Shown: in pieces, positions 1 through 32,368 of the stretch
How positions within the stretch are numbered: the stretch's first letter is position 1
How the letters are laid out: each line of letters starts with the position of its first letter
Source: a virus
Taxonomy: Duplodnaviria; Caudoviricetes
Virus record (IMG/VR): IMGVR_UViG_3300037044_000221
Coordinates: 1 to 32,368 of that record
DNA length: 32,368 nt
Reading direction: 5' to 3' (one strand)
Notes under the pieces: model-generated
Told to the model about the DNA's origin: nothing
The model's input: only the letters and a program-made list of their open reading frames with translations
Database searches by the model: none
Program-made: the position numbers and the translations under genes

Positions 1-426
1 CTAATCCTTCCTTTTGTATTTGGACTGGGGTTCGGCAGCCTGGATGAAGTCTGATGCGTTATTTCCTTTTCTTGTCTGCTCAATGGTTAGCTGGAGCCGG
101 CCTATTTCTCTATTTAATTCTCTTATCTCTTCTTTTTGCTTTTCAAACAACTCATAATAAATCAAATCTTCACTTTTTTTAGTATTAATAACTTTTTCAC
201 GAACATTAATACTTTTTAATAGTTCACCCCTGCCTAAAATTAACCATTCAAGCGATATATCTTGCGCATAATTGACAAATTTAAGCAAGTTATCTTCCGT
301 TAATCCGTTTTTTTGGTCTAAAATACCTCTAGTTATCCCTGTATCTTTATAAAATTTATACTTTGTAATACCTTTAAAATTAAGGTAATACAAAATTTTT
401 TCTTTTATAGACGAATTTTCTTGCAT
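1..426 (-). CDS. Phage repressor (N-terminal HTH, C-terminal coiled coil, no S24 peptidase domain seen)
   Basis: IKEKILYYLNFKGITKYKFYKDTGITRGIL...ISLEWLILGRGELL is a typical CI-like N-domain; divergent from the early operon. Confidence 0.85.
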   Translation of the reverse strand: MQENSSIKEKILYYLNFKGITKYKFYKDTGITRGILDQKNGLTEDNLLKFVNYAQDISLEWLILGRGELLKSINVREKVINTKKSEDLIYYELFEKQKEEIRELNREIGRLQLTIEQTRKGNNASDFIQAAEPQSKYKRKD

Positions 427-431
427 GTTTG

Positions 432-463
432 TTTGGATAGACGAAATATCTCGTCTATATTTG
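432..463 (+). promoter_or_regulatory. Rightward early promoter (Bacteroidota sigma-A type)
   Basis: TTTG (432-435), 20 nt spacer, TATATTTG (456-463), matching the -33/-7 consensus. Confidence 0.8.
437..458. promoter_or_regulatory. Palindromic operator filling the early promoter spacer
   Basis: ATAGACGA-aatatc-TCGTCTAT perfect 8-bp inverted repeat; related site ATAGACGAAttttcttg at 407-423 inside the repressor 5' end. Confidence 0.75.
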
Positions 464-480
464 TTCTTAGTTTAAAACAC

Positions 481-512
481 CAAAGGTATGGTAAAAAAAA
501 TACAAAAGTCAA
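481..512 (-). promoter_or_regulatory. Leftward repressor promoter
   Basis: Minus strand TACCTTTG (488-481) with TTG (512-510) 21 nt upstream. Confidence 0.6.
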
Positions 513-730
513 GTAAAAGGGTCGAAACTCCATTCAAGGCTTACTACAAGGTTATTGGCAGGGCCTGCGGATGCTCAAGCAAGTACGCTAAGCTGGTTTT
601 GCTCGGAATGCCTCTTGGCAAGTACAATGGCAAAACATATACCGACAGGGATACCCCGCTTACCCGCAGAATTAAAGCCAAGGCCGAGGAGTTGGAGTCG
701 TTTTTAAACCCACAGCCAACAACTAAGTAA
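488..730 (+). CDS. Ner/Cro-like early DNA-binding regulator
   Basis: Small basic protein with HTH-like YKVIGRACGCSSKYAKLVL; first gene of the early operon, opposite the repressor. Confidence 0.65.
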   Translation: MVKKIQKSSKRVETPFKAYYKVIGRACGCSSKYAKLVLLGMPLGKYNGKTYTDRDTPLTRRIKAKAEELESFLNPQPTTK

Positions 731-742
731 TCATAACCCCTG

Positions 743-931
743 ATGAAAGCGGCTACAAACCATAATGCAGCGGTTCGGGATGCGATGCAGGGTGTGCGTA
801 CCTCTCCCCTTCATCCCAACAGGCCCCACCAATTGGGCTTGTGGAGTGCAACAAAGTGCGATGCTGCTACTATGGATGCCGCAACTGAGAGCGAAGCCCT
901 AGGAAGGTGCCTAGGCGAGGGGGCGGAATAG
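743..931 (+). CDS. Possible leader peptide (62 aa) or spurious ORF over a structured RNA
   Basis: ATG ORF whose stop codon lies in the loop of the terminator hairpin; no recognisable family. Confidence 0.3.
   Translation: MKAATNHNAAVRDAMQGVRTSPLHPNRPHQLGLWSATKCDAATMDAATESEALGRCLGEGAE
749..882 (+). ncRNA. Candidate multibranch structured RNA / leader
   Basis: Nested pairings GCGGC 749-753/GCCGC 878-882, CCATA 760-764/TATGG 871-875, GCAGC 767-771/GCTGC 863-867, enclosing hairpins 773-820 and 819-842. Confidence 0.45.
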
Positions 932-947
932 CCCGCCCCCTTTTTTT
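919..947 (+). terminator. Intrinsic terminator directly upstream of the transposase
   Basis: GGGGGCGG-aatagc-CCGCCCCC followed by T7. Confidence 0.85.
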
Positions 948-968
948 CCCAATAAAAGGCGAAACCCT

Positions 969-3050
969 ATGCCCCATTTTTTCAACAATATAGTTGTAGT
1001 AACCCACGACGAGCTGGTGCCGGAGCATTATAGTTACGATGCTTTAAAAAAGGCTCTTAAAAGATGCGACCAACGTGGCTACGGCATTAAAAGGGTTATG
1101 CTAGGGGGCAATGGCCGGCAGCTGCTGGTTGATTTCGATACGCTACCACGAAAAGTAAGGGAATGCTTTAAGGATCCTCGAGTGGCGGAGCACCCGCTGG
1201 AGCCTTTCTATAATACCGACTCAGAGGCGGTTGAGTTCTACGGCAATTACCGCTACAGCAACGGGCTGTACCTAATTGATGAGGTAAAGGACAGGTATAT
1301 AACCAACGCCTCGGTGCTTAATGCAGCCATTGATTTAAAGGATGCCAGGGAGCGGGAGCGCTTAAGCAAAATGGGAAGCCTAAAGGGTGTTATTAGCAGC
1401 ATTTGCGCCGATGTTACCACATTTAACGAGATACTATATAGTAGGTATAAGCTAAGGCACTCGCTCCCCGAAAATGAGCGCCGTTTTGCCGAAAAGTTCA
1501 ACGACTACCAAAAAGAGGGCTACCCTAGCCTAATAAATAAGAACTTGGGCAACCGAAATGCAGCAGTTGCCAACGATGAAACCGTACAACTCCTTAATAA
1601 TATATTTGCCGAGCCCAGCTACAAGCCCACATATACCGAGGTAGCACGCCAGTACGATGCTTTTCTGAGCGGATATATACAGGTAATCAATACTAACACG
1701 GCAGAGGAGTACGACCCCGCAGCTTTTAAAAAGCTATCGAAAAGCACTATTTATAACTACCTAAGCAGCTGGGAGAATAGAATTGCAACCCATACGGTGC
1801 GTAGCGCCGATCGCCAAAAGAATATGGGCAAGTACAAGCCCGCTTTCAGCTTCGAGCAGCCCAAGTATGCCGGATCGTTACTGTCGATTGATGATAGGCA
1901 GCCTCCATTTAAGTATAGTGGCAACGAGCGTGTATGGTTCTACCTTGCCGAGGATGTGGCAAGCCAGGCAGTAACTTGTTGGGTCCACGGCAAAACCAAG
2001 GAGGGGCTAATTATTGACTTCTACCGCCAACTGGTGCGCAATTACCACGAGTGGGGCTTGAACTTACCAGCCGAGCTGGAGGCAGAGAGTAACCAGAATG
2101 CCTCGTTTAAGGAGACATTCCTAAAGGAAGGCGCAATGTTCCAATACGTGCGCATTGAGGCCAACAACGCCCGCGGTAAAGCAATTGAGAGCCAGGTAAA
2201 CCGCCAGTTAAGGTACCAGTTCGAGAAAATGGAGGCAGGTTGGCAAGGTCGCCCATTCGCTCAGGACGAAAGCAACCAGCCAAGCCCCACCCGCGATAAG
2301 ATTGATAGAACCTACACCCAAATTGTTGATATGGCTTTGGGTAAAATTGAGGAGTTTAACAACTCCCCACACGTGCGCGAGGCAAATGTAAGCAAATGGG
2401 AGTACTTCCTGCAAAACCAAAACCCCGATTTAAAGCCAACCAACTACCGCTCATTTATTCGCCACTTGGGCTACCATACCGAAACCTCGGTAAATGTTGG
2501 CAACATTCGCCTTAATAACGAGATATACCTACTGGGAATTGATGGGGAGATAGCCCTAGGCGACAGCCTTATTAACATAATGAAGCAGGTGGAGGGCAAG
2601 GAGGTTGACATTTACTGGCTCGACGCCAACGAAGGAACAATGCTATGCGCCTACGTGTACCTTCGCGGACAGGATAGGCTAATATGCGAAGCAGTTCCCA
2701 AGCCTAAGCCACAACGCGCTCGCGCGGAGCAAAGCGAAGCCGACAGGCAATTGCACCTACTATATAGTAAGTATGTTGCCACGGTTGAGGGCTACAATAA
2801 CCGCCAGCGCAAAACCCTGGATAGCGTTATTGCCATTAAAACCGACAAGCAGCCCGAAACATCGCCCAAAACCTTATTTAAAATCAACGGCAATGGCGCA
2901 CCAATTACCCCAACTCAGGAAGACGATCCTATAAAGCTAAACGGCCACCACTTCGACGATGTGGAGATACTTCCCGAGCCAACCGATAACGATATTGATT
3001 TAATCAACATTGAAACCCCCTTTAACCGAAGTTTAAAGGACAGATTTTAG
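969..3050 (+). CDS. Mu-type DDE transposase (MuA-like)
   Basis: 693 aa; integrase-core features SIDDRQ, AEDVASQAVTCW, NARGKAIES; precedes the MuB-like ATPase. Confidence 0.9.
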   Translation: MPHFFNNIVVVTHDELVPEHYSYDALKKALKRCDQRGYGIKRVMLGGNGRQLLVDFDTLPRKVRECFKDPRVAEHPLEPFYNTDSEAVEFYGNYRYSNGLYLIDEVKDRYITNASVLNAAIDLKDARERERLSKMGSLKGVISSICADVTTFNEILYSRYKLRHSLPENERRFAEKFNDYQKEGYPSLINKNLGNRNAAVANDETVQLLNNIFAEPSYKPTYTEVARQYDAFLSGYIQVINTNTAEEYDPAAFKKLSKSTIYNYLSSWENRIATHTVRSADRQKNMGKYKPAFSFEQPKYAGSLLSIDDRQPPFKYSGNERVWFYLAEDVASQAVTCWVHGKTKEGLIIDFYRQLVRNYHEWGLNLPAELEAESNQNASFKETFLKEGAMFQYVRIEANNARGKAIESQVNRQLRYQFEKMEAGWQGRPFAQDESNQPSPTRDKIDRTYTQIVDMALGKIEEFNNSPHVREANVSKWEYFLQNQNPDLKPTNYRSFIRHLGYHTETSVNVGNIRLNNEIYLLGIDGEIALGDSLINIMKQVEGKEVDIYWLDANEGTMLCAYVYLRGQDRLICEAVPKPKPQRARAEQSEADRQLHLLYSKYVATVEGYNNRQRKTLDSVIAIKTDKQPETSPKTLFKINGNGAPITPTQEDDPIKLNGHHFDDVEILPEPTDNDIDLINIETPFNRSLKDRF

Positions 3051-3073
3051 TACTAACCTAAACAGATGTAACT

Positions 3074-3970
3074 ATGATTACACTTACTGATGACTTCAAG
3101 AAAAAAGTTTTAAACAAACTTTTTGAATTGCGCCAGAACTTTGGCGGATCCGACGCCATGTTCGCCAAGCAGTGGGATATTTCCGGCTCGGTTTACTCCC
3201 GCCTTAAGAATGGCGAGCTAACCAACCTTTTAAAGGATAGCCAATGGCTAAATATGGCTAGGGAACTAGGTATAAGCCCCAACGAGCGCAGGTGGAATAC
3301 TGCCAAAACCGACGTTTTTAAAATTATTGAGGAGGATATTTTGTTTTGCAAGCAAAATTCGAAGAGCCGTATATGTGTGGACGATTGCGGAATTGGCAAA
3401 ACTTATGCAGCCAAGTACCTTTCGCGAACGCTTAAAAACTGCTTTTATGTAGATGCTTCCCAGGGAAAAACCAAGCGCCAATTCATAAAGCTGGTGGCCC
3501 GTGCCATTGGCATCGATGTTAACGACAAGTACGATAACATAAAGGCAAACATTAAGTACTACCTTAACTACATTCTCGAGCCCATTGTAATTATCGACGA
3601 GGCTGGCGACTTGGAGTATGGTGCCTTTATGGATCTAAAGGAGCTATGGAATGGCACCGAGAACGCTTGCGCCTGGTATCTGATGGGTGCCGACGGCCTT
3701 CGCCGTAAAATTGAACGGGGAATCAATGGCAAAAAGGTGGGCTACCGCGAAATGTTTAGCCGTCTTTCCGATCGATTTACCTACATAGTTCCAGTGGGTA
3801 AGGACGACCGTATGGCATTTTACAAGAAGCTTATTACCGACGTTCTGGTGGCCAATATGGCCGACACCACTAACATTAATTCCATAATTAAGCGATGCAT
3901 AACTATGGATAACGGCGACATTGGAGGCCTTCGCCGTGCCGAGAGCTTACTAATTCTTAGCCAGCAGTAG
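3074..3970 (+). CDS. MuB-like AAA+ transposition ATPase
   Basis: N-terminal HTH, Walker A CGIGKT, Walker B IVIIDEAG, EMFSRL arginine finger. Confidence 0.9.
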   Translation: MITLTDDFKKKVLNKLFELRQNFGGSDAMFAKQWDISGSVYSRLKNGELTNLLKDSQWLNMARELGISPNERRWNTAKTDVFKIIEEDILFCKQNSKSRICVDDCGIGKTYAAKYLSRTLKNCFYVDASQGKTKRQFIKLVARAIGIDVNDKYDNIKANIKYYLNYILEPIVIIDEAGDLEYGAFMDLKELWNGTENACAWYLMGADGLRRKIERGINGKKVGYREMFSRLSDRFTYIVPVGKDDRMAFYKKLITDVLVANMADTTNINSIIKRCITMDNGDIGGLRRAESLLILSQQ

Positions 3971-3972
3971 CC

Positions 3973-4608
3973 ATGAGAGCCCTAACCGTTAAAAATGTTT
4001 ACGATAAGAAATACACCACCTTTCCCTTCGATGGCGAAATGGCCAAGGTGCTTGGCAACCCATCGGTTGGTGGCGTGTGGCTTATTTGGGGCAAAGATAA
4101 GAATGGAAAAACCTCAATGGCACTAAGGCTGGCCGACGAGTTCACCAGGTGGGAGCGCGTGCTATACGTTTCGGGCGAGGAAGGCACCGACATAGAGTTT
4201 CAGCGTGCTTGCCAGCGCGTGGGCATCGATACCGGAAATAAGCGGCTGCATTTTCTTGAGTACACTCCCATTGACATGCTTGAGGATATGCTTGGAAAGC
4301 GCAAGGCTCGTAAGGTTATTTTCTGCGACAACCTCACCATATATAAGGACGAGCTAAAAGGCAACAAGCTTATTGAAATGGTTCAAGCGCACCCCGATAA
4401 GCTGTTTGTTTTCCTCGCGCACGAGGAGCGGAACGAACCCTACTCAGCCCCCGCCAAGCTGGCGCATAAGCTGGCCAAAGTAATTATTCACATTAAGGGC
4501 CTAAGCGCTCAGGTTTACGGCCGATGCCCAGGTGGAGTAATAACCATTGACGAAAGCAAGGAGATGCTTTACTGGGGCACTCAAATTCACAAAAACAAGG
4601 AGGAATAG
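3973..4608 (+). CDS. Second P-loop ATPase (RecA/Sms-like fold)
   Basis: WGKDKNGKT Walker A, VLYVSGEEG, VIFCDN Walker B. Confidence 0.8.
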   Translation: MRALTVKNVYDKKYTTFPFDGEMAKVLGNPSVGGVWLIWGKDKNGKTSMALRLADEFTRWERVLYVSGEEGTDIEFQRACQRVGIDTGNKRLHFLEYTPIDMLEDMLGKRKARKVIFCDNLTIYKDELKGNKLIEMVQAHPDKLFVFLAHEERNEPYSAPAKLAHKLAKVIIHIKGLSAQVYGRCPGGVITIDESKEMLYWGTQIHKNKEE

Positions 4609-4610
4609 CT

Positions 4611-5060
4611 ATGAAAAAAGGAGTTTACGACCGATTCTTCGCGCTGCTAAACCAAATGCCTTCCGACGATAAGGATGAGCTAAAGGAGCAGCTGGTTTGG
4701 CAATATAGCGGTATGCTTACCGCATCGCTTAAGGAGTTTGCTGCCCAAAAACCCGAGGAGTACAAGCGTATGCTTGCCGATATGCAGGTTCAGGTTGAAA
4801 AGTTTAATCCTAAAAGGTTTCGCGAACAGGAAACGAAGCGCCTGCGTTCGGCCATTTTAAATCGGTTGCAAAAGTATGGCATCGATACTACCCAATGGCC
4901 TGCCGTGAATAAGTTTTTGCAGCAGCCACGAATAGGCGGAAAGAGGCTATACGAAATGAGCAACGAAGAGATGGCCCTTCTTATTCCTAAGTTAGAAAAC
5001 ATTCTGAAAAAGGATGTTGAAAACCGTGAAAAAGAACGCGACTTAGCATTTAACAACTAA
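4611..5060 (+). CDS. Conserved-looking early phage protein (GemA/gp16-like position)
   Basis: Tightly packed ORF; RSAILNRLQKYGIDTTQWPAVNKFLQQPRIGGKRL motif. Confidence 0.6.
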   Translation: MKKGVYDRFFALLNQMPSDDKDELKEQLVWQYSGMLTASLKEFAAQKPEEYKRMLADMQVQVEKFNPKRFREQETKRLRSAILNRLQKYGIDTTQWPAVNKFLQQPRIGGKRLYEMSNEEMALLIPKLENILKKDVENREKERDLAFNN

Positions 5061-5064
5061 AGCA

Positions 5065-5331
5065 ATGGAAAAGACTACAAAGACCGATTTAACTACCCTT
5101 GAAGTTAGGCTTCAGGAGTACAACCGGCAAATTGAGGAGAATGAGGCAAAAATGGCCGAGGCAACGGTTGACACCTACACAGCCATTAATCGCAGAAATA
5201 TTGAGCTGCAAATAAAGGTTGTGGCAATAAACGACTCCATAAGCCGAATTACCGAACGCAATTTTTGTAAAAAAATGCCAGACAATGGCATTCGTATTCC
5301 AACTACTAACACTAACAGGTATTCGAAATGA
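5065..5331 (+). CDS. Hypothetical coiled-coil protein
   Basis: Operon packing; ATGA overlap with the next gene. Confidence 0.7.
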   Translation: MEKTTKTDLTTLEVRLQEYNRQIEENEAKMAEATVDTYTAINRRNIELQIKVVAINDSISRITERNFCKKMPDNGIRIPTTNTNRYSK

Positions 5332-5555
5332 CAACACAAACAATTTCGCCAAGTGAGCGCACTATGGATATGGTGCAAGCCGAGGCCAATGCCCTGGAGC
5401 AACTAATTGAACGCCGTAACGAGTGGCTCAACAAGCCCGATAACAAGCACTCACCAGCATTTGAGGCAACAAAAAAGGACACGCTTACCATGGTGTGGCG
5501 GCACTCGGAGCTGCTCAATGAGATTTCGCAATTTGAAAAAGAAAACAAGTACTAA
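5328..5555 (+). CDS. Hypothetical protein
   Basis: Operon packing. Confidence 0.7.
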   Translation: MTTQTISPSERTMDMVQAEANALEQLIERRNEWLNKPDNKHSPAFEATKKDTLTMVWRHSELLNEISQFEKENKY

Positions 5556-5572
5556 CCCTAAAAATTATAGCA

Positions 5573-6226
5573 ATGAAACAGAAAGGATCAGTTTGGACAG
5601 ACGCCTCGGGGCGTGAACTAAACACCTGGGCCATTAACCCAGTATTACGAATAGAAGAGAAGCACGCACAAAAGGTTGCTGCCTTAGCCCTAAGAGCTGA
5701 AAAAGCTCTTAATGAGTTGAACGAGGCAATAGGACAGGCGCAGCAGGAGGTTTACCACGCCAAGCTTAAGGATGCTCAAATTAAGGAGCATAACCGTATG
5801 CCCATTCCCGAAAGCCTTACTTTTTCGGCATTCGACAAGAGCGTACTGGTTGACATTAAAACCACCAAGCGGCTCATATTCGACAAAACCTATGTTGGCC
5901 TGGTAAAGGGAAAGTTTGACGAGTTTTTTTCCGTGTTCGATCGCGACGAATTGGCCAGTAAAAAGTTTTCGTTCCTCCGCGAAATGGTAAACTCGCTGCT
6001 CTTTAAGGGAAGTGGCGACCTCGACCAAACAAGCGTGAACGAAATACGAAGCCACAAGGCTACTGCCGAGCGAACCAAGATTCCAGGATGGGAATTGTTT
6101 TGCGAGGCAGTGGATCTGTTCGACAAGGCCATTCGCACCGAACCAGGCAATCGCCTTTACTATGTTGATGTAAAGGAAAATGGTAAAATGCGTAGGGTTG
6201 CCCTTAAATATACCGATGTGAGATGA
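5573..6226 (+). CDS. DUF3164-like protein of Mu-like phages
   Basis: N-terminal WTDASG motif, TFSAFD, WELFCEAVDL, about 210 aa, typical position. Confidence 0.65.
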   Translation: MKQKGSVWTDASGRELNTWAINPVLRIEEKHAQKVAALALRAEKALNELNEAIGQAQQEVYHAKLKDAQIKEHNRMPIPESLTFSAFDKSVLVDIKTTKRLIFDKTYVGLVKGKFDEFFSVFDRDELASKKFSFLREMVNSLLFKGSGDLDQTSVNEIRSHKATAERTKIPGWELFCEAVDLFDKAIRTEPGNRLYYVDVKENGKMRRVALKYTDVR

Positions 6227-6561
6227 GCGTCGACGAGGTTTGCCATATTGTATCAATGCAATTCAATGTGCCAGTTTTCGAAATACGTTCGAAAACAAGG
6301 GAGTGGCGAGTACTGTCTGCCAGATACTCAGCAATAAGTATTTCTTACCAATACACTAATAATACTTTAAGCGAGTTGGCAAGGTATTTTCGCTTAAAAA
6401 GCCATGCAACTATTATCAATTCAATAAGAGAATTCGATAATGTTATTGATTTGAAAAGTTCTTTCAGAACTACACACAACAATGTAAAAGGTATAGTTGA
6501 AATGAATGAGGAGGAAAGATTTCAGCTAACCGAAAACTACCCATTTGTATACAACCTATGA
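6223..6561 (+). CDS. Stand-alone DnaA domain IV (Bac_DnaA_C)-like HTH protein
   Basis: IRSKTREWRVLSARYSAISISYQYTNNTLSELARYFRLKSHATIINSIREF resembles the DnaA signature SLxxIGxxFxxRDHTTVxH. Confidence 0.75.
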   Translation: MSVDEVCHIVSMQFNVPVFEIRSKTREWRVLSARYSAISISYQYTNNTLSELARYFRLKSHATIINSIREFDNVIDLKSSFRTTHNNVKGIVEMNEEERFQLTENYPFVYNL

Positions 6562-6884
6562 ACAAGTCGCTGAGCACCATTATTAAAGAGAATTCGCACC
6601 CCCTTAATTTTTTAAGGGGTAGTCGCGACAACTGCAAAAGGCTTTTTATTACGGCCTTCCTTCAGGTGTTTTTGGTAACCGCCAACACCTACTTTGTTAG
6701 CCGAATAGCGTGGCTGGGCATTGCCGCCTGTTCGTTTGGCATTAGCTACATATGGACACTGAATGTAAAACGAATTTCGGCCAGTAGCCCCATTGAGCGC
6801 ATTGCATACGCAACAGGCGCAATGGTTGGAGGGCTGCTGGGTGTTTTCGTTTCAAAATTCATAATAGTATGGAGTACACACTAG
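6558..6884 (+). CDS. Small multi-pass membrane protein
   Basis: About three hydrophobic segments; ATGA overlap. Confidence 0.7.
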   Translation: MNKSLSTIIKENSHPLNFLRGSRDNCKRLFITAFLQVFLVTANTYFVSRIAWLGIAACSFGISYIWTLNVKRISASSPIERIAYATGAMVGGLLGVFVSKFIIVWSTH

Positions 6885-7429
6885 CAAGCCCCAAGTGGGA
6901 GGGCGAAATTGTGCTAAAGTATTACCCTAATGGGTTTTTAGCCTCGGCCACCTTACCCGAAGTTTTCAATGTTGATGCAGCCAAGCATATGGCGGGCATT
7001 TTTCCCATACACGTTAGCATCCTGCGATGGTTTCGCGAAAACACAAAGGTTAAAATTACCGAGGTGGCCGCCGACACATCGTTCGATGCCTTTTGGGAAA
7101 AGTTTAATAAAAAAAGTGGTAGCAAAATAAACGCACAGCTGTACTGGGATGGGCAAAAGCAAACTCTAAACCGCCGACCAGTTGGCGAGGGCGACAGGCA
7201 GGACATAATGCGAATGCTGCCCAAGTACCTGCATAAGTTTCAGGGACCAAAAAAGGACTTTCAGCCACTCGCCACAACCTTTTTACACGAGCGGATGTGG
7301 GAGAGTGAAATGGAAAACTCCCGCGAAAAACCAATTGATTTACTAACACTAATTCAGGAAAGGAGAAAAAGCAATGCTGATACCAATGGAAACGCAGCTT
7401 CAGCTGCTGGTAGCAATAGCAATAGTTAG
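6869..7429 (+). CDS. Hypothetical protein with replication-protein-like C-terminal motif
   Basis: SFDAFWEKFNKK...PLATTFLHERMWE resembles the FxxFWxxY...PxTWLNxxxW motif. Confidence 0.65.
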   Translation: MEYTLASPKWEGEIVLKYYPNGFLASATLPEVFNVDAAKHMAGIFPIHVSILRWFRENTKVKITEVAADTSFDAFWEKFNKKSGSKINAQLYWDGQKQTLNRRPVGEGDRQDIMRMLPKYLHKFQGPKKDFQPLATTFLHERMWESEMENSREKPIDLLTLIQERRKSNADTNGNAASAAGSNSNS

Positions 7430-7889
7430 CCTAATTGTACTTATTATGGTAATAGAACTTGTAACACACCGGGGAAGAATTGCCAGAGAACCATTTGGGG
7501 CAATACGCCTTACTGGCGATGGTCCAAAAAAATGGAACAATATTAATGAGCTGCAAGAAAGGCTTATTTGCGAAGGATTTGAGCACAGCGTTGAGTACGA
7601 TAAGAATTGGCACAACGACACATTTGACACTCTTAAGTTCGACACCTACACGCTTAACTTACCAGGTGAAGTGAAAATTGAGGTTTGCAACGCATACATT
7701 GCCGAAAAGCCAAACGAATTTAACTACTCAAGCACCTGTTGCCTACTCATAATTGAGAGCACATCGTTCGAAATGCCAGGAGCAAGCATTAACAATGTAA
7801 TTGCCCTTAGCCGGCAGCTGGTAAAATGCTTCAACAAGCCTATTTCGAAAAGCGAAACGATTGTAACAAAAAACTTAAAGGAGGAATAA
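7374..7889 (+). CDS. Hypothetical protein with N-terminal transmembrane helix
   Basis: LLVAIAIVSLIVLIMVI. Confidence 0.65.
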   Translation: MLIPMETQLQLLVAIAIVSLIVLIMVIELVTHRGRIAREPFGAIRLTGDGPKKWNNINELQERLICEGFEHSVEYDKNWHNDTFDTLKFDTYTLNLPGEVKIEVCNAYIAEKPNEFNYSSTCCLLIIESTSFEMPGASINNVIALSRQLVKCFNKPISKSETIVTKNLKEE

Positions 7890-7891
7890 TT

Positions 7892-8164
7892 ATGTTCTAC
7901 GAATTAATGAAGCTTATAGCAGGGATTGTAGTTGTAGTTGCCTTTGGAATTATTTTTTTAATGGTAATTAAAGCCAACTTTAAAAGCGCTTCAACTACGC
8001 TTTACCGCGATGGTTTTATTCTTACCAATCCAACCCGCAATGCCGTTGCATTTGAAAATTCTATCGACGCCAAAAGGTATGTGAACGAATGCTCCCAGGC
8101 GGGAATAAAATGGCGCTGCTACGAAGTGGTTAATGGGCATATAATTGAACGAATATGGACCTAA
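7892..8164 (+). CDS. Hypothetical membrane-anchored protein (start re-called to ATG 7892)
   Basis: ATG 2 nt after the upstream stop, preceded by GGAGG; TM segment LIAGIVVVVAFGIIFLMVI. Confidence 0.65.
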   Translation: MFYELMKLIAGIVVVVAFGIIFLMVIKANFKSASTTLYRDGFILTNPTRNAVAFENSIDAKRYVNECSQAGIKWRCYEVVNGHIIERIWT

Positions 8165-8814
8165 CTACATTTCGACTACCATACCCTCATTGGGAGTTGG
8201 CTAGAGTGGTGAGGGATTATTATCCAAATACATCAACAAACATTATTTGCTATGTAACTGGCTTTAATGTGCAACAGGTTTACAGAATTGCAGCTGCGTT
8301 TAATGTTAAAAAAACGCCAGAATATAAGGCAGAACTATTAAAAGCAGAGGCTTTAAAATTGCAAGAATCGGGTTTGGCGCACAGGTTTAAAAAGGGTCAT
8401 GCGCCATTGAATAAGGGCAAAAAAATGAGTAAAGAGGCTTACGAAAAGGTTAAGCCCACCATGTTTAAACCTGGAAGCATACCGCACAACACCAAGCACG
8501 ATGGCCACATTAGCATTAGGATGGATAAAACGGGCAGAAGCTACTCTCATATTCGTGTTGCTAAAGGAACATACAAGCTGCTTCACAGGGTTATATGGGA
8601 AAGGCACAATGGAGCAATACCCAAAGGATTTATTGTGGCCTTTAAAAATGGTAACACCATGGACTGCACGCTCGAGAACCTAGAGCTAATAAGCCGCCAG
8701 GAAGGAATGTTGCGAAACAGCATGATGAACAAATATCCAGCCGACGTGGTAGAGGTTATAAGGCTTAAGGGAGCGCTAAAGCGAAGAATTAAAAAACTTG
8801 AGGAACGATGGTAG
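8155..8814 (+). CDS. HNH endonuclease-family protein
   Basis: FKKGHAPLNKG and FKPGSIPHN repeats; LLHRVIWERHNGAIPKGFIVAFKNGNTMDCTLENLELISR. Confidence 0.85.
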   Translation: MDLTTFRLPYPHWELARVVRDYYPNTSTNIICYVTGFNVQQVYRIAAAFNVKKTPEYKAELLKAEALKLQESGLAHRFKKGHAPLNKGKKMSKEAYEKVKPTMFKPGSIPHNTKHDGHISIRMDKTGRSYSHIRVAKGTYKLLHRVIWERHNGAIPKGFIVAFKNGNTMDCTLENLELISRQEGMLRNSMMNKYPADVVEVIRLKGALKRRIKKLEERW

Positions 8815-8835
8815 TAACAATTAAAACAATACAAC

Positions 8836-9108
8836 ATGGCACGAAATAGCATGGACGATTTACGCAATCACCTTTTTGAAACATTTGAACGCCTAAAGGC
8901 AAACAACGATCCTTCGGCATCGGCCGAGGATAGAATAGACCTACCAACAGCTAAGCAAATATGCGAGGCCAGCGAGGTTATAATTCAATCGGTAAAGGTG
9001 GAGGTCGATTTTCTGCACGTCCTTTCACGTGCAGAGAACCGCGATGCGGTAATTAATGCAGCAAGCAATATGCTGCCAAAGTCACATCAAAAATCAATAG
9101 GACAATGA
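8836..9108 (+). CDS. Small phage protein often found after this HNH type
   Basis: NSMDDLRNHLFETFERL motif. Confidence 0.7.
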   Translation: MARNSMDDLRNHLFETFERLKANNDPSASAEDRIDLPTAKQICEASEVIIQSVKVEVDFLHVLSRAENRDAVINAASNMLPKSHQKSIGQ

Positions 9109-9701
9109 ACAAAACAAAAATCGAATGGGCCGATTATCGGTGGAATCCGGTAGTCGGTTGCAAACACGGGTGCGAATACTGCTACGCAGAGGCAATGAAC
9201 CGGCGTTTTAAATTTATAGCCGATTTTCGTGATCCCCAGTTCTTTTTAAATCGCTTAACCGAGCCCCGCAAGTTTGGTGAACCAGGGCGGGTTTTTGTGG
9301 TCACCATGGGCGATTTGTTTGGATCCTGGGTTCCCGATGTTTGGGTTCACGCTATACTCGAAGTGGTGGAAATGCACCCCGAGCACACCTTTATGTTTTT
9401 AACCAAAAACCCAACCCGCTACTTTAGGTACGATTTTCCTGAGAATACAATGATTGGGCTAACCCTAACCGAACCAAACAGCGCCAAGCTAACCGCATTT
9501 AAAGCCCACTTACACCCACGGAAGTTCTTAAGCCTGGAACCCATTATGGCAACTTTTGAGGGGGTAGACTTTAACGGAATAGAGGAGGTTATTGTTGGTG
9601 CAATGACGGGACCCAAAGCGAAACCACCAAAACCCGAGTGGGTTGAAAGCATTAAGCACCACAATGTGTTTTTGAAGGATAACATTAAAAAGTACTTGTA
9701 A
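9105..9701 (+). CDS. Gp37/Gp68 (DUF5131)-family radical-SAM-like protein
   Basis: TKIEWADYRWNPVVGCKHGCEYCYA, MGDLF, FLTKNP, FLSLEP. Confidence 0.85.
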   Translation: MNKTKIEWADYRWNPVVGCKHGCEYCYAEAMNRRFKFIADFRDPQFFLNRLTEPRKFGEPGRVFVVTMGDLFGSWVPDVWVHAILEVVEMHPEHTFMFLTKNPTRYFRYDFPENTMIGLTLTEPNSAKLTAFKAHLHPRKFLSLEPIMATFEGVDFNGIEEVIVGAMTGPKAKPPKPEWVESIKHHNVFLKDNIKKYL

Positions 9702-9934
9702 TGGCAGCATTTCAACAAATAGCGCTAAGGGAATTGCCCACTTGGGTAAATGTACTCAAGGCCGATGGAGCGAGCAAAGAGGAAATGCTAGCCGATCTCG
9801 AACTTATTGACGATTTGCTAGTGCTTCAAAAATCCAAGTCGCTGCTGAACAGAAAAAAGAACCTAAAGGCACAGCTGGAGGCACGAATAGGTTTGTCGCT
9901 GGGCCATAAGCCTGCAAGCTTGAATAGGAGGTAG
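9701..9934 (+). CDS. Hypothetical protein
   Basis: TAATG coupling. Confidence 0.65.
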   Translation: MAAFQQIALRELPTWVNVLKADGASKEEMLADLELIDDLLVLQKSKSLLNRKKNLKAQLEARIGLSLGHKPASLNRR

Positions 9935-9935
9935 T

Positions 9936-10205
9936 ATGGAACTAGCCAATGCCCGTTACATCCTATTCCTGATCGACTCGAAAATTAAGGAACACGACGG
10001 CAAGATATTCTGCTCGCTAAAGGAAGCCAGGGAGTACGCCAAGGATACCATTAACGAGAAGTATGCCGACAAGGCAGTAGTAGGAATGTTTGTGTGGGAC
10101 AGTGAGCGAAGAGAACTGCCAATTACAATGGTTGAAACCATAGGGTTTCAAGGCGATAAAAAGGATCCACTTCAATTGAGATTATTTGAACCAACACGAT
10201 TATGA
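9936..10205 (+). CDS. Hypothetical protein
   Basis: Operon packing; ends in a QLRLF clamp-binding-like motif. Confidence 0.65.
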   Translation: MELANARYILFLIDSKIKEHDGKIFCSLKEAREYAKDTINEKYADKAVVGMFVWDSERRELPITMVETIGFQGDKKDPLQLRLFEPTRL

Positions 10206-10615
10206 AAATTTTACACCTTACACTCAAAAAGAAATGGTATGACATGATACTTAGTGGCGAAAAATTGGAGGAATATCGAGAAACCAAAGAGTATTGGAGC
10301 ACCCGACTAAGAAACAAACAGTTTGATATTATCCGTTTTCGCAACGGGTACAAAGCCAATGCACCTTCGATGGATGTAGAATTTAAAGGTGTAAAATTTG
10401 GTGAAGCCAAAGGGAGTTGGTCAGACAACGCAGAAGGAATATTTTATGTAATATCGTTGGGTAAGGTTATGAATGCAAAGAGCGGCGAGAGCGTGAAGCC
10501 TTTGCGTAAGCCTATGTTTTGCGAATGTCATAAACCTTTTGCAAGAAAGATGCCTAATGGGGAGTTAATTTGTGATTACTGTAAAAACCCCAAGAAAAAG
10601 CAAACTGGACGCTAA
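10202..10615 (+). CDS. ASCH-domain protein with C-terminal CxC...CxxC zinc-ribbon-like tail
   Basis: LHLTLKKKWYDMILSGEKLEEYRE...FRNGY. Confidence 0.8.
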   Translation: MKILHLTLKKKWYDMILSGEKLEEYRETKEYWSTRLRNKQFDIIRFRNGYKANAPSMDVEFKGVKFGEAKGSWSDNAEGIFYVISLGKVMNAKSGESVKPLRKPMFCECHKPFARKMPNGELICDYCKNPKKKQTGR

Positions 10616-10753
10616 CGTTATCGGGGTTGGGCTTCGTTGCCCCCTGATTAAAACAACTAATTATCAACTTAATAATACCAATGATATGGAACAAAACGCT
10701 AACCAAACTGATGCACGGGGCAATAAGCTTAACCCCTTGTTACCGCCCGTTTT
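10611..10753. repeat. attC-like imperfect inverted repeat
   Basis: GCTAAC..GGGGTTGGGCTT-cg-TTGCCCC [~73 nt loop] GGGGCAA-t-AAGCTTAACCCC..GTTACCG. Confidence 0.65.
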
Positions 10754-11078
10754 TAATACTATTAACTTTGAGCGGGAAAAAGTAGCAACTTATGCTAGAA
10801 TTTCAAAAGAGATGCTAACCGATTTAAAAATGAAAGTTGAGCAATCAGATGATGATTTTATTTATGATTTACTTCACGCTCAACTTGTAGGTTATATTTA
10901 TTCAAATATGTCGGAAGAGAGAGATTTAGTTTACTGGTGCAAACGACCAACATTTTTTGAGTGGTTGTTTAGGAAAAGTAAAAAAGTAGTATTTAAATTA
11001 CAAGTCAAAGATATATTGTTAAATCCACCAAAAGATAAAAATACTGCAAGAATATATCAAGTCGAATATCCGTCTTAA
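10686..11078 (+). CDS. AT-rich cassette-like hypothetical protein (start re-called to ATG 10686)
   Basis: In-frame ATG within the hairpin loop; body visibly more AT-rich than its flanks. Confidence 0.65.
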   Translation: MEQNANQTDARGNKLNPLLPPVFNTINFEREKVATYARISKEMLTDLKMKVEQSDDDFIYDLLHAQLVGYIYSNMSEERDLVYWCKRPTFFEWLFRKSKKVVFKLQVKDILLNPPKDKNTARIYQVEYPS

Positions 11079-11136
11079 AATTGGCGGTAACTAAGGGGTG
11101 GGTATGTTTTTTAACGGCAAAATAATAGTTAAGATT

Positions 11137-11289
11137 ATGAGCAACAGAATTGTAAGGCGAATAAGGTTTGATAAAAAGCAACTCGAGGCTATTGCTAAGC
11201 TACGAATAGCCTCGGTTGATGCTTTTACCAGGGTTGCCGTTTACGAAAAATTGGAGAGGGATTTTAAGCTAAAAGTAAACCCCGCATAA
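11137..11289 (+). CDS. Small basic hypothetical protein (start uncertain: 11098, 11104 or 11137)
   Basis: ORF track; ATG 11137 has an A-rich upstream context. Confidence 0.5.
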   Translation: MSNRIVRRIRFDKKQLEAIAKLRIASVDAFTRVAVYEKLERDFKLKVNPA

Positions 11290-11351
11290 GCGGGGTAGGT
11301 TTGGCGGGAAAGGCAGTAGGGGTACTGCAAAATTAAACCAAACCTATAAAT

Positions 11352-11576
11352 ATGGCATACAACAGGAGAAATATTTTAAAACGAATTATTGACATTCAGA
11401 ACCTAACCCTTGAGCAAACTGCCAGGGGAGTAACGCAGGAGTGGGTTTTCAATAATATTATATTTCCAACGTATCGCATTTCGCGATCGTGCTACTACTC
11501 TTACCTTAGCCAAAATGCCAAGGCACAGCTTAAAAAACTCGATGAAATTACCTCAAGCCAAATGAACCTATTTTAA
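11352..11576 (+). CDS. Putative late/middle transcription regulator (positional analogue of Mor/C)
   Basis: HTH-like TQEWVFNNIIFPTYRISRSCYYSYL; last gene of the early operon before the late genes. Confidence 0.55.
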   Translation: MAYNRRNILKRIIDIQNLTLEQTARGVTQEWVFNNIIFPTYRISRSCYYSYLSQNAKAQLKKLDEITSSQMNLF

Positions 11577-11607
11577 ATTTTATTAAATTTGTTTTTAAAA
11601 ATAAGCC

Positions 11608-11976
11608 ATGAACGACACATTAAGAATAGTAGTTAGGGCCTTTTTAATACTGGCAGCATTTTTGGTAATTATTTACTTTATCCTAACAAACATTGGTGAG
11701 CCTAATTTTATTAGCATTTATCCCTATGTTGAAAAATTTGAGTGCGAAAATTCGGGCACTAAAATTTATTATAGAGTAACAAATACTAGCTTGGAGAGGA
11801 TTTCAAGTTTTACCCTTCATGTTATTGTAACCGATAAGTACACGGGTAAAAGCGATTACTACGAGTTAGAAAACAGGGCAGGAATACTAGCCAAAGAAAC
11901 CCTTAGCGACTTTGCAATAGTTGGTCGCTACGATTGTAGCAAAATTAGCATTGAAATGCGCTCCACTCCGTTTTAA
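11608..11976 (+). CDS. Moron: membrane-anchored protein with a beta-rich exported domain
   Basis: N-terminal TM, AT-rich, own TAAATTTG (11584-11591) -7 motif and terminator. Confidence 0.7.
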   Translation: MNDTLRIVVRAFLILAAFLVIIYFILTNIGEPNFISIYPYVEKFECENSGTKIYYRVTNTSLERISSFTLHVIVTDKYTGKSDYYELENRAGILAKETLSDFAIVGRYDCSKISIEMRSTPF

Positions 11977-11981
11977 AAGCC

Positions 11982-12002
11982 CCGCCAAAAGGCGGTTTTT
12001 TT
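11982..12002 (+). terminator. Intrinsic terminator between convergent genes
   Basis: CCGCC-aaaa-GGCGG-T7. Confidence 0.7.
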
Positions 12003-12537
12003 ATTCCATTTCTACAACCAACTTATCGCCATCGAGCTTAAGCATCGGCCTTTGCGCCGAAAAGTCTTTTACCGTTACCCTGTAAACCTCAAGGTGCGCA
12101 ATAATATCGTCGTGATCGTGGTCCTGCGTACTGCCTATACGGGTAAAGCTGCCCATATAACCTGTTTCGGTTCCCCAGCCTGTTACTAAGGCATGCACTG
12201 CATCAATGGCTCGCAAATGCTTAAGGTAGGTGCTTTGCTCGCTGTTTCCGTCACGGCTGCTGGCATTGGTTTTAGAACCAATATGTAGCGTTATTACCGC
12301 ATCGGTAACCTGAACGCCTCCACCCACCGATCGCCATTGAATGGGCATAAATTCAATAAAAATGCAGGGGAATAAAAATGGCTTTTCGGTTGCCAGGTTG
12401 GCCCATTGATTGTTCCAAAGGTCGATGGTTTTAATAACCCTCTCTCCGCTTGGCAGGCAAAGTTTCGCAATACGTGCGCTAATGTCGGTGTACATTTTTT
12501 CAAAAATGCCAGCCGCTTTTAAATCGTTTTTAACCAT
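12001..12537 (-). CDS. Tail terminator/completion protein (Mu gp37-like)
   Basis: IDLWNNQ...FPCIFIEF motif; follows gpG. Confidence 0.6.
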   Translation of the reverse strand: MVKNDLKAAGIFEKMYTDISARIAKLCLPSGERVIKTIDLWNNQWANLATEKPFLFPCIFIEFMPIQWRSVGGGVQVTDAVITLHIGSKTNASSRDGNSEQSTYLKHLRAIDAVHALVTGWGTETGYMGSFTRIGSTQDHDHDDIIAHLEVYRVTVKDFSAQRPMLKLDGDKLVVEME

Positions 12538-12550
12538 AGTTTAAAGTGTA

Positions 12551-13078
12551 TTAAATTTCAAATATTTTGTCGACTGCCGCAGCCATTGCAGCATCGATTT
12601 TTAAGTTAAGAACTTCACTCTCGCCCATGAACTGGCGCTGTGGAAGGTTCATTTTTCGCTTATGCGCTCTAACTCCATAGCTACCCGTGGCCTGTTTTCT
12701 TTTTCCCGATTTTTGGTACTTCCTTCGCTTATGCGATTTAACGGTTACCGTTTCGCTTACACCGGTGTTGTGCGCTGCTGCGTAGGGTAAATTAGTGCCA
12801 ATTTCGGTAAGCCTCCAGCTTACTAAAAGTTTACGAATGGAGTTGCGCAGGTGCCCACGCTTAACCAGTATTGCGCCGCCTGGTCGACTTCCATTTTTAC
12901 GCCCCGCCCATTTGGTAAGTCCCTTATCGCGCCATCCCTGTCGACGGAAGCTATCCTTAAAAAAGTTGAGCGCAGTTGTTGCCAGAACATCAGGAATTGA
13001 AGCCTTGGCCTCGGTTAGGTTGATAACTATTTTAGAAAAATCGTAATCCCTGCCTTTATATTGAAATGTCCTTGCCAT
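12551..13078 (-). CDS. Virion morphogenesis protein (Mu gpG / Phage_tail_S family)
   Basis: ILVKRGHLRNSI, IGTNLPYAAAHN, LPQRQFMG. Confidence 0.9.
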   Translation of the reverse strand: MARTFQYKGRDYDFSKIVINLTEAKASIPDVLATTALNFFKDSFRRQGWRDKGLTKWAGRKNGSRPGGAILVKRGHLRNSIRKLLVSWRLTEIGTNLPYAAAHNTGVSETVTVKSHKRRKYQKSGKRKQATGSYGVRAHKRKMNLPQRQFMGESEVLNLKIDAAMAAAVDKIFEI

Positions 13079-13082
13079 ACTA

Positions 13083-13113
13083 TTGCTTTTTGTTAAATGT
13101 TGCCATATATTTG
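13083..13113 (+). promoter_or_regulatory. Host-type promoter pointing antisense to the late operon
   Basis: TTG (13083-13085), 20 nt, TATATTTG (13106-13113). Confidence 0.65.
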
Positions 13114-13119
13114 TATTCT

Positions 13120-13183
13120 AATTCCCAGCCTGCGGGTTGGGGTAACCCAAAAGCGGAAGTAACTTCGGTTATTTTCGCTTTTT
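13120..13183 (+). ncRNA. Candidate ~65-nt small RNA convergent with the MuF 3' end
   Basis: Promoter upstream; hairpin CCCAGCC-tgcg-GGTTGGG; 15-bp hairpin with C(UUCG)G loop ending in a U-run; G-U pairs favour the + strand. Confidence 0.65.
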
Positions 13184-14389
13184 AACTTTAATGTCATTTT
13201 TCCTAACAATTACTAACTCCTCTAAATTTTTATTGGCATTAAATTGGCCCTTTGCAAACCTTTCAATGTATGCATCGGTTGCGTTGAATGATGGCTTAAT
13301 AACACAAATACTCGCTTTTTTTGAAGCCTCGGCCACCTTTTTTGCAATATTTCGCTGGCTTGCGCTTTTAAATTCGGCAATTTTACCATTAAGCATCGCT
13401 GTTGGGCACTTACTTGCCTCGCTTTCGGCCCAATTACCATAGTGCGCCAGCCTTGCTGCCTTGTCGTTTTCGTTAATTTTAGGCAAAAGTTTTACTTGTT
13501 TATAGCCACCATTTTTAAGCGCTGCAGCCATTGCCCTATTCTTATCCCTTACGTCAGCACTTTCGCCCTGAACAAGGGCGTGCTCCTCAATGGTTGCCCC
13601 ATTAACCTTTATTGTTCGGTAGGTGTTGGCCGGGGGTAAGTATACCATAGACTTTTTAAGCACTTCTTTAGGCACATCGTTATAGTAGGGGTGATTTTTT
13701 GGAAACATCAGCCCTTGTTTTGCCAGGTTTGTACGGAATAGGCTTGGAACTTCTGGGTAAACAATGGCACCGTCGGGTGTTTCGCGCGAACCACCAGTTT
13801 GTGTTGTGGTGCAACGGCAATTCCATCCGTTTGGTGGGTAGTAGTTGCTCCAAAAGTTATCGTCAATTCGCTTCACGGTGCCATCCAGAGCAGCGTGGCT
13901 ATCCCTTACCAGGCTATCACCAACGGTGCTATAGCGCAGGAACGGCATTGCTTTAGACGTGCGTGTGTAATCGGTCCACTTTGCAGCGTTTAGCGATCCA
14001 CTAATGGCCGTGGAGTACTCGCTTTCAAGCCAATTCTCGTTGAACTGTAAAAAATTCTTTTCAGCAACCTCTCTAAATTCGATGAATGAAAGCAACTCGC
14101 CCGAATCGTTGGTAAGGGCATCGGTTAGCAGGCGCATTTCCTGGTAATTTTTAGCCGCCGAAAATTGGTAAACGTTAGTCTCCAGGCTTGCGAGCATTTC
14201 AAAGTCGGGGCTATCAACACTAAGATCTTTAAAATCGTTTTTAAAGCCCTTTTTAAGCCCTTTTTTCAACTCGGTTGCTGTGGCATCAATTATATCGGGG
14301 TCAATATCCTTTGTGCCACCCGCAGCGTAAACACGCGCAATGAACGAATCCATTAGAGGCGACAGTGTGTGCTTTGCTGCCCCGGCCAA
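13169..14389 (-). CDS. MuF (gp30)-family minor head protein with C-terminal CdiA/PD-(D/E)xK-like toxin extension; probably also expressed as a frameshift fusion to portal
   Basis: LRYSTVGDSLVRDSHAALDG...FWSNYYPPNGWNCRC; C-terminal CPTAMLNGKIAEFKS; weak TTG start with the frame open back to the portal slippery site. Confidence 0.9.
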   Translation of the reverse strand: MAGAAKHTLSPLMDSFIARVYAAGGTKDIDPDIIDATATELKKGLKKGFKNDFKDLSVDSPDFEMLASLETNVYQFSAAKNYQEMRLLTDALTNDSGELLSFIEFREVAEKNFLQFNENWLESEYSTAISGSLNAAKWTDYTRTSKAMPFLRYSTVGDSLVRDSHAALDGTVKRIDDNFWSNYYPPNGWNCRCTTTQTGGSRETPDGAIVYPEVPSLFRTNLAKQGLMFPKNHPYYNDVPKEVLKKSMVYLPPANTYRTIKVNGATIEEHALVQGESADVRDKNRAMAAALKNGGYKQVKLLPKINENDKAARLAHYGNWAESEASKCPTAMLNGKIAEFKSASQRNIAKKVAEASKKASICVIKPSFNATDAYIERFAKGQFNANKNLEELVIVRKNDIKVKKRK

Positions 14390-14459
14390 CTTTACACCGC
14401 CACAGCATTCGCAGGTGGTGTAAGTTTTGGCAATGTTGGCTAACTCAACTTTTTTTTTT
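14385..14459 (-). other. Programmed -1 frameshift signal (A_AAA_AAG plus downstream hairpin) linking portal to MuF
   Basis: GAA AAA AAA AAG TTG AGT TAG; the -1 frame is stop-free into MuF; stem GCCAAC/GTTGGC and TTACACC/GGTGTAA starts 8 nt downstream. Confidence 0.7.
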
Positions 14460-15684
14460 CGGCGCTGAATTGCACCGGTTGCCTCTCCTTTTTGCCAAGG
14501 ATCTTAATGCCATACTTGTCTTCGAAGTACTTGGGGTCTACCTCGTAGTGCTCGAGCAGCATTTTTTCATTAGTTGATTGCTGCTCTGGTGTGTAATCAA
14601 TGGCATAATCCCAGTCGAATATGTCGTTTTCGCCGAATGCAAATCCAAGGTTTCTGAGCTTGGGCAGCAGGTCGTTGTTTATTACGTCCTTCACATTATC
14701 GGCCTGTGCATCAACCACTGCTTGGAACATATTTTCGTGCACTTTGCTTTGGCTAAGGCTCGCCCCGTTATCCATGGTCATTGTAACGGTGAGAATTTCT
14801 TTGGCAATTTCGCTATTTGCACGCTCAATGCGCCTGTCGTAAACATTATATGCATCGCCCCGGCTGCTCTCCTTAATTTCAATTTCGGTGCCCATGGGGA
14901 GCAAAGCATATGCTGCAGTGCCCATATCGGCAAGCATCCTTTCAATGCGGGAGTTGTCGCGGGGGTTGGTGCTACTGGTGCGTCCAATTCGTATGGGCAT
15001 CCCAAACAGCTCTCCAAACTGATCCCAAAAGGCCATCATATTCTTTTTACTTATTGCGTGTGGTGCGAGCTTAAGGAATAAGCCTAACTCCTTTGGACCA
15101 CCAACCTCAAGCACCCAATCGGCAATTTTACCCTCTCGGTAAGGTATGCCAGATTTAAATTCGTCGGATGGATCGCGAAGGATAACCCCAAATTCTGGAC
15201 ACACGTGGTTACGCGGCACTAGCTCAACGCCAGTTAACTTTTTTTTGTTGCCAACTGTAAGCACGTCCCCCAGCTGAATAAGTGAGTGACCCCAATACCT
15301 GGTATCGAGGATGAGCTTAATAATGTCCTTGAACCACTTTGCCTGCAGCAACTCGGTTAACTCGGGCTTATCCTTTTTGGATTTTGCATCCTGTATTCTG
15401 AATGATCGGCCAAGAACTGTATTTTTTATTTGCTCGGTTGCACCTGTAATTTGCCCGTCAATGTCTACGTCAGTATACACGTTGAGCAGTTCGCCTCTCC
15501 TGGGATTTTCCACGTCAATAGCGGTTTGCCAAGCCTGTCGCCACTTTCGAATATCCTTTTGGGTTAGCCTTTGAGTAATTTGAGCAAGCTCAATTACCAT
15601 TTTCTTTTTGTCGCGGTCGGCGAGCTCAACCCCGCTGGAGGAGCTAACCACGTTTATTGCTTTTCCGTGTTGGTCGTATAGCAT
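14440..15684 (-). CDS. Portal protein (Mu gp29 / DUF935)
   Basis: WDQFGELFGMPIRIG, ANSEIAKEILTVTMT, SLSQSKVHE. Confidence 0.9.
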   Translation of the reverse strand: MLYDQHGKAINVVSSSSGVELADRDKKKMVIELAQITQRLTQKDIRKWRQAWQTAIDVENPRRGELLNVYTDVDIDGQITGATEQIKNTVLGRSFRIQDAKSKKDKPELTELLQAKWFKDIIKLILDTRYWGHSLIQLGDVLTVGNKKKLTGVELVPRNHVCPEFGVILRDPSDEFKSGIPYREGKIADWVLEVGGPKELGLFLKLAPHAISKKNMMAFWDQFGELFGMPIRIGRTSSTNPRDNSRIERMLADMGTAAYALLPMGTEIEIKESSRGDAYNVYDRRIERANSEIAKEILTVTMTMDNGASLSQSKVHENMFQAVVDAQADNVKDVINNDLLPKLRNLGFAFGENDIFDWDYAIDYTPEQQSTNEKMLLEHYEVDPKYFEDKYGIKILGKKERQPVQFSAEKKKLS

Positions 15685-15687
15685 GGC

Positions 15688-16128
15688 TTAGTACATTGAT
15701 TTATTGTCGGTGTTTCCAAAGCGAATAGTGTCGTACATCTCAGGGTTTTGCGAAGGGTCGGTACCACCCTCCTCAGGGTCGTCGATGCTAGGAATGCCCG
15801 GATCGCTTTTTCCGTCGCGCACATCCTTTAACCAAGCTATGGCAGCATCGTATCGCTCCTTTTTGGTTTCAAGGCCCATTCGGGGAGCAAGCATGGAGTA
15901 AAGATGGTAAAGGGTAAGATCTATTAGTATTAGAACTATATAATTATTCCTGGCATCACCAGTTTTTGCGAACTCCAGGTTAATTCTGTAGCGAACGCGC
16001 ATGTAGCTTCGCACCTCGTCCATTGCCATTTTAAGGGCACGCTCACGCTTACTAGCGTTCGAGCTGGTAACCACGTCAATGTCGTCCTGGTCGGCTAGCG
16101 TGGTAAAGTCGATTTCTTCTATATACAT
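15688..16128 (-). CDS. Head-tail adaptor (Mu gp36 / DUF1320)
   Basis: AMDEVRSYMRVRY, DLTLYHLY, ERYDAAIAWLKDVRDGK. Confidence 0.85.
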   Translation of the reverse strand: MYIEEIDFTTLADQDDIDVVTSSNASKRERALKMAMDEVRSYMRVRYRINLEFAKTGDARNNYIVLILIDLTLYHLYSMLAPRMGLETKKERYDAAIAWLKDVRDGKSDPGIPSIDDPEEGGTDPSQNPEMYDTIRFGNTDNKSMY

Positions 16129-16442
16129 GCTTCCTTATCTTTAGGTAGTAACTTGGTTATGTAAATGGCTTTTTCCTCAATTTCGCTGATTGTTGTGCCA
16201 CTTTTAAAGGTGCCTTTTGCTATCCACTTTTTAATTTGTTGCTTTGGCAAAACCCTAATCCTGCCCTTAAACCGAATGATGTAATAACGATAGCCGGTTA
16301 GCCGCCTAAGCTCTTCGGCCTTTTTTATAAGTTTACCAATTTTTCGGTTGTACAACTTAATTTTTAAGCCTACAAAAAAGTTCGAAATACCTTTAAAAAA
16401 TGCAACCAATGCGTTGCCTAAAATTCCATAATCTGCTTGCAT
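16119..16442 (-). CDS. Basic hypothetical protein
   Basis: TAATG coupling to TerL and overlap with gp36. Confidence 0.7.
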   Translation of the reverse strand: MQADYGILGNALVAFFKGISNFFVGLKIKLYNRKIGKLIKKAEELRRLTGYRYYIIRFKGRIRVLPKQQIKKWIAKGTFKSGTTISEIEEKAIYITKLLPKDKEACI

Positions 16443-17950
16443 TACCAGCGAGAGTTTATTTGTGAACGGCGCCCAATTACAGGGTTGAACGCCATGACCC
16501 TATCTAAGTGTACCAAATCGGAAATAGCTTGTTCGTCGGCATCGGGTGCATCGTCGTGCGTGCGATAGCCTGGTTCTATTCCCATAAGTTGCGCCATTCC
16601 AACCTGCATGTCGTTACTGGCTTTTTCGCGCTCGTTCCAGAAAATGCGTCCATTCTGGTAGTAAGGATGCATTCGCAAAAGCCTGTCGAGCTTTTTGCCC
16701 GTTGGGCTTTCCATTATTGCCAGGTTCAACTGTCGGCCCACTTCTTTTTCAACGTGTGCAATGGCTTCGCGCAATGGATCGTTCCAAAACTGGCTTTCAA
16801 CCCTCCAGTGTACAATTGCACTAGCCGGCAGGGCAATGTCGAATTCGTGCATCCACTTTATGGCATCGTTCATTTTGCACTGCCGAACAAACGATTTTAG
16901 CAGCCAAAACTTATGGTCCTTAAGCCCCCAAACCCGAACGGCATTGTAGTCGTTGTTACCGGAGTAACCGGGATCCCAACGGCCTATTATTATTTCGAAG
17001 CTGTCAATCCTATCGGGAGTGGCCCATTGTATCATTTCGGTGGTAAAAATTTTACCTTCAACAAAAGGTACGTTGTTATACTCCGCCTCAAGGGCAATTG
17101 TGCCAATTTCGTCTTCAACTTGGATGTAGTAATCCTTAGGGTACTTTTCGCGCCACCTGGGCAACCTTTCAGCACCTGGGCAGGCATCCACTTGGTGCAG
17201 CTTCCAATTCGGGTGGCGCTTACGTAGCTCCTCCTGAATGGTACGAGGCGCAAAGTTGTTGTTGGCATTTATAAACCGACGAACAGGGCCATCCATACTC
17301 GGAATAACAGCACGCTCGAGCCATTGAACTATTTCATCCTGTTTTCGAGGATTACGAACAGTGTCCTTGTCCTCAAGGTCGTCGGCTGTTATATAGTTAG
17401 GTCGTTGAGCCCCTTCGCGAAGCCCTCGGGTGTCCTGCCCAACGCCAATGGCTTTAGCAATAAATCGCTCCCGGCAGCTAAACCCACCCTTTGCCCATTG
17501 CCCAGGCGTAACCTGGTTGCCAAAGTCGTGGCGCAAGCGGTGGTTGTTGGCAAATTCGGCCTGCACGTCGTTAAGAAGAATTTCGGCTTTGTCCTCGTTG
17601 TTGCCAATGATAACCATATATACAGTTTCCCCATTAATCCACAGCCAAAGCGGAAGAATGGTGTTGCAAATAACCGATTTTGCCAAACCCCTTCCCCATC
17701 GCACAACAACCTTTGCCGTTGGCTTGGCCTTAACGTAGCGTGCTAGTGAAATGTGAAAGTCGGGAGCCTTTGCCGTTGCATAGTGAGGAAAATAGTGCTC
17801 CACAAAAAATGAGTAATCGGTTTTTGCTCTCGAAATTCTTTCGGATTTTTCGTTAGGCGTTTCGGAAAAGTTAACCCCCGTTGCATTTTGAACGTTCGCG
17901 CAGTGCTTGCGCCACGATTTTAGGGCCTGCAATTCGTTGTTGTAGCTCAT
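16442..17950 (-). CDS. terL: Terminase large subunit
   Basis: WGRGLAKS Walker A, RGLR..RPNYITADDLED, nuclease DPGYS and HDDAPDA. Confidence 0.9.
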   Translation of the reverse strand: MSYNNELQALKSWRKHCANVQNATGVNFSETPNEKSERISRAKTDYSFFVEHYFPHYATAKAPDFHISLARYVKAKPTAKVVVRWGRGLAKSVICNTILPLWLWINGETVYMVIIGNNEDKAEILLNDVQAEFANNHRLRHDFGNQVTPGQWAKGGFSCRERFIAKAIGVGQDTRGLREGAQRPNYITADDLEDKDTVRNPRKQDEIVQWLERAVIPSMDGPVRRFINANNNFAPRTIQEELRKRHPNWKLHQVDACPGAERLPRWREKYPKDYYIQVEDEIGTIALEAEYNNVPFVEGKIFTTEMIQWATPDRIDSFEIIIGRWDPGYSGNNDYNAVRVWGLKDHKFWLLKSFVRQCKMNDAIKWMHEFDIALPASAIVHWRVESQFWNDPLREAIAHVEKEVGRQLNLAIMESPTGKKLDRLLRMHPYYQNGRIFWNEREKASNDMQVGMAQLMGIEPGYRTHDDAPDADEQAISDLVHLDRVMAFNPVIGRRSQINSRW

Positions 17951-18420
17951 CGCCTAGCTTTTTCCTGAACGTATTGATCCTGGTATTTATTAATGGCCTT
18001 AAGAAGCTCCGATGTTATGTCCTTGTCGAGTCCTTGCCTAAGCGATAGCCACATATGGAAATCCTCAAAAACCTCAATGGCATCCACAACGTTGGCCTTC
18101 TTGTCGAGCCTTTCGATGGTAGACGATAGCTTGCTAAGCTTGTCGCCGAGGCCATCCAACGCATTCTCGTCGCCAGCTGCTTGGTTCTCGAGCATTTGGT
18201 CGATTACCTTAGAGATACTAACCAAAATTTTATTAACCACTTCGGGCCTTGTGATATTGCGGGCGGATCTTATGGCCTCCCAACCGCCATCCTTAACCCA
18301 TCGATTAACTGTTACCGGGCTTATGCTTAGCCTTTCGGCAATAACTTTTTGCAGGGTACCGGTAATGTAAAGCGTTTTTGCAACAGCTTTTAAGTCGTCT
18401 TTTGAATTTCTGGCCGCCAT
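17947..18420 (-). CDS. terS: Terminase small subunit (N-terminal HTH)
   Basis: AKTLYITGTLQKVIAERLSISPVTVNRWVKDGGW; ATGA overlap with TerL. Confidence 0.8.
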   Translation of the reverse strand: MAARNSKDDLKAVAKTLYITGTLQKVIAERLSISPVTVNRWVKDGGWEAIRSARNITRPEVVNKILVSISKVIDQMLENQAAGDENALDGLGDKLSKLSSTIERLDKKANVVDAIEVFEDFHMWLSLRQGLDKDITSELLKAINKYQDQYVQEKARR

Positions 18421-18602
18421 TATTCGTAATTATTTACAGCAAAGTAACCCCCTAAGGGTGTTATGTGAAAGTTTTAAGCCTTGCCTTGGATTAAGTGTTT
18501 TTAGGGTTGGACTAATGTTTTGCTGGACATCAGTTTAGGCTCAACTTTGCTTCGAATGATTGCGCGAAAAAACGCTTAACAACTAACGCTAAAACTATGT
18601 AA
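18421..18602. promoter_or_regulatory. Divergent late promoter region
   Basis: ACTTTGC on both strands facing outward (18445-18439 minus; 18544-18550 plus) with direct repeats TTGGA(T/C)TAA(G)TGTTTT at 18486 and 18507. Confidence 0.55.
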
Positions 18603-19550
18603 ATGCCACGGACAGTAACCATTTCAACATCGAAGCTGAATAGCTATGGCTTTAGAATGCTAACCGAGGGTGCCGATTTGAAGCAATTCGAAAAGAATCC
18701 CATTCTTTTATTTATGCACAACCGCCCGTGGCGAGGCACCCAGGATGAAATTCTTGCCCTAGGCAGAGTTGAGAACATTAGAATTGAAAACGATGCCATT
18801 TTAGGCGATTTGGTTTTCGACCAAAACGATCCATTTGCTAAAAAAATTGAGGCCAAATGGGATGCTGGTATTTATAAAATGGTATCGGCTGGTGCTACAC
18901 CCATTGAACTTAGCGACGACCCAAAGCATCTTTTACCTGGACAAACCAGGCGCACGGTTACCAAATGGAAACTCGAGGAGGTGTCGGTGGTTGACATAGC
19001 TGCCAACGACGATGCCATTGCGCTTAAGTCGCCTAAAGGCGATTACATCACACTAAAGGAAGGCGAATGCCCCGATTTTATACCAACAATCACCAATAAA
19101 AATGAGAAAAAAATGGAGAAAATCCTGTTAGCGCTTGGCCTTGGAAAAGATGCAACCGAGGATCAGGCCGTTGCTGCCATTCAGGCGCAACAATCCGAGC
19201 ATCAAACTTTAAAGTTAACCCTAAAGGCTGAAGGCGAAAAAGCCATCACCCTTGCCGTTGATTCGGCCATTCGCGAAAAGCGAATTAAAGAGGAGCAAAA
19301 AACCCACTTCCTTGAGCTTGGCGGCAAGGTTGGTATCGATTTGCTCAGCAAAACTCTTGAGAATATTGAGCCCGCCATTAAGCCTACCGAAATTATTGCT
19401 GGCAAAGGTGGCAAAGCTCCCATTAACCTTTCCGAAAAGAAGTGGGCAGATCTCACCGCTGAAGAGCGTGTTCACCTTCGTAACGAGGATAAGCCAAACT
19501 ACATCAAGCTGTTCAACGCTGAGTATGGCTATGATCCTAAAATGGACTAG
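18603..19550 (+). CDS. Prohead protease with C-terminal scaffold (internal start likely at ATG 19113)
   Basis: NPILLFMH, MVSAG, LEEVSVVDIAAN protease motifs; MEKILLALGLGKDATE scaffold-like half. Confidence 0.85.
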   Translation: MPRTVTISTSKLNSYGFRMLTEGADLKQFEKNPILLFMHNRPWRGTQDEILALGRVENIRIENDAILGDLVFDQNDPFAKKIEAKWDAGIYKMVSAGATPIELSDDPKHLLPGQTRRTVTKWKLEEVSVVDIAANDDAIALKSPKGDYITLKEGECPDFIPTITNKNEKKMEKILLALGLGKDATEDQAVAAIQAQQSEHQTLKLTLKAEGEKAITLAVDSAIREKRIKEEQKTHFLELGGKVGIDLLSKTLENIEPAIKPTEIIAGKGGKAPINLSEKKWADLTAEERVHLRNEDKPNYIKLFNAEYGYDPKMD

Positions 19551-19585
19551 TTAACCAATTTTAAAAACCAATTAATCCTTAAAAA

Positions 19586-20881
19586 ATGAAACTATTTAAA
19601 GTATCGAGTTTGTTAATCAGCCTAATTATTGGCCTGCTCATTGCGGGACCATTTGGCGCAATTGCCGGGGTGGGCTTTAGCCTTATTCCCAAGGGCGAAA
19701 CTGGGCTTATGGCCGACCTATTCCCAGAGGTATGGACAGGTGAAATGGTGAAGAAATTCCGCCACGACGATGCCGCTACCTTTTTAGCAAAGGTCCCAAG
19801 CTACGACCAGTATGCAATGAACGATGTAATTCACCTGGTGGACGTGGGAGCCGATCCCGACGTGTTGGTAAATAACACCACCTACCCAATCGACGTTCAG
19901 AACTTGGGTGACCAGGATATTGCCATTAGCCTTAATAAATTTCAAACCAAGGCCACGCGAGTTACCGACGATGAGCTGGATGCCATTACCTACGATAAAA
20001 TGGCAAGTGTACTCGAGCGCCACAGGGCTGTAATTACCGAGACTAAACACGACATGTCAATTCACGCCTTTGGGCCAGCAAGCAATACTGCAGCTACGCC
20101 AGTGGTAACCACAACCGGTGGAGCTGACGGAAGCCGAAGGATGCTAACCAGGAAAGATCTAATTGCCCTTAAAAAGAAGTTCGACGCGCAAAAAATACCC
20201 AATACAGGTAGAATACTAGTGCTTTGCAACGATCACGTAAACGACCTATTGCTTTTCGATCAGAATTTTGCCGAGCAGTACTACAACTATACTTCGGGCA
20301 AAATTGCCAATATGTACAGCTTTGAAGTGCATAGCTACCCAAATAACCCTTACTACGACGGTGTTCTTTTCACCAAGAAGGCATTTGGTTCGGTACCTGG
20401 CGACGAAGACTTTCAGGCATCGGTAGCATTCTATGCCCCACGTATGTTCAAAGCAGCTGGTACTACTAAAACATACATGAGCAAGGCAGCCGACAATCCC
20501 ACCACCCAGGAAAACTTAATGAACTTCAGGCACTATTTCATTGCACTTCCTAAAAAAGCCGAAGCCTATGGTGCCATTGTTAGCACATACGTTGACATAG
20601 CAACGCTTAGCGACAACACCAACATTAAGGATAAGTCTTCGGGTGCTGTTGTAACCGCCATTGGTGTTGAAACAATTACTGTTGTGGCAACAACTACTGC
20701 AGCTGGAATAATTGCAGCCGTTGAGCCTACCGATAGCAGCGTTCAAACCTATGCTGTAACCGCATCGAATGGTACTCCTAAAACAGGTGCAACTGCTCTT
20801 GTAACTGGCGATAAACTTGTGGTAACAGCCGAGAATGGCGTTCAAACGAATACTTACGCCATCACCGTTGCCGCTGGGTAA
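19586..20881 (+). CDS. Major capsid protein with hydrophobic N-terminal leader and C-terminal Ig/cadherin-like extension
   Basis: Follows the protease; EVWTGEMVKKF, DPDVLVNNTTYPI, IPNTGRILVL; tail VVTAENGVQTNTYAITV. Confidence 0.8.
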   Translation: MKLFKVSSLLISLIIGLLIAGPFGAIAGVGFSLIPKGETGLMADLFPEVWTGEMVKKFRHDDAATFLAKVPSYDQYAMNDVIHLVDVGADPDVLVNNTTYPIDVQNLGDQDIAISLNKFQTKATRVTDDELDAITYDKMASVLERHRAVITETKHDMSIHAFGPASNTAATPVVTTTGGADGSRRMLTRKDLIALKKKFDAQKIPNTGRILVLCNDHVNDLLLFDQNFAEQYYNYTSGKIANMYSFEVHSYPNNPYYDGVLFTKKAFGSVPGDEDFQASVAFYAPRMFKAAGTTKTYMSKAADNPTTQENLMNFRHYFIALPKKAEAYGAIVSTYVDIATLSDNTNIKDKSSGAVVTAIGVETITVVATTTAAGIIAAVEPTDSSVQTYAVTASNGTPKTGATALVTGDKLVVTAENGVQTNTYAITVAAG

Positions 20882-20904
20882 TAAATAGAATAAACAAACC
20901 AATT

Positions 20905-20932
20905 GGTTAGGCGGCCATATGGTCGCCTAACC
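20905..20932 (+). other. Strong hairpin after the capsid gene (mRNA stabiliser or weak terminator)
   Basis: GGTTAGGCGGCC-atat-GGTCGCCTAACC with no long U-tract. Confidence 0.55.
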
Positions 20933-20947
20933 TTAAAAAACCCACCA

Positions 20948-21415
20948 ATGAGCAAGAGCATTCAATACTTAATTATACACTGCACCGACACACCTCCAAA
21001 CAGGCCAGTTAGCAGCAACGACATTAAGCGTTGGCACACCTCACCTCCTCCAATGGGAAGGGGCTGGAAGCAAATAGGCTACCGGGGAATGTTTCACCAG
21101 GACGGAACCTATGAAAAGCTCATTGACTACAACATCGACGGCATTATTGATGCTTGGGAGATAACCAATGGCGTTGCAGGCATTAATGGAGTAAGTGCTC
21201 ACGTTGTTTATGTTGGAGGAAAAGCAGGCGACAGCCGAACTGCCGAACAAAAGGAGTCAATGCGCAGGTATGTTATCAATTTCATACAGCAGCAGCCAAA
21301 TGTAAAGGTTGCTGGGCATAACCAGTTCGACAAGAATAAGGCTTGCCCTTCATTTAACGTGCCGTTGTGGCTTAGATCCATAGGCGTTAACGAAAAAAAC
21401 ATTTACAATGGGTGA
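20948..21415 (+). CDS. Endolysin, N-acetylmuramoyl-L-alanine amidase (T7-lysozyme type); start re-called to ATG 20948
   Basis: IIHCTDT, GWKQIGY, GHNQF..KACPSF zinc ligands. Confidence 0.92.
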   Translation: MSKSIQYLIIHCTDTPPNRPVSSNDIKRWHTSPPPMGRGWKQIGYRGMFHQDGTYEKLIDYNIDGIIDAWEITNGVAGINGVSAHVVYVGGKAGDSRTAEQKESMRRYVINFIQQQPNVKVAGHNQFDKNKACPSFNVPLWLRSIGVNEKNIYNG

Positions 21416-21731
21416 AATAATTTTTGCAATTCTTAGCTCGGGTACCATTACTGGCCTTGTTGGATGGATTTTAGCCAGAAGGAAAAATATGGCAGATGCT
21501 CAAAAAAGTGAACTCGATGTTGTTGAGCAGGCCATTGGAATTTGGCGCGAAATGACAGAGGAGTTTAAAAAAGAGATTGACGCCCTAAGGGCTGAAAATG
21601 CACTCCTTCGCAAGGAAATAACAAACCTAAGGTGTACTAACCAAAAAATAGTTAAGGCCCTTGAGCGTATTAATGCCGAGAACTTGGATCAAGTTGTAAC
21701 CGAACTTAAAGCAAAATTAAATGAAGCTTAA
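21408..21731 (+). CDS. Putative holin (one TM plus coiled coil)
   Basis: N-terminal hydrophobic segment; lies between amidase and spanin. Confidence 0.55.
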   Translation: MGEIIFAILSSGTITGLVGWILARRKNMADAQKSELDVVEQAIGIWREMTEEFKKEIDALRAENALLRKEITNLRCTNQKIVKALERINAENLDQVVTELKAKLNEA

Positions 21732-22224
21732 AATTGCAATAATTATAGGGCTATTCCTTTTACTTTCTGGCTGCATTCGCAGACAAGTAATTGAGGTACC
21801 TGTAAAGGACTCAACTGCCATTATGGTGGTTAAGGAAATTGAGATAAAAGAGATTGCCCTACCTGCTGATAGTGCGGTTTTTGAAGCTCTTTTTAAATGC
21901 GACAGCTTGGGGCAGGCTTATTTGGCAGAACTGACCAACCTTCAAGGGGAGCGTGTAAAGCAAAGCGCCAGCATTAATGGCGGAAAAATAACCGTAAGAG
22001 CCAACGATAATGCAACTAAAAGGGTTGAGCGATATGCCCGAGACTCGACTTTTGCTCAAATAAAAGAGGTGCCAGTTTACATTGAGGTTCCTGTTACCAC
22101 CAACATACTTACCAGGCTACAAAAAGCTCAGGTTTATTTGGGCAGAATACTTTTACTACTTGTTGCAATTATTGCAGTAATTAAGTTTAACCCAATAAAA
22201 TTTCGAAATGCAGAAAAACATTAA
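21721..22224 (+). CDS. Putative unimolecular spanin
   Basis: Lipobox LLLSGC plus C-terminal TM ILLLLVAIIAVI. Confidence 0.7.
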   Translation: MKLKIAIIIGLFLLLSGCIRRQVIEVPVKDSTAIMVVKEIEIKEIALPADSAVFEALFKCDSLGQAYLAELTNLQGERVKQSASINGGKITVRANDNATKRVERYARDSTFAQIKEVPVYIEVPVTTNILTRLQKAQVYLGRILLLLVAIIAVIKFNPIKFRNAEKH

Positions 22225-22633
22225 AATTCAGGCGGCAAAGCTATTTGCAAAGAACCCAGGTTACAAGCAGCTATATGCCTTTGCCGACGGCAACATATTT
22301 TCCAACGAAAATTTTGCCAAATCGCACCAGCTGCACTCTAAAATGCAGTATGTAGTTTTTAGGCCAACTGATGTTTCGATAGTTGAGCCAGAAAAACCAA
22401 CGAAAACCGACAAAAAAAAGTCGGAGACAGCTTCACCATCAAATGGCCAAATTAAAACCATGGAGGATCAACTCCTTGAGATGGATTTAACAAAACCCGA
22501 TGGTAAGATGTATAAAACCTACAAGGCTCTTGCAGATGGCCTAGGAGTAAAGCGCGAAAACAACAAGTTGGAAACAATACTTGATTCGCTGGTTGAAGCA
22601 CAAAAAAAGCTTACCAATAAAAGCCAAGAATAA
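22208..22633 (+). CDS. Hypothetical protein upstream of the sheath
   Basis: Operon packing; TAATG coupling. Confidence 0.65.
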   Translation: MQKNIKIQAAKLFAKNPGYKQLYAFADGNIFSNENFAKSHQLHSKMQYVVFRPTDVSIVEPEKPTKTDKKKSETASPSNGQIKTMEDQLLEMDLTKPDGKMYKTYKALADGLGVKRENNKLETILDSLVEAQKKLTNKSQE

Positions 22634-23838
22634 TGGATAAACTACCTCAAGTTATTACAATTGTCACGGGCGGGAACCTGGGCAGGGCGTTGGCTAATGA
22701 GGACGGCGTTGCCGCTCTCATTGCCCACGCCGTAGCCAACGACGATTTTGCCCTTGGTGATGTCCTGGTATTAGGCGAACTTGCCCACGCCGAGGCGAAG
22801 GGAATAACCGCCGATTACGACGACACCAACTCAGTGCATCTGCATAGGCATATAGCAGACTTTTATCTCACTGCACCTTCGGGCTCGCCACTTTACGTTT
22901 TGCCAGTGGCAAAAACTGTTACTGTGGCTCAAATGGTGGCTAAGGCTGGTACCTTTGCTCCTAAGCTCCTCGAAGCAGCTAATGGCAAAATTAGGCTTCT
23001 GGCGATAACCAGCACCGATTCAACTTTTGCCAATGTTCTTGCAGCCATTCCCGATGCTCAAGATCTATACGATTGGGCATTCGATAACTTTATGCCCCTT
23101 TCCATACTTTTGGAAGGTCGCGATGCTCCTGCCGACTTATCGACGTTAGCAGATCTTCGCGACGTTGAAGGACCCGATAGCAATCGCGTTAGCGTTGTTA
23201 TGTGCAACGATGCCGCTATTACCACCGATTCCGATGGCGATGCCACTCTTTACGAAGGTTACGGCGCAGTAGGCTTAGCAATGGGAAGGCTTGCAGCCAT
23301 TCCAGTTCAGCGCAACATTGGAAGGGTAAAGGATGGCCGCTTGCCAATCACTAAGCCTGCGCTCTCCAATGGCGATTTAATTGACGACCTAAGCCTTGCA
23401 ACCCTCGATGGAATTAACGGCAAGGGTTACATTTTTATGCGCAACCACGTTGGTAAAGCCGGAGCGTTTTTCAACGGCGACCATACCACTTGCCCAATTA
23501 ACAGCGACTTTAGTTCGGTTGCACGGGGCAGGGTAATCGACAAGGCCGTTCGCATAGTTCGCCAGGTGTATGTGGAGGAGCTGCTCGACGATATTGACAT
23601 TGACCCTGACACTGGCCGTATGAGCGCCGATGTTATTACATCGTACCAACAGGCGTGCGACGGGGCAATATTGGTTAATATGCTTGCCAATGGCGAAGCC
23701 AGTGGTGCAAGAACCTATGTTGATCCTGCACAGGATGTCCTTACCACCGACAAGGTGAAAACTAAGCTTAAAATAGTTCCCAAGGGAACTGTTAAGCAAA
23801 TTGAAGTTGAACTTGGATTCGCAAAAACACTAGAGTAA
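22633..23838 (+). CDS. Tail sheath protein (DUF2586-like)
   Basis: GRLAAIPVQRNIGRVKDG, KGYIFMR, RVIDKAVR, IEVELGF. Confidence 0.85.
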   Translation: MDKLPQVITIVTGGNLGRALANEDGVAALIAHAVANDDFALGDVLVLGELAHAEAKGITADYDDTNSVHLHRHIADFYLTAPSGSPLYVLPVAKTVTVAQMVAKAGTFAPKLLEAANGKIRLLAITSTDSTFANVLAAIPDAQDLYDWAFDNFMPLSILLEGRDAPADLSTLADLRDVEGPDSNRVSVVMCNDAAITTDSDGDATLYEGYGAVGLAMGRLAAIPVQRNIGRVKDGRLPITKPALSNGDLIDDLSLATLDGINGKGYIFMRNHVGKAGAFFNGDHTTCPINSDFSSVARGRVIDKAVRIVRQVYVEELLDDIDIDPDTGRMSADVITSYQQACDGAILVNMLANGEASGARTYVDPAQDVLTTDKVKTKLKIVPKGTVKQIEVELGFAKTLE

Positions 23839-23839
23839 A

Positions 23840-24256
23840 ATGATAAACGGAACCGAATACGGGTTTGAGGATATTAAAATATCAACCCTTGGCCGAAGCC
23901 TGGTAGGTTTTACGGCCGTAAAGTACGGGGCAACCAAGGAGTACACGAATATTCACGCCAGGGGCAACCGCCCCGTAAAGCGAGGTCGAGGAAAAAAGGA
24001 TGCCACTCCTGCTAGTTTAACCCTTTTGCAAAGCGAGTTCGAAGCACTTCAGCGAAGCGCTCCACTTGGCACCGATCCAACCGACTGGGCACCTTTTGAC
24101 ATTACTGTTGTTTACGCACCTGTTGGCGGAATTATTACCCGCGACGTTGTGCCCACCTGCCAGGTTACCAGCTACGAAAAAGGAATGAGCACCGAGGATG
24201 GCCATATGACCATTGAGCTGGCTCTCATTACCGACATACCATTACTTAATGTTTAA
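23840..24256 (+). CDS. Tail tube protein
   Basis: MINGTEYGFEDI...GNRPVKRGRG; follows the sheath. Confidence 0.8.
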   Translation: MINGTEYGFEDIKISTLGRSLVGFTAVKYGATKEYTNIHARGNRPVKRGRGKKDATPASLTLLQSEFEALQRSAPLGTDPTDWAPFDITVVYAPVGGIITRDVVPTCQVTSYEKGMSTEDGHMTIELALITDIPLLNV

Positions 24257-24262
24257 CGGTGA

Positions 24263-24282
24263 GGCGGGGCTTTTGCCCCGCC
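24263..24282 (+). other. GC hairpin after the tail tube gene
   Basis: GGCGGGGC-tttt-GCCCCGCC with no downstream U-tract. Confidence 0.55.
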
Positions 24283-24314
24283 AAAACCACTAACCCAAAA
24301 AAAGCCCAATTCCC

Positions 24315-24641
24315 ATGTTTAAAAAAATCCCTTACGAACAAAACAATTTAACCGAACTCGCTGCCGAGCAGATTGAGGAGGCAAAGCGCCAGTTTGGCGA
24401 TGTTTACCACATTAAGGTAGACGAAATGCAGTGCTTTATACACAAGCCAACCAGGGCAGTTATCGACCTTGCCATTAGCAGCTCCGCAAAGCGAAGCAGC
24501 ATGTTCGACGAAACCATTTTGCGCAACTGCTGGCTTGCTGGCAACAAGGAGATGGTTGAAGTTGACGACTACTTTTTTGCGGCACGCGGGCAACTCGACG
24601 AGGTGATTAAGTTCAAGACCGCCGAGTTAAAAAAGTTATAG
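24315..24641 (+). CDS. Tail assembly chaperone (gpG analogue)
   Basis: Between tube and tape measure; ends in slippery TTA AAA AAG. Confidence 0.85.
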   Translation: MFKKIPYEQNNLTELAAEQIEEAKRQFGDVYHIKVDEMQCFIHKPTRAVIDLAISSSAKRSSMFDETILRNCWLAGNKEMVEVDDYFFAARGQLDEVIKFKTAELKKL

Positions 24642-24835
24642 CCGATTGGGAGGTTAATGCCGGTACCTCGCAAATTCGGCTAATTAACGCTCAGCTGCGA
24701 TACTACTTTAAGGTAGAGCCGGCAACCCTAACCGATAATGAATGGGCAATGATGTTCCAAGATTTGGTTTGGGTTCGCGATATGGAGAGGAAAAATGGTA
24801 TAGGCGAAAAAATTAAAAAAGCATTTGGGTTGTGA
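24629..24835 (+). CDS. -1 frameshift extension of the tail chaperone (gpGT analogue, ~173 aa total)
   Basis: A_AAA_AAG at 24629-24635; the -1 frame reads VIADWEVNAGTSQIRLINAQLRYYFKVEPATLTDNEW...AFGL*, with TGA overlapping the tape measure GTG. Confidence 0.85.
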   Translation, partial: KKVIADWEVNAGTSQIRLINAQLRYYFKVEPATLTDNEWAMMFQDLVWVRDMERKNGIGEKIKKAFGL

Positions 24836-26583
24836 ACTTACGCGAATTAAAATATGTTTTAATAGGCGACGACCGACTAAGCGGGAAGTTACGTAATGTT
24901 TCGGCTGCAGGAAAAAGCGCAGCCGATTCGTTGCGCAACTCAAGCAACAGGCTCGAGGTCTTTAAGCGTAATTTTCGCCAAGCAGCCGACGAGATTCCAG
25001 GCTTTAGCCAGGGCTTACGATTGGCTCGAAATCCAATACTACTTGCTACTGGTGCTGTAGTTGGCCTAGGCGCTGGCCTTAATAAGGCTGCAAAGGAAGC
25101 TGCAAAATTCAATACCAATTTCCGCGAGCTTGCAAATCTAAACCTCGATAAGAGTTCGGCTCAAATCGGCTCTATGAAAAATATGGTGCTCCAGTCGGCG
25201 CTCGAAAAGGGTTTTGATGCGAGCAAAACATCACGTGGCTTTTACGACGTACAGTCAGTTACTGGAATGTTCGGTGGCCAAGTGGCTAAGGTAGTTGAGC
25301 AGCAAGGAGAATTTGCCAACCTTATGCAGGCCGATTTTAATGCCTGGATCGAGGGCACAGGCAAAGCAATGGCAAACTACGGCTTTGGCGCCGAGCAATT
25401 ACAAGAGTTTAACCGAGCAGCCTATGCCACGGTTAAGGTCGGTTCAATTACTTTCGATCAGTTGGCCAAAGTGCAAAGTGCCTATGCGGGTGCTGCTGCA
25501 TCGGCTGGGCAAAGCTTTAGCGCTGCCAATAAAATGCTAACGGTTTTTACTATAAAAACTAAAAGTGCCGACGAAGCCGCAACTCTAACAAAGTCTTTAT
25601 TCAACGACCTCACCAAAAAAACAACCATTGACTCGATGAAAAAAGCTGGTATAAACGTTTTCGATACCAGTGGTAAAATTAAGCAGGCCGACCAGCTGAT
25701 GCTGGAGTTGAACAAGAAGTTTTCGCAGCTTGGGGGTAGCGACAAGAACATTATTAACCTCAAAAACCAATTTATGGGCAGCGAGGGTTTAATTGCCTTT
25801 GTTCAGGCGGCCACCGACCAAAGTGGTGGACTCATTCGCACGCTCAACGATTTCGACTCAACCAAGTTCGGCCTTAACGAGGCATTGGCGTTAGCCAAAA
25901 AAGATCTTAATTACATCAACGAACAGTTAAAGAATAAACTGAACGCCAACTTAGTAAAGTTGGGAGAAAATCTAATGCCATTATTTAACAAAGTTACTGG
26001 TGTTACTCTTGGTGTTGTGGAGGATTTATCATTCAGACTTGGAAGCAATTCAGCAACACAAGCAGGTGGTGATAAGGCTAAAAAGGAATTTGACTACCTG
26101 TTTGAAAATGCAGCATCTTTATCCGATGCTCAGTTTGACGAGGGCATTCAACGAGCGCTGAAGGATAGGTCCTATTTTGAAAAAATGGTTAACGACAATC
26201 GAAAAGATAAGGGTTCGCTTTCAAAATGGACAAATGCTCAAGGTTACTACAACTATCACTATGCCGACGAATATATATCGGTTATCGATATGATTCTCCG
26301 CGATGCACAAAAAGGAAGAGCACTAGGTGTTAATCCTGTTGGGCTTGGCGGAGCCGTTGGGGGCGATGGTACAACTGGCGACGATTCCATGTCCAAGGGC
26401 ATCGACTCCATTACTGGAGGTGGTAATCAAATTCGAAACATTACGGTGAATATCACCAAGCTCATCGAAAATCAGAATATAAGTACCACCAACCTTTCCG
26501 AGGGTTCGGTACAAATTAAGGAGAAAGTGGAGGAGGCTCTTATTCGCGCTATTGCAGGAACCGAACAAATGCTTGCCAGCTGA
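24832..26583 (+). CDS. Tail tape measure protein
   Basis: Ala/Gly-rich helical 583 aa protein after the chaperone; GTG start. Confidence 0.88.
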   Translation: MNLRELKYVLIGDDRLSGKLRNVSAAGKSAADSLRNSSNRLEVFKRNFRQAADEIPGFSQGLRLARNPILLATGAVVGLGAGLNKAAKEAAKFNTNFRELANLNLDKSSAQIGSMKNMVLQSALEKGFDASKTSRGFYDVQSVTGMFGGQVAKVVEQQGEFANLMQADFNAWIEGTGKAMANYGFGAEQLQEFNRAAYATVKVGSITFDQLAKVQSAYAGAAASAGQSFSAANKMLTVFTIKTKSADEAATLTKSLFNDLTKKTTIDSMKKAGINVFDTSGKIKQADQLMLELNKKFSQLGGSDKNIINLKNQFMGSEGLIAFVQAATDQSGGLIRTLNDFDSTKFGLNEALALAKKDLNYINEQLKNKLNANLVKLGENLMPLFNKVTGVTLGVVEDLSFRLGSNSATQAGGDKAKKEFDYLFENAASLSDAQFDEGIQRALKDRSYFEKMVNDNRKDKGSLSKWTNAQGYYNYHYADEYISVIDMILRDAQKGRALGVNPVGLGGAVGGDGTTGDDSMSKGIDSITGGGNQIRNITVNITKLIENQNISTTNLSEGSVQIKEKVEEALIRAIAGTEQMLAS

Positions 26584-27197
26584 TGAACGTACTTGGATAT
26601 AACATATACTACGCCTGGGATCTCTTGGGGCTGTACCGCCAAATATGGGGGCACGTTGGCATTCCATACAGCAAGGTTAGCACCAACGATGCCGGGGGTG
26701 AAGTTTCCGAGGGTGGTAGTCAGGTTAAGGCTTGGGATGGCAACTCGCTCGATGGGCTTCAGTTTAGGGAGAGCAGCCTAAAGGGTGGTGCATTTCTTAT
26801 GCCACTCACTATCGATGGGTATAAATTCCCCATTGAGCCATTGGTTTCGGTTAGCGGCAGCAAGCATATTGTTGAAACAAAGATTACGGGCGTAAAAATG
26901 CCCATTGTTGAAGAGGTTGCCATGGAGACCTACAAGGTAACCATTAAGGGTGTTTATATCAACGAAGAGAATGACAACTACCCCTACAGGGAGGTTGCCA
27001 GGCTTCCTTGGCTACTCGAAAAGCGCGGGGCGCTTCCGGTGGTTAATGAGTTGCTTCGCGTATTTGGAATTGACTACCTAGTGATTAAAGATATACGCTG
27101 CGACGGAATTGAAGGGCACCAAAGTATGCAGTGGTATGTAATAGAAGCCGTGGCTACTCGCCCATTGGAGCTCGAAATAAAGGAGGGTGCGCAATGA
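26583..27197 (+). CDS. Tail/baseplate protein (DUF6046-like, tube-initiator position)
   Basis: EPLVSVSGSKHIVET...YKVTIKG motif after the tape measure. Confidence 0.65.
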   Translation: MNVLGYNIYYAWDLLGLYRQIWGHVGIPYSKVSTNDAGGEVSEGGSQVKAWDGNSLDGLQFRESSLKGGAFLMPLTIDGYKFPIEPLVSVSGSKHIVETKITGVKMPIVEEVAMETYKVTIKGVYINEENDNYPYREVARLPWLLEKRGALPVVNELLRVFGIDYLVIKDIRCDGIEGHQSMQWYVIEAVATRPLELEIKEGAQ

Positions 27198-28153
27198 GCC
27201 TATACTTAACCTGCAGCATCGATATTGGGAAGTACCGTTTTGATGCCGTAAATTCGGTAACCATTACCAATTCGCGCAAGCAAATAGGCAATACCGCTAC
27301 CATTAAACTTCCCAACAGGTATAGTTCTGATTACTTAACCAATAAAATTGCTGGTGGCAACGAAGTAATTATACGTATTGGTTACAACGGCAACTTGCGC
27401 GAGGAATTTGTTGGCTACGTTAGCGATATTGCTTCATCGGCTCCCGTTGAAATTCGTTGCGAGGATGAGATGTACAAGCTTAAAAGGGTAAGGCCACAGG
27501 CAAAGAGTTACGAATCAACCACGCTTAAGGATGTACTTAGGTATCTTGTTCCCGACATTACCCTGGTCGATATTCCCGATGTAACCCTTAGCCCATTTTA
27601 CATATATGCCGACAAGTCCGTTGCAGCAGCACTTCAGGAGCTACGCGAAAATTTTGGGCTTGAGCTCAATTTTAAAGGGAAAAGCCTTTTTTGTGGTGTT
27701 CCCCTCACCGAAAAGGATGCAGCCAAAAGCGAAGTTGTTATTTACGACCTCGACCGGAATGTTATAGATCCACGCTTAAATTTTCGCCGAGCCGACGATG
27801 TAAGGCTTAGGGTACAAGCCAAGAGCATTACTGCCGACAATAAGGTGATAACCGTAGAGGTTGGCGACGACGATGCTTCAACTACCACCACGCTGCATTT
27901 TTATAACATTACAGTTAAAGCAGAACTCACCAGGCAGGCAGAGGAAAAACTTAAGGTAATGAAGTACTCGGGCTTCGAGGGCGACATTACAACCTTTGGC
28001 ATCCCTTACGTTGAGCCTGGAATGATTGCAAAAATTATCGATAAGCGTTACGACAATCTTCGTGAAGGAAAATACTTTATCGATTCGGTTAATACCACCT
28101 TCGATATGAATGGTTTTCGCCGAAATGTAAAGATTGGAAGGAGGGCAGGATGA
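27194..28153 (+). CDS. Baseplate hub (Mu gp44 / late control D-like); start re-called to ATG 27194
   Basis: IGYNGNLREEFVGYV, GDITTFGIP, GKYFIDSVNTTF. Confidence 0.8.
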   Translation: MSLYLTCSIDIGKYRFDAVNSVTITNSRKQIGNTATIKLPNRYSSDYLTNKIAGGNEVIIRIGYNGNLREEFVGYVSDIASSAPVEIRCEDEMYKLKRVRPQAKSYESTTLKDVLRYLVPDITLVDIPDVTLSPFYIYADKSVAAALQELRENFGLELNFKGKSLFCGVPLTEKDAAKSEVVIYDLDRNVIDPRLNFRRADDVRLRVQAKSITADNKVITVEVGDDDASTTTTLHFYNITVKAELTRQAEEKLKVMKYSGFEGDITTFGIPYVEPGMIAKIIDKRYDNLREGKYFIDSVNTTFDMNGFRRNVKIGRRAG

Positions 28154-28659
28154 CAGATAGGTTACGACAGGTATTGGTGCAACTCATACGCGACAACGTT
28201 CCGCGCCAGGTAACGGTATGCGAAGTTCTTTCGGTTGACGAAGCAACCTTAACCTGTAAGGTTAAGGAATTGGAAAGCGACCAGGAACTTTTTCAAGTGC
28301 GTTTAAACGCAGCTTCAACCGAATTTAATACTGTTTTAATTCCAAAGGTTGGCAGCGTGGTTTTGGTTTCCCTTATTGGTAATAATAGGCAGGCTCGCTA
28401 CGTAACCATGGTTAGCGAATGCAGCAAAATATACCTGATGGGCGATGAAAATGGCGCCCTACCGGTTAGCATCAAAATAGTTGAAAGGCTTAACCTGGTG
28501 GAGAATAAAGTAAACGACCTACTATCCGCCATTACAGGATGGGTGCCAGTTCCGAACGATGGAGGGGCTGCTCTTTTAACAGTTCTTACCGATTGGCTTC
28601 AAAAAAAGCTTGTGGAAACAACAGTTGAGAATATTCATAACGATAAAATATATCACTAA
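28150..28659 (+). CDS. Baseplate spike (gp45/gpV-like)
   Basis: OB-fold-like N-terminus, PKVGSVVLV; position. Confidence 0.7.
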   Translation: MTDRLRQVLVQLIRDNVPRQVTVCEVLSVDEATLTCKVKELESDQELFQVRLNAASTEFNTVLIPKVGSVVLVSLIGNNRQARYVTMVSECSKIYLMGDENGALPVSIKIVERLNLVENKVNDLLSAITGWVPVPNDGGAALLTVLTDWLQKKLVETTVENIHNDKIYH

Positions 28660-28997
28660 TGGCGCGATTGGGCTTACAGCTTACCGAGGATTTTGACGTA
28701 AATATTTTTGTTCGCAAGGATGTTAATGGCAAAATAGTGTCGGGAATTACCATTGCTGATGCAACCTATCAGAACCAAAGCCTGCTTCTTTTAACGCAAA
28801 AAGGCGAATGGAAGGAGAAGCCCTTGGTTGGCGTTGGGCTTAATAATTACCTGTTGGACGATGGTAGCACCGATGAGTTGTTCAGGGAGGTTGCCAGCCA
28901 GTTTACAGCCGATGGAATGAGAGTTCTTTCGGTAGCACTGCAGGATGGAAAACTTTATGTTGATGCAAATTATGAGGCAGATTCGAGTTTTAGGTAA
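28659..28997 (+). CDS. Baseplate wedge protein (gp46/gp25-like)
   Basis: KGEWKEKPLVGVGL motif. Confidence 0.7.
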   Translation: MARLGLQLTEDFDVNIFVRKDVNGKIVSGITIADATYQNQSLLLLTQKGEWKEKPLVGVGLNNYLLDDGSTDELFREVASQFTADGMRVLSVALQDGKLYVDANYEADSSFR

Positions 28998-29256
28998 TCA
29001 GTCCTTATTGGACATAGCCACTATGCACTGCGGCTTGGCCGATATGGCATACGACATAGCCCTAATGAATGGCCTTGGAGTTGATGCTAGAATTAACGAG
29101 GGCGATATGCTTTCGGTTCCAGCGGTTGCCAATAGATCGGTAGTCGATTTTTATTTAAAAATGGGCATTGCTCCAGCAACCGAGGTTTCAATAGTTAAGG
29201 AGCAGGAGTATTCTTTAGGGACATTCGATTTCACGTTTGACAATACATTTTACTAG
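28972..29256 (+). CDS. LysM/tail-X-like baseplate protein (start re-called to ATG 28972)
   Basis: QSLLDIATMHCG...IALMNGL. Confidence 0.65.
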   Translation: MRQIRVLGNQSLLDIATMHCGLADMAYDIALMNGLGVDARINEGDMLSVPAVANRSVVDFYLKMGIAPATEVSIVKEQEYSLGTFDFTFDNTFY

Positions 29257-29257
29257 T

Positions 29258-30106
29258 ATGGCACGATCAATAAATTCAATATCGCAATCGATTAAAGCCG
29301 ATTTTGTTGCTAACCCAACCATTGCTGCTGCTTATGAGCTGGACCAGTCGAAGAGCTTCGACGACCAGTTTTCGAATGTGAGCATCGAAGGACTGCTAAT
29401 TTATGTGGTTGCAACGGCCATATATTTAATCGAAAGGACCATCGATACATTTACTCAAGAAATAAACCAGCGAATAATTAACGATGCCGTTTGCTCAATT
29501 CCCTGGTATGTGAATAAGGTGCTAAACTATCAGCACGGCCATCCATTAGTTTTTATCCCTCAAAGCTACTCCTTTGGCTATGAAATTGAAAATAACGAGG
29601 CAAAAATAGTGAAGTATGCAGCCGTTCGACAGATTGAAGGCACTGTTACTAAGCTTCAAATACTAACTAATAAAGAAGGGAAGGTTCCGCTTACGTCCGA
29701 CGAGCACTTGGCCTTTCAGGCCTACGTAAGGCAAATAGGTGCAGCGGGCATACATTACGACTTTATTACTGCACTACCCACCGATGTTAGAATTACTGCA
29801 CAAATAATATACGACCCGTTGCTGCTCAATGGTAGCGGGTTGCTCCACGGAACCACAACCAACACCGTTAATGAGGCTCTTTTAAACTACATCAACAACG
29901 TGGCCTTTGGGGGGGTTATATTAAAATCGAAGCTGGTGGATGCCATACAATCGGCTCTTGGGGTTTACGACCTGAACCTTGAGCTGCTTGAACTTTACAT
30001 TGACGAGGCGTGGGAAGAGGTGGAGGGGCTTGAGGGCATTTCCCCTTCAGGTTCGTTTTTGCTTACAGTCGATAATTTAGACCTATCATTCAGTCCAAAG
30101 GTATGA
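29258..30106 (+). CDS. Baseplate J-like protein (gp47-like); start re-called to ATG 29258
   Basis: Size and position; FGGVILKSKLVDAIQSALGV. Confidence 0.7.
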   Translation: MARSINSISQSIKADFVANPTIAAAYELDQSKSFDDQFSNVSIEGLLIYVVATAIYLIERTIDTFTQEINQRIINDAVCSIPWYVNKVLNYQHGHPLVFIPQSYSFGYEIENNEAKIVKYAAVRQIEGTVTKLQILTNKEGKVPLTSDEHLAFQAYVRQIGAAGIHYDFITALPTDVRITAQIIYDPLLLNGSGLLHGTTTNTVNEALLNYINNVAFGGVILKSKLVDAIQSALGVYDLNLELLELYIDEAWEEVEGLEGISPSGSFLLTVDNLDLSFSPKV

Positions 30107-30555
30107 ACTGGGGGAGATACATAGCGCTTTTAATTCCCATAAGGCTTCGCCAGCGAAGGTTGGTTGAGCTCATAAAGGTTCTTTTGGGCCAACTTATGGT
30201 TATTGGCTATAATTTAAACAGCCAAATTGAGTATTTGCGCTTAAAAAAATGCACTACCTGGCAAACGCTATGGCTTCAAAAAATTGTTGAATACGAACTA
30301 AATGTGCTATGCAGCATTAGCGAGCTTAACGGGTTGCCCTTCGATTTTATTGTTACAACAAATCTTCCTGTTGACGAGCAAAGGCTTGCAGCCATTGTCA
30401 ATAGGTATAAGCTTCCGGGTAGGTCGTTTACGCTTTCACAAGCCGATGTTGTTTTTTCGGCCAAATGGGCCGATCATGTATGCGAACTCGATGGCACTGT
30501 GGTATACTCGGCCAAATGGGCCGATCATGTTTGCGAACAAGTTTTAGGTGGTTAA
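30103..30555 (+). CDS. Baseplate wedge protein (gp48/tail I-like) with duplicated C-terminal motif
   Basis: Follows baseplate J; IVNRYKLPGRSF. Confidence 0.6.
   Translation: MNWGRYIALLIPIRLRQRRLVELIKVLLGQLMVIGYNLNSQIEYLRLKKCTTWQTLWLQKIVEYELNVLCSISELNGLPFDFIVTTNLPVDEQRLAAIVNRYKLPGRSFTLSQADVVFSAKWADHVCELDGTVVYSAKWADHVCEQVLGG
30457..30538 (+). repeat. 31-bp direct repeat, two copies 51 bp apart
   Basis: TCGGCCAAATGGGCCGATCATGT(A/T)TGCGAAC at 30457 and 30508. Confidence 0.9.
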
Positions 30556-30568
30556 TTAAAATTGATAT

Positions 30569-30898
30569 ATGGCTGATTATTCAAATACTGGGTACCAAAG
30601 GGCCAAAACCCTTAATATCGAAAAAAGGGTAGGTGGGGTTATGGCCGTGGGCTATCCCAAGTCCTTTAGCATTTTAAACCCTTTTACGGTTTCTGGAGTA
30701 AGCTATGGGTTGCTTCGGGAGGATTCAACCTATAAGGAATTTTCGAGGCTTTCGTTGGCCCAATACAATGCCAGGCTGGCTGCATTTAAGCTTTACGTTG
30801 AACAGGCCGAAATTGGCCTTAATGTCGATGCCGTAACCGTTTCGGGCCACGAGGCCTACACTCTTAATCTTGACAATTGTCCACTTGATATGCCTTAA
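30569..30898 (+). CDS. Hypothetical tail-associated protein
   Basis: ORF between the baseplate and tail fibre genes. Confidence 0.7.
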   Translation: MADYSNTGYQRAKTLNIEKRVGGVMAVGYPKSFSILNPFTVSGVSYGLLREDSTYKEFSRLSLAQYNARLAAFKLYVEQAEIGLNVDAVTVSGHEAYTLNLDNCPLDMP

Positions 30899-30901
30899 AC
30901 T

Positions 30902-32368
30902 ATGGAAAAATCAGAACTAACCAATGCTGCGCAGCAGATAATTGACGAAACAGCCCAGGGTGGTAATACCAAGCTAAGGGTTGGTAGCTTGTTCAAGAAT
31001 ATAATCGACTACTTTCACAGCAAGTCAACAACCCTTACTGGTGCCAATGGCTCCATAATAAATACCAACCTTAGCATTAACGATGTGTTTAAATCCATAG
31101 CAATCGTCAACAAAGAGATGAATTGCTACATTGAGGGTACAGCCATTGAAATTGAAGCCATTGATACAACGGCAAAAACCATTACCCTAAGCTGGGTGCC
31201 TCACATTCCTTCCATTATTAACCCAGAGGTTGGTAAGCAATGGGTAGTAGGCGAAGGAACGGGAGCTGAGCCATCGCGAAATGGTCAAAACCACGCTTAC
31301 GTTAGAATTACTGGCGGAAGTTTTGCCACAAGGGTTTTAACCTACGACATATCGCGCGACACTCCATCGCTAGCGGTTGGCAGCAGGGTTTATTTTTACA
31401 ACATACACGCCAATGGCTGGGCCTTTAACCAGGGGCTTGCCCAACATCTTATTCTTCGTAAAGCGGGCACTTACTACAGCCGAATGACTGGACCAGGAGG
31501 CATATACAAGCACAGCGATGGCAAGTATAGAATGGTTGTAAATGGCTACGACGGCACCACCTGGCGGGTTGGGCTTTTCCAGTCCGACAACCTGGCAACC
31601 TGGACCTCCGTTAGCGACACTCCTGCCGTTGGTGAAGCGGCTGGCACATGGCGCCCGCAAGGAATACACATAACCTCTGTTATTAAGCACCCCACCGAGA
31701 ATAGGTATATTGGCTATGCATATGGCCAAGGGGGAACCCCGTTTATGATGCGGATAGGTTGGGTAAAGTTCGACGAGAATATGCAGAATATTGAATTTTC
31801 GCCCACCGAAATAATCGATGTTGAAGACACAAGTTCGGGGCTATATGAGCCTTCAGTTATTTTTTACAATGGAAAGTACCGAATGGTAGTTGCGGCAAGA
31901 ACCAATGTACTACCCGACGATGGTTGGCAGATGTGGGAATATGAATCGCTAACCCCCGAAGGTCCTTGGGTAAAAATCACAAGCACTATCGACACAACCA
32001 GCACTGCCATAAGAAATGTAAAGTCGAACTTTCGCAATGGTCACTCCACCGAAACCTGCCCTTTTATATTTAACGGAAAGTTGTATATGATTATTTGCGG
32101 CACTAGCCGTTGGAACTGGTCGGGCAATAGAGGTAGCAGGCAATTTGGTATATTAGCCTACAACGACTCCGAGTCGCGGTGGGAAAACTACGCCCCAGGA
32201 ATAGTAATGGGGTCGTATCAATTCTCCAATACCGTATGGAACAGGCCCGAGGGCCACACAGGAGGTTCGCCAGTGATATTCAACACCGGCGACAAACTCT
32301 ACCTATTTTTTGCATTAACCCTTTCTTCCGATTCTTACCAGGTAGTCGGAAGTTCATTCAACTTATAA
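30902..32368 (+). CDS. Tail fibre/receptor-binding protein with glycoside-hydrolase-like beta-propeller
   Basis: Repeated blades: PGGIYKHSDGKYRM, FQSDNLATW, EPSVIFYNGKYRM, ESLTPEGPW, CPFIFNGKLYM, SPVIFNTGDKLYLFF. Confidence 0.7.
   Translation: MEKSELTNAAQQIIDETAQGGNTKLRVGSLFKNIIDYFHSKSTTLTGANGSIINTNLSINDVFKSIAIVNKEMNCYIEGTAIEIEAIDTTAKTITLSWVPHIPSIINPEVGKQWVVGEGTGAEPSRNGQNHAYVRITGGSFATRVLTYDISRDTPSLAVGSRVYFYNIHANGWAFNQGLAQHLILRKAGTYYSRMTGPGGIYKHSDGKYRMVVNGYDGTTWRVGLFQSDNLATWTSVSDTPAVGEAAGTWRPQGIHITSVIKHPTENRYIGYAYGQGGTPFMMRIGWVKFDENMQNIEFSPTEIIDVEDTSSGLYEPSVIFYNGKYRMVVAARTNVLPDDGWQMWEYESLTPEGPWVKITSTIDTTSTAIRNVKSNFRNGHSTETCPFIFNGKLYMIICGTSRWNWSGNRGSRQFGILAYNDSESRWENYAPGIVMGSYQFSNTVWNRPEGHTGGSPVIFNTGDKLYLFFALTLSSDSYQVVGSSFNL

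Follow-up and report, generated by a model that had tools for sequence, protein, structure and literature searches.

A likely mobile integron-type cassette, with its start codon inside an attC-like hairpin, in the early region of a Mu-like phage

The window analysed here, that is, the whole stretch of 32,368 nucleotides of the IMG/VR record IMGVR_UViG_3300037044_000221, is a Mu-like transposable phage or prophage, with genes for a transposase (phrog_310), a transposition ATPase, a Mu-type portal, a protease and tail proteins. As the original prediction had it, no integrase is present: no tyrosine recombinase was matched among the 52 open reading frames (ORFs) of the window that were scanned, so that any recombinase action on the unit described below would be exerted in trans. 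Most of the region is present in four groundwater sequencing runs, two of which are possibly its source, and no RNA dataset is found among the runs listed as containing it; the host presumably belongs to the Bacteroidota, given where the hairpin family described below occurs. The unit stands out by its G+C content (0.335 vs 0.449 for the whole window), and a scan of the window for sigma-70 promoters gave matches at chance level. Further downstream, at 11279–11340, a G+C-rich hairpin and the next ~50 nt before the gene at 11352 resemble positions 4930–5000 of the related phage L027.

The gene preceding the unit (10202–10615, + strand) had been called ASCH-like, a label given only in the original prediction; no Pfam family matches it, and its residues 1–93 match phrog_625, a family without a function. 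Its last 12 nt before the AAC triplet resemble an outer arm of the kind described below. The 48-residue tail of this gene (10469–10615) contains two CxxC-like motifs and resembles the decayed remnant of a cassette protein; the GTT at 10516 is preceded by right-arm-like sequence (rank 3 of 625) and the stop of the tail lies inside GCTAAC, and the search around this tail gave no left arm, a poor partner match and no homologue. In terms of the CALIN definition (at least two attC sites and no integrase), the family detector finds one full site in the window, next to the possible decayed arm at 10516.

The unit begins with the left AAC triplet (10614–10616, + strand), the putative crossover point, which is part of the motif GCTAAC (10611–10616) and overlaps the TAA stop of the upstream gene (10613–10615). 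The attC-like hairpin core that follows (10617–10738, + strand), recognised both by folding and by the family detector, is ordered as AAC, 6-nt spacer, left arm (10623–10643), A-rich loop, right arm (10717–10736), 2-nt spacer and GTT; the inverted repeat that had been proposed to follow GCTAAC and to close at GTT does pair in the fold of the + strand, with one bulged C in the arm at 10635, and the left arm ranks 1 of the 707 AAC positions on the + strand of the window. As in attC sites, AAC and GTT core triplets close an imperfect hairpin. The fold energy is unremarkable (z −1.28 for the + strand and −2.35 for the − strand), the window's own − strand folding lower than the +. The GTT and the 12-nt outer arm behind it (10739–10753, + strand), which encode LPPVF and form the second exchange point of the family, are complementary at 13 of 15 positions to the right outer arm (11077–11091, + strand), which ends in the terminal AAC (11089–11091), the putative crossover and end of the unit and the place of the fork in an assembly graph described below. 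The proposed bracketing of an AT-rich body (G+C 0.335) by these complementary stretches is thus confirmed; one of the mismatches is a G.T conserved in the family, the pairing of the outer arms being 11/12 when this G.T at position 8 is counted, and 10739/11091 is the best of the 25,528 GTT..AAC pairs on the + strand. Core complementarity between both ends of the gene, a criterion for integron cassettes, is found here and family-wide.

The ORF of 130 residues contained in the unit (10686–11078, + strand) is composed of a leader (residues 1–23), encoded by the hairpin and the arm, and a body of ~107 residues; its ATG at 10686 lies inside the hairpin, as had been claimed, and more precisely in the loop, codon 18 ends at 10739, and the TAA stop (11076–11078) overlaps the right outer arm. 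The element TAACTA...TAGTTA (11088–11131), which had been put forward as a further site, does not behave as one: 2/10 of its arm positions pair, its AAC is not folded onto GTT, and it scores as a bare end. The flank itself (11092–11131, + strand) is neither a hairpin site nor a match to the attI-like consensus; it keeps T1 and T8 of the bare-end consensus after 11091 and, since its score of −5.8 against the attI-like profile falls inside the null range (−16.2 to −0.6), this end is read as a likely secondary target. Of the features of a complete integron, neither intI nor attI adjoins the cassette, the 52 ORFs being free of recombinases and the right end not being attI-like.

A profile search with the encoded cargo protein gave 199 relatives, whose median length is near 110 residues among the 150 listed; their start methionine aligns to position 23, the modal position, in 43 of the 142 scored (9 were skipped), and falls within positions 21–25 in 88. 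The outer arm ends at codon 23, and the next ATG is codon 43; since the leaderless relatives mostly start where the inverted repeat ends, the leader likely replaces a start lost at capture, and the cargo, judged from these alignments, would have lost its own start on capture and been provided with that of the hairpin. Homology to free-standing relatives that begins where the inverted repeat ends would also offer a testable route to the birth of cassettes. Among the matches listed the leader is shared only by P0002, a protein 68% identical to the cargo. The cargo is taken as an accessory early gene; as to its function, no Pfam or PHROG family was matched (Atlas best 0.82), and a fold search with the model of the cargo (pLDDT 82, pTM 0.59) gave no match, with E above 0.001 and a best Z of 4.3. 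No locus for the cargo protein was found in viral or metagenome contigs, and no real match for the unit in cultured phages, so that P0002–P0004 come with no genomic context.

By its layout, the hairpin is assigned to a family of ~120 nt (AAC, 6-nt spacer, arms, 2-nt spacer, GTT), whose members number hundreds in viral contigs and in genomes, mostly of Bacteroidota. Scans with two degenerate patterns gave at least 121 and 126 viral-contig stretches (about 280 and 450 estimated), and a scan of genomes gave at least 132 (about 1,900 estimated), Bacteroidota taxa being named, by hand count, in 68 of the 80 genome rows among the matches listed; three narrow DNA patterns had 0 matches in viral contigs, and no Rfam family came close to its gathering score. 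At least 7 of the 10 arm positions pair in 94/121 and 122/126 distinct viral pattern matches, the chance rate being 0.038 with two pairs fixed. A weight-matrix detector, built from the sites of other phages with the window left out, found 192 sites including the window's own and 0 in shuffled or reversed controls, and in 54/54 multi-site loci of this set the sites lie on a single strand. Enlarging the run brought the totals to 416 sites in viral contigs and 168 in genomes, against 0 in 3.56 Mb of shuffled sequence. The existence of an integron-like cassette family in phages, as originally proposed, is supported by these detections. Short members are missed by the detector, as it finds no site in the Polaribacter phage P12002L.

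Throughout the family, the 12 nt after GTT pair with the 12 nt before the downstream AAC, the pairing ending at position 13, and a G.T occupies position 8 of this outer stem in 65/66 cases. In 248/350 sites, position 4 within the inner arm is an A.C; the window has the fixed G.T but not the A.C. Classical attC sites typically have extrahelical bases close to the L box and a central spacer that is nearly symmetric; both are absent here, the ten positions of the inner arm being in fixed register and the spacer being 6/2; it may be that the fixed mismatches (G.T in the outer stem, A.C in the inner arm) stand in for bulged bases. The + strand folds lower in 241/350 phage sites but in 80/163 host sites, and G.T pairs occur on the + strand in the outer stem and on the − strand in the inner arm; the picture is mixed, and strand stability picks no strand. 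In the lake-water run X5, five short contigs (depth 26–85) carry the left arm (window 10600–10642) with different flanks, the arm being therefore common in that sample.

The extent of the moving unit is indicated by breaks at the AAC triplets. In run X4, a contig covering 10660–11091 ends exactly with the terminal AAC, where the assembly graph forks into two contigs, one being the phage flank and the other a 54-nt piece with 24 other letters, starting with G, which look by eye like another left arm (this branch shares 30 letters only). Run X5 belongs to a different study and a different year; one of its contigs matches 10614–10728 with 8 differences and carries 246 foreign letters before 10614, and a second one matches 10719–10997 with 4 differences, just 20 letters of it lying to the left of GTT; this run covers little outside the unit, a gap that was not counted as evidence. 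Family-wide, 151/151 pairs of near-identical hairpins (90% identity or more) have unlike sequence upstream of AAC; bare end-AACs amount to 69/187 in phages, vs 7/146 bare start-GTTs, a contrast that is weak in hosts (13/62 vs 9/54), and the bare AAC ends have a common consensus, with T at position 8 in 41/43 and 10/10. Pairs alike over the whole body, one of which is 100% identical with unlike flanks, share the upstream hairpin in 4/6 cases, neither hairpin in 2/6 and only the downstream one in 0/6, a seventh row having been set aside as a duplicate of itself. No contig joint skipping or circularising the unit was found in four runs per search, and no empty allele among the relatives retrieved through three neighbouring genes (26, 11 and 80 loci; BLAST of all); the 11 relatives read for ORFs differ wholly in the slot of the unit.

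From these breakpoints the mobile unit is read as hairpin plus gene, 10614–11091, with AAC at both ends, the cassette being inverted with its own site before the gene. The original prediction had drawn it otherwise, as a cassette running from GTT 10739 to a site at 11088–11131, which would borrow the start of a hairpin already resident in the phage. That GTT is a genuine exchange point in the family speaks for this layout, and the 13/15 complementarity fits either one, but 11088–11131 is not a site, the same leader is found on the 68%-identical P0002, the unit seen moving runs from AAC to AAC, with the X4 and X5 contigs breaking at these triplets, and none of the six whole-body pairs shares only the downstream hairpin; a GTT-to-~11131 cassette is thus very improbable.

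Orientation was counted with the sites set as in the window and the longest ORF scored in each unit: this ORF is sense in 212/222 viral units vs antisense in 54/64 genomic ones. The antisense host units indicate that host arrays follow the classical arrangement, read on the opposite strand, the phage genes being those inverted; the order expected of an integron cassette, with the gene preceding its attC on the top strand, is found in 54/64 host units, but not in the window nor in 212/222 phage units. In 111/222 viral units, the ORF opened by a hairpin ATG spans 60% or more of the body, the other half of the units having their start within the body, and the hairpin-borne ORFs are distributed over the three frames as 59, 50 and only 2 of 111; a stop right after GTT accounts for the rarity of the third frame in only about half of the units (112/222). 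The proposal that the site donates a start to the next module holds, therefore, in part: at this locus no ATG other than that of the hairpin precedes the conserved body, but such starts are found in just 111/222 phage units. Many bodies (L001, L039, L041, L042, L070, L082, L083, L100, L378 and others) resemble DNA methyltransferases, judged by their motifs. The predicted start of translation in the loop of half of the phage units, and the lack of a recombinase in the window, would also suit dispersed repeats acting as linkers or at the RNA level (processing, translational coupling), with mosaicism produced by general phage recombination; against this, the same sites are antisense to the host genes (54/64), the outer arms are complementary across each gene, and the end of arrays is a conserved half-site with a tyrosine recombinase next to it, which makes such an explanation most improbable.

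Exchange is seen also at GTT. The 151 hairpin pairs that are at least 90% alike, which come from 44 clusters and are not independent, include 11 that keep the body, 12 that keep only the outer arm and 128 that differ from the outer arm on; at the family level, the claimed joining of hairpin-coded leaders to different ORFs, with the break at GTT, is indeed observed (128/151). Starting from the bodies, 38 pairs with the same body start carry unrelated hairpins in 21 cases, the same in 15 and something between in 2; a swap of hairpin, in frame, occurs in 11/19 body families (grouped by hand), and four in-frame leaders occur on a single methylase body. In related phages, nearly the same hairpin start is found on many different genes, which suggests that phages mix and match the beginnings of their genes. 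General recombination at similar right arms may be behind the GTT swaps: AAC exchange would then be site-specific, and the GTT swaps would be due to homologous recombination or gene conversion at the right arm, or to a cassette-making step with stock hairpins. Right arms are indeed alike across the family, the 12/151 pairs keeping the outer arm and changing the body have their break 12 nt past GTT, and some of the "unrelated" hairpins (0.63–0.68 identity, with bodies at 0.80–0.85) may reflect plain divergence, the 95th percentile of the background being 0.67; on the other hand, identity between L098 and L129 starts at the T before GTT, their 2-nt spacers being different, and bodies 92–96% alike carry hairpins 52–69% alike. 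On balance this account of the GTT swaps is rather unlikely.

Candidate enzymes are found in related loci, where tyrosine recombinases, found mostly by a motif in loci of 3 kb or more, occur in 8/119 viral and 6/49 genomic cases. For 14/14 genes the position is the AAC side of the array, with five of them within 80 nt of the last end; the link between recombinase and site is positional. In four viral loci (L071:2398–3201, L374:5500–6327, L398 and L442) and four more, a short tyrosine recombinase was observed directly after a bare AAC end; its gene shares the strand of the cassette genes and, given this arrangement, insertion of further cassettes would take place at the end farthest from the promoter. 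The six recombinases scanned have Phage_int_SAM_4 and Phage_integrase domains, and 6/6 are below the 265-bit cut-off of TIGR02249 (best 210.8, with two stretches each). The recombinase of L234 spans 15 residues where VchIntIA has 57, and that of L374 is likewise shorter; both aligned enzymes are thus without the I2 insertion, which is reported as defining for integron integrases (PMC4792948). The idea of a recombinase acting in trans stands for the phage of the window, which has none, but some phages carry their own (8/119 loci).

Taken together, these observations make it probable that 10614–11091 is a mobile integron-type cassette, which entered the early region of a Mu-like phage via an AAC crossover catalysed by a tyrosine recombinase in trans; hairpin and gene likely arrived together, through an enzyme made elsewhere, in the host or in another phage. 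With the cassette excised as a circle, its two outer arms would form a stem of 15 bp at the base of the hairpin. The + strand, in its folded form, would then be cleaved at AAC and linked to an attI-like site or a secondary site, either of them double-stranded, and the gene would be read from an early promoter of the phage, with the ATG in the loop as start. In classical sites, loss of the bulged bases has been reported to relax strand choice (PMC5027507). The family site has no bulged bases near the core, and the other strand would thus likely also be recombined at times, at GTT; as regards one-strand selectivity, breakpoints are found at both triplets, AAC and GTT. Where an array has two such sites, excision between them at GTT would leave each body joined to the hairpin of its neighbour and thereby give it a new in-frame leader. 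It is conceivable, at somewhat less than even chances, that Bacteroidota and their phages share an unrecognised two-strand system without I2, in which AAC crossovers move hairpin and gene and GTT crossovers graft starts and leaders onto start-less bodies. If so, AAC crossovers would reach even recombinase-less phages such as this one, and GTT grafting would make new proteins and tune their translation, which would account for some of the mosaicism among the early genes of these phages. The prevailing view is that integrases owe to the I2 domain their ability to act on folded sites. With the standard tool, hardly any integrons have been reported in Bacteroidetes (PMC9024848); a frequent cassette system without canonical sites or I2 would widen both views.

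Among known systems, the cassettes of class 1 integrons and of Vibrio chromosomal integrons are similar in the imperfect AAC/GTT hairpin, in the core complementarity across the gene, in the same-strand arrays and in the attI-like half-site that lies beside a tyrosine recombinase in related loci. The differences concern the site, with a 6/2 spacer in place of the 6/5 spacer and bulged base of attCaadA7 and a 15-bp outer stem with a fixed G.T; the phage genes, inverted and starting in the loop; the frequent exchange at both triplets; and the recombinase of related loci, without the integron insertion. No description of the inverted layout with a hairpin start was found in the full-text literature searched, a coverage from which subscription papers are mostly absent, the nearest being phage attC clusters. 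These phage CALINs (17 among 10,705 genomes; Qi et al. 2023, PMC9892861) likewise comprise attC-like sites in integrase-free phages with DNA methylase cargo; one of their sites, P12002L_attC1, has the AAC-G-6-nt layout of the family on the gene strand and is the only one of six reported as not recombined by IntI1, and the main text of that paper makes no mention of inverted genes, of starts within the hairpin or of a recombinase dedicated to these sites. Insertion at attG (bioRxiv 10.1101/2022.09.11.507474) is comparable in that a lone cassette at a non-attI site is expressed from a resident promoter, but is reported there for IntI1-3 and classical attC sites in E. coli and Vibrio, a different family of sites. 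ORF-11 and ORF-17 in attI1 and the short ORFs in attC (PMC8876359) also give translation signals from the site across the crossover; according to that source these act mainly by translational coupling, whereas here the site-coded leader is in frame and likely replaces the start of the cargo. By site anatomy, gene orientation and enzyme this cassette thus falls outside the integron cassettes, but it is real, likely mobile and would work like one of them.

Follow-up and report, generated by a model that had tools for sequence, protein, structure and literature searches.

The window analysed here, that is, the whole 32,368-nucleotide stretch of DNA making up IMG/VR record IMGVR_UViG_3300037044_000221, belongs to a Mu-like transposable phage: a transposase, a transposition ATPase, a Mu-type portal, gp36 and an I protease were all found in it, and its terminase, gp36, portal, MuF and neck genes all lie on the minus strand. 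The nearest relatives of the portal reside in Bacteroidales genomes, and the host is hence presumed to belong to the Bacteroidota. The four sequencing runs with contigs covering the window are groundwater metagenomes. An HNH endonuclease gene (8155-8814), a DUF5131 radical-SAM-like gene (9105-9701) and a small membrane-anchored gene (11608-11976) face the late operon. The features discussed below are collected in Table 1.

Table 1. Features of the portal-MuF junction and of associated loci, in window coordinates.
Feature	Position	Strand	Remarks
CdiA-CT-like PD-(D/E)xK nuclease fold	13196..13402	-	PF18451 E 0.003 (below cut-off); model pLDDT 87.6; 4G6V E 1.2e-5
MuF part of predicted fusion, 426 aa	13169..14449	-	PF04233 E 3e-17 at ~14029-13805
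First in-frame ATG (MDSF)	14351..14353	-	poor start context, score -5.4
Linker in the -1 frame, 32 codons, VELANIAKTYTTCECCGG...	14354..14449	-	upstream of first ATG; evolves like coding sequence
Hairpin proposed in the earlier note	14385..14440	-	arms present, stability not above that of shuffles; not supported as stimulator
Portal stop TAG	14440..14442	-	two codons past A10 run
A_AAA_AAG heptamer	14455-14449	-	in phase with portal frame; rival ribosomal site
A10 run (T10 on plus strand)	14450..14459	-	sole homopolymer of at least 9 in the 32-kb window
Mu-type portal gene, 414 aa, C-terminus EKKKLS	15684-14440	-	PF06074 E 1e-70; phrog_113
Mu I-like prohead protease	18603..19550	+	PF10123; phrog_328, phrog_80
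Tail-chaperone site, A6G with strong hairpin	24629..24682	+	z -3.65; 0/200 shuffles as good

The portal gene ends in GAA AAA AAA AAG TTG AGT TAG, and the A_AAA_AAG heptamer that the earlier note had described within a run of ten adenines (A10) at this end is borne out by the sequence. The same holds for the relation between the two genes: the -1 frame, which is open from 14503 to 13169 and carries PF04233, runs into MuF without a stop, giving a predicted portal-MuF fusion of 838 aa, and the third frame meets a stop one codon past the A10 run. The first start-type codon of the MuF frame is indeed a TTG, at 14389, with an in-frame ATG at 14353, and the tail chaperone of this phage does carry, in phase, an A_AAA_AAG of its own (24629-24635). 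The -1 frame of the latter (24629-24835, plus strand) stays open for about 65 codons and ends on the start of the tape-measure gene. The linker of the window differs from that of a relative (L001) at 6, 4 and 15 first, second and third codon positions, respectively, that is, mostly at third positions. The same A10 is present in the relatives L001 and L002, and an A12 is found in L254.

A total of 499 portal loci were gathered, duplicates included, mostly as best hits and with only two of the samplings being even draws; the 30 loci without a MuF hit were left out and the remaining 469 were grouped into 144 clusters at 80% portal identity. MuF lies in an overlapping -1 frame in 123 of these clusters, is fused to the portal in 15 and adopts some other arrangement in six. 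An in-phase slippery heptamer falls within the overlap in 122 of the 123 clusters, the one without it being from an Alteromonadaceae phage in which a stop/start overlap is found; in the background, 6% of 12-codon stretches contain one. Hence, both the conserved slippery site with its -1 frame relation and the natural in-frame fusions that the earlier note had suggested looking for are present among related phages. T_TTT_TTC accounts for 100 clusters and A_AAT_TTT for seven, and T_TTT_TTT, A_AAT_TTT/C, G_GGA_AAG, C_CCT_TTT and A runs are also used. Among the first 72 clusters, T closes the codon preceding Phe-Phe in 68 of 69 cases, versus 19 expected, and TTC is never used for the first Phe (0/69, against 10/20 in the background), a codon bias implying that the constraint acts on nucleotides. 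Of the 115 non-A sites, 104 have a stem of at least 5 bp placed 5-8 nt downstream, the controls giving 17 and 22, and the stem arms of relatives swap GCCCC for GGGGC. Substitutions in the -1 frame ahead of the ATG again fall mostly on third codon positions (90/60/196 by position, in 20 pairs), and the slip site is also found in the cultured phages p00, fF4 and Peternella_1. Judging from these sequence comparisons, recoding of some kind between portal and MuF is very probable, and its standing as a real new case of phage recoding appears well supported.

The six clusters with other arrangements are heterogeneous. Three of them (L010, L071 and L196) retain the site, with a break close by, and in L459 an inserted gene separates the portal from MuF; by eye, this gene resembles a small endonuclease, and no slip site was seen in this locus. 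Two Flavobacterium phages, lotta8-2 (L249) and FPSV-S27 (L250), present a separate MuF gene with its own ATG, so that fusion cannot be obligatory. The portal C-terminus of these two phages has a 'LY...C.H'-like ending similar to the -1 linker found in other phages, as would be expected if a fusion had re-split further down.

The 15 fused genes comprise five with exactly A10, five with T_TTT_TTC/T and a stem and two with A_AAT_TTT and a stem, and the slip site is thus retained in 12 of them, including that of P. gingivalis phage007a. In each of these the -1 frame meets a stop within 0-24 codons, and slipping would here yield the portal alone, that is, with reversed polarity. A clear slip site is absent from L432. 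In the T7 variants L233 and L258, which may be errors, the -1 product is read without a slip. The in-frame fusion of L257, which has an A10, reads EKKKVEL, the very peptide that the phage studied here would make by slipping. Among longer homologs, 30 out of 31 carry both portal and MuF domains; in these 31, which are known only as proteins, the junction window contains KKK in 18 cases, FF in nine (both in two) and neither in six, with KKK appearing in 0, 0 and 2 instances in three control windows. Fused and split labels are scattered over a quick tree, which calls for at least four changes in the case of A-type fusions and for three in that of T-type fusions, and which does not give the order of events. 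An AlphaFold model of a natural portal-MuF fusion (pLDDT 55) was too poor for use.

The homopolymeric nature of the site and the existence of fused homologs might suggest an assembly error, with the true sequence being A11 and both genes a single fused one, and a comparison of A10 with A11 had been put forward in the earlier note. On the contigs of the four runs, this comparison gives A10 and no indel: three runs bridge the site gap-free, although two of these are possibly the source of the record, and the contig pieces of the fourth end near the A10 site. Moreover, the frame relation is identical in L001, L002 and L254, and KKKL plus one residue constitutes the portal terminus in ten distinct 90% clusters, leaving an assembly error effectively refuted. 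Long homopolymers mutate often, and phase variation at the DNA level, with A10 and A11 genomes side by side and the fusion confined to phages that carry A11, would be in keeping with this and with the two T7 variants in which the -1 product is already in frame. Nevertheless, A10 is found in both fused and split A-run genes, the frame difference residing outside the run, and the contigs of the four runs hold no indel, even if rare variants stay hidden in contigs; such variation is therefore quite unlikely. Hardly more probable is that MuF constitutes a separate gene, started at the ATG of MDSF (14353) or at the TTG (14389), to which the A run would be incidental. The Met of MDSF is kept in all eight close relatives, and separate MuF genes occur in L249, L250 and L253, both in line with such a start. 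On a start-context matrix for which 39 annotated starts average +2.8 and 71 internal ATGs -3.9, the MDSF ATG scores -5.4, like an internal ATG, and its counterparts in relatives score -8.2 to -9.5. An ATG is absent before the MuF core in 25 of 122 clusters and from the first 20 codons in 102, and the argument against a separate start is completed by the 32 upstream codons, which evolve as coding sequence, and by the near-universal retention of the heptamer (122/123). Independent initiation of MuF, which the earlier note had named as the outcome that would speak against a frameshift, hence finds no good start codon at this locus.

As to how the frame is changed, the earlier note had invoked a classic -1 signal of the dnaX/IS3 type, stimulated by a hairpin starting 8 nt past the heptamer. 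The in-phase heptamer and the open, conserved -1 frame devoid of a start of its own agree with this proposal, and complementary arms do exist, but the stem 5-9 nt downstream does not hold up. No significant hairpin emerged at this site when folding was compared with shuffles (z of -1.0, -1.1 and -0.2, and +1.15 in a separate run), the lowest-energy fold starts some 17-18 nt past the heptamer instead of 8, and a stem at the right place is seen at none of 11 A-run sites, versus 104 of the 115 others. An upstream Shine-Dalgarno-like stimulator is a further component of such signals, and Bacteroidota make little use of SD pairing. The proposed arms were also considered as covariation, and were not counted because the pairing registers differ among the window, L001 and L002. 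A search of Rfam over 12900-14700 returned nothing real, its single hit having an E value of 0.74.

The A runs, on the other hand, stand out from their background. Runs of A9-A11 appear in 12 of the 144 linkers, compared with two A9 and no A10 in 299 kb of the same genes, and no background KKK tripeptide (0/40) reaches A9. The runs of relatives span A9 to A12 in varying codon phase; a G follows the run in 11 of the 12 A-run linkers, and this trailing G has been lost in L251 and L254 (A12). At all 11 A-run sites, a stop ends each of the two unused frames within some 12 codons. In particular, the third frame closes at a median of 4 codons in A-run sites versus 11 in U-type sites (p 2e-4), a difference for which a gene-matched control gives p 0.0006 by sum and a borderline 0.054 by median, and which comes from A-run lineages that are few and, in the quick tree, partly related. 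Transcriptional slippage is described as efficient at 9 A/T, and the dnaX gene of Thermus as having near stops in both other frames, in the portions available of PMC5009743 and PMC1088944. The rarity of A9-A11, the missing stem and the early closure of both unused frames point to RNA-polymerase slippage, a side option of the earlier note that accounts for the present site better than the classic dnaX/IS3 signal does. On this evidence, we assign a probability of roughly one half to RNA polymerase adding an A being the main route at the A10 of this phage.

The main competitor is a ribosomal fusion, produced either by a stem-less -1 tandem slip of two Lys-tRNAs at A_AAA_AAG or by sliding on the Lys run, with the mRNA staying A10, and we regard it as a serious possibility, if a less favoured one. 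A_AAA_AAG is the most shift-prone heptamer of E. coli, an in-phase AAG closes the run in seven of the 11 A-run lineages, and ribosomes sliding along A runs would leave a similar picture. The presence of non-homopolymeric heptamers in the family (A_AAT_TTT, G_GGA_AAG and C_CCT_TTT) further implies that the family default is ribosomal, and the nearest relative in the tree (L007) one of the 12 with an A run, presents tandem candidate sites, an A9 and a T_TTT_TTC with a stem, either of which would lead into MuF. This ribosomal reading has to contend, however, with the absence of a stimulatory stem, which extends to all 11 A-run lineages other than L007, and with a run that is kept far longer than the six A's required, in a phase that varies and with the G dispensed with in two lineages. 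The early closure of the third frame is likewise at odds with it, and the chaperone site of the same genome makes do with A6G, in the company of a hairpin. A separate tRNA-Lys(CUU), which weakens AAG shifting according to the sections available of PMC5009743, was detected in two of five Bacteroidales genomes searched, with a pattern that missed some tRNA genes. Both routes may contribute, and polymerase and ribosome would give rise to an identical junction peptide.

The C-terminal domain of MuF had been labelled a toxin, and its predicted CdiA-CT-like fold is congruent with that label. A Thr (13400-13402), however, occupies the position at which 11 of 12 aligned proteins have Asp, this phage being the only one to differ. 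The PD-(D/E)xK motif suggests that the conserved Asp is catalytic, and the domain may be inactive in this phage; the substitution renders the term toxin doubtful here. No immunity gene was found after MuF, which is followed by a 90-bp gap to the neck gene, and similar short gaps are present in L001 and L002. Within this gap, past the MuF stop, TATATTTG (13106-13113, plus strand), which we take to be a match to the Bacteroidota -7 promoter element, points back to the 3' end of MuF across small hairpins. Of 119 clusters, 79 have the motif in antisense orientation no more than 150 nt from the MuF stop, typically at 50-80 nt, compared with seven in sense orientation and seven inside MuF. It possibly reflects an antisense RNA that takes the place of an absent immunity gene, or else a location for accessory genes. 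Metal binding by the CECC linker, as proposed in the earlier note, is possible, but CxxC is present in only 23 of 122 linkers and cannot be a general feature.

The closest parallel among known systems is dnaX, for which we rely on the parts available of PMC5009743 and PMC1088944. As predicted for the portal-MuF junction, a long and a short product are there obtained from one gene, by transcriptional slippage at A9 in Thermus thermophilus and by a -1 frameshift at A_AAA_AAG in E. coli; homologs use polymerase or ribosome, near stops lie in both other frames and reversed polarity has been suggested for some. The present case differs in that it concerns a phage head protein, in that the long product takes in the next gene of the operon, and in that mechanism and polarity would vary within one phage family. 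The -1 frameshift of the tail chaperones gpG/gpGT of lambda and of their SPP1 counterpart (17.5, at UUUUUUC) uses the same heptamers to set a ratio of short to extended form in assembly, as far as the accessible portions of PMC5009743 and PMC6316719 describe it, but those are non-structural chaperones, whereas portal subunits are predicted here, at a site without a stem. In MuF polymorphic toxins and in SPP1 gp7, as presented in the available parts of PMC5576092, PMC11699363 and PMC6316719, MuF also follows the portal directly, bears a variable C-terminal effector and is found in few copies per head, as proposed here. Those proteins, on the other hand, are described as being made separately, as binding the portal non-covalently and as coming with immunity genes, whereas in this phage no immunity gene follows and a Thr replaces the conserved Asp.

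Hard-fused portal-MuF proteins are known from Microbacterium phage clusters EA3/5/8 and EB (PMC7302621) and, as PBECR-MuF-portal, from PMC5512222, and they indicate that the covalent form is viable; no recoding is proposed in the portions seen of either source, and the fused Bacteroidota genes reported here mostly keep a slip site. The word frameshift is absent from the main texts of PMC5576092 and PMC11699363, in the parts available, as are portal and MuF from the first two-thirds of a 2016 recoding review (PMC5009743). Recoding of portal-MuF was not found in the openly accessible literature searched, and neither a recoded portal protein nor productive polymerase slippage in a virion gene of a tailed phage was found in it. 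With hard fusions already known, the new parts are the hairpin-free A10 variant and the reversals of polarity.

Reading expression from sequence, conservation and controls, polymerase slippage in this phage would lead from A10 messages to the 414-aa portal, from A11 messages to read-through into MuF (EKKK-VELANIAK) and the 838-aa fusion, and from A9 messages, which meet a stop one codon later, to a near-normal portal. In most relatives, a predicted ribosomal -1 shift at T_TTT_TTC or A_AAT_TTT with a hairpin would give the same two products, in some of them with reversed polarity. By comparison with Mu-type portal structures, MuF would then sit on some of the 12 subunits of the portal ring, inside the head, and the prohead protease may, as in Mu, release it from the portal. 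By analogy, it is likely that the slip doses MuF onto part of the ring: the portal of the Mu-type phage JBD30 has its crown inside the head (PMC11445458, as far as available), the last 124 residues of the Mu portal are absent from the virion structure, which its authors ascribe to protease I (PMC11915804), and SPP1 gp7 is carried into the head in low copy number through its binding to the portal (PMC6316719, in part). Beyond that one passage of PMC11915804, a literature search on Mu gpH cleavage returned nothing relevant. The reported cleavage of the Mu portal by protease I, and the presence of such a protease in this phage, make a permanent tethering of MuF to the portal uncertain. Mass spectrometry of hankyphage particles detected MuF with three peptides (9% coverage) and the portal with 20 (48%) (PMC12135933, S6); the corresponding gel fractions are uninformative, since even small proteins, Gam among them, turn up at 85-250 kDa.

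We suggest, tentatively, that the Mu-like phages of Bacteroidota may use a single recoded locus to assemble a portal ring of mixed composition, in which only some subunits bear the MuF effector. The machine (ribosome with a hairpin, or RNA polymerase on A10) and the polarity (slipping to fuse, or slipping to truncate) would have been repeatedly swapped and the two products kept; either polarity would lead to such a ring. The group is widespread, encompassing hankyphage p00, Winogradskyella phage Peternella_1, Flavobacterium phage fF4 and Porphyromonas phage007a. If the proposal is true, the MuF starts of these phages are mis-annotated, or their 'portal' conceals a hidden short form. The family would provide a natural series, with cultured members, in which ribosomal and transcriptional recoding can be compared at homologous positions, and a dosed tail on the portal would offer an answer to how few copies of MuF and of its effectors come to be present in each head.
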